Below, in pieces: positions 1 through 64,000 of a stretch of 64,000 bases of DNA. Source of the stretch: Alphaproteobacteria bacterium. GTDB taxonomy: Bacteria; Pseudomonadota; Alphaproteobacteria; SP197. The DNA is taken from contig CBDAUG010000001.1 of assembly GCA_965200495.1 (NCBI GenBank), positions 1,191,406-1,255,405 of the forward strand, given 5' to 3'. Made by a program: the position numbers and the translations under genes. The notes below the pieces were generated by a model. The model was given only the letters and a program-made list of their open reading frames with translations. It did not search any database and was not told where the DNA came from. The first letter of the stretch is position 1. The number at the start of each line of letters is the position of its first letter.

Positions 1-170
1 GTTCGTCCTCCGAAGATCTCGACGTCGCCCGCGCCTGCACTGATGAGCTGATCCCTCGCACGGAGCGCCCGTGGCTCATAGTTTCAGGAGCGGCAGTATT
101 CAATTCTGATCGCTTCACTCATGGGTCTTTCCTTCATCCGGACGCGTCATCCTAGATCACTGTTGCCCGG

Positions 171-2588
171 TCAGCCAAGGAGACGCTTGTTGTCGGGGTC
201 GAACGGTGCCGTCGGGGCAATGCGCGCGCGTCGCAGCTCCCCGAGAATCTCGACGTGCAGGGACGTCGATGACAACGCGATTCCAGGATCGAGATAGGCC
301 AGCGCAATCGACTGTCCCACATGGTGACCAAAGCCTCCCGAGGATACCGTGCCCACCACCTCGCCGTTCATCAGGACCGGTTCGTTTCCCCAGGCGTCGG
401 CATCGTCGGCATCCACAAGCAGGGTCACGAGCCGGTAGCGGGGGCCCTCGTTGTGCGCCTTGCGCAGTGCGTCGCGGCCGATGAAATCACCCTTGTCCAT
501 GGCAACGAAGCGCCCCAGTCCGGCTTCGAACGGCGTCGTGTCGGCAGTGAATTCCGCACCCCAGCGTCCGTAGCCCTTCTCGAGCCGCAGGGAGTCAAGG
601 GCCCTCGCTCCGCAAGCGGCCAGATCGAGATCCGTGCCCGCCGCCGTCAGGGCGGCGTGGAGGGATCGCAGATCATGGCGCCCCACGTGGATTTCGTATC
701 CCAGATCGCCTGTGAAGGCGATACGCATGACGAAGGCCGGCAAGCCGGCAATCTCCATGTGACGTGCCGCCAGGAACGGGAATGAGGCGTTTGAAACGTC
801 CTCATGGGCAAGGCGCCCCAGGAGTGTGCGGGCGTTGGGTCCGGCAATGGCAAAGCCGCCATGGTCGGCGGTGACGCTGCGCAGCGTCACCTCGTGACCG
901 GGCAGGAGGCCCGCGAAGTGACGAAGATGGAAGGCCTCGGCAGCACCGGAGCCGACCAGCCAGAACGCCGTATCGGAGAGTCGTGTCACGGTGAAATCGC
1001 CGATGATCCCGCCAGCGGCATTGAGCATGGGTGCGAGGACCGTGCGTGCGTGCTTCCGGGGAAGGCGGCAGGCCAGCAGTTGATCGAGGAAGGCGGTCGC
1101 GTCCGGACCTTCGACCTCGTAGCGGGCAAAGCCGGTGATCTCGATCATGCCGACGGCCCGGCGCAGCGTCCGGCATTCGCGGCCCACGGCACTGAACCAG
1201 TTGGGTCTCCGGAAGGAGGGGATGTCGCGCGCCTCCTCGCCGGGACCGGCAAACCACAAGGGGCGCTCGAGACCGAAGGCGGCACCGAAGACCGCGCCGT
1301 TCCCAGCCAGCAGATCGTGCACCGGAGACGTCGTCACGGGGCGTCCCGACTCGCGTTCTTCTTCCGGCCAGCCAATGGCAAACCGTTTGGAATAGGTCTC
1401 TGCCGAGCGCGCCAGGACAAAGGTCCGGTCGGCCCAGTCGCCGAAGCGGGTGACATCGAGCGGCATCATGTCCAGCGGCGGCACGCCTTCGAGCATCCAC
1501 GCGGCCAGCGCCCAGCCGACGCCGGCGCTCTGGGAGAATCCCGGGATCATGCCGGCGGCGACAAAGTGGCCTTCCCTGCCCGGAACAGGACCGACAAGGG
1601 CCGCGCCGTCGGGCGACCACATCATCGGGCCGTTGACGACCCGCTTTACCCCGGCGGATCCGAGGCAGGGAACGATGCCGATGGCAGCCTCCATGTTGGC
1701 CGAGATGCGGCCGATGTCGTCAGGCAGGAGTTCCATGCCGAAGTCGTGCGGCGTGCCGTCAACGGCCCAGTGCACACCGTTGCGCTCATAGCACCCGATC
1801 AACATGCCGCTGCCTTCCTGGCGCATGTAGAATTCGCTGTCCTGGTCGCGGGTCAGCGGAATTTCACCGTCCAGCGCCGCGACCTCGGCGATGTCGTCGG
1901 TGACGACATACTGGTGTTCCATGGGAACGAGCGGCAGCGTGTAGCCGGCCATGGCAGCCACCTCCCTCGCCCACAGTCCTGCAGCATTGACGACCGTTTC
2001 GGCAACCACCGTGCCGGCGTCTGTCACGACGTCCCAGTCGCCGTCGCGGCGGCGCGCGAAGCCGGTCACCGGCGTGTTTCTCACGATGACACCACCAGCC
2101 TGGCGCACGCCCCGCGCAAAGGCATGGGTCACCCCGGAAGGATCGACGTGGCCGTCCGTTGCCCCCCACATGCCGCCCAGAATCCGGCTGGTATCGACAA
2201 GCGGATTGAGCCTGCGGATGTCGTCGAGGCCGATGATCTCGAAATCCTGCCCGAGATAGCGGGCCCGCGCCCTCTGGATCTTCAGTTCGTCAAGGCGGTC
2301 TGTGCTGGTGGCAAGATAGAGTCCGCCGCAGCGATGCAGACCGCAGGACTGCCCGGTTTCTTCCTCGAGGCTGTCATAGAGCCTCAGCGAATAGTCCTGC
2401 AGGCGGGCAAGGCTGGTGTTGGCGTGCATGGCATGGATGTTGGCGGCGGCATGCCATGTCGACCCCGACGTCAGGTCCGCGCGCTCAAGCAGCAGGACGT
2501 CGCGGCAGCCGGCGCGCACCAGGTGCCAGGCGATCGCGCAACCAAGAACGCCGCCACCCACGATGACGACACGGGCATGGGACTTCAT
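171..2588 (-). CDS. Dimethylglycine/sarcosine dehydrogenase family protein (FAD-dependent oxidoreductase fused to GcvT-like aminomethyltransferase domain)
   Basis: ORF 171..2702(-) trimmed to the ATG at 2588. The N-terminus VVIVGGGVLGCAIAWHL is an FAD dinucleotide-binding fold. The C-terminal roughly 400 aa has GcvT-like folate-binding sequence. There is a GGAG-like RBS just upstream (GAGGACATGTCCCG ATG). About 805 aa is typical for DMGDH/SarDH. Confidence 0.8.
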   Translation of the reverse strand: MKSHARVVIVGGGVLGCAIAWHLVRAGCRDVLLLERADLTSGSTWHAAANIHAMHANTSLARLQDYSLRLYDSLEEETGQSCGLHRCGGLYLATSTDRLDELKIQRARARYLGQDFEIIGLDDIRRLNPLVDTSRILGGMWGATDGHVDPSGVTHAFARGVRQAGGVIVRNTPVTGFARRRDGDWDVVTDAGTVVAETVVNAAGLWAREVAAMAGYTLPLVPMEHQYVVTDDIAEVAALDGEIPLTRDQDSEFYMRQEGSGMLIGCYERNGVHWAVDGTPHDFGMELLPDDIGRISANMEAAIGIVPCLGSAGVKRVVNGPMMWSPDGAALVGPVPGREGHFVAAGMIPGFSQSAGVGWALAAWMLEGVPPLDMMPLDVTRFGDWADRTFVLARSAETYSKRFAIGWPEEERESGRPVTTSPVHDLLAGNGAVFGAAFGLERPLWFAGPGEEARDIPSFRRPNWFSAVGRECRTLRRAVGMIEITGFARYEVEGPDATAFLDQLLACRLPRKHARTVLAPMLNAAGGIIGDFTVTRLSDTAFWLVGSGAAEAFHLRHFAGLLPGHEVTLRSVTADHGGFAIAGPNARTLLGRLAHEDVSNASFPFLAARHMEIAGLPAFVMRIAFTGDLGYEIHVGRHDLRSLHAALTAAGTDLDLAACGARALDSLRLEKGYGRWGAEFTADTTPFEAGLGRFVAMDKGDFIGRDALRKAHNEGPRYRLVTLLVDADDADAWGNEPVLMNGEVVGTVSSGGFGHHVGQSIALAYLDPGIALSSTSLHVEILGELRRARIAPTAPFDPDNKRLLG

Positions 2589-3260
2589 CGGGACATGTCC
2601 TCGGCAAGGGGGAGTCCGGCCGCCATCCCGGTCAGCCGGTGCCGGCGGCGCGCGTGATGTTCTGAAGGCGGACACGAGGACATTGCCGTCAGAACTCTGC
2701 ATTCATGATGTGGCCGAGCGTGGTGCGGTCTGCTCCCTGCTGCACGCCCTGCCCGCGGAACCCGGGGATTGGCGACGCGTCGGCCGCTGGCGGCAGCGTC
2801 ATGCGTTCTCCCGTCTCAGCCCGTTGTTGCCTTCGGTGGCCGTTCTCATCTTTTCTCCGTATCCGTGTGCGAGGCCGGGATGACGTGGCGGTTCGTCGTT
2901 GGTTTCGATGGTTGTGCTCTCAAGTAAAACACCCTTATGTCATTGAGATTAAAACCTTAAGTAAAAAGACGGTTTTCTGTCCTGCAAAGGGCCGCCGGAT
3001 GACGGCGGCGGGTCGTTTGTGGGCGACTGTGTAGCAACCACCGTGCTTCTGCACAAATCCCGCTTCTCGCTGCGCGGACCGGCGTCGACGCCTGCGGACC
3101 GGAAGATGACCTGCAACCGTCATCGTCGTTGTTGCGCGAGGTGATCAGCGGACTGGCGGGCCGCCCTTCAAACGGTTGTTCGAAAGCGCCGGGGCCTGTG
3201 CCATGGTAGGAGCAGCATTGCGGCAAGACCCTCCCACTGGAACAGGATCCGGATCGAACA

Positions 3261-4448
3261 ATGCGCCAGCCCCTTCGGCGCAGGCCGTCCATGCTGGTTC
3301 TGGTGATGATCGCGTCGATCGGTCCCCTGGCGCTGCAGGTCCTGGTCCCTGCGATGCCAGGCCTCGCCAGCGACTTCGACACGGATTTTTCCGTCACCCA
3401 GTTGTCTCTTTCGGTGTACCTGATCGGCATTGTGGCGGGGCAACTCGTCTATGGTCCGTTCTCCGACCGCTTTGGCCGCCGTCCGGTGCTCATCACCGGG
3501 CTCGTGGTCTATATCGGTGGCACGCTCTTTTGCCTGGTGGCCTGGAACATCGAGGCGCTCATCATCGGCCGGGCGTTGCAGGCCCTGGGCGGCAGCGCAG
3601 GGATCGTGCTGGCGCGTGCCATCATCAGGGACATGCATGATCGCGAGGGATCGGCGCAGATGCTGGCCTACGTGACGGCCGGCATGATTGTCGCGCCGAT
3701 GGTCGGCGCCATCGCCGGTGGCTACCTCTACGAGTGGTATGGCTGGCAGTCGGTCATGATTCTGGCGCTCACCATCGGTCTTCTCGTGACCGGAGTGTGC
3801 ATCGTCGTTCTGAGCGAAACCAACACGAAGCGCACATCCCGGACCTCGTTTCGGGACATGGTGAGGGATTGCGCGCGCCTCCTCGGCAAGCGGCTGTTCC
3901 TCGGCTACGCCCTGCAGGTCTCCTTCACCACGGCGACGTTCTTCACCTTCCTGGGAGGCGCATCGGCCGTGGCGGTGACCATCTACGAGCGCAGTCCGTC
4001 CGAGTACGCTCTCTGGTTCATGCTGGTGTCAGGCAGCTATATGACCGGCAATTTCATCTCCGGGCGGATCAGCCGCCGGATCGGCATCGACCGCATGATC
4101 ACCATCGGAACGACAGTCTCCTCCTTGGCCGCTCTCGTCATGGTGGCCCTTTTTCTCTTCGGCTGGTTCGGGCTGGTTCATTTCTTCGTGCTGGCAGGGG
4201 TGATGTCCCTGGGCAACGGTTTCAGCATGCCCAACGGCTTCGCCGGCATCGTCAGCGTGGAGCCTGGCCGCGCCGGGACGGCATCGGGTCTCTCCGGCGC
4301 CCTGCAGATGGGTCTGGGCGCCATCGCCATGACCGTTGTCGGCCACACCCTGACGGACAGCGCAATGCCGGTGATTGTCATCATGCTGATCCTTGCGTTT
4401 CTGGCGCTGATCGCCCATGTGCATGGCACAGGAGGAGACGCACCTTGA
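3261..4448 (+). CDS. MFS transporter, Bcr/CflA-like drug efflux family
   Basis: 395 aa with about 12 predicted TM helices. The N-terminal motif GPLALQVLVPAMPGLASDF...GPFSDRFGRRPV matches the MFS signature (D-R/K-x-G-R-R/K). The alternative start at 3291 (MLVLV) cannot be excluded. Confidence 0.75.
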   Translation: MRQPLRRRPSMLVLVMIASIGPLALQVLVPAMPGLASDFDTDFSVTQLSLSVYLIGIVAGQLVYGPFSDRFGRRPVLITGLVVYIGGTLFCLVAWNIEALIIGRALQALGGSAGIVLARAIIRDMHDREGSAQMLAYVTAGMIVAPMVGAIAGGYLYEWYGWQSVMILALTIGLLVTGVCIVVLSETNTKRTSRTSFRDMVRDCARLLGKRLFLGYALQVSFTTATFFTFLGGASAVAVTIYERSPSEYALWFMLVSGSYMTGNFISGRISRRIGIDRMITIGTTVSSLAALVMVALFLFGWFGLVHFFVLAGVMSLGNGFSMPNGFAGIVSVEPGRAGTASGLSGALQMGLGAIAMTVVGHTLTDSAMPVIVIMLILAFLALIAHVHGTGGDAP

Positions 4449-4477
4449 TGATCATGCCGAACCGGGAGATGCAGCGT

Positions 4478-5448
4478 TGAAAGCCTTGCTGTGCCGAGCG
4501 TGGGGTGGACCTGAAGATCTTGTCGTGGATGATGTGGCGGACCCTGAGCCCGGCCCCGGTGACATTGTCGTCCGCGTCGAAGGCTGCGGCGTGAATTTCG
4601 CCGATACCCTCATCATCCAGGGTGCCTACCAGGTGAAGCCCGAACACCCGTTCACGCCGGGCATGGAAGTGGCCGGCACGGTCCTGAAGACCGGGTCAGG
4701 GGTGGACAACGTCAAGCCCGGCGATGCGGTCATCGCCATGCCCGGTGTCGGTGGTTTCGCCGAGCAGGTGGTGTGCAAGGCTTCTCAGGCGATGCGGCGT
4801 CCCGCCGGCATCGATGCTGTGACAGCCGCCGCCATTCCCATCGCCTATGGTACGGCTCACATCGGCCTCGAGGTGCGGGGCAGGCTTCAACCGGGCGAGA
4901 GTCTCCTCGTGCACGGAGCGTCGGGTGGTGTCGGCCTTGCTGCAGTCGAGGTCGGCAAGGCCATGGGCGCCCTCGTCATTGCCACGGCGAGCAGCGCCGA
5001 CAGGCTGGAGACGGCACGCCGTCACGGTGCGGATCACGTCATCAACTATGGTGACGGCGAATTCCGTGGCGAGGTCAAGGAGATCACCAAGGGTGGCGCC
5101 GACGTCATCTTCGATCCCGTCGGTGGTGACGTCTTCGACCAGTCATTGCGCTGCATTGCCTGGGAAGGACGTCTGCTCACCATCGGATTTGCCTCGGGCC
5201 GCATCCCCCAGGCGCCGGCCAACATCCTGCTGGTCAAGAACATCTCCGTCGTCGGCGTTCACTGGTCCAACTATCGTGAAAGCCGGCCCGCACTCCTCGA
5301 ACGCTCCTTCGGGCAGATCTTCACATGGATGTCCGAAGGCGCACTGCGCCCGCTGGTCTCGAGAACCTTTACCCTCAAGGAGGCGCCGCAAGCCCTTGCC
5401 GATCTCGCCGGACGCCGGGCCCGCGGCAAGATCGTGGTCATTCCCTGA
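4478..5448 (+). CDS. NADPH:quinone oxidoreductase / zinc-type alcohol dehydrogenase superfamily (Qor-like)
   Basis: ORF 4417..5448. Qor-like N-terminus (L)KALLCRAWGGPEDLVV...GDIVVRVEGCGVNFAD and nucleotide-binding GASGGVGLAAVE. I chose the TTG at 4478 as start because it gives MKALLCRAWGG typical of the family, a GGGAGA RBS precedes it, and it avoids overlap with the upstream MFS gene. The ATG at 4417 is the alternative. Confidence 0.7.
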
Positions 5449-5463
5449 CATGGCGAGGAAGAC

Positions 5464-6246
5464 ATGATGAGACATCAAGGCAGGATTGCGGTGGTCACCG
5501 GGGCCGCCCAGGGCATCGGGCTTGCCTGTGCCAGGCGGCTGGCGGGAGAGGGTGCGCTGGTCGTCATGGGGGATGTCCAGGGTGCGAAAGTCGCCGAAGA
5601 GGCAGCGTCGCTGGGCGCCGTCGCCATGACCGTGGACGTGTCGCGTCGCGAGGACGTCGATGCGCTTGTCCGGTGCGCCCTTGATACCCACGGCAGGCTC
5701 GACATCATGGTCAACAATGCCGGTGTCGGTTTCAACGCCGGCGTTCTCGACATCGCCGAGGAGGATTTCGACCGCGTCCTCGGTGTCAATCTCAAGGGCG
5801 TGCTGTTCGGCTCGCAAGCCGCGGGCCGCGTCATGGTGGAGCAGGCGTCCGGCGGCGCCATCGTCAACATGTCTTCGGTCCAGGCAGAACTTGCCATTCC
5901 CAACAGTGTTGCCTACGGCGTCTCGAAGGCGGGGATCAACCAGCTGACAAGGATCTTTTCCGTCGCTCTGGCAAGCCACAATGTCAGGTGCAACGCCGTG
6001 GGGCCAGGCACCATACTGACCGACATGGCACGCGGCGCCGTGCTCTCCAGCGACGAGGCCTACCGCATGATCCTCTCGCGCACGCCGCTGGGTCGCCTCG
6101 GCGAGGCGGACGAGGTCGCGCGCGTCGTGTCGTTTCTGGCAAGCGACGATGCAGCCTATGTCACGGGCCAGGTCATCTATCCCGACGGCGGACGCATGCC
6201 GGTGAACTACACCGTGCCGGTGGAGACGCTGCCCGCCATAGAATGA
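5464..6246 (+). CDS. Short-chain dehydrogenase/reductase (SDR) family oxidoreductase
   Basis: 260 aa. TGAAQGIGLA Rossmann motif, NNAG motif, and a YxxxK catalytic region (SVAYGVSKAG). GAGGAAG RBS before the ATG. Confidence 0.85.
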   Translation: MMRHQGRIAVVTGAAQGIGLACARRLAGEGALVVMGDVQGAKVAEEAASLGAVAMTVDVSRREDVDALVRCALDTHGRLDIMVNNAGVGFNAGVLDIAEEDFDRVLGVNLKGVLFGSQAAGRVMVEQASGGAIVNMSSVQAELAIPNSVAYGVSKAGINQLTRIFSVALASHNVRCNAVGPGTILTDMARGAVLSSDEAYRMILSRTPLGRLGEADEVARVVSFLASDDAAYVTGQVIYPDGGRMPVNYTVPVETLPAIE

Positions 6247-6345
6247 CGCACAACGCCCGACTGCTTCAGCGACCGTCTCCAGGAACATTGCGGGCTTGCC
6301 GGGGCATCGATGCATGATTCCCTTGCCATGGCGGCGGCGTCCTAG

Positions 6346-7470
6346 TCATCGCGAGCGCCCGATGAAGGGCAGAGTCGTGACCTCTCCGTCACGCTCGCCG
6401 TCCGGCGTGGCGACCGACACCCGCGTTCCCGGATCCCAGGCGCTGCTTTCCACCATGGCAAGGGCGATGGTGGCGCCGAGGTCGGGTGAAAAGGCCGCGG
6501 ATGTCACCTGTCCGGCCGGTGCGCCTGACACAAGCAGGGGCCAGGGTTCAACACATGCTGGCGCCGCGGCGCCATCGAACCTGATGCCGCGGATCATCCT
6601 GTCGGGACCGCCCGCGTTGCGGATGCGCTCAAGGGCGTCACGGCCGATGAACTCCACGGGTGAGTCCAGATTCACGAAACGCCCGAGGGCACACTCGAAG
6701 GGATTGTTCTCGATTGTCATGTCGTTGCCGTGCGAGAGAAGGGCTCCCTCGATGCGCTCGATGAGATTCGGACAGCCCGGCCCCACGTGAAGATCCCGGC
6801 CGGCGTCGAAAAGCGCATCCCAAAGAGCCTGCCCGATGGCCGCATCGTCGATGTAGATCTCGAACCCGCCCTGCCTGGACCATCCCGAACGCGCCACCAC
6901 GAAGGCATGACCGGCAAAGGGCAGTGCCGCGAAGCCGAAGAAGCGGATGGTGCGCACCTGATCGCCGAGCACTCTCGAGAGGAGGTCGTCTGCCCTTGGA
7001 CCCTGTACGGCGATGGGGCCGACGCCCGGCTCGAAGACGCGTGCGTCGAGATCCAGGCCAAGGGCCAGGCCCTTGCCCCACAGGGCAACGTCGGAATCGG
7101 CGAGGGAAATCCAGAAACGGTCTTCCGCGAGCCGCAGAATGACCGGATCGTTGATCATGCCTCCCGTCTCGTCCACCATTGGCGCATAGGCACACCGGCC
7201 CGGAGCCAACCGGGAAACATCGCGCGACGTCATCAGTTGCACGAGGCGTGCGGCGTGCGGACCGACCACCTCGACCTGCTGTTCGCAGGTCACGTCCCAG
7301 ACCTGAACATGGCGCTTGAGGTGGTGGTAATCCTCCTCGAACCCGCGGAAGAACGTCGGCAGGAGCATGTGGTTGTAGACGGTGAACCCGCCGACGCCCT
7401 GCGCCTCGATACGTGACGTGAACGGTGTGCGGCGGGTGCGGCGCGACATCGAGATCACTGGCTCGTGCAT
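6346..7470 (-). CDS. Aminomethyltransferase-family (GcvT fold) protein, DmdA-like; candidate dimethylsulfoniopropionate demethylase
   Basis: ORF 6346..7923(-) trimmed to the ATG at 7470 (MHEPVISMSRRTRRTPF...), giving about 375 aa, as expected for single-domain GcvT/DmdA proteins. GcvT-fold motifs (FTVYNHMLLP, VQVWDVTCEQQVEV, GGFEIYIDD) and a C-terminal barrel are present. DmdA specificity is inferred from resemblance only. Confidence 0.65.
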   Translation of the reverse strand: MHEPVISMSRRTRRTPFTSRIEAQGVGGFTVYNHMLLPTFFRGFEEDYHHLKRHVQVWDVTCEQQVEVVGPHAARLVQLMTSRDVSRLAPGRCAYAPMVDETGGMINDPVILRLAEDRFWISLADSDVALWGKGLALGLDLDARVFEPGVGPIAVQGPRADDLLSRVLGDQVRTIRFFGFAALPFAGHAFVVARSGWSRQGGFEIYIDDAAIGQALWDALFDAGRDLHVGPGCPNLIERIEGALLSHGNDMTIENNPFECALGRFVNLDSPVEFIGRDALERIRNAGGPDRMIRGIRFDGAAAPACVEPWPLLVSGAPAGQVTSAAFSPDLGATIALAMVESSAWDPGTRVSVATPDGERDGEVTTLPFIGRSR

Positions 7471-7856
7471 GGTCCTGTCCCTGGTGGCCGAGAAGGCCCT
7501 CAATCGTGCTACGCTCGGCCGCCGGTGTATAGTTTTCCTCGACAGGGTCAGGACATGGTGAAACGCGACATCCTGCAGAAACTCTGCGGCAGCAGGGATC
7601 CGGTCCATGATTCCTGCGCCGAAACCTGTGATGCGACAATCTTCACGACACTGAACGACCGGGATCACGGGCTCGTTGTCGATGCCGTGCGGTCCCGTCC
7701 TGGCGACGATGCGAGGGTCCTTGATGCCGGAGCAGGCAGGGGATTTACCCATGTCGGCGCCATGGATGCCGGTGCCCTGGATCTCTCGGCGGGCATGATC
7801 GTCAAACACGAGAGGCTTGATCTGTTTCGCGATGCGCCACGACCGCTTACCGGCGG

Positions 7857-8645
7857 GTGTCGCCGTGCATGGGTGAGCGAGCCATGCGAGCCCATGCCGG
7901 GCGGTATGCCGGAACTCCGGCACAGGACCTGGCTTTTCCGGGTCATGTCGGGGCGTGCGGCAGCGTGACGGGCGCCGACCCGAAACCCGGACGCCCGGTA
8001 TGCGTGTGGGATCGCCCGACGCGGGTGTTTCACTGGGTTCTCGTCGTGCTTTTCGTCGTTTGCTATGTCAGCGGCGACCGTGGCAGGTTCGACATTCACA
8101 TCATGGCAGGAGAGGCCCTGCTGATCCTTGTCGTGGCGCGGATCATCTGGGGGTTCGTGGGCAGCGACACTGCCCGGTTTCGGCACTTCCTGCGCCCCCC
8201 GGGCGAGATCATGGCCCATGTGCGGTCCCTTGGTGAGCGACGGCCCGGCCACGAGGTCGGTCACAATCCCCTGGGAGGGCTTTCCGTTGTCCTGATGCTG
8301 TTCCTTCTCGTCATCCACACGGGTTCCGGGCTCCTTGCGGTGGATGTCGACGGATGGAACGAAGGACCGCTGTCGCATCTCGTGAGTTACGAAGCAGCGC
8401 GCAGTGCCTCGGCTGTTCACGCCATCACGGTTGACATGCTGCTCGTGCTGGTCGCCCTCCACGTGGCGGCTGTCGGATTTCACTGGCTCTACAGGCGCGA
8501 CAACCTCATCGGTCCCATGGTGACGGGCCGCAAGCGCCTTCCTCCGCAACGTGAGGCTCCGCGTCTCGTCGCGGACATCCGTGCCCTTGCCGCCCTTGCC
8601 ATTGCCGCTGCAGTGGTGTGCGCAGTGCTGTCGCTTGCCGGGTAG
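7857..8645 (+). CDS. Cytochrome b561 family (Ni/Fe-hydrogenase-type b cytochrome, CybB/YodB-like)
   Basis: VWDRPTRVFHWVLVVLFVVCYVSGD is the canonical start of the cytochrome b561 bacterial family. Four TM helices with conserved His residues are present. The start is uncertain: ATG at 7857, ATG at 7884, or the GTG near 7966. Confidence 0.7.
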   Translation: MSPCMGERAMRAHAGRYAGTPAQDLAFPGHVGACGSVTGADPKPGRPVCVWDRPTRVFHWVLVVLFVVCYVSGDRGRFDIHIMAGEALLILVVARIIWGFVGSDTARFRHFLRPPGEIMAHVRSLGERRPGHEVGHNPLGGLSVVLMLFLLVIHTGSGLLAVDVDGWNEGPLSHLVSYEAARSASAVHAITVDMLLVLVALHVAAVGFHWLYRRDNLIGPMVTGRKRLPPQREAPRLVADIRALAALAIAAAVVCAVLSLAG

Positions 8646-8648
8646 TGT

Positions 8649-9122
8649 TCAGTGGTCCTCGGCGCGGAAGACCGCATGACAGCCGCCGCACCCGTCGCGC
8701 CCAAGGGCCATGAAGGCCTCGGTCTGCGAGTCGCCATCTCCCGACGCCAGCGCCGTCTCGAGCATGGTCGCCCGCTCTCCCAGGAGTTGTGATGCCATCT
8801 CGAAGTCGGACCAGTTTTCCCAGATGGCATCGAGAGCGCCGGTTCGGGGCAGGGCGTCGACGCCGGTCCCCGGGGGAAAGAGCGATGGAATGGCGGCAGC
8901 TGCGTCCTTCAGGGCGCCGGTTGCCGCCAGAGCCTCCCCGGCACTGTTGCGGCCGGAGAGGAAACTCTTGATGGTCCGCATGGCTATTCCTATCTCTTTC
9001 ATGACCACGTGGCGCTCCTGGCCCAGCCTTTCGGCGTCCTCGAGGCTGACGATGTCGTCGCCCGACCAGGCCGCGGATCCCAGCACCACAGAAACAATCA
9101 CCGTCAGGATGGACTTACGCAT
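8649..9122 (-). CDS. Cytochrome c' (class II c-type cytochrome)
   Basis: ORF 8649..9170(-), start moved to the ATG at 9122, which has a GGAGGA RBS 8 nt upstream. It has a signal peptide (MRKSILTVIVSVVLGSAAWSG). The single CXXCH heme site (CGGCH) lies near the C-terminus, as in cytochrome c'/c556. Confidence 0.8.
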   Translation of the reverse strand: MRKSILTVIVSVVLGSAAWSGDDIVSLEDAERLGQERHVVMKEIGIAMRTIKSFLSGRNSAGEALAATGALKDAAAAIPSLFPPGTGVDALPRTGALDAIWENWSDFEMASQLLGERATMLETALASGDGDSQTEAFMALGRDGCGGCHAVFRAEDH

Positions 9123-9398
9123 GGCCGGTCCTCCACTTCTCAAGATGTGCAAGAGACTGAAACAGGTCATGTGGAGCCCGCAAGCCCCCGGCGCCGCTGT
9201 GAACGCAATCCGGCTGCCAGGGATCCGTCACGGAGCCTTGCGCAAGGGATCGCAACGAAGCCCGGACTTGACCCGGCATCACGATTGCGTAAATCGTGAG
9301 GCCTGCCCGGGTCACGGTGACATGGACCAGGCGGCCGATACGGTCCCGTGTCATGGGTCACGACAACCGGCTTTTTTTCAGGGCGGGGAGGTGCAGCA

Positions 9399-10844
9399 AT
9401 GAGCAGGGGCACCACTGTCTTTGCCCTTATTGTCTCCGTGCTGCTCATCGCTGTAGCCGGTGTGCTCAACATGCTGGCAAGGCAGAGCGGGGAAGCCGTC
9501 CTCGCCGATGCGGTGACGATGGCAACGGAGATTCGCGACGGCGTACGGGAAGCGGGAGTACCCGCTGTCAACGGAGTCCTGGAGACGGCATCACGCTTGC
9601 GGGCGACCCTTGATGCCGTTTCGGATCCTCAAGAAGACCTTGCCGGCAAGGTTGATGCATTGCGGGAGCGGCTGCAGCGGAGAGAGCGTGCAGCCGAAGC
9701 CCTCGGCGATGCTGATTCGTCGCTTTCCGAGGCGATCGATGTCTGGAAATCGGCGGTTGCCAGAGCCGGGAAGGGGGCATCGGACCTGGCCGGACTCGTG
9801 GAGGGCATGGACCGGTATCTCGCCGGAACCGGCCCTGCCCCGAGCCTTGAATCTGTCCGTTCCCACGGTGATGTGGCGCTTGTTGCGGCAGCAAACAGTC
9901 TGGTGAGCGAAAAGCGCGCTCTGGATGCGCTGCTCGAGGGGCTGGCTGCCAACAGGGTGACCGGTGCAGCCGAGCAACTCGTCATGTCCCTGGAGATCGA
10001 GCGCGGCCGCCGGGCGCTTGTCGCCCGCAACTATGATGATGCGACGGTTGCCGCCTTTGGTGCTCTGGCGCTGGTCTGGGTTCTGCTTGGCATCCGCGGG
10101 CGACGCCCCGGTGAGCCGGCGCAACACAAAGCCGATCCCGTCAGGGGAACACTGCTGATCCGCGGAACGGCGGCAGCGGTGGCGATGCGGGCGCAACGTC
10201 TCGCCGCGCACACCAATGCGCTGAGAGAGACCCGCCAGAGACTTGGAAACGCCATCGTCGAGGCCGGGCTGGACCGGTCGCTCAACGATGATGCTTCCCT
10301 TCACCTGGAAGTGGAAAACCTGGACGGTCATCTCGCCTGCCTGCGCGATGAAACCGGCGAACTGTCGTCTCTGGGCAAGCGCCTGTGGACTCTTGCCGGG
10401 GGGGCAGCGCAGGCGTCGACAGCCAGTATCAACGCGTGCATCAGGGAAGCGCTCGAGGCGATCAGGGCAGGCCACCGGATTCCTGTCATGACGGAACTTG
10501 CCGATGTCGGTGATGTCAGAGGTGTGGCATCCGACATCGTGCTGGCCCTGACGGCCCTGATCGAACGTGTCCTCACGGCGTCGCGGGAAGCAGGAATGGA
10601 CCACAGCGCCATTCGCGTCTTCAGCGCGGCCAGTGATGACCGGGTGCATGTCACGATCACCGGAGGCGCTCCCCTTCCACAGTTCACGGAGCGTACGTTC
10701 AGGCCGTACGGCGCCTCTCACGAGCTGGCACTGGCTATCGCTCTCCTCAGACGTCATGGCGGCAGCGTGATCCTGGGTTCGTCCATCGCCGGGGAGGCCT
10801 CGGCGCGCATATCCCTTGTCGCCGCATCGGGAGATCAGACATGA
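9399..10844 (+). CDS. Membrane-anchored sensor-histidine-kinase-like protein with degenerate (probably inactive) HATPase domain
   Basis: ORF 9348..10844, start at the ATG at 9399, preceded by a GGGGAGG RBS. Topology is TM1 (aa 5-25), a roughly 190 aa extracytoplasmic coiled-coil-rich region, TM2 (about aa 215-235), and a cytoplasmic region with a DHp-like helix (AAHTNALRETRQRL). The CA-like domain has an N-box LTALIERVLT (Asn lost), a G1 box TITGGAP (Asp lost) and a G2 box ASHELALAIA (degenerate). Its stop overlaps the next gene's start (ATGA at 10841-10844). Confidence 0.6.
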   Translation: MSRGTTVFALIVSVLLIAVAGVLNMLARQSGEAVLADAVTMATEIRDGVREAGVPAVNGVLETASRLRATLDAVSDPQEDLAGKVDALRERLQRRERAAEALGDADSSLSEAIDVWKSAVARAGKGASDLAGLVEGMDRYLAGTGPAPSLESVRSHGDVALVAAANSLVSEKRALDALLEGLAANRVTGAAEQLVMSLEIERGRRALVARNYDDATVAAFGALALVWVLLGIRGRRPGEPAQHKADPVRGTLLIRGTAAAVAMRAQRLAAHTNALRETRQRLGNAIVEAGLDRSLNDDASLHLEVENLDGHLACLRDETGELSSLGKRLWTLAGGAAQASTASINACIREALEAIRAGHRIPVMTELADVGDVRGVASDIVLALTALIERVLTASREAGMDHSAIRVFSAASDDRVHVTITGGAPLPQFTERTFRPYGASHELALAIALLRRHGGSVILGSSIAGEASARISLVAASGDQT

Positions 10845-12832
10845 AGGCGCTGCGCTTTCGGGTTCGCAACTATCGCAACATCGAGGACAGCGGCTGGGTA
10901 CCACTCGATCCGGTCACGGTCCTTGTCGGACGCAACGAGTCGGGAAAGACCTCCCTGCTGAAGGCGCTCAACAAGTTCAATCCGGGAACGGCGGAAACCT
11001 TTGACGCTCAGCGCGAATTTCCGCGTGACCGCTATACGCGCGACTATGTCCTTGCCGGTTCCACGGGCGCGGAGTGGCCTGTCTGTTCCATCGAGTTCGA
11101 GATTCCCGACCAGCAGAAACGCGATATCGCAACCCTGCTGGGTCCGGACCGGGCGGTGCCCGAGAAGGTCACCGTCACGCGCCACTACGACGGCTCTCTC
11201 GCATTTTCCTACATGCCTCAGATCGGGGCCAAACCGGCAGGGCCGGATCCTCTCATGGGGGCTCTCGAGGATCTGGCGCTTTCTGACGATTCGCCGCGCC
11301 TGGCTGCATGGGCCAGCGCGTGGCACGATCGGTTGAGCAAGATTGATGACGTCACAAGCGCTGCCGGCCGTGCCGCTCTGGCCGAAATCGACGCAGAGAT
11401 TTCCGGCCTCGGTGATGAACGGCTCGGCGCTCTCGGTGCGATCGTCGCCGCCATGCTGCGGATGCCCTTCGCAAGCAGGGTGATCGATCACGTCAACGCC
11501 CTGGTGGAACGCGAGCTGCCGCGGCTCGTCTACTTCGAGAACTATGGCGTTCTCGACAGTGCCATCTGGCTGCCGGAGATGTTGCGGGGCCTTGAACGCG
11601 AGGAACCGGAACCGCGGTTCCGAACCGCCCTTGCGCTCTTTCGTCATGCGGGCCTTGATCCGCGGGACATCGCGGAACTCGCCTCCCCGGGCAACACGGC
11701 GCCGGGCGAAGACATGCAACGCAAGATGGAGGAGCGGGCCATCCGTCTCAATGCCGCGTCGGTCGACATCAGCCGTCGCTGCAGCGCGTTGTGGTCGCAG
11801 AGGCGCCATCGCATCCGGTATCACGTCGACGGAGATTACTTTCGCATCAGGGTTGCTGACGATTCGCTGGAGGACGTGGAGATCGAGCTGGAATCCCGCG
11901 GCAAGGGTTTCCAGTGGTTCCTCTCGTTTTTCCTCGTCTTTGCCGCGGAGTCGGAGGGCGCCATGGGCGACGCCATCATCCTGCTGGACGAACCCGGCCT
12001 CAGCCTTCACCCGACGGCACAACGTGAACTGCTGGCGTTCTTCGAGCGTTTGTCCGCCGAAAACCAGGTCATCTACACAACGCATTCACCGTTTCTTGTC
12101 GACGGTGATCATCTCGAGCGGGTGCGTCCGGTGTTCGAGGAGGACAACGGGCGTGCCCGCATCCTCAAGGGTTCATGGCCCGCCCATCCCGAAACGGTGT
12201 TCGCGCTCAAGGCGGCTGCCGGATATGCGATGTTCGATTCCCTTGCGCAACGTGGTCGGGCGCTGCTTGTCGAACAGGTCAGCGACGCCTGTTACCTCGA
12301 GGCGCTGTCGCGGCACTGTGGCAGAACGGGGAGGAGCGCGCTGGACGATTCCGTCGACGTGGTGCCCTGTGGCGGTGCGGCGGTGTGCGGTTATCTGGCA
12401 TCCCTCCTCATGGCCGAGCACCGGCGTCCGCTGATCCTCTTCGACGGCACGGACGCCGGGCGCCTGCGGCGGCATGGACTGGTGAAGGGCCTCCTCGACG
12501 AGGGAGACAGTTCGATTGTTCTCCTCGACGAAGCTCTCGGCTGGTCCGGACATGATATGTGCCTCGAGGATCTCTTCGGCGAGAGCATCATCCTCGAGTG
12601 TCTCGGCACTGCGACCGGGATCAGGCTGTCGCTTGCCCATGACGCTGATCGGGCGAGCCTCGTCGGTCGCATCGAGAGCGCAGCAGCGACGGCAAACATT
12701 GCGCTTCCCCGATCCTGGCGGTTGGACACGGCCCTGACGGTGACGTTGTCGCAAGTGTCCCTGCCGGACGACGTCCTCGATTCGGCCTCGCTTCTCTTCA
12801 CGAAGCTTGCCGGTGACGACCAGGGACAATGA
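10841..12832 (+). CDS. OLD-family nuclease-like protein: N-terminal ABC-type (AAA_15/AAA_21) ATPase plus C-terminal Toprim-like domain
   Basis: 663 aa. Walker A GRNESGKTS at aa 30-38. An OLD/AAA_21-type Walker B/signature ILLDEPGLSLHP and an H-loop YTTHSP. The C-terminal about 200 aa has Toprim-like motifs (LLVEQVSD, VVPCGG, ILFDGTD, VLLDEA). Translationally coupled to the upstream gene. Confidence 0.65.
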   Translation: MKALRFRVRNYRNIEDSGWVPLDPVTVLVGRNESGKTSLLKALNKFNPGTAETFDAQREFPRDRYTRDYVLAGSTGAEWPVCSIEFEIPDQQKRDIATLLGPDRAVPEKVTVTRHYDGSLAFSYMPQIGAKPAGPDPLMGALEDLALSDDSPRLAAWASAWHDRLSKIDDVTSAAGRAALAEIDAEISGLGDERLGALGAIVAAMLRMPFASRVIDHVNALVERELPRLVYFENYGVLDSAIWLPEMLRGLEREEPEPRFRTALALFRHAGLDPRDIAELASPGNTAPGEDMQRKMEERAIRLNAASVDISRRCSALWSQRRHRIRYHVDGDYFRIRVADDSLEDVEIELESRGKGFQWFLSFFLVFAAESEGAMGDAIILLDEPGLSLHPTAQRELLAFFERLSAENQVIYTTHSPFLVDGDHLERVRPVFEEDNGRARILKGSWPAHPETVFALKAAAGYAMFDSLAQRGRALLVEQVSDACYLEALSRHCGRTGRSALDDSVDVVPCGGAAVCGYLASLLMAEHRRPLILFDGTDAGRLRRHGLVKGLLDEGDSSIVLLDEALGWSGHDMCLEDLFGESIILECLGTATGIRLSLAHDADRASLVGRIESAAATANIALPRSWRLDTALTVTLSQVSLPDDVLDSASLLFTKLAGDDQGQ

Positions 12833-13077
12833 ACGGCAGATTGATCCCATTCCAGGGTTTCGTCTCTGGAACCCGCCGCTGTTGGTGATGCCGACCGTCT
12901 TCTTCATCGCCAGACCCGTTGCCGATGTCGCGCACGGCACTGCGAGCACCCGGACATTGCCGGCATGGAGGCGGAGTTTGTCGATCGAACGATCCGTTGA
13001 TGCGGTTTGCATTGGCGCCGTGAAGTGGCTATAAGCAGCAATAGCAGGAAACTTCGTTTCATCAGAGGAAACAGACC

Positions 13078-13989
13078 ATGTGCGGAATCGCCGGTATCCT
13101 GTTGAAGAACGGGGACAGTGGCATCGACACCGGGACGGCGCTGGTCGACATGCTCGACGGCTGTCAGCACCGCGGACCGGACTCGACCGGCTTCGCCCTT
13201 TACGAGAGTGGCGAGGAAGGCCATCTCAAGCTGCGGTTTCAGGTCGGGTCCGACAACGAGGCGGGCGACGCCATCGCAGCCCTCAAGAAGGTTCTCGACG
13301 AACACGCCGCCGAGGTCGTCGAGGAAGAACGCATCGCTGGCAGCTATCGGGTCGTGGTGCGTTTCAGCGGTGACCTGCAGGCGTTCTCCTACGCCGTAGA
13401 GCAGGCCGCCAAGGTGGTGTCGATCGGCGAGAGCCTGGAGATCGTGAAAGACGTGGGCGGCGCCCATGACGTCGACGACACCTATGACGTCCATCTGTTC
13501 AGGGGCTCGCACGGTCTGGGGCATGTGCGCCTTGCCACCGAATCGGATGTCAAGCCGGAGGCCTCGCACCCCTTCTGGGCGACCGGATTTGCCGATGTCG
13601 CGATTGTCCACAACGGACAGATCACGAATTACTGGAAGATGCGCCGTCGTCTCGAACGCCGCGGGTTCGCGTTCGCGACGGACAACGACAGCGAACTCAT
13701 TGCCGTCTATCTGGCCGACAAGATGAGTCAGGGGATTGCCCTCAAGGACTCCCTGGCCTCGTCCATTGATGACATGGACGGAACATTCTCCTTTCTTGTG
13801 TCGACCCGTGACGAGATCGGCTATGCGAAGGATCGGCTTGCTGCCAAGCCGATGATCATGTTCGAGAACGATGACCTGATTGCCATTGCCTCTGAAGAGG
13901 TCTCGCTCAATCGCCTGTTCCCGGGCCGCGCACTCGATACCCGTGAACCGCCTCCGGGAAGCTACAGAACATGGTCACGATCGATCTGA
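13078..13989 (+). CDS. Class-II (Ntn) glutamine amidotransferase domain protein, GlxB/MgsA-like glutamate-synthase-type
   Basis: Starts MCGIAGI, with a catalytic N-terminal Cys after Met. 303 aa. GAGGAAACAGACC RBS. First gene of a glutamate-synthase-like operon. Confidence 0.8.
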   Translation: MCGIAGILLKNGDSGIDTGTALVDMLDGCQHRGPDSTGFALYESGEEGHLKLRFQVGSDNEAGDAIAALKKVLDEHAAEVVEEERIAGSYRVVVRFSGDLQAFSYAVEQAAKVVSIGESLEIVKDVGGAHDVDDTYDVHLFRGSHGLGHVRLATESDVKPEASHPFWATGFADVAIVHNGQITNYWKMRRRLERRGFAFATDNDSELIAVYLADKMSQGIALKDSLASSIDDMDGTFSFLVSTRDEIGYAKDRLAAKPMIMFENDDLIAIASEEVSLNRLFPGRALDTREPPPGSYRTWSRSI

Positions 13990-15944
13990 AGAACCTGTCG
14001 ACCCGCGAAGCCAACGAGAGCATTCGCGAGGCTGCGGCACGGGGCGAGACCATCGAGGTTCTCAATCCGGACGCTCGCCATCACATCGGTGTCGGCGTCA
14101 TTCACCCGGTTGATATCCATGTCCGTGGATCTGCCGGATACTTCTGCGCCGGACTGACCGACACACCGCGCTTTCACGTTGAACGCAATGCCGGCTGGGG
14201 GCTGGCAGACAACATGTACCGGGGATCCGTCGTGGTGGGCGGCAACGCCGGCGCCATCGCCGGGGTGGCGATCCGCGGCGCGGAAGTGGTGATCCGGGGC
14301 AACATGGGGTCGCGGGCCGGACAGGTCATGAAAAAAGGGACACTGCTGTGCTGCGGCAACGCCAACTTCATGGCCGGCTACATGATGTATGGCGGACGCC
14401 TGATCATCCTGGGCGAGTCGGGTGAGCGCCTCGGCGAGGACATGACGGGAGGCGAGATCTTCCTTGGCGGCGACCTCGTGTCGCTGGGGTCCGACGCCAT
14501 GGAGATCGATATCGCGCAAGACGAGATGGACGAGGTCCGGGCCTTTCTCGACCGCTACGAGATTGCCTTCCGTGGCGGGTTCCGCAAGATCGTGAATGCC
14601 GGAAAGAAACTGCGCTACGGCACCCCGGAGCGCCAGGTGCGCTCGATTCCCTACTTCAACTTTTCCGGCTCCAGCGATTACTGGAATCACAAGGTCCAGG
14701 AAGACGTCTACATCAAGTCCCAGATCGGACGCTATCGGGTGAGGGGGTACGGCGGCGCCCGCGAACTGCCGCATCTTTCCGACCTTGCCTTTGCCCGGGA
14801 CATCGTTCCGTACGCTGTCGGCGACGATCCGGTCTCCCATGTTCACATGCATACGCTGATTGGCGGCAAGAACGGTGCCAGACCCCTTGACCTGACGATG
14901 CCTGTGCTCATTGCTCCGATGAGCTACGGCGCTCTTTCGCGCTCCGCCAAGCAGGCGGTCGCCATCGCATCGGGCATGGCGGGGATCGCCGAGAATACCG
15001 GGGAAGGCGGCATGAGCGACGCGCAGCGTGACGCGGCAGGTCAGCTCATCTTCCAGATGCTCGGTGGCCGTCTGGGCTGGAACATCCACGACATGAACCG
15101 GGCGGACGGCCTGGAGATCTACATTTCCCAGGGCGCCAAGCCGGGATTCGGCGGCCAGCTCATGGCCAAGAAGGTGACGAAGGAACTGGCCGAGATCCGT
15201 GGCATCCCGGCCGGCATCGACCTTCGTTCACCATCACGCCATCCCGACATCCTGGGCGCCGACGATCTCGTCATCAAGGTCGAGGAGTTGCGCGAGGCGA
15301 CGGGCTACCGCCTGCCGGTCAGCGTCAAGCTGGGGGCGGGCCGCATCCACGACGACATCAAGATTGCCGTCAAGGACGGCTTCGATTTCGTCGAACTCGA
15401 CGGCATGCAGGGTTCGACCGGCGCCGGCGGCGCCGAGGTGATGGAGTATGTCGGCATCCCGACGATCTCTGCCATCTGCGAGGCAGAACGCGCCCTCGCC
15501 TCCATCGGCCGCCGCAAGGATATCGAGATCGTTCTCATGGGAGGGCTGAGAGACGGGGTTGATGCTGTCAAGGCCATGTGCCTGGGGGCCGATGCCGTGG
15601 CGCTGGGGACCGCCGCCATCATTGCCGGTGGCTGCATTGCCTGCATGCAGTGTCATGTCGGCCAGTGTGTCACCGGTATCGCCACCCAGGATCCCGACCA
15701 CGAGAAGCGCTACAAGCCCGAAATCGAGGCGCAGCACATCTATACTTTCCTTGAAAGCGTACGCTGGCAGATCGCGGCCATCACATGGGGATTGGGATAT
15801 GATGACGTACGTGGTCCGTGCCGCGATGACCTCGTCGCTCTCACACCTGAAGCGGCCGAGATTACCGGCCTTGCGCTGCGCCCGGAACGCCGGGCTGCCA
15901 GACTGCCGGAGACCGATGCAGCAATGGAACGGGTCCTTCGATGA
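13971..15944 (+). CDS. Fused GXGXG-domain (GlxC/MgsB-like) and FMN-binding glutamate-synthase central domain (GlxD/MgsC-like) protein
   Basis: 657 aa. The N-terminal about 230 aa has repeated G-x-G motifs (VVVGGNAGAIAG, VIRGNMGSRAG, LLCCGNANFMAG) typical of the GltB C-terminal GXGXG domain. The remainder has FMN-domain motifs (ISQGAKPGFGGQL, LDGMQGSTGAGG, GGLRDGVDAVKAMCLGADAV, CHVGQCVTGIATQD). The 19-nt overlap with the upstream gene is consistent with co-translation. Confidence 0.8.
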   Translation: MVTIDLKNLSTREANESIREAAARGETIEVLNPDARHHIGVGVIHPVDIHVRGSAGYFCAGLTDTPRFHVERNAGWGLADNMYRGSVVVGGNAGAIAGVAIRGAEVVIRGNMGSRAGQVMKKGTLLCCGNANFMAGYMMYGGRLIILGESGERLGEDMTGGEIFLGGDLVSLGSDAMEIDIAQDEMDEVRAFLDRYEIAFRGGFRKIVNAGKKLRYGTPERQVRSIPYFNFSGSSDYWNHKVQEDVYIKSQIGRYRVRGYGGARELPHLSDLAFARDIVPYAVGDDPVSHVHMHTLIGGKNGARPLDLTMPVLIAPMSYGALSRSAKQAVAIASGMAGIAENTGEGGMSDAQRDAAGQLIFQMLGGRLGWNIHDMNRADGLEIYISQGAKPGFGGQLMAKKVTKELAEIRGIPAGIDLRSPSRHPDILGADDLVIKVEELREATGYRLPVSVKLGAGRIHDDIKIAVKDGFDFVELDGMQGSTGAGGAEVMEYVGIPTISAICEAERALASIGRRKDIEIVLMGGLRDGVDAVKAMCLGADAVALGTAAIIAGGCIACMQCHVGQCVTGIATQDPDHEKRYKPEIEAQHIYTFLESVRWQIAAITWGLGYDDVRGPCRDDLVALTPEAAEITGLALRPERRAARLPETDAAMERVLR

Positions 15945-18457
15945 CGGATGCCAACATCCTGCCCGAGGAGCTCGCGGACGATACAGCCGACCGGCATTTC
16001 GTGCCCGCCCCCTGCCAGATCGCCTGCCCGGTCGGCACGGATGCGCCATCCTACATTGCCCATATCTGGGAGGGCAGGTTTGCCGAGGCCTTCGAGGCCA
16101 TCACGGCGACCAACCCGTTCAGCTCTATCTGCGGGCGCGTCTGCGATGCACCCTGTGAGCCGGCGTGTCGGCGCGCCTCAAGCGATGGCCCCTTGCAGAT
16201 CCGCAATCTCAAGCGCTTTGTCATGGACAGGCTCGGGGCCGAATGGGTGCCGGCAGCGGCGGCTGTGACCCGTGAAGAGAGTATCGGCATCGTTGGAGCC
16301 GGGCCGGCCGGACTGGTGGCGGCCCACGATCTTGCCGTTGCCGGCTTCAGGGTCGATGTCTACGAGATGACCGACCGTCCCGGCGGCATGATGATCTGGG
16401 GCATTCCGGCGTTTCGGTTGCCGGCGGGAACCCTGAAGGAAGATATGGACAGGCTGAAGGCCCGCTGTCCCGGTCTTTCCATCCACACGAATATTGCCCT
16501 GGGCCAGGACGTCACGCTTGCCGAGCTCAAGGAACGCCACGCTGCGGTGGGACTCACCATTGGTTCCTGGTGGGGCAAGACCATGGGGATTCCCGGTGAG
16601 GATGACGACCGCGTGATCGACGGCGTCGAGTTCCTGCGCCGGGTGAACGCAGGAGAACGCCCCGACATGCCGGCAACGGTCGTCGTCATTGGCGGCGGCG
16701 ATGTCGCCATGGATGCCTGCCGTGCCGCCCTGCGTTTGCCGGGGTGCGAGGAGGTCAAGGTCATCTACCGCCGCGGGCCGGAAGATATCCCGGCGCGGAA
16801 GATCGAACTCGAGGGCGCCATCGAGGAGGGCATCGAGTTCATCTACAACACGCAGCAGGTCGGCGTTCTTGCCGACAACGAGAACAGCTTGAGACTACGC
16901 TGTGTTCGCACCAAGGCTGGCGAACCGGATGCAGACGGCCGTCGCCGGCCGGTGACGGTCGAGGGATCCGAGCACGACATCAGCTGTGGCATGGTGATCG
17001 CCGCGGTCGGCCAGTATGGCGCCTGCGACGACCCCGCCACCCGGACTCTCATGTCTGACGATCGTGTGCGGACCGACTGGGAGACCATGCGGACCGATGA
17101 TGCGCAGGTCTTTGCCGCCGGTGACGGCGCCTTCGGGGGATCCACCATCGTCATGGCCATGAGCCATGGCCAGCGGCTTGCCTACTACATCAAGGCGTGG
17201 CTCGACGGTATCGACGATCCTGTTCCCTATCGTACGCCGTGGCGGACGCGGCGTGTGCCGGTGGCCCAGGACCTCAAGTGGGAGCTTCTGGGCCTGCATC
17301 ATCCGCCGTTCCACGGTGTTGGCGACAATCCGGTTGCGTTCCCGGAAATCGAGTCGACCTATACCTGGGCCGAAGCCCGCAACGAGGCGGCGCGATGCTA
17401 TCGCTGTGACGCCGAAACAGGCTCGGCGGACTACTCTGTCGCCAACCGGGAGGACATCTTCCTGATGGCGCGGATGAAGCGTGACGATACAACGCGCCAG
17501 GCCGCCATGCTGACCAAGCGCCTGCGGTCGCGCGACAATCCGTTTCCCGCAGATCGTCCGGCCACGGTCGACGATCTGGTTTTCCTGCCGGCCAATCTGT
17601 CGAGGCTGGTGATCGACCCCTATCGCGAGGCCTGCAAGGTGGCGACGGAACTGGGGTCCGGACGCATGGAGCTGGCGCAGCCCTTTTTCGTGACCGGCTT
17701 TGACAACGCGCCGGCCGAAGTGAAGCGGGGGATCGGACGCGGAATTGCAGAAGCGGCAGCGGGCTACATCGGCATGCGGCCGGTCGCCGACGATGTGGCC
17801 TGGCTGCAACTGGTGGTGGAGGGTCAGATTCCGCCACAGGCGGAGGCCGCGGGCCTCATTCATGTCATCGGTCCGCGCTTCGAGGCGCCAGGGAATATCG
17901 GCCGGTTCCGCGACGGGCAGGTCACCGGTCTTGCCGTCTCCCATGCGAGCGCTCTCGAGGATGCCATCGGCTTTGCCCTCGATCAGGACCTCGATGTTCT
18001 CCTGGTCAATGGCAACACCGCCACCGGGCGTGACTGGCCGGAACTGACCGGCGCTCCTGACCTCACGCTCATGCGTGACACCATTGCCTGCCTGCGCCGG
18101 CTCAACCGGGAAGAGGAAATCGATGTCCTCTGGTTTGGCGGCCTGCGTTCCGGAACCGACGCCGCCAAGCTCATCGCCATGGGTGCGAAGTCGCTGGTCA
18201 TGGGCATGACCGTGGCCTTGGCGGCAGGAGCCGAGTTTGACGATTCCCACCGGCTTGCATTTGCCCCCGATATCACGGCCGATGAATGCGCGAGGGCGGT
18301 TGCCAACATCCTGAAGTCGGCAGCGGGCGAGGCGTCGATGATGGCACGTTGCACCGGCAAGACCAATCTCCACAACCTGGAACCCGAAGACCTGCGCGCG
18401 CTCACGCTCGCCACTGCCGAGGCCACCGGACTGATTCTCGCCGGACACGCGTCCTGA
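15941..18457 (+). CDS. GltD-like NAD(P)H-dependent FAD/Fe-S oxidoreductase fused to a degenerate glutamate-synthase FMN-domain-like C-terminal module
   Basis: 838 aa. The N-terminal about 470 aa has Cys clusters (CQIACPVG, CGRVCDAPCEPAC) and dinucleotide folds (IGIVGAGPAGL, VVVIGGGDVAMD) like glutamate synthase small subunit GltD. The C-terminal about 370 aa resembles a GltB FMN barrel (LLVNGNTATG, VLWFGGLRSGTDAAKLIAMGAKSLV) but lacks the canonical GG-GGTGA motif. Start overlaps the upstream stop (ATGA). Confidence 0.7.
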   Translation: MTDANILPEELADDTADRHFVPAPCQIACPVGTDAPSYIAHIWEGRFAEAFEAITATNPFSSICGRVCDAPCEPACRRASSDGPLQIRNLKRFVMDRLGAEWVPAAAAVTREESIGIVGAGPAGLVAAHDLAVAGFRVDVYEMTDRPGGMMIWGIPAFRLPAGTLKEDMDRLKARCPGLSIHTNIALGQDVTLAELKERHAAVGLTIGSWWGKTMGIPGEDDDRVIDGVEFLRRVNAGERPDMPATVVVIGGGDVAMDACRAALRLPGCEEVKVIYRRGPEDIPARKIELEGAIEEGIEFIYNTQQVGVLADNENSLRLRCVRTKAGEPDADGRRRPVTVEGSEHDISCGMVIAAVGQYGACDDPATRTLMSDDRVRTDWETMRTDDAQVFAAGDGAFGGSTIVMAMSHGQRLAYYIKAWLDGIDDPVPYRTPWRTRRVPVAQDLKWELLGLHHPPFHGVGDNPVAFPEIESTYTWAEARNEAARCYRCDAETGSADYSVANREDIFLMARMKRDDTTRQAAMLTKRLRSRDNPFPADRPATVDDLVFLPANLSRLVIDPYREACKVATELGSGRMELAQPFFVTGFDNAPAEVKRGIGRGIAEAAAGYIGMRPVADDVAWLQLVVEGQIPPQAEAAGLIHVIGPRFEAPGNIGRFRDGQVTGLAVSHASALEDAIGFALDQDLDVLLVNGNTATGRDWPELTGAPDLTLMRDTIACLRRLNREEEIDVLWFGGLRSGTDAAKLIAMGAKSLVMGMTVALAAGAEFDDSHRLAFAPDITADECARAVANILKSAAGEASMMARCTGKTNLHNLEPEDLRALTLATAEATGLILAGHAS

Positions 18458-18642
18458 AGCGACCGTCGTCAGGTTCTCCTGACGGATCGCACATCACCAT
18501 GCATCCGTCGCTGACGCCGGGCGCCGTGCGGAAGCGACCGTCTTCAGGTGTTCTCCGAAACACTGTTTCATGTTCCGGGGCACGTGCTCCCAGGCATTCA
18601 TGACCGGTTTTCGTGGCGGGCCGCACAACACGGCGCGACCGT

Positions 18643-19176
18643 TCAGGTTCTCGTGGCGGGTGCGAAATCGATGACCCTGGCCTCGTGACCGCAGGCCGAG
18701 AGGAAGCGCAGGAGATCGCGCGGATGAAGCACTGTCGTCCGGTTGTTGACGAGCGGATGCAGGTTGACGCGATCCGTTTCCATGATGGCTTGATCGATGC
18801 ACACGCCGATGTCCTCGTCCGTGTCATTGATCAGGGCAAAGGGCGTGACGGCCCCGGGTTCGACACCGAGGATGTCACGCACTCTTTCGGGGCGAGCGAA
18901 ACTCAGGCGTGCAGAGCCGATGAGTCCGGCAAGGACCTTGAGGTCGAGTTGGCGTGATTCCTCGACCACCGCGAGCCACAGCTGCGCCTTCTTGTCCTTG
19001 AAGAACAATGTCTTGCAGTGAAGTCCGGGGAGGCTGCCACGCAACGCGCGGTTGTCGGCCACGGTATGCACAGGCTCATGTTCGTGGGTCGTAGAGGAAA
19101 TGCCGAGTTCCTTGAGTCTGGCGATCAGGTCCCCGGACGTCGCCCTGCCCGGCATTGTCGTCGTTGGTCGGTTCAT
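18643..19176 (-). CDS. YbaK/ProX-like aminoacyl-tRNA deacylase domain protein
   Basis: 177 aa ORF. The core (HxxVHT, GSLPGLHCKTLFFKDKK, AGLIGSARLSFARPE, GAVTPFAL) matches the YbaK/ProRS-editing fold. The start is uncertain: 19176 or the ATG at 19155. Confidence 0.6.
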   Translation of the reverse strand: MNRPTTTMPGRATSGDLIARLKELGISSTTHEHEPVHTVADNRALRGSLPGLHCKTLFFKDKKAQLWLAVVEESRQLDLKVLAGLIGSARLSFARPERVRDILGVEPGAVTPFALINDTDEDIGVCIDQAIMETDRVNLHPLVNNRTTVLHPRDLLRFLSACGHEARVIDFAPATRT

Positions 19177-19260
19177 GGGGCATGTGATCCGGTCTGTTGG
19201 TGCAATCGAACCCCGGCCTTGCGGCGGTCGACGAATGTCCTACACTTCGCCGGACCTGAT

Positions 19261-19282
19261 GCAAGGGGTCTCGATCCCTTGC
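19261..19282. promoter_or_regulatory. Perfect 7-bp inverted repeat with 8-nt spacer (GCAAGGG-N8-CCCTTGC) in the amt/ybaK-like divergent upstream region
   Basis: gcaaggggtctcgatcccttgc lies 28 nt upstream of the amt RBS. It could be an operator or an RNA hairpin. No sigma-54 (TGGCAC-N5-TTGCW) element was found nearby. Confidence 0.3.
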
Positions 19283-19309
19283 TGATCACTGCTGGAGGGT
19301 TCCAGGAAG

Positions 19310-20758
19310 ATGACTGAACAACTGGCTTCGCTTACCGTCATCTTCACGGAATTCTACTATTGGGTCACGGTCGTCCTCATGTTCCTGATCCATGTAGGGT
19401 TCTGTGTCTACGAGGTCGGCGCGTCGCGCCGCAAGAATATTCAACACACGCTGATGAAGAACACGATGCTGATCCCGCTGGTCACCATCACGTTCTTCTA
19501 TTTCGGGTGGTGGATCTATTTCGCCTTCCCACACTTCCCGCTGATGGGCGGATTGCTCGATGCGCCCTTTGCCGTGCCGTGGTCCGAACTCATGGGCGCC
19601 CACATGGGTGGCGCAGTCACTGTCCAAGCGTCGAGCCTGACGGCCGATGACACCATGTACTGGGCCCGCATCAACGGGGTCTTCTGGGCAGCATTCCTGC
19701 TGTTCTCATGGACCACCGCGTCGATCGTCTCCGGCGCCGTCATCGAACGCATCAAGACCCAGGCATTCCTGATCGTGGTCGTTCTTGTCGGTTCGGTGAC
19801 ATGGATCATCGATGCCGCCTGGGGCTGGAGCTACAATGGCTGGATGGTACAGCTGTGGGGCTATCACGATGCCTACGCATCCTCGGTGGTGCACGGCATT
19901 GCCGGTGGTTCGGCGCTTGGCATCCTCGTTGTGCTGGGTCCCCGGCTGGGCAAGTTCGCCGCCGATGGCACACCACGCGACATACCCCAGAACAACCCCT
20001 GGCTCGTCACGGTCGGTCTCTTCCTGATCTACACCGGGTTCTGGGGGTTCTATGCCGCGTGCAACATTCCCATCATCGACTACACCGCGGATGTCCTTGG
20101 AGCCGAGGGAGACCCCTTCTTCACGGCCACCAACATCTACCTGACACCGACATCGCTTTCCGCGATTACATTCAACTTCCTGATGTCGCTCTCGGGCGGT
20201 CTCCTGGCAGGCTATCTGGTCTCGAGGGGGCAGCCGTTCTGGAGTTATTCGGGCGGTCTTGCAGGTGTTATCTGCGCCTCTGCCGGCAACGATCTCTATC
20301 ATCCGATCGAGGCGATGCTCATCGCCATGGTCGGTGTGTGGATCGCCTACAAGATGCACCACTGGGTGGAGCGGAAGTTCAGGATCGACGATGCGGTGGG
20401 CGCCGTGGCCGTGCACGGTTACGCCGGTTTCGCCGGGACGGTGATCGCCGGCTTCATGCTTTGGGGTTATCCCTCCAACATCGCCTACGAGGCATCGGGC
20501 TGGTTCGGCAACACCGACGGTGTGGCATCCATCACCCCGCTCGGCCAGTTCCTCGGCGCCGTCATGATGTTCTGGGTTCTTGGTTTCCTGCCCTGCTGGG
20601 TTCTGGCCAAGATTCTCGACGGCCTGGGCTGGCTGCGCGTGCCGCGCGAGGTCGAACTGGCCGGTCTCGATACCCATGACTACGGGGACGCCTTCCCGTA
20701 CCATGCCTATCGGGACACGGCGATGGAGGACATCGACCGCGATCTTGCGAAGAGCTGA
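19310..20758 (+). CDS. amt: Ammonium transporter (Amt/MEP family)
   Basis: 482 aa, 11 TM helices. Amt signatures are present (SGAVIERIK, VVHGIAGGSALGILVVLGPRLGKF). GGAGGG RBS upstream. Confidence 0.85.
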   Translation: MTEQLASLTVIFTEFYYWVTVVLMFLIHVGFCVYEVGASRRKNIQHTLMKNTMLIPLVTITFFYFGWWIYFAFPHFPLMGGLLDAPFAVPWSELMGAHMGGAVTVQASSLTADDTMYWARINGVFWAAFLLFSWTTASIVSGAVIERIKTQAFLIVVVLVGSVTWIIDAAWGWSYNGWMVQLWGYHDAYASSVVHGIAGGSALGILVVLGPRLGKFAADGTPRDIPQNNPWLVTVGLFLIYTGFWGFYAACNIPIIDYTADVLGAEGDPFFTATNIYLTPTSLSAITFNFLMSLSGGLLAGYLVSRGQPFWSYSGGLAGVICASAGNDLYHPIEAMLIAMVGVWIAYKMHHWVERKFRIDDAVGAVAVHGYAGFAGTVIAGFMLWGYPSNIAYEASGWFGNTDGVASITPLGQFLGAVMMFWVLGFLPCWVLAKILDGLGWLRVPREVELAGLDTHDYGDAFPYHAYRDTAMEDIDRDLAKS

Positions 20759-20785
20759 GCGGTCTCGGAAAGGAGACAGGAAACC

Positions 20786-21019
20786 ATGTCTACCAATGTT
20801 CAAAGCTGGTCCGATGTTGCGTCTCTGGGCGCCATCTATCCCTTCCCGGGAATCGAGTGGGTGCTCGTTCTTGCCGCCGTCGCCATCTGGGTGATCTGGC
20901 ACGTCTGGCAGATCCGTTCGGAGAATGCCGAGTACGATGCCGCGGTCAGCCATTACAGGGATGTCGGTATGGATAAGGCCCTCGATCATCGAGGGCGCCA
21001 TGACGCCATGCTCGACTGA
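20786..21019 (+). CDS. Small single-TM membrane protein of unknown function, encoded 27 nt downstream of amt
   Basis: 77 aa. Strong AAGGAGA RBS. One hydrophobic helix (WVLVLAAVAIWVIWHVW). The third codon position is GC-biased like neighbouring genes. Confidence 0.5.
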   Translation: MSTNVQSWSDVASLGAIYPFPGIEWVLVLAAVAIWVIWHVWQIRSENAEYDAAVSHYRDVGMDKALDHRGRHDAMLD

Positions 21020-21311
21020 CGGGCAGTCACCGGTTCCGGGGGGCGGTGGTGGACCGCCTCCTGTCCGACGCGACCGGGGGATGGCATGGCGCCATCCCCC
21101 GATTGCTGTCGGCAAGGGACAATGCACACGTCATGGCTGTCCGGCAGACCGGACCCTGCCTGGCCTGATGAGGTCACGCGACAGCGGACGAAACCGGTCA
21201 TGCGTGCGCTTCGCGAACACGTGCCGCATCGTCCGTTCGACGCTGACGGGATGGCAGCCGGTCACACCTTCAGCAGGCTGTGACATGCCCATCGAACGAG
21301 TGCCCGGGGTG

Positions 21312-21728
21312 TTACAGGCGTACCGGCCAGCGGGGCTCCACCTCGGTCCACTCGTCATCGCGATCCTGCGGCCATGGTGGCATGGTGACCGCGAAGGCCG
21401 AGAGTGCGCCGCCCGGGTCGGCGCGGAACTGGAAGGAGGTGCCAAGCGGGATTGTCAGACAGAGGCCGGGGATCAGTGCGATAACCTCTTCGTGCCCGTC
21501 CATGCGGCGCCACATCTCGCCGCGGCCTTCGAGGATGTACCAGATTTCTTCCACACTGCGGTGGCATCCGGCGCGCGATACGGTGCCCGGTGCCAGGCGG
21601 AAATGGGCGCCGCTGCCGCCGGCAAGAGAGCACAGAATGCGGACCTCCGCACCATCCGGTGCGAGCGTATCGGCTTGGCGTGGCAACTGTCGGGCCGCAG
21701 GGCGCCGTTGGTGAACGTCAGCAATCAT
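21312..21728 (-). CDS. Cupin-domain protein
   Basis: ORF 21312..21887(-). The cupin barrel core (HRSVEEIWYILEGRGEMW...LIPGLCLTIPLGTSFQFRA) fills the C-terminal about 130 aa. The ATG at 21728 gives a typical roughly 138 aa cupin. The longer N-terminal extension to 21887 is not excluded. Confidence 0.55.
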   Translation of the reverse strand: MIADVHQRRPAARQLPRQADTLAPDGAEVRILCSLAGGSGAHFRLAPGTVSRAGCHRSVEEIWYILEGRGEMWRRMDGHEEVIALIPGLCLTIPLGTSFQFRADPGGALSAFAVTMPPWPQDRDDEWTEVEPRWPVRL

Positions 21729-22011
21729 GAGATGGCGTGACAGGAGTTCATCAATGGTGATTCCAGACAGTGCCCGGGCATGAGCGCATTGCGCGAGGGC
21801 GCCAGAGGGTGTGTCAGGTGTGATCCTGAACAGTGTTCGCCCAAGACCCATGGGCACGGGCGCCCCATGGGTACGGGCGATCGGCACGGCGTGTGGTCAT
21901 TCATCGGTGTTGTGATCCCGAAGAGTCGTCGCCCGTAACCCATACCATGCTGGACAAGGAACAGCCATCCGGTGCTGGCGATGCGCTTGGCTGCCGGGTA
22001 TCGTTGCGGCC

Positions 22012-22233
22012 ATGAAACAGGAACTCGATGTGCGGGGACTCGCCTGTCCCCTGCCCGTGCTCAAGGCGCGCAAGCGCCTCAAGGAGATGGCGAGCGGGGA
22101 GGTTCTCGTCGTTCATGCCACGGACCCTGGTTCGCAGAAGGATTTCGAGGCCTTCGCCGACACCACGGGTCATGCCCTGCTGGCCGCGGCGACGGATTCC
22201 GGCGTCTACACCTTCGAGATTCGACGCCGCTGA
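22012..22233 (+). CDS. TusA-like sulfurtransferase (SirA/YedF/YeeD family)
   Basis: 73 aa. The DVRGLACPLPVLKARKRL motif carries the conserved CPxP cysteine. It has the typical two-layer alpha/beta size. Confidence 0.75.
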   Translation: MKQELDVRGLACPLPVLKARKRLKEMASGEVLVVHATDPGSQKDFEAFADTTGHALLAAATDSGVYTFEIRRR

Positions 22234-22275
22234 TCCTTGTCTTGCGGATGGTCGCCTTGTGGTCCACACTGGCAC

Positions 22276-22368
22276 CAGTCACTCACGGGGAGCTCCTTGG
22301 GAGCTGAGAGATGCCGAGAGGCATCGACCCGTCGAACCTGATCCGGATCATGCCGGCGTAGGGATTGA
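22276..22368 (+). ncRNA. TPP (thiamine pyrophosphate) riboswitch, THI-box, in the 5' leader of thiB
   Basis: Conserved THI-element core: CACGGGGAGCTCCTTGGGAGCTGAGAG...GACCC...GAACCTGATCCGGATCATGCCGGCGTAGGGA (CTGAGA and the ACCTGATC(T/C)GGATAATGCCAGCGTAGGGA consensus). Downstream, CACCTCCCC can pair with the thiB SD GGAGG, which would be a translational expression platform. Confidence 0.8.
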
Positions 22369-22429
22369 GGAGACGGTCTTTCCCCCACCAGAAAGGCACC
22401 TCCCCGGCACCGGCGCCGAAGGAGGAACC

Positions 22430-23425
22430 ATGGCAAGAGTCTTGACCTTTCTGTCGGTTGCCTTGCTGACCATGCTGTCAGCGCGCGCCGAAACACTTGA
22501 TATCTACACCTACGAATCCTTTGTCAGCGAGTGGGGCCCGGGACCTGAGATCGAGGAGGCCTTCGAGGCGCGTTGCGCGTGCACCATCCGCTGGACGGCG
22601 GTCGATGACGCCGCAATCCTGTTGTCGAGACTGCGCCTCGAGGGATCAGGCGGCGAGGCGGATGTGGTGCTCGGGCTCGATACCAACCTGATGGCGGAAA
22701 CCCGCGATCTTGGCCTTGTGCGCCCGCACGGCCTTGCCGGCCTGGAGTTTGATCTTCCTGTTCCCTGGGATGATTCCGTCTTTGTTCCCTTCGATTACGG
22801 GTATTTCGCGGTGATCTACGATGATCAGGCGCTGCCTCGGCCACCGGCATCACTCGATGAACTGGTGTCGGGCGGCGACGGCGCCGATCTCATTATCCAG
22901 GATCCCCGTACCAGTACTCCGGGGCTGGGCCTCCTGCTGTGGATGAAGTCTGTCTACGGCGATTCTGCGGCTGACGCCTGGCGCAGGCTGTCGTCACGTG
23001 TTCTCACCGTGACCGCGGGCTGGAGCGAGGCCTACGGGCTGTTCCTGGAGGGCGAGGCGCCGATGGTGCTGAGCTATACAACCTCGCCTGCCTATCACCG
23101 GCTTGTCGAGGGCGAAACGCGTTACCGTGCCGCCATGTTCGAGGAAGGCCACTACATGCAGATCGAGGTGGCGGCCATGGTCGATGGCACGGACCAGGAA
23201 GACCTCGCCCGCGACTTTCTGAGCTTCATTGCGACGCCGGAGTTCCAGGGCGCCATTCCGACGGGCAACTGGATGTACCCGGTGATCGATCTCGGTGACG
23301 ATCTGCCGGACGTCTTCCGTGAACTGCCGGAGCCTGCCATGTCACTGCTGCTGGCGCCGGAAGAAGCCGGCGCCATGCGCCGACAGTGGACCGACGAGTG
23401 GCTGGAGGCGGCCATCGGAGAATGA
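22430..23425 (+). CDS. thiB: Thiamine ABC transporter substrate-binding protein
   Basis: ORF 22028..23425 trimmed to the ATG at 22430, which has a perfect AAGGAGGAACC RBS. Signal peptide MARVLTFLSVALLTMLSARA. Periplasmic binding protein fold of about 331 aa. Preceded by the TPP riboswitch and followed by thiP/thiQ. Confidence 0.85.
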   Translation: MARVLTFLSVALLTMLSARAETLDIYTYESFVSEWGPGPEIEEAFEARCACTIRWTAVDDAAILLSRLRLEGSGGEADVVLGLDTNLMAETRDLGLVRPHGLAGLEFDLPVPWDDSVFVPFDYGYFAVIYDDQALPRPPASLDELVSGGDGADLIIQDPRTSTPGLGLLLWMKSVYGDSAADAWRRLSSRVLTVTAGWSEAYGLFLEGEAPMVLSYTTSPAYHRLVEGETRYRAAMFEEGHYMQIEVAAMVDGTDQEDLARDFLSFIATPEFQGAIPTGNWMYPVIDLGDDLPDVFRELPEPAMSLLLAPEEAGAMRRQWTDEWLEAAIGE

Positions 23426-25023
23426 TGGTCGGTTTGCGGCCGCTGCTATGGCCCGGAGTGTTGGCGCTCGTCGCCTCTCCGGGTCTGGCGGTACTGGCGC
23501 TCGCGGCGCTTCTCGAAGCGGCCCCTCTGGGAGAAGCGGGGCGTCTGCTCGATCGCTACGCACTCCACGTGCTCGCCTTCACGGTTCTCCAGGCCACGCT
23601 CTCCACGGCTCTTTCCCTGGGGTTTGCCGTTCCTCTTGCCCGGGCCCTGGCGCGCCGCCCGGTTTTTCCGGGACGCGGCATCGTGATCCGCCTCTTCGGC
23701 ATCCCGCTGGTCCTGCCGGCCATCGTCGCCGTGTTCGGGGTGGTGGCCGTGTGGGGACACGACGGCGCCGTCAACGCTGCGCTGGGCGCGCTCACAGTGG
23801 AGAAACTCGGTCCGATCTATGGACTGGGCGGCATTCTCATTGCCCACACCTTCTTCAACATTCCGCTTGCCGTGCGCCTGATGCTGCCGCTCTGGGAGTC
23901 CATTCCCGGGGAAACATGGAGGCTTGCCGCCCAGCTCGGCATGTCCTCGTGGCCGATCTTCCGGCTGATCGAGTGGCCCCGCATGGCAGAGATTCTGCCC
24001 GGCATCGCGATGCTCGTCTTTCTCCTCACATTCTCCAGCTTCACCGTCGTGCTCGCCCTTGGCGGCGGCCCCCGGGCGGCCACCCTTGAAGTGGCGATCT
24101 ATCAGGCGCTGCGGCTGGATTTCGACATCGTGCGTGCGGTCTTCCTTGCCGTGCTCCAGGTGGTGATCTGCGGCACCGTTGCCATCGTCCTCTTCCGTTT
24201 CGCCAGATTTTCCCTGAGTGAGGCCGGGGCGGGCAGGATCACCAGGCGTCCTGATTCCCATGGCTGGCCGGGCCGCATCGGCGATGTCCTCATGATCGCC
24301 GCCGGCATCTTCTGGGTTGGCGCGCCGCTGGCCGGAGTCGCGATTTCCGGTCTGACCGGGCCACTCGCGGATGTTCTTGCCCGCCAGGATGTCTGGCTTG
24401 CGGCGCTGCGCAGTGTGGTGGTCGGGCTTGGCGCCGGTGTCGTTGCCGTCACCGTCGGCCTCCTGCTCGGCGCCACGACCTGCGATCTGGCCATGCGCCG
24501 CCACCGTCGCCGCATGGCTGATGTCCTCGAGATTGCCGGCAGTCAGACCCTTGTCGTGTCACCGGTGGTGCTGGGCGCCGGCCTCTTCGTTCTTCTCCTC
24601 GGGCATGTCCGGGTGTTCGACTGGGCCCTGCCGCTTGCCGCCCTGGTCAACGGACTGGTTTGCGTCCCCTATGTGCTGCGACTCGTCTCGCCGGTCCTGC
24701 GCCGGGCGGCAGCCCACCATGACCGGCTGTGCGCCAGTCTGGGTCTTGCAGGAATCCGCCGGATTGTCTGGCTCGAAGGCCCTCTGGCGCTGCGTCCGCT
24801 GGCCACGGCGCTCGCCCTGGCCACGGCGCTGGCCGCAGGCGACCTCACCGCTATCGCGCTGTTTGGAACCGAGCGCGAGGCAACCCTTGCGCTGCTTCTC
24901 TACCGGGCACTGGGCAGTTATCGGATGGATGAGGCGGCGGTGATCGCACTCTTTCTTGTGCTCGTGTGCCTTGCCATCTTTGTTGTCATCGAGGGCCTCG
25001 GTCGTGTCGCTGCCCGGACTTGA
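23422..25023 (+). CDS. thiP: Thiamine ABC transporter permease (duplicated TMD)
   Basis: 533 aa with two tandem ABC permease domains (12 TM). Start overlaps the thiB stop (ATGATG at 23422-23427). Confidence 0.85.
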   Translation: MMVGLRPLLWPGVLALVASPGLAVLALAALLEAAPLGEAGRLLDRYALHVLAFTVLQATLSTALSLGFAVPLARALARRPVFPGRGIVIRLFGIPLVLPAIVAVFGVVAVWGHDGAVNAALGALTVEKLGPIYGLGGILIAHTFFNIPLAVRLMLPLWESIPGETWRLAAQLGMSSWPIFRLIEWPRMAEILPGIAMLVFLLTFSSFTVVLALGGGPRAATLEVAIYQALRLDFDIVRAVFLAVLQVVICGTVAIVLFRFARFSLSEAGAGRITRRPDSHGWPGRIGDVLMIAAGIFWVGAPLAGVAISGLTGPLADVLARQDVWLAALRSVVVGLGAGVVAVTVGLLLGATTCDLAMRRHRRRMADVLEIAGSQTLVVSPVVLGAGLFVLLLGHVRVFDWALPLAALVNGLVCVPYVLRLVSPVLRRAAAHHDRLCASLGLAGIRRIVWLEGPLALRPLATALALATALAAGDLTAIALFGTEREATLALLLYRALGSYRMDEAAVIALFLVLVCLAIFVVIEGLGRVAART

Positions 25024-25735
25024 ATTCGACGGCGTCATGTTCGAACAGGGAGGCTGGAGTCTGGCCGCCGATCTTGCCGTGCGCCGCGGCGCACTGCTGG
25101 CGCTCATCGGCGCCAGCGGCGCCGGAAAGAGTACGCTGCTGTCTCTGGCCGCCGGATTCGACAGGCCGCGCGCGGGGCGCGTTCTCGTCGATGGAAGGGA
25201 GGTCACGGATCTCCCGCCGGCATCGAGACCGATCACCACGCTCTTTCAGGAGCACAATCTGTTTGCCCACCTCTCGGCTCTCGAAAACGTCGCCCTTGGG
25301 CTTCATCCCGGTCTGGCATTGACGGCCACGGAGCGGCGCATGGCCCATGAGGCTCTCTCACGCGTGGAACTGGAGGCCATGGTTCATCGGCGGCCCGGCG
25401 CGTTGTCCGGTGGCGAGCGTCAACGGGTCGCCATTGCAAGGGCGCTTGTGATGAAACGCCCCGTGTTGCTGCTCGACGAGCCCTTCGCGGCTCTCGGCCC
25501 GGCGCTGCGGCGCGCCATGCTCGATCTCGTATCAAGGCTGAGAAGCGAGGCGGGGCTGACCGTGGTCATGGTCACCCATGCCCCCGCCGATGCCCGGCGC
25601 ATTGCCGACTCGGTTGCCTTCATGGACGGCGGACGCATTCTTCTCACCGGGCCCACGGACACGGTTCTTGACGCTCCGGAACTGCCCGAGCTGGTGCGCT
25701 ATCTTGATCCCGGTCAGGATGAGGATGGGTTGTGA
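25004..25735 (+). CDS. thiQ: Thiamine ABC transporter ATP-binding protein
   Basis: Walker A GASGAGKSTLL, signature LSGGERQRVAIARAL, Walker B LLLDEPFAAL. Start chosen as the GTG at 25004, overlapping the thiP end. The ATG at 24956 would overlap thiP by 68 nt. Confidence 0.8.
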   Translation: MSLPGLEFDGVMFEQGGWSLAADLAVRRGALLALIGASGAGKSTLLSLAAGFDRPRAGRVLVDGREVTDLPPASRPITTLFQEHNLFAHLSALENVALGLHPGLALTATERRMAHEALSRVELEAMVHRRPGALSGGERQRVAIARALVMKRPVLLLDEPFAALGPALRRAMLDLVSRLRSEAGLTVVMVTHAPADARRIADSVAFMDGGRILLTGPTDTVLDAPELPELVRYLDPGQDEDGL

Positions 25736-26133
25736 TCCGCCAGGGCGGTAGCAAGGGCTGCCTTCTCGGGGCCGGCAACGAGAGGACTTGCGAACACCGC
25801 GTCGGGGTCCATGAACTGCATGTCGATCTCCTCGCCCGGCGGCACGCACGGAGAATCGTCCGACTCGATCAGGTAGTAGACTGGCGTGTAGGGTGCGCGT
25901 GTCCACGCGCTGATGAGCGTTCCCGGATCATGGAGCTCCCGCACGATCCGAATGTCCATGCCGGTCTCTTCCCGGAACTCCCTCCGAAGGGCCTCGTATG
26001 CGGTCTCGCCGTCATCGACTCCACCGCCCGGGTACTTCCATACGAAGACCCCGGCGACATGTTCGGCGGCAACGAGAACCTGGCGGCTGCGCAACAGGAC
26101 GCCATAGACACGGTAGTTCTGTGGATGGGTCAT
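25714..26133 (-). CDS. NUDIX hydrolase
   Basis: ORF 25714..26385(-) trimmed to the ATG at 26133 (MTHPQNYRVYGVLL...), about 139 aa. Nudix box GGGVDDGETAYEALRREFREETG. Convergent with thiQ. Confidence 0.75.
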   Translation of the reverse strand: MTHPQNYRVYGVLLRSRQVLVAAEHVAGVFVWKYPGGGVDDGETAYEALRREFREETGMDIRIVRELHDPGTLISAWTRAPYTPVYYLIESDDSPCVPPGEEIDMQFMDPDAVFASPLVAGPEKAALATALADHNPSSS

Positions 26134-26217
26134 GAGGCGGGCGCCGACCGCATTCGTGTCATGATGCAGGACCTGTTGTAAGAGACACGGGTGGTCGGCT
26201 CTACCGGAAAATGCACC

Positions 26218-27591
26218 ATGGCGGCAAGCACGAACATTCTCGAGACCATCGGCAACACGCCGATTGTCGAGGTGCGATCCTTCGATACCGGTCCCTGTCG
26301 TTTGTTCCTGAAGCTGGAAAACCAGAATCCGGGAGGATCGATCAAGGATCGCCCGGCGCTTTCCATGGTGGAGGCCGCTGAACAATCAGGTGCCATCGGG
26401 CCTGGCGGTACGCTGATCGAGGCAACTGCGGGGAACACGGGCCTCGGCCTTGCCCTCGTGGCGCGCCAGAAGGGCTATCGCCTGCTTCTCGTGATACCCG
26501 ACAAGATGAGCCAGGAGAAGATCTTCAACCTGCAGGCCATGGGAGCGGAAGTGCGCCTGACGCGGTCGGATGTCACGAAGGGGCACCCGGAGTACTACCA
26601 GGATCTTGCCCGCCGCCTTGCCGACGAGACCCCCAACAGCGTCTTCGTCAACCAGTTCGGCAATCCGGCGAATCCCTTGGCCCACGAACAGGGCACGGCG
26701 CCGGAGATCTGGGAGCAGATGGACCACGCGGTGGATGCCGTGGTCTGCGGTGTGGGATCAGGCGGCACGATCACCGGGATGGGCCGCTTCTTCGGCCGTG
26801 AGGCACCGCATGTCGAGATGATCCTCGCCGATCCGGTCGGATCGATTCTGGCCGACCACGTCAACACGGGAACCATGGGATCGCTGGGATCCTGGCTTGT
26901 CGAAGGTATCGGCGAGGACTTCATTCCCGAGGTCAGCGATCTCTCCCTCGTCGCGAAGGCCTACAAGGTGACGGATGCCGAAGCCTTTGCTGCGGCGCGC
27001 AAGCTCCTCGTTGACGAAGGCATCCTGGCAGGTTCGTCTTCGGGCACCCTGCTGGCGGCCGCGCTGGCCTATTGTCGTGAACAGGATGAGAAGAAGAACG
27101 TGGTGACGCTGGTCTGCGACAGCGGCAACAAGTACCTCTCCAAGATGTACAACAACTACTGGATGCTCGATCAGGGATTTCTCGAGCGCGAGACCCACGG
27201 CGACCTGCGCGATCTCATCGCCCGTCCCCACGCCGAACGGGCCTCCGTCACCACGTCACCGGACGACACGCTCGCCAACGCGCTGTCGCGCATGAAGCTC
27301 TATGACATCAGCCAGCTTCCCGTCATGACCGGCAACAACGTGGTCGGCATCATCGATGAATCCGACATCCTGTGGGTCGTTCACCGGCGTCCGGATGCCT
27401 TCACGGATCGCGTCGCCTCGGCGATGTCGGCAAGCCCGGAAACCGTCGACGCCACCGCCGACATCGACACCCTGATGACCATCTTCCGCCGCGACCTGAC
27501 GGCGATCGTCGTCGACGGCGACGCCTTTCTCGGCGTCATCACCCGAATCGATCTGCTCAACTGGCTGCGCCGGGAGCGTCGCACGGCCTGA
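26218..27591 (+). CDS. Cystathionine beta-synthase-like protein (PLP-dependent CysK/CBS fold plus C-terminal CBS-domain pair)
   Basis: The PLP lysine region (GGSIKDRPAL) and TAGNTGLGLALVA are typical of the tryptophan-synthase beta / cysteine-synthase family. The C-terminal about 120 aa has two CBS motifs (YDISQLPVMTGNNVVGIIDESDIL..., AIVVDGDAFLGVITRIDLL). Start at the ATG at 26218. Confidence 0.75.
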   Translation: MAASTNILETIGNTPIVEVRSFDTGPCRLFLKLENQNPGGSIKDRPALSMVEAAEQSGAIGPGGTLIEATAGNTGLGLALVARQKGYRLLLVIPDKMSQEKIFNLQAMGAEVRLTRSDVTKGHPEYYQDLARRLADETPNSVFVNQFGNPANPLAHEQGTAPEIWEQMDHAVDAVVCGVGSGGTITGMGRFFGREAPHVEMILADPVGSILADHVNTGTMGSLGSWLVEGIGEDFIPEVSDLSLVAKAYKVTDAEAFAAARKLLVDEGILAGSSSGTLLAAALAYCREQDEKKNVVTLVCDSGNKYLSKMYNNYWMLDQGFLERETHGDLRDLIARPHAERASVTTSPDDTLANALSRMKLYDISQLPVMTGNNVVGIIDESDILWVVHRRPDAFTDRVASAMSASPETVDATADIDTLMTIFRRDLTAIVVDGDAFLGVITRIDLLNWLRRERRTA

Positions 27592-27648
27592 CGAACGCTG
27601 GCTGCAACCCGTTTCCGCGGGGGGTCCTCGGCGGGCGTCGTTCTTGCG

Positions 27649-27906
27649 GTGACGCGGCTGCCAAAGTGGATTGAAAGGCGCGACGATCGACGCTATATCT
27701 CCGGCATGAGCACGTGCAGTCACACAGACGCGCCGCCCGACATACCGGGGTTTCCCCGAGACTGGCGCGAGCAGATCAGGGCGGATCTGGCGGCCCAGCT
27801 TGAGGCCGGCGGTACGCTTTACGGTGTGCGTTCGGACGGCGCCTATATCGCACGCACCAAGGACGGGGACCGGGTGCTTGAGGTGTCCGGGCGAACATCT
27901 GCCTGA
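27649..27906 (+). CDS. Hypothetical small protein (possible remnant antitoxin partner of the downstream zeta-like ATPase)
   Basis: 85 aa ORF immediately upstream of the ATPase remnant. No recognizable motif. The coding call is weak. Confidence 0.25.
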   Translation: MTRLPKWIERRDDRRYISGMSTCSHTDAPPDIPGFPRDWREQIRADLAAQLEAGGTLYGVRSDGAYIARTKDGDRVLEVSGRTSA

Positions 27907-28470
27907 CCCGGTCGCCGCCCGCTCCGACTCTTCTCGTCGTCGCCGGTCCGAACGGGTGCGGCAAGTCCACCCTGACCCGCATGAGCGGGTTCAACGGCAT
28001 TGACATCATCGACCCTGACGCCATTGTGCGCAACATCGAGTCCGGCGACCTTCTTCTACAAGCGGCGCGCGCGTCGCTTCGTCGCCGGCGGGAGGCGTTG
28101 GACGCCGGACGGTCGCATCTGGTGGAGACCACGCTCGCAGGTTCCAGCATTATCCCCCACATGGCGGCGGTCCGGCTACCGGGTCGTCCTGCATGACGTG
28201 TCGATCGCCTCGCCGGAACAGGCGCTCGACCGCATCCGCAGCCGGGTGGCGCTTGGCGGCCACGATGTCCCGGAGGCGGACGCACGCCGGCGGTTCGTGC
28301 GCTCGTACACCAATCTCCCGGTTGCGATGGTGCACGCTGAGGAGGTTTTGCTCTACGACAACACCGACCCCGACAGGCCGCACCGGGAGGTTGCGATCCT
28401 GATGAACGGGATCCGGTGGGTTGCCGGGGCGGTTCCCGGCTGGGCGGCTGCGGCTCTCGCTCGAAGCTGA
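27882..28470 (+). pseudogene. Zeta-toxin-like / COG4185-type P-loop ATPase, disrupted (no canonical start, one frameshift)
   Basis: Intact Walker A LLVVAGPNGCGKSTL and ETTLAGSS motifs in one frame, 27882-28196. The rest of the family core (GYRVVLHDVSIASPEQALDRIRSRVALGGHDVPEADARRRF) continues in the +1 frame up to 28470. The shift maps to the C5 homopolymer at about 28153-28157. No ATG or GTG lies upstream of the P-loop in frame. Confidence 0.5.
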
Positions 28471-28498
28471 ATCGGCCCATGCCGCTGGATAACGGAGG

Positions 28499-29477
28499 GT
28501 GTCGGACGTGTGCCCGGACCAGATCACGATCGAGGCCTCGGGCCTGAGAGACGCGTACCCTGGTGGACATCGTCTTCGAGGTCACCGCCACCCGTGTCGA
28601 GGCCGCGATCAAGACCTGCCTGAGACTGCCGCAAGGAGACCCGCGGCGTCTTCCCCGACACCATGCCCGGTCCGCTCCAGGACGGGCATGGCATCATCGC
28701 CTTCGCCATCCACCAGATGGCCGCCCACATGGTGCCCCTCAGCCGTGTCGCGCAGACCCTCAAGGCGCTCACCGGACGCTGCATCGCCGAGGCCACACTG
28801 CTGGCCTGGTGCACACGCCACGGCCAGCGCCCTCGAAGAGGTGGGAAAAGGCCGCCATCGCGTCCGTCCTCGCGGCACCGGTCCTGCACACAGACGAGAC
28901 CTCGATCCGCATCAACGGGAAGAACCACGGGCTGCACGATGGCAGCACGGGAGACATCACTGATGTTCTGCCACCCCAACAGGGGGCGCGCCGCCATGAA
29001 CGACATCGGGATCATCCCCCGTTACGGGGGCGTCCTCATCCACGACCGATGGTCGAGCTCTCTCTCCTTCGTGCACTGCCTCCACGCACTGTGCGGCGCC
29101 CACCTCGAACGCGACCTCCAGTGCATCGTCGATGCGCAACACATGCTCGCGCTGTTGAACCGGACCGCGCGCAAGGTCGGCAAGAGATCCGACAGGACGC
29201 TCTGCAGGAAGGACGTCAAGGCCCTGCGCAAACGCGACAGAACCATCCTCACCATGGGCCGGCGGGAACTCCCGCCCGTCCCGCCGCGCACGGACGGCAA
29301 ACGCGGACGCATCGCCAGGCCGAAAACCCCCTCGAAGCCCTCGCCAAACACGAAGACGCCGTCATAGGGTGCCGCATCGACAGCGACTTGAAGTCCGCAA
29401 GCGACCAGAGATACAACCCTCTCACCGCCATCCAGATCGCTCTCAAGGAAAACGCCGTCAACCTGACCCCCGGGTAA
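28499..29477 (+). mobile_element. IS66-family-like transposase remnant (multiple frameshifts, no intact ORF)
   Basis: Transposase-like segments are scattered over three frames: VLHTDETSIRINGKNHGLH, IGIIPRYGGVLIHDRWSSSLSFVHCLHALCGAHLERDL, and RDRTILTMGRRELPP. These resemble the IS66 TnpC DDE region and C-terminus. No inverted repeats identified. Confidence 0.5.
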
Positions 29478-29538
29478 TCACTCAAGTACGTGCAAAATGG
29501 GGCGAGTCGTTACGTTCCAGGATTCGATTCGTGACGGA

Positions 29539-30024
29539 TCATGCCTGGTACATGTGGTAGCGGCCGTGTGCGATGCCGTCGGGGAGGGCGAGGGGGCGCC
29601 AGGCGGCATGGGCGAGGGGCTGATCGCTGATGATGATGGCATCCTCGGCGAGAAGGGGCGGCAGGGCTTTGGCGAGCCAGGCGGCCAGGGCGAGGCTCGC
29701 CTGGCGGTCGCCCGAGCCGATATCGGCGTGGGCAAGGACGGCGGATGGCCCGAGGCGGTGCGCGGCACGGGGAAGTGTGTCGCGAAGCTCGCCGGAAAAC
29801 ATGTGGTGATCGTCGGGGATACAGTCGGGATGGGCGGCGATCCGACGGTCGAAACAGTAGATGTCGCGCTTGCCGAGGAGACAGCGCAGGTGGTCGTAGG
29901 TGCGGCCGTTGCCAAGCCCGATTTCAAGGATGTGACCGGGCCGCGCGCTGACAAGGCGGGCGGCCTCGTCGAGGCACAGCCGCTGGGCCTGAAGACGGCG
30001 AATGGCGCTGTCGAGCCGGCTCAC
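29539..30024 (-). CDS. Class I SAM-dependent methyltransferase-like protein
   Basis: ORF 29539..30093(-). A GTG start at 30024 avoids overlap with the upstream cNMP gene. The ILEIGLGNGRT glycine-rich SAM-binding motif I is present. Confidence 0.55.
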   Translation of the reverse strand: MSRLDSAIRRLQAQRLCLDEAARLVSARPGHILEIGLGNGRTYDHLRCLLGKRDIYCFDRRIAAHPDCIPDDHHMFSGELRDTLPRAAHRLGPSAVLAHADIGSGDRQASLALAAWLAKALPPLLAEDAIIISDQPLAHAAWRPLALPDGIAHGRYHMYQA

Positions 30025-30028
30025 GCCT

Positions 30029-30478
30029 TCAGGAGCCGGCCATGGCGTCACGCAGGAGGGTGGTCGTTTTCTCCACGCGGCGGGCGAGTTCACGCATGAT
30101 CTCGATCGAGATCGACGGGAACTGGTTGACCAACTGGAAGAAGAGCTCCTTGGAAATCATCAGTGTCTCCACCTTCGTCGAGGCCTTCACCGTTGCCGTG
30201 CGCGGCACGTCGCACAGGATCGCATTCTCTCCGAGGAGATCGTTGGGACCGAGCGTTGCCACCTTCACCGGCCCGGACTCCGATTCGACGAGGACATCGG
30301 CGTCGCCGGCAATGATGATGTAGGCGGCATCGCCCTCGTCACCCTGGCGGCACAGCAGATCACCGGGTGCGAAGGTCAGGCGTTGCGCCGTGAAGGCAAG
30401 GAGCTTCAGCCGGCTCGGCTCGATTTTCGAGAACAGCGGGATGGTGCGCAACAGGTCGACTTCCTCCTGCAGGCTCAT
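30029..30478 (-). CDS. Cyclic-nucleotide-binding (cNMP/CAP effector) domain protein, stand-alone
   Basis: 149 aa. CAP-family cNMP-binding signatures are present (LLRTIPLFSKIEPSRL...FAPGDLLCRQGDEGDAAYIIIAGDADVL...LGPNDLLGENAIL...RTATVKA). No DNA-binding HTH follows. Confidence 0.75.
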   Translation of the reverse strand: MSLQEEVDLLRTIPLFSKIEPSRLKLLAFTAQRLTFAPGDLLCRQGDEGDAAYIIIAGDADVLVESESGPVKVATLGPNDLLGENAILCDVPRTATVKASTKVETLMISKELFFQLVNQFPSISIEIMRELARRVEKTTTLLRDAMAGS

Positions 30479-30497
30479 GGGTTATGTCCTCCTCATG

Positions 30498-33176
30498 TCA
30501 TTCTTGTGCTATCAGGCGGGCGAGAACGGAATCGGCGCTTTGGGTGAGTTCCGCGAAGGTGCCCCTCTCGGCAAGCGTGCCGTCCTTCAAGACGAGGACC
30601 TGGTCGAACCGGGCGGCATCGCTTGGCCGGTGTACCACCCAGATCAGCGCTCTCGAGCGAAATTCCTGGCGCACATTGTCCATGACGGCGGCCTGGGAGG
30701 CTCCGTCGAGCATGGCTGTCGCTTCCGAGAGGACCATGATAGCCGGACGTTTGAGAATCGCACGGGCAATGGCTGTCTTCTGCCGCTGCGCCGGCGAGAG
30801 ACGGGCGCCGCCGATTCCGACCTCGGTTTCGAGGCCGAGTTCGATTACCAGGGGGCGAAGATCGAGGTCGCGGATGACGTCGGCCATCAGGCGTCCCACC
30901 TTCTCCTGGGATCCGGCCATGCCCCAGGCGATCTTGCCGAAGAGGATGTTGTCCTGGAGTGACAGCGCGGGATTGTATTGCGCCCGGTCGAAGAACGAGA
31001 TGGCGCTCTTGAGGTCTTCCGAAAGGTTGGCGGCAAAGGCGTGACGCACCTCGAGAAGCCGGTCCTGCATGGCGTCGTCGATCAGGCCGAGACGATGGCG
31101 CGCCGGGGCGAGGCGGAAGGGAAGTGCGAGGAAGCGCTGGCGTTCCTCGTCATCGAGACTCTCCTCGCCGCTGCGTCCCACCTTGGCAAGCAGTGTGCGG
31201 TATTCGGGCAGATCATCGGGCGAAATGAACGAGAACTGCAGGAAGAACTCGTGATCTGCCGGCAGGTCGGCGAAGAGTTCGACCATGGTGCGGGCGACCT
31301 CGCACCCCATGGTCAGGAACTCTTCCGTCAGCCCGGCGCTGGTGAGCAGGGACATGACGTGGTCGTTTTGCGGCAGGCGATCAAGATCGAAGGTGTCACC
31401 GACGGGCGTGCCGAAGAGCAGGTTCTCGCCGACCGTCGCATTGGTGTTGTAGGTGCCACGGTCGAACGGCTCGACCAGTCCGGCCAGAGTATCGCACGCG
31501 AGGCGTTCCTCGAGAATGCGGCGCGCCTCGAGGAGCCTTTCCGCCTCCCGGGGGCGGCTCGCCGGATCAAGCTGGCGCCGCAGTCCCATACGGTAGACAT
31601 CATCCTCGAAATCGGCGACCGCCAGGGCGTGGCGTACCGCATCGATCAGGCCTGACCCGGTGTCCGCACCGGCCAGGCCCAGGTTGACCCAGTCGTCCTC
31701 GACGTCATCGGGACTGTTGGCCGTCAGTTGACGCTCGCGCGCCTGGCGGGCCACTGCATCCTCGATCGCCTGCGGGACAGGCCGCGACTCTTGCGGCGTC
31801 TGGCGCAGACCGTAGAGAAGATTGTCGAGAAGTGATGCGGAAAACAGCGACGTCGCGGGGCCGACATAACCGATCCGTCGCCCCAGGGTGGCCTCCGGAA
31901 GATCGCCGGCGTCCTCGACTCCGTAGGAAAGACGGCCCTGCGTGGTGTCGACGAGACGGACGATCAGTGCCGCAATCCTGTCGCGACCGCTTGCCGCGTC
32001 GCCGGTGACGGCGACGTGACTGTCGAGCGGAATGTCGAAGTTGAGACTGTCAATGAGAGTGTCATCGTCCTCGATGTACTTCACGCCGGTTGCCGCCAGG
32101 CTACCCGTAAACGGCGCGACCTCGCGGTCGTCAAAGACGACGGCGTCGCTTCTCATGCCGGCCGGCGCAAACTGGGTGACCACCTGGTCGTACTTGATCC
32201 TGGCGTCCTCGCGGATCTGGTAGTGATTGAGCAGTTCCTTCCAGGGAGGCGGCAGATCCTTGTAGGCGGCCAGGACGGCAACCAGGCCACCAAGGGTGAG
32301 CGATCCATCGATCACGAACCAGCCGCCGATGGCATAAAAGAAGAATGGTGTGATCTGCGCCAGAAAGTTGTTGAGGAACTTGATGAAGAACTTCTTGCGA
32401 TAGATCTGGTAGCGGATGTCGAAGATGCGACCCATGCGCGCGGTAAACTCGGCCGCCTCCCAGCGCGCCATGCCGTTGGCGTGCAGTTCCTCGACCCCCT
32501 GGACGGTTTCCGAGATGCGCTCCGAGACCTTGCGCACTTCCCTGACGCGATCCTTCGCAAGAAGATTGACCTGGCGCTGGAGTTTCGGAATGAGCCAACC
32601 TTGCATGGGGTAGAGCGCGACCGAGGCGAGGCCCATCAGGGGATCCTGCACGAAGATGAAGAACAGGGCCGTGATCAGGAGGCCACCCTGATACATGGGC
32701 AGGGCAAAGGCGTCGCCGATAAAGCCGCCGAGAGGCTCGACTTCCTGTGTCACCATGGGGATCAGTTCGCCGGAACTCACCCGCCGGAAGTGGGGGGAGG
32801 GAAAGCGCAGGATCCGGCTGTAGAGCTGGTAGCGCAGCCGCCGCAGCATGCGCTCGCCAAGAAGGCCCTTGTACACGTTGATGGCGTACTTGAAGCCGCC
32901 GTTGGCAAGCACGAGAGCCAGGAAGAGACCGCAATAGAGGGCGAGCAGTGTCAGACGTTCCATCTCGCCGAGGTGCATGCCAAGGACGACGACAGGGCGC
33001 AGGTCCGCCGTGCCGGGAGAAAGCGAGTCCGGGTCCTCGAGCACGTGGTTGACGATGAGCTTGGGAATGTCGAGGGAGGCGTAATAGAACGGCAACGAGA
33101 ACAGCGTGAAGAGCAGGATGAAGATCTGCTCCTTGCGCGAGTACCGGAAGATGAACTTGTAGACTGTGGATTCCAT
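30498..33176 (-). CDS. ABC-exporter-like protein: N-terminal 6-TM ABC transmembrane domain plus long C-terminal NBD-like region with degenerate Walker A
   Basis: 892 aa. The N-terminal about 330 aa is a type-1 ABC TMD. The C-terminal region retains the signature LSPAQRQKTAIARAIL and Walker B IMVLSEATAMLD. The Walker A position reads VTGDAASGRDRIAALIV, with no GKS/T. A roughly 300 aa insertion lies between the A-site and the signature. Confidence 0.65.
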   Translation of the reverse strand: MESTVYKFIFRYSRKEQIFILLFTLFSLPFYYASLDIPKLIVNHVLEDPDSLSPGTADLRPVVVLGMHLGEMERLTLLALYCGLFLALVLANGGFKYAINVYKGLLGERMLRRLRYQLYSRILRFPSPHFRRVSSGELIPMVTQEVEPLGGFIGDAFALPMYQGGLLITALFFIFVQDPLMGLASVALYPMQGWLIPKLQRQVNLLAKDRVREVRKVSERISETVQGVEELHANGMARWEAAEFTARMGRIFDIRYQIYRKKFFIKFLNNFLAQITPFFFYAIGGWFVIDGSLTLGGLVAVLAAYKDLPPPWKELLNHYQIREDARIKYDQVVTQFAPAGMRSDAVVFDDREVAPFTGSLAATGVKYIEDDDTLIDSLNFDIPLDSHVAVTGDAASGRDRIAALIVRLVDTTQGRLSYGVEDAGDLPEATLGRRIGYVGPATSLFSASLLDNLLYGLRQTPQESRPVPQAIEDAVARQARERQLTANSPDDVEDDWVNLGLAGADTGSGLIDAVRHALAVADFEDDVYRMGLRRQLDPASRPREAERLLEARRILEERLACDTLAGLVEPFDRGTYNTNATVGENLLFGTPVGDTFDLDRLPQNDHVMSLLTSAGLTEEFLTMGCEVARTMVELFADLPADHEFFLQFSFISPDDLPEYRTLLAKVGRSGEESLDDEERQRFLALPFRLAPARHRLGLIDDAMQDRLLEVRHAFAANLSEDLKSAISFFDRAQYNPALSLQDNILFGKIAWGMAGSQEKVGRLMADVIRDLDLRPLVIELGLETEVGIGGARLSPAQRQKTAIARAILKRPAIMVLSEATAMLDGASQAAVMDNVRQEFRSRALIWVVHRPSDAARFDQVLVLKDGTLAERGTFAELTQSADSVLARLIAQE

Positions 33177-33325
33177 GGTCCCGGTCCGTCATTCCTTCTC
33201 CCGGCGATACTAGGTTCGCATGGCGCCGGATCAAGACTCTGCGCGTTTGCCGGCATTCATCCGGTGACGACAGGGCGGCGGACATGGCAGGATGCGGACC
33301 GGATCGGGAAACAGACGGGTGCGTC

Positions 33326-34573
33326 ATGAGCAAGGTGCCGGAACGCCCGCGCGTCCTGATCTACAGTCATGACAGTTTCGGACTGGGGCATTTGCGCCGG
33401 TGCCGGGCCATCGCCCATGCCATGGTGGGAGCCGTCGACAACCTCACTGTCCTCATCCTTTCCGGCCTTCCCATCATTGGCAGCTTCGATTTTCGTGCCC
33501 GGGTGGACTTCGTGCGCATTCCGGGTGTCATCAAGTTGCGCAACGGAGAGTACTCGCCGCTCAATCCGATGCTCGGTATCGAGCAGACCATGGCGTTGCG
33601 CTCTTCCATCATGCGGCACACCGCCGACATCTTTGATCCCGATATCTTCCTCGTCGACAAGGAACCCCTCGGACTGCGGGGCGAGGTCCGCGAAACGATC
33701 GACATGCTCAAGGATCGCGGCACCAGGATCATTCTCGGTCTGCGTGACGTCATGGATGACCCTGAGCTCCTGAAGCCGGAGTGGGAGCGCAAGAACGCGG
33801 TCCCGGCCCTGAGCGATCTCTACGACGAAATCTGGATCTATGGCCTGCCCCAGATTCATGATCCGCTTGTCGAGATCGACATGCCGGACTCGGTGCGTCG
33901 CAAGGTGGTCTACACGGGATATCTCAAGCGCACGGTGCCCGTGCTGAGCCCGGAAGCAGCGCTGCCGGACGCCATTGATGAGCCCTTTGTGCTCGTCACC
34001 ACGGGTGGTGGAGGGGATGGCGATTTGCTGGTTGACCGGGCGCTGGCAGCCTACGAAAGCGCCAGGGCGCCTGAACAGCCGGCTCTGGTGGTGTTCGGAC
34101 CATTCATGCAGCCCGAGGTCAAGACTGCGTTCCAGCTCCGTGTCGATCGCCTTGAACAGGTATCGGCCATCACCTTCGAGACGCACCTCGAGTCGCTGAT
34201 GGCGCGGGCCGTGGGTGTGGTGGCCATGGGGGGCTACAACACGTTCTGCGAGATCCTGTCATTCGACAAGCCGGCTCTCATCGTTCCGCGACAGGCGCCG
34301 CGCCGCGAGCAGATGATCCGGGCCAGCCGCGCCTGCGAACTCGGCCTTGTCTCGATGCTGACCGAAGACGCCGCGGCCCGTGACGACGCAATGGCGACGG
34401 CGATTCGCCAACTGCCGCAACAGCGCCGCCCCAGCCAGGTTGTGGTTCCAGGGCTCCTCGACGGCCTCGAGAATGTCAATCGGCTGGTCGGGATGCATCT
34501 CGCCGCAAACCGCGCTGGCCCGCGCCCTGCGCCAGAAGGGTTGACCGTCAGCCGGCGGCACGGCGGTGGATGA
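33326..34573 (+). CDS. Glycosyltransferase, GT-B fold, COG4671 / GT28-MGT-like (UDP-sugar dependent)
   Basis: ORF 33284..34573, start at the ATG at 33326. N-terminal motif YSHDSFGLGHLRRCRAIAHAM and C-terminal GGYNTFCEIL resemble MurG/UDP-glycosyltransferase GT-B enzymes. Paralogous to 39458..40588. Confidence 0.65.
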   Translation: MSKVPERPRVLIYSHDSFGLGHLRRCRAIAHAMVGAVDNLTVLILSGLPIIGSFDFRARVDFVRIPGVIKLRNGEYSPLNPMLGIEQTMALRSSIMRHTADIFDPDIFLVDKEPLGLRGEVRETIDMLKDRGTRIILGLRDVMDDPELLKPEWERKNAVPALSDLYDEIWIYGLPQIHDPLVEIDMPDSVRRKVVYTGYLKRTVPVLSPEAALPDAIDEPFVLVTTGGGGDGDLLVDRALAAYESARAPEQPALVVFGPFMQPEVKTAFQLRVDRLEQVSAITFETHLESLMARAVGVVAMGGYNTFCEILSFDKPALIVPRQAPRREQMIRASRACELGLVSMLTEDAAARDDAMATAIRQLPQQRRPSQVVVPGLLDGLENVNRLVGMHLAANRAGPRPAPEGLTVSRRHGGG

Positions 34574-35741
34574 GAGCACTTCGTGCAAGCCACAGCGCCG
34601 GAATGAGGAAGAGCGGTATGGAGGTGAGGATGAATGTCGACCAGCCCAGGGTCACTGTCAGCGCTCCTGAGGCAAAGGACGCAACCGCAGCCGCGAGCGC
34701 GATCAGAGTCTCGTTCAGTCCCTGGATCCGTGACTGATCCTCGGGCCGGACATGTTCGGCAAGCAGGCTTGTCGCCCCGATGAAGCCGAAGTTCCAGCCG
34801 AGCCCGAGCAGGACAAGGGCAAGATAGAAGTTCTCCAGAGCAACACCGGACCACGCGGTGAAGGCGGCCGCAGCCAGCAGGGCAAGACCGATGGCAATGA
34901 CACGGTACGTCCCCCAGCGGGCGATCAGCGACCCGGTCAGGAAGCTCGGGCCAAACATGGCGACGACGTGCCAGCGCACCACGTCGGCCGACTGATCGGT
35001 CGACAGCCCGCAGCTGGCCATCGCGATACTGGTGGGTGTCATCACGAATACCATCATGGCATGGGCGGCGGCGGCGCAGACAATGGCGGTCACCACTGGC
35101 GGGCTGCCAAGAATCTGCCCCAGTGGCCGTGCCGTTGTCCGTGGACGCGCAGGAGGCTTTGCAAGATCGAGAAAGGCGACCGGAAGACAGCCGACAAGGC
35201 AGATGATCACGATGGCCGCATAGGCCCCGGCAAAGGGTACGGGGAAGAAGTGATCCCGGGTGTGGATCAGGATTTCCGGGCCGAGCAGCGCGGCAATCAG
35301 ACCCGCTCCGGTGATGATGGCGATGGCCTTGGGTTTCCAGGGGCCGTCAACGGCATCGGCGGCGGCGAAGCGGAAGTACCACAGGCTGCTCTGCATGGCG
35401 CCGAAGCACACATGGGCGAGGCACAGATAGACGAAATCCCTTTCGAAGAGGGCCACCGCGCCCAGCCAGCCTCCTGCCATGGCGCACCCGGCACCGCCAA
35501 GAAACCCGGCGCGGCGTCCGAATCTCCCCATGATGAGGGAAATGGGCGTGGCCATGACCATGGCGCTCAGCATCTGCAGGGAAATGGCGACGGTGGCGAG
35601 ACTGGGCACAGGCGCCACGTAGGTTCCGGCAAGTCCCGCCATGATGATGAGCATGGGCATCTGGGCGCCAAGCACGGCGTTGCCCGCAAACAGCAGGACG
35701 AGATTGCGCACGGCACTTCGATCGTTGACTGAATGGCTCAC
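34548..35741 (-). CDS. MFS transporter
   Basis: 397 aa, 12 TM. MFS loop motif MGRFGRRAG. Convergent with the glycosyltransferase; their 3' ends overlap by 26 nt. Confidence 0.75.
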   Translation of the reverse strand: MSHSVNDRSAVRNLVLLFAGNAVLGAQMPMLIIMAGLAGTYVAPVPSLATVAISLQMLSAMVMATPISLIMGRFGRRAGFLGGAGCAMAGGWLGAVALFERDFVYLCLAHVCFGAMQSSLWYFRFAAADAVDGPWKPKAIAIITGAGLIAALLGPEILIHTRDHFFPVPFAGAYAAIVIICLVGCLPVAFLDLAKPPARPRTTARPLGQILGSPPVVTAIVCAAAAHAMMVFVMTPTSIAMASCGLSTDQSADVVRWHVVAMFGPSFLTGSLIARWGTYRVIAIGLALLAAAAFTAWSGVALENFYLALVLLGLGWNFGFIGATSLLAEHVRPEDQSRIQGLNETLIALAAAVASFASGALTVTLGWSTFILTSIPLFLIPALWLARSALIHRRAAG

Positions 35742-36538
35742 GCGTTCAGCCTCCGGTCCGTTTCACGGGTCATCGCCATGCCTGGAGGCAACGCTTCCTC
35801 TGCGCGCAGACGCGCCAGTTCCTGGCGCCACGCCAAGGATTTGAACACCGCTTGTGCCGTGCCGTACCTTGCGCATGTCGGGTGCGCATGCGTTGCCTTC
35901 TCAGGCTGCTCAATCCGGCGGCGCGTATGAAGCCGTCCTTGCGGCGCACGCTGGCGCCGGGTTTGTCGACGACATCCCGGGTGCCGGGGTCTTTCGCAAT
36001 GACCGCTCCGCTCGCCGGCTTCCGGGAGGCGAGACGCCGCCGGTTGCGCCGCTTCATGGCAATGCTGCACGTCGTCCGGCCATGCCCGCCGCATGAATGA
36101 TCCCGCAGTCACCGGTGGCCCTCTGGCCCGTCTTCATGTCGAGACCTGTCACGCTGCCAGCCTGCAACGGGCGGTTGCCGTTGATTCGCCTCATGACAGC
36201 GCGCAACGGGGTTTGCCGTCACGGCGTCACCGGCCCGGTCTGCGGTACGCTGTCGATGGACAATCTGACGACATTCGGTATCGTCCGCCATGCGCGGTCG
36301 GCTCTCCATTGAGCGTTTGGTGGGGCGGGGTAGGCGGCCCCGGAACCACATGCCTCATCCCGTAACATCGCCATTCAGTCAAGAACTGCTGACGGGCGTA
36401 TCATGGTTCGCTGCACGGAGGATCTACCGGGCGATGAAAGGGAAAGGCTGTTCATGACGGACTCGTCGAGTGTGCGGGACAGATCACATCGCCGGCGCCG
36501 TGCCCGATGCCTCCACTCCGGGCGGATGTTGCTGACTC

Positions 36539-37777
36539 GTGCCCGGTAACGTTGCCTTCGTGGTGAAGGGTTGGCCCCGCCTCTCCGAGACCTTCATCGC
36601 CCAGGAGATCCTGGCCCTGGAGAAGCGCGGACTCGACATCCGGATCGTCTCCCTGCGTCATCCATCGACGCCGGATCGTCATGCGATCCACGATGCCGTG
36701 AGGGCACCGGTCACGTGGCTTCCGGAGTATCTTCACGAGGAACCCGTGCGGACCTGGAAGGCCTGGCAACGTGCCCGGAAACTGCCGGGCTATGCCAGCG
36801 CGAGGCGCTGCTGGTGGTCCGATCTCCGGCGGGACCCGACACGCAACAGGGTGCGGCGCTTCGGTCAGGCCTGTGTTGTTGCCACGGAAATCACCCCTTT
36901 CGTGAACCACCTTCATGCCCATTTTCTCCATACCCCGGCATCCGTGACCCGCTATGCAGCGATGATGACCGGGCTTTCGTGGTCGGCATCGGCCCATGCG
37001 AAGGACATCTACACCACCCCCCGTCGCGATCTCGCGGACAAGATGTCCGACTGCGCCTGGCTGGTGACCTGTACGGCGGCAAACCGTGACTGGCTCGAGT
37101 CGCTGGCTCCGGGGCGACGTGTGTCACTCGCCTATCACGGCATTGATCAGGCGCGATGGCCGTCACCGGTCCGTTCCCCGGCGATACGCGATGGCAGCAA
37201 TGCGGACGATCCCGTGCGCCTTGTCACGGTGGGCCGCGCCGTCGAGAAAAAGGGGTATGGCACGCTCCTTGCCGCACTCGCCCTGCTGCCTGATGATCTC
37301 CACTGGCGCCTTATCCATGCCGGCGACGGACCGCTGCTTTCCTCGCTCGCCGAAACAGCCGCCCGGAAGGGACTCGACAGGAGAATCACCTGGCTGGGCG
37401 CCAGACGCCAGGACGAGATCCTTCAAACTCTTCAGGAGGGAGACCTCTTTGTTCTGGCGCCCCTCATCGCCCGTGACGGGGACCGTGACGGGCTTCCCAA
37501 TGTTCTCATGGAGGCGCAGAGCCAGGCACTCGCGGTGGTCACGACGGATGTCTCGGCAGTCGGCGAACTGGTGATCGACGGTTTCAACGGCTGTCTGGTT
37601 CCCCCAGACGATGCCCCGGCGCTGGCTGCCCGGCTCAGTCATCTTGTCCGCAACCCGCAGTTGCGCGAGCGCATGGGCCGCAACGGTGAGGATCGTGTGA
37701 GAACGGAGTTTTCCATGGAGAGCGGCATCGACAGGCTTGTTGATCTCTTCGCGTCGAGCGGGGTGACATGCGCGTAG
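36539..37777 (+). CDS. Glycosyltransferase family 1 (GT4-type, WcaL/colanic-acid-like)
   Basis: 412 aa. The C-terminal GT1 motif is present (VLAPLIARDGDRDGLPNVLMEAQSQALAVVTTDVSAVGELV). GTG start at 36539 per the ORF track. Confidence 0.8.
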   Translation: MPGNVAFVVKGWPRLSETFIAQEILALEKRGLDIRIVSLRHPSTPDRHAIHDAVRAPVTWLPEYLHEEPVRTWKAWQRARKLPGYASARRCWWSDLRRDPTRNRVRRFGQACVVATEITPFVNHLHAHFLHTPASVTRYAAMMTGLSWSASAHAKDIYTTPRRDLADKMSDCAWLVTCTAANRDWLESLAPGRRVSLAYHGIDQARWPSPVRSPAIRDGSNADDPVRLVTVGRAVEKKGYGTLLAALALLPDDLHWRLIHAGDGPLLSSLAETAARKGLDRRITWLGARRQDEILQTLQEGDLFVLAPLIARDGDRDGLPNVLMEAQSQALAVVTTDVSAVGELVIDGFNGCLVPPDDAPALAARLSHLVRNPQLRERMGRNGEDRVRTEFSMESGIDRLVDLFASSGVTCA

Positions 37778-38871
37778 CCTTCTATGCACCCATGAAGGCG
37801 CCGTACCACGAACGGCCCTCGGGTGATCGAACGATGGCACGACAGTTCCTGCGCCTTCTGGGCGAACTCGGACACAACGTGGACGTCGCCTCGACGCTGC
37901 GCGCATGGGAGCATGGCGACGAGAAACGCCAGGAGGCGATCCTTGAGGCGGCGGTCCGGGAAAGGGAACGTCTCCTCAGCCGCTGGCAGTCCCGGCCGCC
38001 CCACGCGTGGTTCACCTATCATCTCTACCACAAGGCGCCCGATCACCTCGGACCGGCCATCGCCGATGCCCTGGGAATTCCCTATGTCGTCGCCGAGCCG
38101 TCGATATCTCCCGCCCGGGCTCACGGCCGGTGGCGGCGTCCCTGGGCCCATGCACGGGCAGCCCTCGAGCGTGCCGATGTTCTGCTGACCATGACGATGA
38201 AGGACGAACGGGGTCTCCTCGCCGCCGGTTTGCCGTGTCGCAGGATCGTGCGCCTGCCACCCTTCATCGATGCTGCGGATGCACCGGTCGCGAGGATGGA
38301 GGCGCGGCGCACCCTTGTTCGGGACTTCGGTCTTGATGGAGAGCGCATGATTGCCATCACCGTGGCCATGATGCGCGCCGGCGACAAGCTTGAGTCCTAC
38401 CGCGTCCTGGCCCGGGTGCTGGCGGCGCTGGATCGCGACGACTTTCATCTTCTGGTTGTCGGCGACGGTCCGTCGCGCGGCGAGGTTGAACACCTCCTCG
38501 CCGGGCGCGCCGTCTTCACCGGGGTCCGTGACGAGGACTCGATCCGGCAGATCCTGGCCGGGTGCGACGTCTTCATCTGGCCCGCCATCAACGAGGCTTA
38601 TGGCATGGCGATCCTTCTCGCCCAGGCCTGCGGATGCCCGGTGGTCGCCGGTGACGCGCCGGGGGTCGGCGAGATCATCGGTCATGGCGACACCGGTCTT
38701 CTGGCACCGTCAGGCGATGCGGCAGCGCTGGCTCTTGCCGTTTCCCGCCTGCTCGACGATCCGGATCTGCGCCGGTCCATGGGGGATGCCGGACGACGCC
38801 ATGTCCTCGCGAATCATTCGCGCGATACGGCCCGGCGCATTCTCGGCCGGGCGCTGGAGACGCGGCCGTGA
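37768..38871 (+). CDS. Glycosyltransferase family 1 (GT4-type)
   Basis: 367 aa. GT1 C-terminal E-x7-E region (FIWPAINEAYGMAILLAQACGCPVVAGDAPGVGEII). Overlaps the upstream gene by 10 nt. Confidence 0.8.
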   Translation: MRVAFYAPMKAPYHERPSGDRTMARQFLRLLGELGHNVDVASTLRAWEHGDEKRQEAILEAAVRERERLLSRWQSRPPHAWFTYHLYHKAPDHLGPAIADALGIPYVVAEPSISPARAHGRWRRPWAHARAALERADVLLTMTMKDERGLLAAGLPCRRIVRLPPFIDAADAPVARMEARRTLVRDFGLDGERMIAITVAMMRAGDKLESYRVLARVLAALDRDDFHLLVVGDGPSRGEVEHLLAGRAVFTGVRDEDSIRQILAGCDVFIWPAINEAYGMAILLAQACGCPVVAGDAPGVGEIIGHGDTGLLAPSGDAAALALAVSRLLDDPDLRRSMGDAGRRHVLANHSRDTARRILGRALETRP

Positions 38872-39458
38872 AACTCGCGTTGCTGAGACATGCGCAGACA
38901 AAGTGGAACGAGGCAGGCCGGCTCCAGGGTCTGAGCGACATAGGGCTCTCGAGGACAGGCAGGACCGCGGCCAGGGCCTGGCGGTTGCCCGGTCACCTGC
39001 ATGGCTGGCGACGGCTTTCGAGTCCGTTGCTGAGAGCGCTGGAAACGGCTGCGCTCACGGGTTTGGCGGATCCGGAGATTGAACCGCGGCTGCGCGAAAT
39101 GGATTGGGGAGACTGGGAAGGCAAGACGCTCGACAGTCTGCGCCATGCCGATCCATCGGCCATGTCCGCCAACGAGGCAGCGGGTCTCGACTTTCGCCCC
39201 CCTGACGGCGAAAGCCCCCGGGACGTCCGGCGCCGTCTCCTCGATCTTGTCCGGGACCTTGCGGCAGACGGCCGCCACACGGTTGCCGTGACACATCGCG
39301 GTGTGATGCGCGCAGCCCTCTCGGCTGCCACAGGCTGGGATTTCACAGGCGCGCCGCCCATCAGGATGCCGCGATACGGACTGCTGATGCTCACCGTGGA
39401 CGACAACGCGGCAGTCGTTCCCGACGATCCCCCTGTCATTGCGACGGGAGGAGGCTGA
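38868..39458 (+). CDS. Histidine phosphatase family protein (phosphoglycerate-mutase-like)
   Basis: N-terminal LLRHAQTKWN (catalytic RHG-type His) and a later VTHRGVMRA motif (second His). 196 aa. GTG start overlaps the upstream stop (GTGA). Confidence 0.75.
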   Translation: MKLALLRHAQTKWNEAGRLQGLSDIGLSRTGRTAARAWRLPGHLHGWRRLSSPLLRALETAALTGLADPEIEPRLREMDWGDWEGKTLDSLRHADPSAMSANEAAGLDFRPPDGESPRDVRRRLLDLVRDLAADGRHTVAVTHRGVMRAALSAATGWDFTGAPPIRMPRYGLLMLTVDDNAAVVPDDPPVIATGGG

Positions 39459-40588
39459 TGGACGGGCCGGTTCTCTTCTGGGTCCAGCATCTCTTGGGAA
39501 GCGGCCATCTCAAGCGCGTGGCGCGCATTGCGTCGGTGCTGGCCGGGAACGGCACGGCGGCGGTGATCGCGTCGGGAGGCATGCCTGTGGCGACTCTCGA
39601 TACGGGAAAGGCCCGTCTCGTCCAGTTGCCGGCGGTGCGTGCGGGTGATGAGACGTTCTCCAGGCTTGTGGACGCTGCAGGGCGGCCCGTGGACGCGGCC
39701 TTTCTCGATGATCGCCGCCGCCGCCTCGAAGACCTGGTTGGTCAACTCGACGCGCGTCTTGTGGTCACCGAGACCTGGCCGTTTGGCAGGCGCCAGCTCA
39801 CGGCGGAAGTGCTCGCTCTTGTTGCTGCCGCACGCCGTCATCGCTGCAACACGATGGTGGTCAGTTCGGTGCGGGACATTCTTCAGCGCCCGTCAAGGCC
39901 CGAACGCCACGACACCATGCGCGACCTGGCGCTGCAGCACTGCGATCACGTCATGGTACACGGAGTCGAGAGCTTCGTGCCGTTCGGGAAGACCTTTTGC
40001 CATGCTGGGGCCTTGAGCCACCTGCTTCACTACACAGGCTACGTCGCCGACGCGCCGCCGGTCGTCAGCGAATGGGGTCCCGGCCGCGGGGAAATCGTGG
40101 TCTCTGCTGGCGGCGGGGCTGTCGGAGAAGGTCTCCTCAAGGCAGCCATGGCGGCGCCAGCGTACTCGAAGCGCGCCCGCCGGAAACGGTGGCGGCTCCT
40201 GGTCGGTGACAGCGGTCTTGCGCCATGCGAACAACAGGGCATGGTGGCCGAACCCAATCGTTCCGATTTTCCCGAACTTCTTCGCCGTTGCGCCGTTTCG
40301 GTGTCGCAGGGTGGCTACAACACGGTGGCGGAGATCCTTGGCGCCGGCGCCCGGGCCGTCGTCGTGCCATGGTCAGCGGCCGGCGAAACCGAACAGACGG
40401 AGCGCGCACGGCACTTGCAGCAGCGCCGGCTTGCCATCGTTCTCGATGACGCGGCACTGACACCCCGAAGCATGGCAAGGGCTGTCGATGAAGCCTTCGA
40501 CCTCGAACCAGGGAACATGGGGGACATCAGGCTCGATGGTGCCGGCGAGAGCGCCAGGCTTATCGCTGACTGGCTGCGCCATGGCTGA
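39458..40588 (+). CDS. Glycosyltransferase, COG4671 / GT28-MGT-like (paralog of 33326..34573)
   Basis: N-terminal FWVQHLLGSGHLKRVARIASVL parallels YSHDSFGLGHLRRCRAIAHAM of the paralog. C-terminal GGYNTVAEIL. GGAGGAGG RBS. TGATG overlap with the upstream gene. Confidence 0.65.
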   Translation: MDGPVLFWVQHLLGSGHLKRVARIASVLAGNGTAAVIASGGMPVATLDTGKARLVQLPAVRAGDETFSRLVDAAGRPVDAAFLDDRRRRLEDLVGQLDARLVVTETWPFGRRQLTAEVLALVAAARRHRCNTMVVSSVRDILQRPSRPERHDTMRDLALQHCDHVMVHGVESFVPFGKTFCHAGALSHLLHYTGYVADAPPVVSEWGPGRGEIVVSAGGGAVGEGLLKAAMAAPAYSKRARRKRWRLLVGDSGLAPCEQQGMVAEPNRSDFPELLRRCAVSVSQGGYNTVAEILGAGARAVVVPWSAAGETEQTERARHLQQRRLAIVLDDAALTPRSMARAVDEAFDLEPGNMGDIRLDGAGESARLIADWLRHG

Positions 40589-41354
40589 CTGGACGGCGCT
40601 GGTGCGGGAGCTTGGCCTGTGGGCGCAATCAGGACGGACGGCGACGTTCTGGTGGCGGGACGACGATGCCGGCAACGATGTCGCGAAACTCAAGGAGCTC
40701 CTTCATCTGCAACAGAGTCTCGGCGTTCCCCTTGCCATCGCCGTGGTGCCGGGCTGGCTGAGCGATGAGGTCGCAGCGCTCATTGCCGGGACGGGCGATA
40801 TCCATGTATTGCAGCACGGCGTGGCCCATGCCGACCACAGCGCAGGCAGGGGGCGCAGAATGGAGCTCTGTGACAGGGCCCTGTCTTCCGGTCTCCGCCA
40901 AGCCCTGATACGGTCGCGAAACGTGCTTCGCGCATCCTTTCCGTCGACACTGAGGGAGGTCATGGTACCCCCATGGAACAGGATTGATGAGGCGGTGGTT
41001 TCCATCCTTGCCAGGAGCGGATTTGTTGGTCTCTCGACACTCGGTCCACGGCGCGGCGCACGAAGGCACGGTCTTGTTGTCAACAACGTTCATGTCGATA
41101 TCATCGACTGGAAGGCGGGAAGGCGGTTTGCCGGCGACAAAGCCTGCCTGGAAGCATCGCTCAGACACCTCGAAGATCGCCGCCTTGGTGTCGTGGACTC
41201 CGCGGAAGCCACAGGGCTGATGACTCATCACCTCGTTCACGACGCAGCATGTCGCACCTTCATTGACCGATTCGTCCATACCGTTGCGCGGCACCCGGCG
41301 GGCCGCTGGCTCTCCGCCGGCACGGTGTTTGCCGCAGGGGGGGCGGATGCATGA
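40578..41354 (+). CDS. Polysaccharide-deacetylase-like (NodB-fold) protein
   Basis: ORF 40488..41354 trimmed to the ATG at 40578, which overlaps the upstream stop. ATFWWRDDD and a His-rich VLQHGVAHADH motif are present. About 259 aa. Confidence 0.55.
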   Translation, partial: AMADWTALVRELGLWAQSGRTATFWWRDDDAGNDVAKLKELLHLQQSLGVPLAIAVVPGWLSDEVAALIAGTGDIHVLQHGVAHADHSAGRGRRMELCDRALSSGLRQALIRSRNVLRASFPSTLREVMVPPWNRIDEAVVSILARSGFVGLSTLGPRRGARRHGLVVNNVHVDIIDWKAGRRFAGDKACLEASLRHLEDRRLGVVDSAEATGLMTHHLVHDAACRTFIDRFVHTVARHPAGRWLSAGTVFAAGGADA

Positions 41355-41884
41355 AGGCACCCGGGGTTCTTTGCTATGATACCCGGAGCATCGCAGCCGA
41401 CTATGCGCGTGCCGTGTTCGGCGCGGTGGTATGCCTCGCGCCGCCGCTGCTGATGGACGTCGCTGCCGTGCTGGCGTGGATCCTGGTGGCGATGGGTGCG
41501 CTGTTCGTGGCCTTCGGCCTGAGAACCCTGCTGCGCCATCTGACCGTCTATGAACTCACCCCGGAAGGGATGACAGCCAGCGGACCGCTTGGCGCTGCGG
41601 TTTCCTGGGAGGACCTGACGGCCATCAACCTCGCCTATTTTCAGACGCGCCCGCGGCGCAAGATCATCACACAGTCCCCGAGCGGCTGGATGGAGCTCAC
41701 CCTTCGCGAGGGGCGCCAGACCATCAAGGTCGATTCCTCCCTTCAGGGATTCGATGATGTCGTCGGCGAGGCCGCCCGGGTTGCCCGCGAGCGTGGATTG
41801 ACGCTCAATTCGGTGACGCTCGCCAACCTGGCGGCCATGGGGTTCGTCCACGCTTCGCCGGAAAGCGGGGAGGTGTCGTTGTGA
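41351..41884 (+). CDS. Membrane protein with two N-terminal TM helices and a bacterial PH-like (YdbT/bPH) domain
   Basis: 177 aa. Hydrophobic segments AVFGAVVCLAPPLL and VLAWILVAMGALFVAFGL. The C-terminal segment has a bPH-like fold prediction from pattern only. ATGA overlap with the upstream gene. Confidence 0.45.
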   Translation: MKAPGVLCYDTRSIAADYARAVFGAVVCLAPPLLMDVAAVLAWILVAMGALFVAFGLRTLLRHLTVYELTPEGMTASGPLGAAVSWEDLTAINLAYFQTRPRRKIITQSPSGWMELTLREGRQTIKVDSSLQGFDDVVGEAARVARERGLTLNSVTLANLAAMGFVHASPESGEVSL

Positions 41885-43749
41885 CCCCGCTCATCGAGGT
41901 CGACGATCTCCACATCAGCTTCCGGATCGGCGATGGCACCGTCGAAGCTGTCAAGGGGGTGTCGCTCACCATGTTGCCGGCGCGCACCCTTGCACTGGTG
42001 GGTGAATCGGGCTCCGGCAAGACCGTGATCTCCCAGGCCATCATGCGCATTCTGCCGCGCGTTGCCGAGATCACCTCGGGCCGCATCCTGTTTCACGACC
42101 CTCACAACCGTGATGGAGGGCCGGTCGATATCGTTTCCCTCGAGGAGAATGGTCGGGGGATGAGAGCCATCCGTGGCGGGCGCATATCGGTGATCTTCCA
42201 GGAGCCGATGACATCCCTCTCGCCGTTGCATACGGTGGGTGATCAGGTCGGTGAAGCCCTCCATCTCCACCGCCGCTGCTCAAGGGCCGAAGGCCATGAA
42301 CTGACCATCGACATGCTGCGCCTTGCCGGTTTTCCGGATGCGCGCGCCGCCTTCAACAGCTACCCCTTCGAACTGTCCGGTGGTCTGCGTCAACGCGCCA
42401 TGATCGCCATGGCGCTGGTCTGTCGTCCGGCGTTGCTGATCGCCGATGAACCCACCACCGCTCTTGATGTCACCGTCCAGGCACAGATCCTCAAGCTGGT
42501 GAACGACCTCAAGGCCGAGCTTTCCATGGCCGTGTTGATGATCACGCACGATCTCGGTGTTGTCGCCAACGTCGCCGAGGACATTGTGGTGATGTACCAC
42601 GGCAGGATCATGGAACGGGGCTCCCTCGACGACATCTTCCATCGGGCTCGCCATCCCTATCTCAAGGGACTGCTGGCGGCCGTGCCACGCTTTGGTCTTC
42701 GTCCCGGAGAGCGGCTGGTTCCGCTGCGCACGATACCGATGACGAACATTGCTTCCATGAGCCGGACGGGAGTGCGCGGGAACGCCGGCGAAACGCTGCT
42801 TTCGGTGCATGGTCTCGTGAAGACATTCACCACCCGCAAATCCGGATTGCTGGCCCGGGCCCGGACCTCCCATGTTGCGGTCAACGATGTCAGCTTCGAG
42901 GTGCGGCGCGGCGAGTGCCTTGGTCTGGTCGGCGAGTCGGGATGCGGCAAGACCACGACAAGCAAGCTCATACTGAGGGCTCTCGACCCCGATGCGGGAA
43001 CCATCACCTTCCTTGACGACGGGGTGCCGCGGGACGTCTTTGCCCTGAAGGACAAGGACCTCTTCGCCTACCGCAGGAAGGTGCAGTTCATCTTCCAGGA
43101 CCCATTCGGATCGCTCAATCCACGCATGACGGTGTTCGACATCATCGTCGAACCACTGCTGATTCATGGTGTGGGTAACGCCGAAGGGCGCGCCGAAAGG
43201 GTCAAGGATCTCATCAATGTCGTCGGCCTGGATGTCCGCCACCTGCGCCGCTATCCGCACAGTTTTTCCGGAGGGCAGCGTCAGCGGATCGGCATTGCCC
43301 GGGCCCTTGCCCTTGAACCGGAGCTGCTGATCTGCGATGAACCGGTCTCGGCTCTCGACGTGTCGATCCAGGCGCAGGTTCTCAACCTGCTGAAGGACCT
43401 GCAACGGGAGATGGGCCTCACCTACATCTTCATTTCGCACAATCTCGCCGTGGTCGACTACATGGCCGACCGCATTGCCGTGATGTGTGCCGGGCGTCTC
43501 GTCGAGCAGGCGAGTCGCGAGGAACTGTTCAGCAATCCGGTGCATCCCTACACCCGGGCCCTGCTCGCCGCGGTTCCCGAGCCCGACCCCGAACGCCAGC
43601 TTGATCTCTCACTGCTCATGGAAGGCCGCGCCTCCGTTCCGGGCGAGTGGCCCGAGCCCTTCAGGGAGACCGGCTGCCTCGGGATCGTCAGCGTCGGCGC
43701 CGATCACTGGGTGCGGGCCACGGCAGAGCCGGGAGACGTCCGGATATGA
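41881..43749 (+). CDS. Fused double-NBD ABC ATP-binding protein of a peptide/opine importer (YejF/DppDF-like)
   Basis: 622 aa with two complete NBDs (GESGSGKT... [12 protein letters not shown]... [10 protein letters not shown], and GESGCGKTT... [12 protein letters not shown]... [10 protein letters not shown]). GTGA overlap with the upstream gene. Confidence 0.85.
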
Positions 43750-45632
43750 GCGGGCGTGTCGCAGTGGCGCTGCTTGTGGCGTTTCTCGCCATGCCTGTCC
43801 CGGCGTCCGAGGCGCCCTGGTTTGCGGAACAGGTCGCTTCCGGCGATCTGCCGGCCCTTCACGAGCGTCTGCCGGACAACCCGCGCGTTGTCGACGATGG
43901 CCGGGAAACCGGCGACTACGGCGGCGACTGGAACATGCTGATCGCGCGCAGCAAGGACACGCGAATCCTCGCGGTCTTCGGCTACGCCCGGCTGATCGGA
44001 TACGACAAGACCTTCACCCTTCAACCGGATCTCCTCGACTCCTTCACCGTCGAGGACGGGCGCATCTTCACCTTCCGCTTGCGCAGAGGCCACCGATGGT
44101 CGGATGGTCATCCCTTTAGCTCAGAGGATTTTCGCTACTGGTGGGAGGACGTTGCCGGCAACCCTGAACTCTCTCCGTCGGGCCCGCCGACTGCCATGCG
44201 CGCCGGCGGCGTCTTGCCTCTTTTCGAAGTCATCAGCGACGAGGTCGTGCGCTACACCTGGCCCGTTCCCAACCCCGATTTCCTGCCGGCACTGGCCGGT
44301 GCTGCGCCCCTCTTCATCTACCGTCCGGCGCACTACATGAAGCAGTTCCACGTGGATCATGGTGACGCCGAGGCCATCCGGCGTCAGGCCACCGAGGCCG
44401 GCAAGCCTGGCTGGGCATCGCTTCACAACGCCAACGACAACCTCTATCGCTTCGACAACCCCGACCTTCCCACACTGCAGCCATGGTTCATCACCAACGA
44501 GGCGCCGGCCCAGCGGTTCATCGCGGAGCGAAATCCCTTCTTTCACAGGGTGGATGCCCGGGGGCGGCAGCTTCCCTACATTGACCGCGTCGTCATGACC
44601 GTCGTTGACAGCAAGCTCATCCCCCTCAAGACGTGGGCCGGGGAAGCCGATCTGCAGGTACGGGGGCTTGCCTTCAACGACTACACCTTCCTGAAGGAAG
44701 GAGAGGAGCACAACGACTACCAGGTACGGCTGTGGCAGACGGCGAGAGGGAGCCAGCTGGCACTCTATCCCAATCTCAACGTCGCCGATCCGGTGTGGCG
44801 CACGGTGCTGCGGGACCTTCGCTTCAGGCGGGCTCTTTCGCTGGCCATCAACCGCCGGGAGATCAACCAGGTGATCTACTTCGGTCTCGGCATCGAAGGG
44901 CAGAACACGGTTCTTCCCGCATCGCCCCTCCACCGCGCCGAGTTCCGGGATGCCTGGGCCCAGTTCGATCTTGAGGAGGCCAATCGGCTGCTCGACGACA
45001 TGGGACTCATTGTCGATGACGGCATGCGCCTGCTTCCCGATGGCAGACCGCTGGAAATCATCGTCGAGACCGCGGGCGAGAACCCCGAAGAGACCGACAT
45101 ACTCGAACTGATCCACGATTCCTGGGCAGCGGCCGGAATCAAGCTCTATCCCAAACCCCTGCAGCGAGAGGTCCTGCGCAACCGCATCTTTGCCGGGGAG
45201 ACGGTGATGGCCATGTGGTTCGGCAATGAGAACGGCGTACCCGTGGCCGACATGAGTCCCGGTGAGTTCGCTCCGACGACCCAACAGCTGCTGATGTGGC
45301 CGCGGTGGGGCCAGCACCACGAAACCGGCGGTGCCGCCGGGGAGCCGATCGACATGGAAGTGCCGCGCCGCCTTATGGATCTCTATCTCGCTTGGCGCAC
45401 CAGCAGGACCTCCGATGAGCGCCGGGCCATCTGGGACGAGATGCTGGAACTCTACTGCAACGGGGTCTACTCCATCGGCCTGGTTGCCGGCATCCTCCAG
45501 CCCCTTGCCGTCTCGAACCGGATGAGGAACGTGCCGGCGGAAGCCATCTACAACTGGGATCCCGGAGCCCAGCTCGGTGTGTGGCAACCTGACACCTTCT
45601 TCTTCGTCGATGGCGACGACGGTCGGTCATGA
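43746..45632 (+). CDS. ABC transporter substrate-binding protein, family 5 (YejA/oligopeptide-like)
   Basis: ORF 43647..45632, start at the ATG at 43746, overlapping the upstream stop. Signal peptide [23 protein letters not shown]. The roughly 628 aa size fits YejA-type SBPs. Confidence 0.85.
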   Translation: MSGRVAVALLVAFLAMPVPASEAPWFAEQVASGDLPALHERLPDNPRVVDDGRETGDYGGDWNMLIARSKDTRILAVFGYARLIGYDKTFTLQPDLLDSFTVEDGRIFTFRLRRGHRWSDGHPFSSEDFRYWWEDVAGNPELSPSGPPTAMRAGGVLPLFEVISDEVVRYTWPVPNPDFLPALAGAAPLFIYRPAHYMKQFHVDHGDAEAIRRQATEAGKPGWASLHNANDNLYRFDNPDLPTLQPWFITNEAPAQRFIAERNPFFHRVDARGRQLPYIDRVVMTVVDSKLIPLKTWAGEADLQVRGLAFNDYTFLKEGEEHNDYQVRLWQTARGSQLALYPNLNVADPVWRTVLRDLRFRRALSLAINRREINQVIYFGLGIEGQNTVLPASPLHRAEFRDAWAQFDLEEANRLLDDMGLIVDDGMRLLPDGRPLEIIVETAGENPEETDILELIHDSWAAAGIKLYPKPLQREVLRNRIFAGETVMAMWFGNENGVPVADMSPGEFAPTTQQLLMWPRWGQHHETGGAAGEPIDMEVPRRLMDLYLAWRTSRTSDERRAIWDEMLELYCNGVYSIGLVAGILQPLAVSNRMRNVPAEAIYNWDPGAQLGVWQPDTFFFVDGDDGRS

Positions 45633-46627
45633 TCGCCTTCACTGTCCACAGGCTCATCATCATGGTGCCGACGCTGATCGGCATCAGCCTCATCACCTTT
45701 GTCATCATCCAGCTTCCGCCCGGCGATTTCCTGTCGACCATGATTGCCGAATGCGAGGCCCAGGGTGAGTCGGGTTGCATGGAACAGATTGGCATATACC
45801 GCCAGGAGTTCGGTCTCGACCGGCCCATGTCGCATCAGTACGTGATATGGGTTGCTGACCTTGTCCGGGGCGACATGGGAATCAGCTTCGAATACAACCG
45901 GCCGGTGGCCGAGGTCATCGGCGAGAGCCTTTGGCTTACCATCATTGTTTCCGGCGCGACCATCATCTTTACCTGGGTTGTCGCCTTTCCCATCGGGGTC
46001 TACTCGGCGACACATCAGTATTCCTGGGGCGATCACGGGCTCACCTTCCTGGGATTTCTCGGCCTGGCGACGCCCAATTTCCTGCTCGCCCTTGTGCTGC
46101 TGTTCCTCGGGAACGTGTGGTTCGGGACATCGATTGGCGGTCTCATGGATCCCGTCTATATCGATCAGCCCTGGACCTGGGGAAAATTCCTCTCGATCCT
46201 CGAACACCTGTGGATTCCGGTGGTGGTGATCGGCACCTCCGGCACGGCGGGCATGATCCGCCGCCTTCGCGCCAATCTGCTTGACGAACTCCACAGGCAG
46301 TATGTCGTCACGGCGAAGGCCAAGGGCCTGCATCCGGCGCGCGTGCTTGTCCGCTACCCGCTGCGCATGGCCCTCAATCCGTTCATTGCCGATATCGGCA
46401 ATCTTCTTCCCCAGGTCATCTCAGGAGCGGTGATCGTGTCGGTGGTGCTGTCGCTCCCCACCACCGGCCCCATCCTTCTGCGCGCCCTGCAGACCCAGGA
46501 CATGTATCTCGCCGGTTCGTTCCTGATGTGTCTGGCGCTGCTGACCGTTCTCGGGGTGCTGGCCTCCGATCTGCTGCTGGCGCTGCTCGATCCACGCATC
46601 CGTCTGGGGAGCAGCGGGAACAGGTAA
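45629..46627 (+). CDS. ABC transporter permease (YejB/DppB-like)
   Basis: 332 aa, 6 TM. ABC permease EAA-like loop. ATGA overlap upstream. Confidence 0.85.
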   Translation: MIAFTVHRLIIMVPTLIGISLITFVIIQLPPGDFLSTMIAECEAQGESGCMEQIGIYRQEFGLDRPMSHQYVIWVADLVRGDMGISFEYNRPVAEVIGESLWLTIIVSGATIIFTWVVAFPIGVYSATHQYSWGDHGLTFLGFLGLATPNFLLALVLLFLGNVWFGTSIGGLMDPVYIDQPWTWGKFLSILEHLWIPVVVIGTSGTAGMIRRLRANLLDELHRQYVVTAKAKGLHPARVLVRYPLRMALNPFIADIGNLLPQVISGAVIVSVVLSLPTTGPILLRALQTQDMYLAGSFLMCLALLTVLGVLASDLLLALLDPRIRLGSSGNR

Positions 46628-47790
46628 TGAGCGGCGCACCTGGCCAGACCGATCACTGGGCCGACACCCGGCCGTGGGATCCTCATGACGTCGACAAGCT
46701 GACACCGGAGCTGGAGCGCTTCTATCTCGCCAACCAGTGGACGCTGATGTGGTGGAAGTTCCGCCGCCACCGCCTCGCCGTCATTTCCGGCATGATCCTC
46801 CTGGCGACGTTCTTTTCCATCGCCGTTTCAGAGATTCTCGCTCCCTACAATCTCCATACGCGCAACACTGATCACATCTATGCGCCGCCGCAGATGGTGC
46901 GGCTGTTTCACGAAGGCCGGTTCATCGGACCCTTCGTCTACGGCTACGACTATCATCTCGACATGTCCAACCTGCAGCGGGTCTACACCCCGGATCCAAC
47001 CAGGGTCGAACCTCTGCGATTCTTCTGCCTGGGGGATGCGTACACGTTCTGGGGCATGGTCGAGATGCGCTTCCATGTCGTCTGTCCGGCCGAGGGCGGC
47101 ACCCTCTTCCTGCTGGGAACCGACAGGCTGGGGCGCGATCTCCTGTCGAGGATTCTCATGGGTGCGCGCATATCGCTCACCGTGGGCCTCATCGGCATCG
47201 CCATCAGCTTCCTCCTGGGGATCGTCCTGGGTGGCCTTTCGGGCTACTACGGCGGCTGGGTCGACAGCCTTGTTCAGCGCACGATCGAGATCATCCGCAG
47301 TTTCCCGGAGTTACCCTTGTGGATGGCGTTGTCGGCGGCCCTGCCGATCACCTGGAGCCCGGTCCTGGTCTATTTCGGCATCACCATCATCCTCGGCCTC
47401 TTCGACTGGACCGGTCTGGCGCGGGCCGTGCGTTCGAAACTGCTGGCCCTGCGGGAGGAAGACTTTGCCACGGCCGCCGTGCTGATGGGCGCAAAGCCGT
47501 CACGGGTCATCTTTCGTCACCTGCTTCCGGGCTTCACCAGCCACCTCATTGCCTCGGCGACCCTTTCCGTTCCCGGCATGATCCTCGGAGAGACGGCGCT
47601 CTCCTTCCTGGGTCTGGGTCTCAGGCCACCGATCACGAGCTGGGGCGTTCTCCTCAACGAGGCCCAGAACATCAACATCGTGGCGCTCTATCCCTGGCTC
47701 ATGCTGCCCGTCGTTCCCGTCATCATTGTCGTCCTCGCCTTCAACTTCCTCGGCGACGGACTGCGCGACGCCGCCGATCCCTACCGCTAG
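46627..47790 (+). CDS. ABC transporter permease (YejE/DppC-like)
   Basis: ORF 46528..47790, start at the ATG at 46627 (TAATG overlap). A long N-terminal periplasmic extension precedes 6 TM, as in YejE. Confidence 0.85.
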   Translation: MSGAPGQTDHWADTRPWDPHDVDKLTPELERFYLANQWTLMWWKFRRHRLAVISGMILLATFFSIAVSEILAPYNLHTRNTDHIYAPPQMVRLFHEGRFIGPFVYGYDYHLDMSNLQRVYTPDPTRVEPLRFFCLGDAYTFWGMVEMRFHVVCPAEGGTLFLLGTDRLGRDLLSRILMGARISLTVGLIGIAISFLLGIVLGGLSGYYGGWVDSLVQRTIEIIRSFPELPLWMALSAALPITWSPVLVYFGITIILGLFDWTGLARAVRSKLLALREEDFATAAVLMGAKPSRVIFRHLLPGFTSHLIASATLSVPGMILGETALSFLGLGLRPPITSWGVLLNEAQNINIVALYPWLMLPVVPVIIVVLAFNFLGDGLRDAADPYR

Positions 47791-48521
47791 TCCGCATCGC
47801 GGGATCATGATCGGGCCCCGCGCACGCTCCGTCACCGTGTCGCCCTGGCTGGAAGGCGAGGACGTCGGGTGCGTTTTTCCGGCGAGCCTTCTGTGATCGG
47901 TTTTGTCCCCGTGGGCAACGGCAGTCGGGAGCGGGTATTGCACCCTGGCTGTCAGGGACGGGCGCCGACGCGAGAACGGCGCTGACAGGCACGCCACGCA
48001 CTTTCGGTGAACTCCCTGGCGTTCTCCTTGCTTTCGACATCTCAAGGTCCTGATCAACGCGTCGAGCATGTCCTCGACGCGCATGCCGCGCAAAACGGCT
48101 CACAATTCCTTTGCTTCGCCCTCAACGTCGACCGCCGCGCTTGCGCCCGCCTTCCGGCACCAACGTCTCCCGGACCTTGATGGCCGTCGAATCCCGCGAG
48201 ACATGGCCTACAATCTCACAGCCCAGCGCCTCCTCAGACGAGGTCTCCCCGCAAGACGCGACGGGGAGAACTCAAGCCTCGCGTGGACTTCCGGCAAGCG
48301 CGACCAGCCGCGCAGCCGGCACAAGCGTCGCGTCCTCCAGCAGCCTCTTCGATCAGGCGGCACGCGTCCACACACCGCCTTGGCCCTGAAGGCCCGGACC
48401 GTCCCCACGTGCCTGACCGGCAAGGCGCTCCACCTGAACCAGTGACAAGGACGGTCACGAAACGCCGGTTCCGTTCGAGAAAGGGGGCCGGCCTCCTCGG
48501 CCAGATCGCCCTTGCTTGCTT

Positions 48522-48791
48522 CTAGGAGCCGCCCACCAATTGCTGCAAATTGGGCGCAAAAGTGATCAGGGCTGCAATGGCGGCAATCAGGATGGCCGTC
48601 TGCCACCATCTCGCGTTGGCATCCCGCTCTGATCGCGCCGCATCCCGTTCTGATCGTGCCGCATCCCGTTTCGCCATGTCTTCGGCCAGGCGGGCAATGT
48701 CCGTGCGATACTCGGCCTGCATCGTCTTCATGCGTTCCTCCAGGGCGGCAAGTTGCCGTGCCAGTTCGTGGTTGTCCGGTGCTTCACTCAT
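48522..48791 (-). CDS. Small coiled-coil, C-terminally tail-anchored membrane protein (ElaB/DUF883- or XhlA-like) with internal RDAARSE tandem repeat
   Basis: 89 aa. The N-terminus is predicted coiled coil (LARQLAALEERMKTMQAEYRTDIARLAEDM). It has an RDAARSE x2 repeat and a C-terminal TM (WWQTAILIAAIAALITF). A frameshifted paralog lies at 51506-51726 on the other strand. Confidence 0.5.
   Translation of the reverse strand: MSEAPDNHELARQLAALEERMKTMQAEYRTDIARLAEDMAKRDAARSERDAARSERDANARWWQTAILIAAIAALITFAPNLQQLVGGS
48619..48675. repeat. Tandem direct repeat, 21-bp unit x about 2.7 (GCATCCCG[C/T]TCTGATCG[C/T]GCC), inside the small-protein CDS
   Basis: The sequence shows gcatcccgctctgatcgcgcc, then gcatcccgttctgatcgtgcc, then a partial gcatcccgtttcgcc. 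It encodes the RDAARSE peptide repeat on the minus strand. Confidence 0.9.
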
Positions 48792-49420
48792 GCGTCATGG
48801 TCGTTGTGAATCCTGCGACGCCGAGCAGGACGTCATGGCATCCACCCGCAAGCGCTGGCATCGCCGACGCTGCCAGTGCCACAAATAGTTGCTACAATGT
48901 TCAGTTGCTTCACGATCGGTTCTCGACCCGAACTCAGCGTCGGATGGTTCTGTTGGCCATTGCGCAACCCTGTTCCCGTGCCTAACAGTATGTGCATTCA
49001 GGGCGGGTCCATCAAGCGGTTATGCGTATTGCGCCACATGATTGCCCTCGCGATCCTGTCGCCGCCCGGGTGCCCGGTCGCCACCGCGCCCGAACAATGG
49101 TGGCGCTATCTCGATGAGAGGAAGGGCATCAGTCACGACACCCGTATCTCCTGACTCAATGCCATTGCCCTCGGCTGGGGGTAAGAAACATCATGTTGGT
49201 TTGCGACGAAACCGCGCCAATTCCCATGTCACGAAGCGCTGCCGCCAGACGGGCTGCACGAGCGTGATCTTCTGCCAGTTGCGGCAAATGATGTTCCAGA
49301 GCATACAGTTCCGCGGCGGCCAAGAAACGCCACAGCCTGCCGGCACATCCAGAAGTCTTCCCCGTCAATCAGGGCGCGGGCTGCGCACATCGTCCCGGAA
49401 ACCGCCGTCGGGAAGGTCGT

Positions 49421-50386
49421 TCACGAAGGTCCATCGTCATAGGAGAATGCTCTGGCCATGCGTGATACCAGGTAATCGCCGCAGGCAATCGGATCGTGGG
49501 CCGGAATTTCACCGTGCGCGCACGATACCGACGGATCGATCAGGGTGTCGAAATCGGGGTCGAAAGCCACAACGATGGACAGTCTCTCGCGTCCCGACCG
49601 GTTGATGACCCGGTGCGGTGTCGAACGCAGTTTCCCGTTGCTCCATCGCTCCAGCAGGTCGCCCACGTTGACGACGAGTGTGCCTGGAACAGGAGGTGCG
49701 GCGATCCATTCGCCTTCGTAGTCCTGAACGTGGAGACCTCCGACCTCGTCCTGGCATAGCACGGTCAGAACTCCGAAGTCAGTGTGCGGCGAGACACCGA
49801 AGACCTCCGGGCCCAGGGTGTCGGGTTGAGGCGGATAGTAGGTCAGTGACGCCCGGCTGAGAGGCCTCGAGGTGGTCTGAAGAAAGGCATCGGCCGACAG
49901 GCCAAGACCCAGGGCGCAGCCGCGCAGGACATGCCGGGCGACGTCGCTGGCGGACGTGAGATAGCGTTCCAGAAGCGGACGCAGGGCCGGCATCGACGCG
50001 GGCCACCGGTTGACGCCCTGCAAGGGCCTGTTGCGTTGTGAGACGGGGAAGTCATGACCCCACACGAAACTCTCCTTGAGATCTGCAATGGCGTCATCAT
50101 CCATTTTCGAGGCGCCCTGTCTCAGATAGCCCCGGTGGTCTCTGCTGATGGAGACGTCCTGCTTGATCTCGTCCTTCTGCCGGAAGAACGCCAGTCCCAT
50201 GCGATGCGCCCGGGCGATCAGCTCCGCATCGATCCCGTGATTGCGGATGTAGAGAAACCCGACATCCCGGCTGGCTTCGTGGATCTCCCTGGCAACGCGC
50301 AACTCTGCAGAACCGTCGCGCAACGGGTCGATATCGATGATCGGTATGACAGAGGCGTCGATCTCCCTGTGTGCGGCGTAACCCAT
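49421..50386 (-). CDS. 2-oxoglutarate/Fe(II)-dependent oxygenase, isopenicillin-N-synthase-like family
   Basis: ORF 49421..50410(-), start at the ATG at 50386, which has an AGGAGA RBS. The HxD...H facial triad context is present (SPHTDFGVLTVLCQD ... RSTPHRVIN) with an RxS 2OG-binding motif. It has the N-terminal non-haem dioxygenase domain. Confidence 0.8.
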   Translation of the reverse strand: MGYAAHREIDASVIPIIDIDPLRDGSAELRVAREIHEASRDVGFLYIRNHGIDAELIARAHRMGLAFFRQKDEIKQDVSISRDHRGYLRQGASKMDDDAIADLKESFVWGHDFPVSQRNRPLQGVNRWPASMPALRPLLERYLTSASDVARHVLRGCALGLGLSADAFLQTTSRPLSRASLTYYPPQPDTLGPEVFGVSPHTDFGVLTVLCQDEVGGLHVQDYEGEWIAAPPVPGTLVVNVGDLLERWSNGKLRSTPHRVINRSGRERLSIVVAFDPDFDTLIDPSVSCAHGEIPAHDPIACGDYLVSRMARAFSYDDGPS

Positions 50387-50387
50387 G

Positions 50388-50987
50388 TCAGGTATCTCCT
50401 GTCGTCTCACCGGCTGAGACGTAAAATCCTACCATGTCGCCTGCAAGGGTCACGCCAAGACCGTTAAGCAGGCGGTTGACGTAGTTGAAGTAGCCGCAGA
50501 TCTGGTTGACTTCAAGAATGACGCCGTCGTCAACGCCACAGTCACGCATGGCGGCAAGATCACTTTCGACCATCGTGCCGGGGTCGAGGGTCAGTTTCTC
50601 GGCATAACGAAGCATGGCGAGATGAGCGGTTTCGAAGGCGGTCTCCGGACGCCCGGCCTTGAGCGCGTTGAGGATGGTGTCGGCACGTTCGTCATCGGCG
50701 ATGAGATGGCGGGCGTTGGCGAAGTGGTTGGTGAGTGAGTAGTCGCAACGGTTGAGAATGCTGACCCAGGAGGCGATCACCTCCTGAAACCACATGGGGA
50801 GCTCGTTCCCGTCGTTGTGCAGGACGCTCATGTAGAGTTCCCAATGGCCCATCATGGTGTGTGGCCGCAGCGCATGGACACGCATGACGTTGTCCACCCG
50901 CCCGGACGGGCCACGCGCCCGTTCGAGAGTGGCCTTCAGCTCCGGCGAGGCCTTCGAATCCTCGATCATGGTGATCCAGGCCGTCAT
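50388..50987 (-). CDS. Carboxymuconolactone decarboxylase / AhpD-like (peroxidase-related) family protein
   Basis: ORF 50388..51050(-) trimmed to the ATG at 50987, which has a GAGGAGG RBS. The CDYSLTNH motif fits the AhpD-fold CxxxH-type signature. About 199 aa. Its stop sits 1 nt before the oxygenase start codon. Confidence 0.65.
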   Translation of the reverse strand: MTAWITMIEDSKASPELKATLERARGPSGRVDNVMRVHALRPHTMMGHWELYMSVLHNDGNELPMWFQEVIASWVSILNRCDYSLTNHFANARHLIADDERADTILNALKAGRPETAFETAHLAMLRYAEKLTLDPGTMVESDLAAMRDCGVDDGVILEVNQICGYFNYVNRLLNGLGVTLAGDMVGFYVSAGETTGDT

Positions 50988-51505
50988 GGATGACCTCCTC
51001 GTGACGCGTCGCAAGCCGCCACATTGTCGGGATTGCCCCTGCGAGTCCACGACGCAGATCCGGCGATCGATCGGAAACCGCCTGAAATCCCCGAGAAGGG
51101 ATCATCCGCTGCCGCCTTGGTCTCGCGAGTGTTTTCTCGGTGCAGACGGTCTCCGATGTGCGCGAGCATACCGATCCAGACTGACTGGCGCCCTTTAACC
51201 GCTCATTCTGGATCAGCGTGATCCAACGGCTCACCCTTGGTTTGAAGTGCCTGCCCTTGTTCATTTGTCGGGAGGAACCCGAATGGACCGAGCGCGTCCT
51301 TGACCACCTGAACCGTGCCCGGCGTCGGGGCGCCCATGGGGCGCGCCGGATCAGATGGGCCCGGGACTCTGCGACGGTCCTGAGCCCATCACCTTCCCCG
51401 AGGAGTTGCGGCGTCTGTCAGACCCCGACGCGCAAAGCGCAGTTCCAGAACGGACGCACCCCCTGCGGGCTTGAGCGGTCCGGCAGGCGCGCCTATCCTT
51501 GGGGC

Positions 51506-51726
51506 ATGGGTGGTACGTCGGACAACCACGAGCTCAACCGGCGGGTCGCCATTCTGGATGAATGCATGAAAACGATGCAGGCCGACCTTTCGGCGTCCCT
51601 TGAGCGGTTCCGGGCCGACATGGGTCACACCGTAATGCGGCGAAACGGGACAGGGACAACCAGCGCTGGCAGATCGCTCTCTGGATCGCCGCCGTTGTCA
51701 TCCTGGATTTCCTGATCCGGGCATGA
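51506..51726 (+). pseudogene. Frameshifted paralog of the small coiled-coil tail-anchored protein (inverted relative to copy at 48522-48791)
   Basis: MGGTSDNHELNRRVAILDECMKTMQADLSASLERFRADM parallels copy 1 (MSEAPDNHELARQLAALEERMKTMQAEYRTDIARLAEDM). The C-terminal TM-like segment (NQRWQIALWIAAVVILDFLIRA) is only readable in the +2 frame after about 51625, consistent with a 2-nt insertion. Confidence 0.35.
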
Positions 51727-51887
51727 GCGGCATGCCGACTGCCCGGGATTGGTATAATCTCCTTTCGTTCGGCGCGCGTGCCGTCGACCGGAACCATGGC
51801 GTTTGAACGGGTCAACGAAACCCGGGAACCAGGATGCTCAACTCTTTGAAAGGTGGCCAAGGTCGACCGGAGTATTCCGCGATTCGC

Positions 51888-53354
51888 TCAGTTCCGGGTT
51901 CCGCGAAGAGTCAGGCGGTCGCCCGTATCGGCGAGCATGGCGACCGTGCGTCGTATGTCATCCTCGCTGGTTCGGGGGTTGATGAGGCACATGCGCAGCA
52001 CGGTTCGACCGTTCAAAACAGTTGAGGTGACGACAGCTTCGCCAGTCGCCATGATTTCATGCGGTATCGCGCCGTTGACCTCGTCGAGCCTCGCATCCCC
52101 GTGCGATCCGTTGCCGACATAGCGAAAGGTGACGATGCCCAGGCATGCCGATGATGTCACCTCAAGCCGGTCATCGCTTTTGACCTCCCGCGCCGCCACC
52201 TCTGCAAGAAGAATGCCCCTGTCGATGGCTTCCCTGATGGCGTCCAGCCCCAGGCACTGAAGGCTCACCCAGAGCTTGAGGGCCCGAAATCCACGGCTCA
52301 ACTGGATGCCGCAGTCGCAAAAATTGACTTCCTGGCCGATTGTCTTCGCGTCCTGCATGTAGTCGCCCGAGTTGCGAAACGTCTTGGCGAGCAGGGTCCT
52401 GTCACGCACCAGGACGGCACCTATCTCGTATGGCTGGAACATCCACTTGTGGGGATCGAGAACCAGGGAGTCGGCCCTGCCCAGGTCCGCCAGCAGTTCC
52501 CCGGAGCGCTGGCCCAGGGCCGCACTTGCGCCATAGGCGCCGTCAACGTGCAGCCACATTTCCTCCTCGCTGCAGATGTCAGCCAGGGGAGCCAGTGGAT
52601 CGACGGCGCCGGTGTTGGTTGAACCTGCATTGGCAACGACACAAAACGGCCGTTTTCCCTGGGTGCGATCCCTCGCGATGGCCTCGCGAAGACGATCGGG
52701 ATCCAGCCTGAAATCGCAGTCGGCCCTGATTCGGAGAAGTTGATGAGATGCAAAGCCGAGCAGGTGGAGCGCCTTGTCGACGGACGCGTGCACCTGATCG
52801 GAGCAATAGATGACAGTGTTGTCCGTTCGATCATCGAGCCTCTCGCGGCGTGCGACTGCCAGACCGGTCAGATTGGCCACCGAACCGCCACTGACAAACA
52901 GCCCCCCCGACCGTGGCGGCAGGCCCACCGTCCGGCACAACCAGTCGATCAGGGAGAGTTCGACCGCCGCCGGTCCGGAGCTTTCGAGCCAGGTGCCGGT
53001 AAAGACGTTGAAACCGGAGGCCAGCACGTCTCCCAGGACGCCATAGAAGTTGCTCGGACCAGGGACGAAGGCAAAGTAGCGCGGGTGGTTGCAGAGCAGG
53101 CTGTTCGCGAAAATGTCTTTGCTGGCATGCGACAGGACATCCGCAAACGGGCGCCCCTTCTCGGGCGGATCGGCGGAGAAGAGGTCCGTCATCTCGCCCA
53201 CGGAACCGACCTGTCCGACCGAACGGTCCGCAAGTGTGGCGAGGTGTTCGACCAGGAGATCGATGGCAGCGTAGCCGTCACGTCGCATCTGCTCGATGTC
53301 GGGCTCAAGACGCGCACGCCACGGCGCATAGCCGTGCTCCGGCTGATCTTTCAT
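51888..53354 (-). CDS. Pyridoxal-phosphate-dependent group II decarboxylase (aromatic amino acid / diaminobutyrate / glutamate decarboxylase family)
   Basis: 488 aa. PLP-lysine region SLVLDPHKWMFQPYEIG and the upstream motifs (HVDGAYGASAA, SGGSVANLTGLAVAR) are characteristic of the group II decarboxylase fold. Confidence 0.8.
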   Translation of the reverse strand: MKDQPEHGYAPWRARLEPDIEQMRRDGYAAIDLLVEHLATLADRSVGQVGSVGEMTDLFSADPPEKGRPFADVLSHASKDIFANSLLCNHPRYFAFVPGPSNFYGVLGDVLASGFNVFTGTWLESSGPAAVELSLIDWLCRTVGLPPRSGGLFVSGGSVANLTGLAVARRERLDDRTDNTVIYCSDQVHASVDKALHLLGFASHQLLRIRADCDFRLDPDRLREAIARDRTQGKRPFCVVANAGSTNTGAVDPLAPLADICSEEEMWLHVDGAYGASAALGQRSGELLADLGRADSLVLDPHKWMFQPYEIGAVLVRDRTLLAKTFRNSGDYMQDAKTIGQEVNFCDCGIQLSRGFRALKLWVSLQCLGLDAIREAIDRGILLAEVAAREVKSDDRLEVTSSACLGIVTFRYVGNGSHGDARLDEVNGAIPHEIMATGEAVVTSTVLNGRTVLRMCLINPRTSEDDIRRTVAMLADTGDRLTLRGTRN

Positions 53355-53566
53355 GGCGCCGATCCCGGGACATCCGTATCCCTGCCTGGCGCGGCCTCCA
53401 CTCTCGCAGAGTTGCCAACGGAATGACGAAACTTCGTGTCATGATGGGATGGGGAGCAGCCGTGGTTGACAAGCCGCGCGACCGGTTCGAGTTCACGGTC
53501 ACTGGCGAAAAAGCCGTCGGCTTCCTCCGGTTCAACCATGTCAAGCCAGCAAGACGGGTCGGCCAT
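53351..53566 (-). CDS. Candidate small Cys/His-containing ORF translationally coupled upstream of the decarboxylase (hypothetical)
   Basis: About 71 aa (MADPSCWLDMVEPEEADGFFASDRELEPVARLVNHGCSPSHHDTK...). A GGTGGAGAG RBS precedes its ATG. Its stop overlaps the decarboxylase ATG (ATGA on the minus strand at 53351-53354). The third codon position is only moderately GC-biased, so the coding call is tentative. Confidence 0.25.
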   Translation of the reverse strand: MADPSCWLDMVEPEEADGFFASDRELEPVARLVNHGCSPSHHDTKFRHSVGNSARVEAAPGRDTDVPGSAP

Positions 53567-53967
53567 CGCGCTCTCCACCGGAGGCCCGTCGTGACACACT
53601 CACACAGCACCGACCTTCCTTGTCGCCAGCCTAGGTAGGCGATCCATCACCCGTCAAGACGGTGATCATTGAGTGATAGGAAGGGCCGCAACGCGCCATG
53701 ACCCACCCTCTTTCCTTCCCTTCATGGCCGCCGGAGGGCACGGTCTGGCGATCGCCTGGTCCTTGATCCGCTAGACTCCGTAAACGGCCCATTGTTGTGG
53801 GAATTATAGCGGAAAGCCACCATGCGGCGGGTCAGGGTGACCCGTCGCGGATGAATCTCACTGGCCGGAAGAACGTACGCCGGATCTTCTCGTCGTCCAT
53901 CTCCGGCATACGGATCGCATCCCACGCCGTGGCGTAGAAACCTGGGCACACTCAGCGCCGCGTTGCA

Positions 53968-55620
53968 TCAGTTTCCGGCCGCTTTCTGGCCGGTTCGGCG
54001 CCGGTGTTCCATGACCGTCTCGAGCCAGCCGACCTTGAGGTCGGGAACGGACTTCACGAGCAGATCGGTGTAGTCATGATGAGGCGGCCGCAGCACCTCG
54101 GCTGTCGGCCCCGCCTCGACGATTGCGCCGTCACGCATGACCGCCACCCGGTCGGCAATGCGCGCGATCGTGGAAATGTCGTGGGAGATGAAGATGTAGG
54201 CCACATTCAGCCGCTCTTGCAGGGAAATGAGAAGGTCCAGGATGGCCTCGGCGACCACCGTGTCGAGAGCCGAGGTGATTTCGTCGCAGATGATAAGCTG
54301 GGGGTCGGCGGCAAGGGCCCGGGCCAGGTTGACCCGCTGTTTTTGACCGCCGGACATCTCGCGTGGAAGGCGCCGCGCAAAGGCGGGATCGAGACCGACC
54401 AGTTCAAGGAGTTCGCTGACCCGTCTCTCGATCGCCTGGCGGTCCGCGCCGAAATAGAATGCCAGCGGGCGGCCCAGGATCTTGGCGACAGTGTGACGCG
54501 GATTGAGCGCCACATCGGCCATCTGGAAGACGATCTGGATATTGCGCAACTCGTCACGCGTGCGTTGCTTCAGAGAAGCGGCAAGCGGCTCGCCCCTGAG
54601 CAGGATCTCGCCTGTCCAGGGCGCCATGAGTCCACTGACAACGCGACCGAGCGTCGACTTTCCGGAACCGGATTCACCGATGACGCCGACGGTTTCCGCG
54701 ACACGGACGTCGATGGAGACATTGCGCAGGGCCGGCACTTTCTGCTGGCGGCCATACCCGGCCGAGACACCGTTAACCGAAAGCAGGTGCGTCCCTTCGC
54801 CTTGCGAGGCTCTCTGCCTGACCTCCGTCGGCATGACATGGGCCGCGGCGATCAACTGTCTGGTGTAATCCTGCCGTGGAACGGTGATGATCGTTTCCGC
54901 AGGTCCGCACTCAATCATTCGGCCGTCCTTGAGAACCAGAATCTCGTCGGCGATCTGGGCAACAACGGCAAGGTCATGGCTGACATAGATGGCCGAGGTC
55001 CGGTTCTCGCGCACCAGGTTCTTGAATGCCTGCAGGACTTCGATCTGGGTCGTGACATCAAGTGCGGTGGTCGGCTCGTCCAGGATCAGCAGCTTCGGAC
55101 TGCACATCATCGCCATGGCTGCCATCAGGCGTTGCAACTGGCCGCCGCTGACCTGATGGGGATAGCGCCGTCCGATTGTCTCCGGCGACGGCAGGTCGAG
55201 CTCGCCGTAGAGTGCTGCCGCCTTGCGGGTTGCATCATCCCGGCTCATCAGATTGCGGATCAGCGGGATTTCGGTGACCTGGCGGTTGATGGAGAGGGCG
55301 CTGTTGAACGATGCGGCGGCGCTCTGGGCGACATAGGAGACATCGACGCCACGGATCTGCTGACGCCTGACAAGGCTGAGCTGCAGCACGTCGCTGCCGT
55401 CAAGCAGGATTTCGCCGCCCCTGAAGGCGCAGCCAGGGCGGGTATAACCCAGACAGGCAAGCGAAATGGTTGTCTTGCCCGAACCGGATTCACCGATCAG
55501 CGCAACCACCCTGCCGGGAGCGACCGAGAAGGAGACATCCTCGACAATCGGCGTGCGCCCGCCACGTTTGGCGACGGCGTCGACCGACAGGTTGCGCACA
55601 TCGATGACGTTGTCGGCCAT
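53968..55620 (-). CDS. Fused double-NBD ABC ATP-binding protein (glutathione/peptide importer GsiA-like)
   Basis: 550 aa with two NBDs (GESGSGKTT...VSGGQLQRLMAA...[11 protein letters not shown], and GESGSGKSTL...MSGGQKQRVNLA...IICDEITSALD). Confidence 0.85.
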   Translation of the reverse strand: MADNVIDVRNLSVDAVAKRGGRTPIVEDVSFSVAPGRVVALIGESGSGKTTISLACLGYTRPGCAFRGGEILLDGSDVLQLSLVRRQQIRGVDVSYVAQSAAASFNSALSINRQVTEIPLIRNLMSRDDATRKAAALYGELDLPSPETIGRRYPHQVSGGQLQRLMAAMAMMCSPKLLILDEPTTALDVTTQIEVLQAFKNLVRENRTSAIYVSHDLAVVAQIADEILVLKDGRMIECGPAETIITVPRQDYTRQLIAAAHVMPTEVRQRASQGEGTHLLSVNGVSAGYGRQQKVPALRNVSIDVRVAETVGVIGESGSGKSTLGRVVSGLMAPWTGEILLRGEPLAASLKQRTRDELRNIQIVFQMADVALNPRHTVAKILGRPLAFYFGADRQAIERRVSELLELVGLDPAFARRLPREMSGGQKQRVNLARALAADPQLIICDEITSALDTVVAEAILDLLISLQERLNVAYIFISHDISTIARIADRVAVMRDGAIVEAGPTAEVLRPPHHDYTDLLVKSVPDLKVGWLETVMEHRRRTGQKAAGN

Positions 55621-56477
55621 TACCGGAGATCTTCCGGCGAGCTGGCGTCGCTGCGACGCAGATACCAGTCGACCAGGAGATTGATGCTGACGGTGACGGC
55701 CGCGATGCAGAGCGCCGGATAGAGCGGCGTGAACGTGCCATAGAGGAGACCCTGCATGTTCTCCCGGATGAGGACGCCGAGGTCCGCCTGCGGCGGCTGC
55801 ACGCCAAGGCCAAGGAAGCTCAGTGCAGAGATGAACAGGATGGCATAGGTGAAGCGGATACCGAATTCCGCCGCCAGCGGGACGAGGGCGTTGGGCAGGA
55901 TTTCATGCCACATCAGCCAACCGAACCGCTCCCCGCGCACGGTCGCTGCCTCAATGTAGTCCTGAACCACGATATCGATGCCAAGCGCTCGCGCCACCCG
56001 GAAGACCCGGGTTGAATCGATAAAGGCGATGGTGACCACAAGAACCGGGATCGACGGGCCGAGCGCCGTGAGCACGATCAGCGCCAGCATGATCGCCGGG
56101 AAAGCGATGAGCGCGTCGACCAGACGGCTGATCAGCATGTCGAAACGGCCTCCGAGGACGGCGGCCAGGAAACCGAGGCTGCAGCCGACGAGGAAAGCCA
56201 GGAAAGCAATCAGGAAAGAGACGACGACGGTCAGCCGGAGGCCGTAGAACAGCCGTGAAAAGAGGTCGCGCCCCAGATAGTCGCTGCCCAGCAGCAAGCC
56301 CCCGCCCGGCGACGCGAAGCTGCCGGTCGTCAGGATCTCGCCTTCCCGGTAGGGAGCCAGGAATGGCGCCAGGATCGCGGCAAGCAGGATCAGACCGATG
56401 ATCACCAGGCATACCGTGGCCGTCGGCGTCAGATCGCGTCTGGTTTCGCCAAGCGCGATGGCGATACGTTCGACCAT
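55620..56477 (-). CDS. ABC transporter permease (DppC/GsiD-like)
   Basis: 285 aa, 6 TM, binding-protein-dependent transport permease fold. Stop overlaps the ATPase start. Confidence 0.85.
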   Translation of the reverse strand: MVERIAIALGETRRDLTPTATVCLVIIGLILLAAILAPFLAPYREGEILTTGSFASPGGGLLLGSDYLGRDLFSRLFYGLRLTVVVSFLIAFLAFLVGCSLGFLAAVLGGRFDMLISRLVDALIAFPAIMLALIVLTALGPSIPVLVVTIAFIDSTRVFRVARALGIDIVVQDYIEAATVRGERFGWLMWHEILPNALVPLAAEFGIRFTYAILFISALSFLGLGVQPPQADLGVLIRENMQGLLYGTFTPLYPALCIAAVTVSINLLVDWYLRRSDASSPEDLR

Positions 56478-57431
56478 CTACCTGGGATGCCTGACGCGCG
56501 GGTTGGCGATCAGCGAGATGATGTCGGCAGCCAGATTCAGCACGACATAGGTCGAACAGAAGATCATCGCTGCGGCCTGCACCAGCGGGATATCGCGCGT
56601 GGTCACGCCTTCGACCATCAGCCTGCCAACGCCTGGAAAGTTGAACATCGACTCGATCACGACAATACCGGTGATGAGATAGGCGAGGTTGAGCGCGATC
56701 ACGTTGACGATCGGCGCAATGGCGTTCGGCAGCGCATGAACCAGAATGATCCGCCACTTCGGCACACCCTTGAGGATCGCCATTTCGATTGGCGACGAGG
56801 TCAGCACGCTGAGGACGGCGCTGCGTGTCATCCGCGCCATGTGCGCCATGATGGTGAAGGAAAGCGCAGTGACCGGCAGGGCGAGGACCCGCGCGTACTC
56901 GAGAAAGCCGTCGACGCGGTTCAGATTGGCGATCGCCGGCAGCCAGCCGAGCTGAACGGCAAAAAGGGACACCAGGAGGACCGCAATCAGGAAGTCGGGT
57001 ACGGAAATGAGCGCCAGGGTCGATGTCGAGATCAGCCGGTCAACCGCGCTGTCCGGTCGGGTCGAGGCCACCAGGCCGAGCACGATCGAGAGCGGCACGG
57101 CGATTGCCGCCGTCACGGCTGCCAGCAGAACCGTGTTGCCGATGCGCTCACCGATGACATCGTTCAGGATCGCCCCGTTGGCCAACGAGGTGCCGAGATC
57201 GCCACGCAGCAATTCACCCAGCCAGGCGAGGTAGCGCAGGGAGGCCGGCACATCGAGACCCAGCCGTTCCCGTATGTTGGCGACCAGTTCGGGCGTTGCT
57301 CCCTGCCCCAGGATGGCATGGGCGACATCGCCAGGCAGGATCTCGGTACCTGCAAAGACCAGAAGCGAGACGATCAGCACGGTCAGAATGCCCAGCCCCA
57401 AACGCTGCACGATCACGCCGAGGATGTTCAT
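56478..57431 (-). CDS. ABC transporter permease (DppB/GsiC-like)
   Basis: 317 aa, 6 TM. Adjacent to and co-oriented with the other transporter genes. Confidence 0.85.
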   Translation of the reverse strand: MNILGVIVQRLGLGILTVLIVSLLVFAGTEILPGDVAHAILGQGATPELVANIRERLGLDVPASLRYLAWLGELLRGDLGTSLANGAILNDVIGERIGNTVLLAAVTAAIAVPLSIVLGLVASTRPDSAVDRLISTSTLALISVPDFLIAVLLVSLFAVQLGWLPAIANLNRVDGFLEYARVLALPVTALSFTIMAHMARMTRSAVLSVLTSSPIEMAILKGVPKWRIILVHALPNAIAPIVNVIALNLAYLITGIVVIESMFNFPGVGRLMVEGVTTRDIPLVQAAAMIFCSTYVVLNLAADIISLIANPRVRHPR

Positions 57432-57524
57432 GAATCCTGCTTCCCGTCACCGGACGGCGATTCAACAGCCACCGCGCAAGCGAACCCCGCGGTGGCTGTT
57501 ATGGGCGAGAGGGAACCTTGAGGC

Positions 57525-59123
57525 TCAGCTCTCGGCGTTCTCAATCCACGCGGTACGCGCAATCTGGTAAAAACCGAGCGGCCCTGACGGATGCGGCTCG
57601 GTCCCCTGGACTTCGGCTCGCGTTGCGTCCATGTAGTCGGCGAAAGCCATGGTGATATGGCCGCCGTCGTTCTGGAGCATGCGTTGCAGTGCGCAGTACA
57701 TCTCGCTGCGCAGCGCGAAGTCGGTGACACCACGCGCTTCGACCATAATCTTGTCGAAGTCCGGATTGTTCCATGCCGTCTCGTTGTACGAGGCGCCGCC
57801 GGCAAAGGCGATCGACAGGATGAGGTCGGGTACGGGCCGCGCATCCCAACCGGAAACGCACATCGGTTTCACCAGCCACGCGGTCTGCCAGTAGGTATCT
57901 GCCGGCGGCTGGATCAGGTTGATGTCGATGCCCGCTGCCCGCGCCGATTCCTGGAAGACCTGGCCGGCGGCAAGACCACCCTGTCCCGGCACGTCGGAGG
58001 CATAGAAATCGATGGGCGTGCCCTCAAGTCCGGTTTTCCGGAAATGGAACCTGGCCTTGTCAGGGTCATAGGCACGCTGTTCGACGGCGTCGCAGTAGTA
58101 GGGATCGATCGGCGAGATCGGATGATCATTGCCGACATGGGCGAAGCCCTTCATCACGTTGTTGACGATCGCCTCGCGATCGATGGCGTGCTTCATCGCC
58201 AGCCGGAAGTCGGGATCGCTCGTCGGCTCACGGTCGAGCATCATGGCGATGTTGAGGAAGGAGGCGCTCTTCGAGTTCAGCACCCGGACATCGTCTCGCT
58301 GTTCAATCAGACCGACCGCCTTGGGATCAAGATAGAGCAACACGTTGATGTCGTCGGACAGCAATGCGTTGGTCCGCGCCGTCGGGTCGCCGATCGCCAC
58401 TGTTTCGAATTCGTCGACCCAGGGGCCGTCTTCACCCCAATAGTCATTGTTGCGCTCGAAGACATAGCTCAGGCCGGCCTGGAAATCCTTGACCCTGAAC
58501 GGTCCCGTACCAGAGGTGTTGTTGGTGAAATCGGTCCAGCCTTCCTGGGAGACATGGACGCGCGTATCGCTGAGGACGATCGGAAAGTCCGCATTGGGCG
58601 ATGACAGCCTGAACTTGACGACGTGATCGCCGTCCTTCGTCATCTCGACGATCTGTCCCAGATAGGCCTTGGCCGGTGATTCCGAATCCTCCGCGAGGTG
58701 GCGGCCAAAGGAGAAGATGACGTCATCGGCGTTGAATGTCTTTCCGCTGTGAAAGGTGACGCCCTTGCGCAGTTCGAAGGTCCACTCCGTCGCGTCGTCG
58801 TTGACGTCCCAACCGGTGGCGAGCCAGGGAACGGGACGCAGGTCGGGTCCGCGGTTGACCATGAGGTCATAGACCGAGAATCCCCGCAGCAGATCGGATG
58901 TCGAGTAGAACCCTGTCGGATCGAGCGAATCGACGTTCTGCGCGGCTTCCACACCGACCGTGAGACGACCGCCTTTCTTCGGCGATTGCGCGCTGGCCGC
59001 GTTTGTGATGAGGTCGGGAAGGATCGATGCGCCAACTCCGGCAGCCGCCATGCGGCCGGCAAACTCGCGGCGCGAAATGCGCCGTTTCACGAACAAGTCC
59101 GTCAGATAGTCAATCCTTGACAT
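57525..59123 (-). CDS. ABC transporter substrate-binding protein, family 5 (peptide/glutathione/nickel-type), Tat-type signal
   Basis: ORF 57525..59498(-) trimmed to the ATG at 59123, which has a GAGGAGG RBS 6 nt upstream. The N-terminus [35 protein letters not shown] is a twin-arginine signal peptide. Family 5 SBP body of about 532 aa. Confidence 0.85.
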
Positions 59124-59496
59124 GGATGCCTCCTCTTCTGCCTCCATGGTAGCCGGTGGGGGCAATGGCACTGTGATCGATGCGAAACGATGATCACACA
59201 GTGTAAGGGCTTGATGAAGCGATTCAAGGAAATTGCCGGATGGCTGCGAGAGGGCGATTCTGTCCCTGTGCCTCGACGTTGCGCCATCCACATCGTGTGC
59301 GTTGTCCGCAATCCCGCAGGGATTGCTGCAGCAGATCCGCGACGATGATCCAGGGTCCGCAAGGTCGGCCTTCTTGTCGGATAGATGGCGGCAGCCCTTG
59401 ATCGTTCCCGACTGATTCATCACAGTGTTGCAGCTGTCCCGAACAACGGCGTTTCGCTCAACAGGGTCGCGATCTGTCAACGACGGAGGCTGGGTC

Positions 59497-60504
59497 ATGT
59501 CCGATACCTTTTCCGCACTCGTTGCGGTCGATGTGTCACCCCTGTTTGGTGGCGTTCAGGCCGAAGTGGCGGATACGGGAGCGGCCATGCTGACGGCCAT
59601 GGAGACATCCAATGGCTTTGTTGCGACCGGGCTGCCCGGCGCGGCATCTCTCGACGCCCGGATCGGCAATCTGCTCCGCTTCTTCGAATTGCCGGAGCCG
59701 GAACGGTTGGCGCTTGCCACGCGCCGGCACCGTGCCGACGCCGGACATTGCTACCGTGGCTATTTTCCCTTGCCCGAAGAGAGGGGCTGGGCCCACAACG
59801 AGATTTTCGATTTCGGACCGAATGAGCCGTCTCTCGCGCCGCAAGGTCATCCGATAAAGCGGTTTCTGGAAGAGAGGAACCAGTGGCCGACACGCGAGCC
59901 CTGTTCAGGCTGGCGCAGCGCAGCCGAAGCGCTCTTTGGCGATTTGCGCGCACTTTCCGTTGCTGTCATGGCGGCGCTTGCCGGTGCGCTCAAGGAGGAT
60001 GTCGGGGCCGTGATGAGCAAGTTCTCTGACGGGAACGGGACGCTCCGCATTCTCCACTATCCGCCGCCGTCTGACGACTTCGTCGCCGCGGTGAGGGAGA
60101 ACCTTCCAGAGCGGGTGGACGCTGCGGGACGACGCATCATCACCCACCGCCATACCGACGCCTGTGTCCTTTCGGTGCTTTGGCAGGACCGGATCGGCGG
60201 TCTGCAATACGAGGGACGTGACGGCGCATGGCGCGACGTGCCGTCCGGCAACGGACGGCTTTCGATACACGCAGGCCGTGCCCTGACCCTGATGACCCGT
60301 GATCGTATCGCGGGTACGCCGCACAGGGTCGTCGGTACGGGACTGGACCGCTGTTCCCTGGGTTTCTTCCTTGAGCCCGGCTTTGCCGAGGTGATCGCCC
60401 TTGACGAAGAGGAAGGGCCGTTCACCTACGCCGATCACATGAAGGATGATTTCGCCGGTCTGGACGACTACGCCGACGTCATGGGAGATGCCGTGGCGGC
60501 ATAG
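59497..60504 (+). CDS. 2-oxoglutarate/Fe(II)-dependent oxygenase, isopenicillin-N-synthase-like family (second copy)
   Basis: ORF 59425..60504, start at the ATG at 59497 with a GGAGG RBS. Motifs [17 protein letters not shown] and GTPHRVV (HxD...H plus RxS) are present. Divergently transcribed from the peptide ABC importer. Confidence 0.8.
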
Positions 60505-60831
60505 CAGCACGATAACGGGTCCGAACCGCTTCGGTCGCGCCGGACGTTGCGGCGGCGCGTTCCCTTGCGCAAGCCGGTCCGGTACTGGGAAAAGCTGCCG
60601 GTGTCGGGCCCTTATCGTCGGGGACGCTGGTGAAACCGTCAATGAGCCATCCGTTTGCTCCGGTGGGCCAGCATGCCTGTGCTCTCGTACCAGGTGCTGG
60701 CAGACGTCGCGCAGCGCATGTCGGGATCCTCACGGCCCGTGATCTGGACGTTGTGGTTGCCACCAAGAGGTGTGATGCTCCCTGATGGTGGCGGGTCAGG
60801 GAGCGTCGGGAGGGGCGCCAGTGTCGTGACG

Positions 60832-61479
60832 TCATGACCCCTGGTCCGTGCGGCCGGCAATCCATCGCTCGTAGACAAGCTGCACGCTTGGCCGGGGCAT
60901 GACAGCATCGGCGATCCGCCTGACATTGGGGAATGCGGCTGGTGCCGGATGGCCCTGCGAAGGAACAAGCCAGGTCGTCAGCATGAAGAGGTAGATATCG
61001 ACCGCACTGAAGCGGTTGCCGAGAACCCATTCATTGTCGCCAATCTGATCGTCGATCACCTTCCACGATTCGCGCAATCGTCTGATGCCCCGTCGTTGCG
61101 CACTTGATTCATCGGCCGCCGCATCGACAAAGCGATCCGGATAGTAGTAGGTCTGGAAGGCCGTCTGCACGGTGTTGGAAAAGTACACCAGTGTCTGCAG
61201 GTACCGGGCGCGTTCCGGCTCGTCGAGCCCGGGCGCCAGGTTTGCCTCGCAGTGACGATCGCACAGGAACATCGTGATCGCGGCGCACTCGTACATGCCC
61301 TTGTTGTCCCACAGGAGAACCGGCACCCAGCCGTTGGGATTGACCGCCAGCTGTTCGGGCGGGCGCGGCACACCCATGTTTATCGTTGACGGGATCAGTT
61401 CGTAGGGGCTGCCGATTTCTTCCAGGATCACCCGAACCCCCTGGGCGGCGCTGCCTTCGGCATAGAACAGCTTGTACAT
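60832..61479 (-). CDS. Glutathione S-transferase
   Basis: ORF 60832..61785(-) trimmed to the ATG at 61479 with an AAGGAG RBS. N-terminal thioredoxin-like GST domain (MYKLFYAEGSAAQGVRVILEEIG...VPVL) and a helical C-terminal domain. 215 aa. Confidence 0.8.
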   Translation of the reverse strand: MYKLFYAEGSAAQGVRVILEEIGSPYELIPSTINMGVPRPPEQLAVNPNGWVPVLLWDNKGMYECAAITMFLCDRHCEANLAPGLDEPERARYLQTLVYFSNTVQTAFQTYYYPDRFVDAAADESSAQRRGIRRLRESWKVIDDQIGDNEWVLGNRFSAVDIYLFMLTTWLVPSQGHPAPAAFPNVRRIADAVMPRPSVQLVYERWIAGRTDQGS

Positions 61480-61771
61480 CGTGGACTCCTTCCCGTTCGT
61501 CCGCGCCATTGCTTCTGCGTCCCTGCAGGATACGTGGGGATACAGAACGCCAACATCCCTGTAAACACGACGTCTGCATGCGTCGTCCGAAAAGAGTCCG
61601 ACCTGCTGCTGTGCGCACGCTTTCCCGACACCGGGTTCCGGTCGCCCTTGTCCGATTGATCCCGCCGGCATGCGCCGGCCGGTTCCCGGCAAGACGCTGC
61701 GGGTGGCGTGAGGGCGCCGGTCCCGCAGTGCGCGGCTGTGCCGGTATTCCCGGCAACACCATTGTAACGGG

Positions 61772-62689
61772 TTGTTGCCTGACAAGACCTTGAAGGCATC
61801 GGGCCATGTGGCGAATAATGGCGGACTTGTAATGGCGGACTTGGCGATTCAAGCCCGTCCCTTCGCTGGCGGCCCGGAATTCGATTTGATGTACACAAGA
61901 CGGTGGCTGGAGTTTACATCCTCCATACCGCGCACGACGGCCATCGCACTCGGCGTCGCCATCTGGCTGATCTTCTTCGGGTTGTGGGAAATGGCGGTGA
62001 TGCTGGCATGGGTCAACTCCCTGTTCATGCCACCGCCCCACATCGTGCTTGCGACACTCTGGTCCCTTCTGACGAGTGGCGATTATCTTGTCGATATCGG
62101 CGTCAGCATCTACAGGATCGCCACAAGCTTCGCGGCCGCATGTCTGGTGGCCACCGTCCTCGGCATCCTCATGGGATCCTTCCGCCGCGTCGAAGCCTTC
62201 TTCAATCCCCTGGTGTCCGCATGGCGCTACCTCCCTGCGCCCTCGTTCATCCCTCTTCTCCTGATGTGGTTCGGCACCGGCGAGGGACAGAAAATCGCGC
62301 TTCTCTTCATCGGCGTACTGTGGTTCCTCATCACGCTGATCATGGACCATGTCAAGGCTGTCCGCCGTGAACTCATCGAAACCTCGATGACACTCGGGGG
62401 CAACCGCTGGCAGATCCTGATGACCGTCGTCGTGCCCGCCTCGATGCCCAACATCGTGGTCGCCATGCGACAGATGCTTGCCGTCAGCTGGACATACCTT
62501 GTTATCGCGGAAATCGTCGCCGCGACCACGGGAATAGGCGCCGTCATGATGCGCGCCAAGAGATTCCTGCATGTCGACAAGATCATGGCGAGCATCATTG
62601 TCATTGGCCTTCTCGGTCTTCTGTTCGATTTCCTTTTCCGTGTTGTGCACCGTCGGCTGTTCCCATACCTTGAACAAAGGAACCGTTGA
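61772..62689 (+). CDS. ABC transporter permease, NitT/TauT (nitrate/sulfonate/bicarbonate) family
   Basis: 6 TM permease with the family-typical loop (LIETSMTLGGNRWQILMTVVVPASMP). The start is uncertain: TTG at 61772 or ATG at 61832. Confidence 0.7.
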   Translation: MLPDKTLKASGHVANNGGLVMADLAIQARPFAGGPEFDLMYTRRWLEFTSSIPRTTAIALGVAIWLIFFGLWEMAVMLAWVNSLFMPPPHIVLATLWSLLTSGDYLVDIGVSIYRIATSFAAACLVATVLGILMGSFRRVEAFFNPLVSAWRYLPAPSFIPLLLMWFGTGEGQKIALLFIGVLWFLITLIMDHVKAVRRELIETSMTLGGNRWQILMTVVVPASMPNIVVAMRQMLAVSWTYLVIAEIVAATTGIGAVMMRAKRFLHVDKIMASIIVIGLLGLLFDFLFRVVHRRLFPYLEQRNR

Positions 62690-62715
62690 CGATCACGCAA
62701 ACCGGAGAATTCAGC

Positions 62716-63774
62716 ATGATGAAGAAGATCGGAGTCGTCGCGGTGGCAGTGCTGGCATGTCTTGGCGTGTCCATCGTATCCACAAGTCGCGTTCTTGGCA
62801 GCGAGGAAGTGCGTGTTGCCGGTCTGACCTGGCCCGGCTACGGCTTCTGGTTCATCGCCGACGAGAAGGGTCTCGCTCCCGATCTCGAGATCAGCTACCA
62901 GGCCATCGAGGATCCCTTCCAGACCTTTGCACTCGCGGCGGCAGGCCAGATCGACGTGGTCTCGAGCACCATTGAATTCGCGCCCATCGCCGCTGCGGAG
63001 GGCATACCCGTCAAGCTCGTCGCCTATGGCAACATCTCCTACGGCACCGACAAGATCGTGGTCGCGCCGGGCATCGAGAGCGCGGCGGACCTCGTGGGCA
63101 AGAAGGTTGCGGTGCTTGAGGGCGGTCTGGCCCAGCTCTACATGGCAATCTGGCTGGAACAGAACGGTGTTGCGTACGACGAGGTCGAGTATGTCAACCT
63201 GATCATGGACGACGCCGCCTCGGCGATGATCGGCGGGGATGTTGCTGCTGCCGAGTTCTGGGAGCCCTTCGGTACCCAGGTCCTGGAAGCCCGGGAGGGC
63301 ACGTCGCTCGCTGCCCATTCGCAGGAACCCTTCTGGTTGCAGAATGCCCTTATCGCTGATGCGCTCTTCATGAATGCGACCTTCATCGAGGATCGCCGTG
63401 ACGTCGCGCTCAAGACCATGAAGGCGCTCTACGATGCGATCGCGTGGTGGCGTGAAAACCCGGCAGAAGGCAACGAAATCATCGCCCGCGGGATGAAAAT
63501 GTCCGTGGAAGATGTCGAACTCGTCATTGGCAGGGATGGAACCGGCACCGACGGTGGCCTCTATCCCTATTCGTTCATCGAGACCGCCCGGTTCTGCGGA
63601 TCGGCGCCGGGAGAGCCGCCCTTTGGCCAGTCCAACGGACAGATCGCCGATCACTGGCGCATGACGAATGAATGGTGGATCAGGTTCGGCCTCATGTCAG
63701 AGACCGTCGAACCGTCCCGGGGAACCGATTGTTCGCTCCTCTCGGATCTTCATGCTTCCGGTTACGGGGGATGA
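62716..63774 (+). CDS. ABC transporter substrate-binding protein, NitT/TauT family (aliphatic sulfonate/taurine-like)
   Basis: ORF 62686..63774, start at the ATG at 62716 with a GGAGAA RBS. Signal peptide MMKKIGVVAVAVLACLGVSIVSTSRVLG. SsuA/TauA-like periplasmic fold. Confidence 0.75.
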   Translation: MMKKIGVVAVAVLACLGVSIVSTSRVLGSEEVRVAGLTWPGYGFWFIADEKGLAPDLEISYQAIEDPFQTFALAAAGQIDVVSSTIEFAPIAAAEGIPVKLVAYGNISYGTDKIVVAPGIESAADLVGKKVAVLEGGLAQLYMAIWLEQNGVAYDEVEYVNLIMDDAASAMIGGDVAAAEFWEPFGTQVLEAREGTSLAAHSQEPFWLQNALIADALFMNATFIEDRRDVALKTMKALYDAIAWWRENPAEGNEIIARGMKMSVEDVELVIGRDGTGTDGGLYPYSFIETARFCGSAPGEPPFGQSNGQIADHWRMTNEWWIRFGLMSETVEPSRGTDCSLLSDLHASGYGG

Positions 63775-63864
63775 GATCACAGTGACTCCATCGCCGGTGT
63801 GCCGGGCTCCGCTCACGGTCCGGCCCATCGCCCTTTTTGACGGGTTTCGCGCACGAGCGCCGGC

Positions 63865-64000
63865 ATGAGTCAGAATGAACAGAGCATCAAGAACTCCAAG
63901 CTCTCGGTGTCAGGTGTCGGCAAGACCTATCGTTCCGGTGCCAACCGCAGCATTGATGCGGTCGTGGACATGACCTTCGACGTTGTCGACAATGAACTCT
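63865..64000 (+). CDS. ABC transporter ATP-binding protein (NitT/TauT family), 5'-partial at window end
   Basis: The N-terminal 45 aa (MSQNEQSIKNSKLSVSGVGKTYRSGANRSIDAVVDMTFDV) is typical of SsuB/TauB-type NBD starts. Truncated by the window edge. Confidence 0.55.
   Translation, partial: MSQNEQSIKNSKLSVSGVGKTYRSGANRSIDAVVDMTFDVVDNEL

Follow-up and report, generated by a model that had tools for sequence, protein, structure and literature searches.

Two small genes in a 64-kb stretch of alphaproteobacterial DNA (the window) were probably acquired independently and represent two different subfamilies within a hitherto undescribed family of self-contained mini-genes. The two genes, here called copy A and copy B, stand on either side of a gene pair for a 2OG-Fe(II) oxygenase and an AhpD-like protein, and the original prediction treated them as local duplicates and possible partners of these enzymes. 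Relatives of both copies were found in several bacterial phyla, and the mini-gene family would spread among them horizontally and multiply locally through tandem duplication.

Two homologous genes from different subfamilies

Copy A (48522–48791, minus strand) is an intact family member of 89 aa with an anchor of the ARWWQTAILIAA type, and its translation reads MSEAPDNHELARQLAALEERMKTMQAEYRTDIARLAEDMAKRDAARSERDAARSERDANARWWQTAILIAAIAALITFAPNLQQLVGGS. In a homologue search it was 100% identical to P0001 and 74–83% identical to P0002–P0008, and the family HMM matches it at an E-value of 1.4e-49. AlphaFold2 predicts a single helix over residues 7–78. The coiled-coil core at residues 10–43 (48663–48764, minus strand) carries the family signature L..L..LEERMKTMQAEYRTDIARLAEDMAKRD, which is conserved across loci, and it is this portion that aligns at 80–90% DNA identity with loci of other classes. 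Downstream of the core, Tandem Repeats Finder (TRF) delimits a 21-bp tandem repeat (48619–48670, minus strand; period 21, 2.5 copies, 93% matches) encoding the heptad RDAARSE, the length-variable spacer of the coiled coil; the in-frame duplication of this heptad had been correctly predicted. Hydropathy places the C-terminal transmembrane anchor at about residues 64–84 (48540–48602, minus strand), the best 17-aa hydrophobic window beginning at residue 66 with a Kyte-Doolittle maximum of 2.19.

Copy B is read in two frames. The N-terminal frame, MGGTSDNHELNRRVAILDECMKTMQADLSASLERFRADMGHT, opens with an ATG at 51506 and extends to 51631 on the plus strand (ORF call, tblastn), and the C-terminal frame, RNAAKRDRDNQRWQIALWIAAVVILDFLIRA*, occupies 51622–51726 of the same strand with its stop codon at 51724–51726 and an anchor of the DNxRWQIGLW...IRWPG type (tblastn, HMM and alignment). 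Alignment with loci L021, L023, L029, L037, L057 and L058 places the frameshift at about 51620–51635 (plus strand). An in-frame GACATG and an in-frame AATGCG lie 11 nt apart there, and the sequence therefore lacks one base or has two too many (−1/+2), which confirms the frame change that had been proposed. Copy B further carries a Cys in place of an Arg that is invariant among its closest homologues (EERM to DECM), R20 being invariant in alignment A2, and an Asp in the anchor where relatives carry Gly. Its nearest relatives, P0138, P0103 and P0116, are 53–56% identical to it. Copy B would lie within an expanded intergenic region, having kept the family promoter while its reading frame decays, with the frameshift, the Arg-to-Cys change in the core motif and the Gly-to-Asp change in the anchor as signs of that decay. 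From its sequence it looks like a pseudogene; the frameshift could also be an assembly error.

Copy A and frame-corrected copy B are homologous, with 42% identity over 76 aa (BLASTP, E 5e-16), so that their description as paralogous small coiled-coil, tail-anchored proteins holds. A tblastn search recovered both halves of copy B, in two frames, and no third family copy within the 64-kb window. The moderate identity of the two had been taken for the mark of an old local duplication. This is not what the family comparison indicates: when the 321 family members are ordered by their match to copy B, copy A comes no higher than 45th, and the two have unlike anchor types and fall into different subfamilies. 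In what we consider the best explanation as a whole, and a probable one, they arrived separately and neither is a local duplicate of the other.

The enclosed enzymes and the history of the locus

The oxygenase gene (49421–50386, minus strand; 321 aa, identified by Pfam) and the adjoining AhpD/CMD-type gene (50388–50987, minus strand; about 200 aa, 'peroxidase-related enzyme', TIGR01926 E 5.7e-27) are classed as ancestral genes lying outside the element. Orthologues of the oxygenase with 83–90% identity are present in syntenic loci without family copies, and the AhpD-like protein is 87% identical to the product of a 203-aa gene in one of them, L081. In all five syntenic loci (L081–L085) the Opp operon, the oxygenase, the AhpD-like gene and a decarboxylase have the order and orientation seen in the window, and no family copy is found at either site (no match at E<1). 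The genome of L082 does hold family copies at other places (L027 and L054). The absence of both copies from five collinear relatives therefore argues against an inversion, a cassette or a conserved partnership with the enzymes, and the flanked arrangement that was to be looked for in relatives is lacking in these loci.

These observations bear on two ways of reading the facing copies. If the copies bounded a composite mobile element, or if recombination between inverted repeats had once flipped the segment and left them as its scar, their inverted orientation would be accounted for, as would the two arms at 48712–48800 and 51497–51585 (89 nt, 73% complementary) and the IS remnant adjoining copy A. 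However, the segment between them is collinear with copy-free relatives and faces the same way as theirs with respect to the Opp operon and the decarboxylase. The copies also fall into different subfamilies, and 73% identity over 89 nt makes a poor substrate for recombination. We regard this origin, which had been proposed as a fossil inversion or cassette, as very improbable. The second reading, that the copies are membrane anchors or scaffolds of the two enzymes in a functional cassette, draws on their position to either side of the enzyme genes and on nothing else. Against it, the orthologous pairs do without a nearby family copy in the five relatives, one of the two supposed partners is frameshifted, and across 79 family loci no conserved neighbour gene was found. 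The genes between clustered copies vary from locus to locus (a porin and a sulfotransferase, a metalloprotease, Ffh, or a glycosyltransferase). Such a partnership, also part of the original prediction, is in our judgement extremely improbable. A tempting reading, in which the oxygenase/AhpD-like pair forms a cassette with membrane partners of its own at either end, is thereby removed. We instead favour, within the same overall explanation, an ancestral enzyme pair unrelated to copies A and B, whose facing orientation is probably incidental.

The surroundings of copy A bear traces of turnover. Adjoining it is a stretch (48167–48396, minus strand) read weakly as a decayed IS fragment encoding a DDE transposase with a DUF772-type N-terminus; 48235–48396 matches transposase genes of L012 and L023 (blastn, 69%, E 3e-7) and 48167–48247 matches transposases by tblastn at E 0.002–0.03. 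On the other side, between copy A and the oxygenase, comparison with L083 and L084 (blastn) revealed gene debris (49046–49424, minus strand). It comprises a remnant of an AAT-family gene (49046–49151), a threonine-aldolase-like C-terminal fragment (49156–49368; NCBIfam PRK10534 E 2.4e-11, Pfam Beta_elim_lyase E 8e-6) and both ends of a 359-aa gene that is sited after the oxygenase in relatives (49317–49424). In the copy A region, three ancestral genes would thus have been replaced by IS debris and gene fragments.

A family shared across phyla

The conservation of these reading frames in other genomes, on which the original prediction depended, is extensive. We found 234 homologues, all unnamed and with many paralogues per genome, and 187 genomic matches in MAGs of Paracoccaceae, Gammaproteobacteria, Pseudomonadales, Pseudohongiella, Binatia, Gemmatimonadota and Bryobacterales, several of which are chromosome-level assemblies. 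Among 1.84 billion cluster representatives, about 515 clusters matched at E<=1e-3. The family is present in at least five bacterial phyla, including Alpha- and Gammaproteobacteria, Binatia, Gemmatimonadota and Acidobacteriota, and has no Pfam or NCBIfam match. Copies are often arranged in tandem or mixed-orientation arrays of up to seven genes.

The canonical unit measures about 250–350 bp, with an ORF of 60–110 aa, and consists of promoter and ORF only, with no transposase inside. Upstream of the ORF, DNA conservation ends within about 40 nt, and inverted repeats of at least 12 nt between the 200-nt flanks were found in only 3 of 98 units. Mobile DNA does neighbour a subset of loci, in the form of a MobA/MobL relaxase (7 loci), IS5-type transposases and integrases.

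All MAGs with a traced origin come from sponges. GM7ARB1 is a MAG from a Lamellodysidea sponge (PMC7313196), and the bin prefixes CAR, COS, IRC and RHO match sponge species of a second study (PMC8163846), a mapping that we have inferred from the prefixes. Sponge-associated bacteria belonging to several phyla thus seem to have the family in common. It may be restricted to sponges, as far as can be judged from a host traced for part of the source genomes, a part that does not include the OZ, OY and CBD MAGs.

A promoter fused to the start codon

A position matrix built on 95 distinct family copies has TTGaCc at −35 to −30, TAnnnT at −12 to −7 and C at −1, counted from the A of the ATG. TAnnnT stands exactly at −12 to −7 in 53% of copies versus 0.6% of 620 control ORFs, and the two boxes occur together in 47% of copies versus 0% of the controls. 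A Shine-Dalgarno-like motif was seen in only 5% of copies. Going by promoter geometry alone, the mRNA of the family would be leaderless and transcribed from the start codon itself.

Copy B has this layout, with both boxes in place and no Shine-Dalgarno motif. Its family-type sigma-70 promoter (51471–51499, plus strand; from the sequence and the position matrix) consists of TTGAGC at 51471–51476, a 17-nt spacer and TATCCT at 51494–51499, followed by six bases ending in C and then the ATG, and the A of the ATG is its predicted transcription start. A generic promoter scan missed it because only 8 of the 12 consensus positions match. Copy A does not have the layout. The region upstream of it (48792–48860, minus strand) showed no family promoter on comparison, with TAnnnT absent at −12 to −7 and TTG absent at −35, and its likeness to other family loci ends at 48792–48797. 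About one third of copies, copy A among them, likewise have no recognisable −10 box in the expected position.

In the conserved core, mean pairwise identity is 0.75, 0.78 and 0.50 at the first, second and third codon positions, and therefore the core is coding and under purifying selection. This disparity is counted as refuting the notion that the repeats are a non-coding DNA element whose ORFs are by-products of high G+C, for which antisense ORFs of similar length across copies could be cited. Indels quantised in 21 bp, a fixed distance of the start codon from the promoter and a hydrophobic anchor kept although its sequence differs between subfamilies speak against it as well, and we give it almost no credence.

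The same data weigh on the possibility that family members are small membrane toxins belonging to an addictive module, whether one resembling type I toxin-antitoxin systems or one of another kind. Such a module would explain the multicopy, dispersed and horizontally spread pattern, and it is in keeping with small proteins with a hydrophobic tail, encoded in tandem arrays near mobile DNA and with no protein partner; a BrnA antitoxin gene lies beside one locus. The predicted mRNA, however, has no 5' leader to serve as a target of antisense RNA, third codon positions of the core vary freely, so that no overlapping conserved RNA is evident, and a search of Rfam gave no matches. The proteins also exceed the typical length of type I toxins and are mostly polar coiled coil. 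We consider a toxin function quite unlikely.

A predicted coiled coil of variable length on a membrane anchor

Of 249 members, 95% have a hydrophobic segment close to the C-terminus, followed by a median of 4 residues, and the anchor remains hydrophobic across subfamilies even where its sequence is not shared. In these 249 members, Lys and Arg average 2.6 before the segment versus 0.26 after it, from which we infer a tail-anchored inner-membrane protein with its coiled coil in the cytoplasm. In 73 of 81 unique sequences, LEERM and RWWQ lie 33, 40, 47, 54 or 61 residues apart, and both close homologues and the paralogues within one genome differ in their number of heptads.

The product may accordingly be modelled as one long helix in three parts. 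The first would be a strongly conserved, heptad-patterned motif, LEERMKTMQAEYRTDIARLAEDMAKRD; the second a spacer rich in Ala, Arg, Asp and Glu that grows or shrinks by exact steps of 7 residues (21 bp); and the third a basic juxtamembrane stretch leading into the C-terminal transmembrane anchor, with about 4 residues beyond. The conserved motif would then be held off the membrane at a distance stepped by about 1 nm per heptad, as calculated from helix geometry, and the coiled coil probably self-associates.

Comparison with known membrane proteins

ElaB, YqjD and YgaM of E. coli, the DUF883 proteins, are held in the inner membrane by a C-terminal tail anchor and are described as binding ribosomes in stationary phase. 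Like the present family they are small (about 100 aa) and represented by several paralogues in a genome, with a helical N-terminal part on the cytoplasmic side, and the family shares the layout of a helix with a single C-terminal anchor. This is a resemblance of architecture and no proof of membership. In hmmscan neither copy matched DUF883 (PF05957) at E<=1, and the 25 families that 71 members matched most frequently at E<=0.1 do not include it. The family differs in its ATG-fused promoter, whole-heptad length variation, tandem arrays and cross-phylum spread, none of which, to our knowledge, has been described for ElaB-type genes.

XhlA-type proteins combine a short N-terminal coiled coil with a C-terminal transmembrane helix, and the PHROG profiles matched are comparable to the family in length and layout. 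One reading to be weighed is descent of the family from phage XhlA- or holin-like lysis accessory proteins, in which case its members would perturb or permeabilise the membrane. Matches to PHROG profiles recur, cover most of the profile and are weak, with E-values of 1e-5 to 1e-3: five of 71 members match phrog_689 'holin' (best E 9.3e-6, profile positions 13–84 of 91), one matches phrog_1193 'hemolysin' (E 1.1e-5) and several match phrog_6324, copy B among them at E 2e-4. E-values of this order may, however, arise from a shared coiled-coil and transmembrane composition, and Pfam XhlA (PF10779) was matched neither by A or B nor among the 25 families most frequently matched by the 71 members. 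The family also differs from XhlA in context, which is not that of a phage or lysis cassette: no endolysin or holin neighbours occur in the loci inspected, the genes between clustered copies have no connection with lysis, and no relative was found on the 2.9 million viral contigs of IMG/VR. Arrays of up to seven constitutively promoted lysis genes seem, moreover, hard to tolerate. A lysis-protein ancestry is, on balance, unlikely, and assignment of the two proteins to ElaB/DUF883 or XhlA, as first suggested, did not survive the search for either Pfam model.

The Pfam model most often matched is DUF4337 (PF14235), a domain of unknown function for which the literature gave two passing mentions, with 18 of the 71 members (best E 2e-4); copy A matches it over residues 8–77 with 15 bits and E 0.029, the gathering score being 27. 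The matched stretch is the coiled-coil-to-anchor region, and with its 161 positions the profile has about double the length of a family member. The PHROG and Pfam matches may mostly reflect this shared coiled-coil and transmembrane layout and are too weak to establish homology.

SNARE-like proteins, eukaryotic and bacterial, invite an analogy that we draw from shared architecture alone. In the family, about 50 residues of heptad repeats would similarly be followed by a basic, Trp-containing juxtamembrane stretch (RWWQ) and a C-terminal anchor. It differs from SNARE-like proteins in having no secretion signal or delivery system.

Implications for sponge symbionts

Four traits together set the family of copies A and B apart: a promoter placed for leaderless transcription, length variation by whole heptads, organisation in arrays and near-identical cores across distant phyla. 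Comparative genomics of sponge symbionts has focused on large eukaryote-like proteins and on defence systems. A small shared gene escapes domain-based surveys of this kind because no model matched it. We tentatively suggest, as a rather unlikely idea, that the family is a kind of portable gene not recognised before, a minimal expression unit that joins a consensus promoter to a leaderless ORF and is readable in any bacterial phylum, which has spread among symbionts living together in sponges and is kept because its product serves life in the sponge. Possible roles of this product, a tail-anchored coiled coil whose length would change by whole heptads, are protection from phage, organisation of the membrane and, as the most speculative, a SNARE-like disturbance of membrane traffic in the host. 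Should leaderless expression be confirmed, the family would illustrate clearly how a natural gene can be built to be expressed after it has moved between phyla.

Two members of one family in the window

The two small genes on which the original prediction centred proved to be as described in every element, namely the ORFs, their homology, their inverted arrangement, the frameshift and the 21-bp repeat. Copy A is an ORF of 89 aa on the minus strand (48522–48791). Copy B, on the plus strand, opens at the ATG at 51506 in a frame that reads MGGTSDNHELNRRVAILDECMKTMQADLSASLERFRADMGHT and ends in a second frame that reads ...RNAAKRDRDNQRWQIALWIAAVVILDFLIRA, with its stop codon at 51724–51726. After frame correction the two proteins are 42% identical (BLASTP, E 5e-16), and a tblastn search of the 64-kb window recovered both halves of copy B, each in its own frame, and no third family copy. 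At the DNA level, inverted arms of 89 nt with 73% complementarity correspond to the N-terminal coding parts of the two genes. Tandem Repeats Finder identified a 21-bp unit encoding RDAARSE, present 2.5 times at 48619–48670 in copy A. No compositional anomaly was found around the locus, and an Rfam scan of 47500–52200 gave no match.

In copy B the in-frame GACATG and the in-frame AATGCG lie 11 bases apart, so that either one base is missing or two are extra near 51620–51635. This frameshift may be an assembly error; copy B also has a cysteine at an arginine position that is invariant among its closest homologues, and an aspartate replacing a glycine within its anchor. We read copy B as a putative pseudogene keeping an intact promoter, and copy A as an intact ORF from which the family promoter has been lost. 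A 165-aa ORF (51218–51715, plus strand) spans the promoter and N-terminal frame of copy B and would probably be annotated as hypothetical; no Pfam match was obtained for its first 96 residues, and family members begin at the internal ATG at 51506. Elsewhere in the window a TPP riboswitch (RF00059, 22276–22382, plus strand; 79.7 bits, gathering score 54.3) lies inside an ATG-started ORF (22028–23425), and the listed start codon of that ORF is thus probably not the real one.

The homology of the two genes does not make them local duplicates. Copy B is closest to the proteins P0138, P0103 and P0116 (53–56% identity) and has the anchor type DNxRWQIGLW...IRWPG, and copy A, which finds its own best matches at 78–85% and has the anchor type ARWWQTAILIAA...FAPDLQ, ranks only 45th among the 321 matches of copy B. 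Copies A and B are two independent, partly degraded arrivals.

History of the locus

Oxygenase orthologues with 83–90% identity were found in five loci of relatives (L081–L085), which share the order Opp transporter, AAT-family (acyltransferase) gene, DUF899, a 359-aa gene without a Pfam match, 2OG oxygenase, AhpD-like gene, PLP decarboxylase and, on contigs long enough to include it, an MTTB-family gene. The 359-aa gene is already missing from L083, and L082 is different past the AhpD-like gene. The corresponding blocks of the window have DNA identities to these relatives of 89–92% for the Opp genes (44000–47788), 84–89% for the oxygenase and AhpD-like genes (about 49370–51050) and 85–87% for the decarboxylase (about 51880–53370; not in L082). 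No family match at E<1 was obtained in any of the five loci; the L082 genome has family copies at other places (L027 and L054). Since relative orientations are equal in the window and its relatives, the segment between copies A and B has not been inverted, contrary to what had been suggested, and the proposal that the enclosed enzymes form a cassette with their flanking genes is likewise set aside because L081–L085 keep the gene order without family copies.

The surroundings of both copies have changed. A stretch of 3.4 kb with the AAT, DUF899 and 359-aa genes in L081 is reduced to 1.6 kb in the window (47789–49365), including copy A. Remnants recognised here are a weak, putative IS transposase remnant (48167–48396), an AAT remnant (49046–49151), a threonine-aldolase-like fragment (49156–49368) and both ends of the 359-aa gene (49317–49424). 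Genome decay here affects a small zone beside an otherwise well-conserved Opp operon. The spacer between the decarboxylase and the AhpD-like gene measures 158–316 bp in relatives versus about 840 bp in the window (51051–51887), with copy B inside. The intergenic DNA around copy B has diverged so far from that of L081 that alignment is confined to the parts nearest the genes, and clean insertion breakpoints could not be set; Pfam scans of ten ORFs from the neighbouring "empty" DNA gave no match. Past the decarboxylase, L081 and L084 carry the MTTB-family (trimethylamine methyltransferase-like) gene and a 199-aa AhpD-like paralogue (L081:3623–5585), and the window has just about 130 bp (53374–53504), so these two genes were lost in the window or gained in the relatives.

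Family size, distribution and coding status

Among 5.8 billion proteins searched, 234 homologues were identified, all of them lacking an informative name and a Pfam domain. Several came from a single contig (for example, eight from one 4.1-Mb chromosome). A scan of species-representative genomes gave 187 encoded relatives. When 1.84 billion cluster representatives were searched with the family profile, only 515 matched at E<=1e-3, of which 149 reached E<=1e-10; the best 150 are nearly all of 45–230 aa. The family is real, though rare. One protein of 1973 aa, P0144, matches the profile in eight separate stretches and may be a repeat protein made of such heptads, or the matches may be an artefact of low complexity.

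The host MAGs are labelled Paracoccaceae/Rhodobacteraceae, other Alphaproteobacteria, Gammaproteobacteria (Pseudomonadales, Pseudohongiella, Thiotrichales), Candidatus Binatia, Gemmatimonadota and Bryobacterales. Many copies reside on chromosome-level assemblies, and mis-binning therefore does not explain this breadth. MAGs from several phyla carry the family, and those that can be traced are sponge-derived: one source genome, GM7ARB1, is a MAG of the sponge Lamellodysidea (PMC7313196), and the bin prefixes CAR, COS, IRC and RHO fit sponge species sampled in PMC8163846, the mapping of prefix to species being our own. With a sponge origin traced for part of the source MAGs, the family is likely to be restricted to sponges.

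We considered whether these genes could be a non-coding repeat with ORFs arising by chance. Over a core of 30 codons in 85 distinct DNA copies, mean pairwise identity was 0.75, 0.78 and 0.50 at first, second and third codon positions, respectively, and this rules such a repeat out.

Product architecture

The aligned proteins begin with a short N-terminal part that is variable. It is followed by the highly conserved motif LEERMKTMQAEYRTDIARLAEDMAKRD, whose hydrophobic residues are spaced 3–4 apart, by a spacer with a variable number of Ala/Arg/Asp/Glu-rich heptads (RDAARSE, RDAEAAK, RDVEAAK and others), and by a basic juxtamembrane stretch and a hydrophobic C-terminal segment. A hydrophobic window (17 residues, Kyte-Doolittle mean >=1.6) was present in 95% of 249 members, among which a median of four residues follow the segment and lysine and arginine number 2.6 within the 12 residues preceding it and 0.26 after it. 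This terminal position and charge bias predict a tail-anchored protein whose helix lies in the cytoplasm. AlphaFold2 modelled copy A as a single helix (residues 7–78, mean pLDDT 76).

Spacer lengths are quantised: among 81 unique sequences, 73 have 33, 40, 47, 54 or 61 residues from LEERM to RWWQ, and the corresponding distance in the DNxRW subfamily was 24, 31 or 38 in 12 of 17. Paralogues within a genome differ by whole heptads (0, 2 and 3 in the L029 tandem trio; 1 and 3 in L057 and L053), which makes the 21-bp repeat of copy A an ordinary family trait. Each heptad step preserves the coiled-coil register from motif to anchor and, by helix geometry, should make the protein about 1 nm longer or shorter. 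In the Lamellodysidea MAG (L019:3500–6300; Rhodobacteraceae GM7ARB1), five or six family genes form an array with some members in which a second block, YRTGWEAIRANMAEHQR..., is duplicated internally to give proteins of 120–160 aa, a pattern that appears to show modular expansion going past the simple heptad.

A promoter at the start codon

An alignment of 95 distinct copies on their ATG gave an upstream matrix with TTGaCc at -35 to -30, a 17-nt spacer, TAnnnT at -12 to -7 and C at -1, so that the boxes are positioned relative to the ATG as those of a sigma-70 promoter are relative to the transcription start. TAnnnT was found exactly at -12 to -7 in 53% of these copies versus 0.6% of 620 control ATG-started ORFs from the same loci, and both boxes in 47% versus 0%; a Shine-Dalgarno-like motif preceded only 5% of family copies. 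From this geometry we infer that the mRNA is leaderless and would start at the A of the ATG. Between loci of different genomes, the DNA is similar only over the ORF and at most about 40 nt upstream, and the transferable unit is thus promoter plus ORF. Copy B has TTGAGC (51471–51476) and TATCCT (51494–51499) on the plus strand, then six bases, the last a C, and then the ATG. No family promoter element is present upstream of copy A, whose similarity to relatives stops at 48792–48797. Downstream of the units, no consistent hairpin with a T-run was found that could be a common terminator.

Clusters, neighbours and mobility

Family copies are frequently clustered, in tandem or in mixed orientation, as in L080 (four units, one about every 290 bp), L019 (five or six units) and L036 (seven units on both strands). 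Clustering of neighbouring ORFs over 79 loci revealed no conserved neighbour gene or partner, which argues against the small proteins being membrane partners of the enclosed enzymes. The genes between clustered copies are varied (porin plus sulfotransferase, metalloproteases, Ffh or glycosyltransferase). Mobile-DNA genes occur in a subset of loci, with a MobA/MobL relaxase-helicase in seven and IS5-type transposases or phage-type integrases in others. No terminal inverted repeats were found at the units, and no family relatives on viral contigs.

Some loci show local associations. L054, L055, L056 and L059 each have, twice, a three-gene module of a Porin_4 porin, a Sulfotransfer_1 sulfotransferase and a family mini-gene (for example, L059:693–2626 and 3970–6237, one of the two inverted), followed in L055 and L056 by a MobA/MobL relaxase gene; this association is lineage-specific. 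Downstream of a family gene, L018:6263–11398 and L021:5422–10541 have in common a stretch of about 5 kb (89% identical) that includes a MobA/MobL relaxase-helicase. The MAGs are labelled Rhodobacteraceae and Gammaproteobacteria, respectively, and the bin prefixes indicate one sponge species. The shared DNA is either a plasmid or ICE in common or a binning artefact. On the 4.1-Mb Paracoccaceae chromosome a BrnA antitoxin gene (L001:11144–11407) directly adjoins a tandem family pair, a single case that makes no general association.

Relation to known families and possible role

Scans with Pfam, NCBIfam, PHROGs and PADLOC gave no match at curated thresholds for copy A, copy B or 71 members. The PADLOC matches PD-T4-6 and LeoC and most Pfam matches look like coiled-coil noise. 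Membership in ElaB/DUF883 or XhlA, as had been envisaged, found no support, with copies A and B having no match at E<=1 and neither DUF883 (ElaB/YqjD) nor XhlA being among the commonest Pfam families for the 71 members. The commonest weak Pfam match was DUF4337 (18 of 71 members, best E 2e-4), which copy A matches with 15 bits, below the gathering score of 27. A PDB profile search returned generic coiled coils only (best E 0.028). No description of the family was found in the literature on DUF4337, the signature peptides, or tail-anchored and small membrane proteins of sponge symbionts. By these comparisons the family is not a demonstrable member of any named family.

Weak PHROG matches, which cover most of the profile, were to phrog_689 "holin" (best E 9.3e-6), phrog_1193 "hemolysin" (E 1.1e-5) and phrog_6324, and they fit either a remote relationship or a convergent layout of coiled coil and transmembrane helix. 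The genomic context speaks against a role in lysis, and with modest confidence we disfavour both a holin-like and a toxin role. We take the family to be one of undescribed portable, probably leaderless mini-genes that encode tail-anchored coiled coils with whole-heptad length variation. Its products would work much like other small tail-anchored coiled-coil proteins, and we favour, again with modest confidence, a self-associating, membrane-anchored scaffold as their role.
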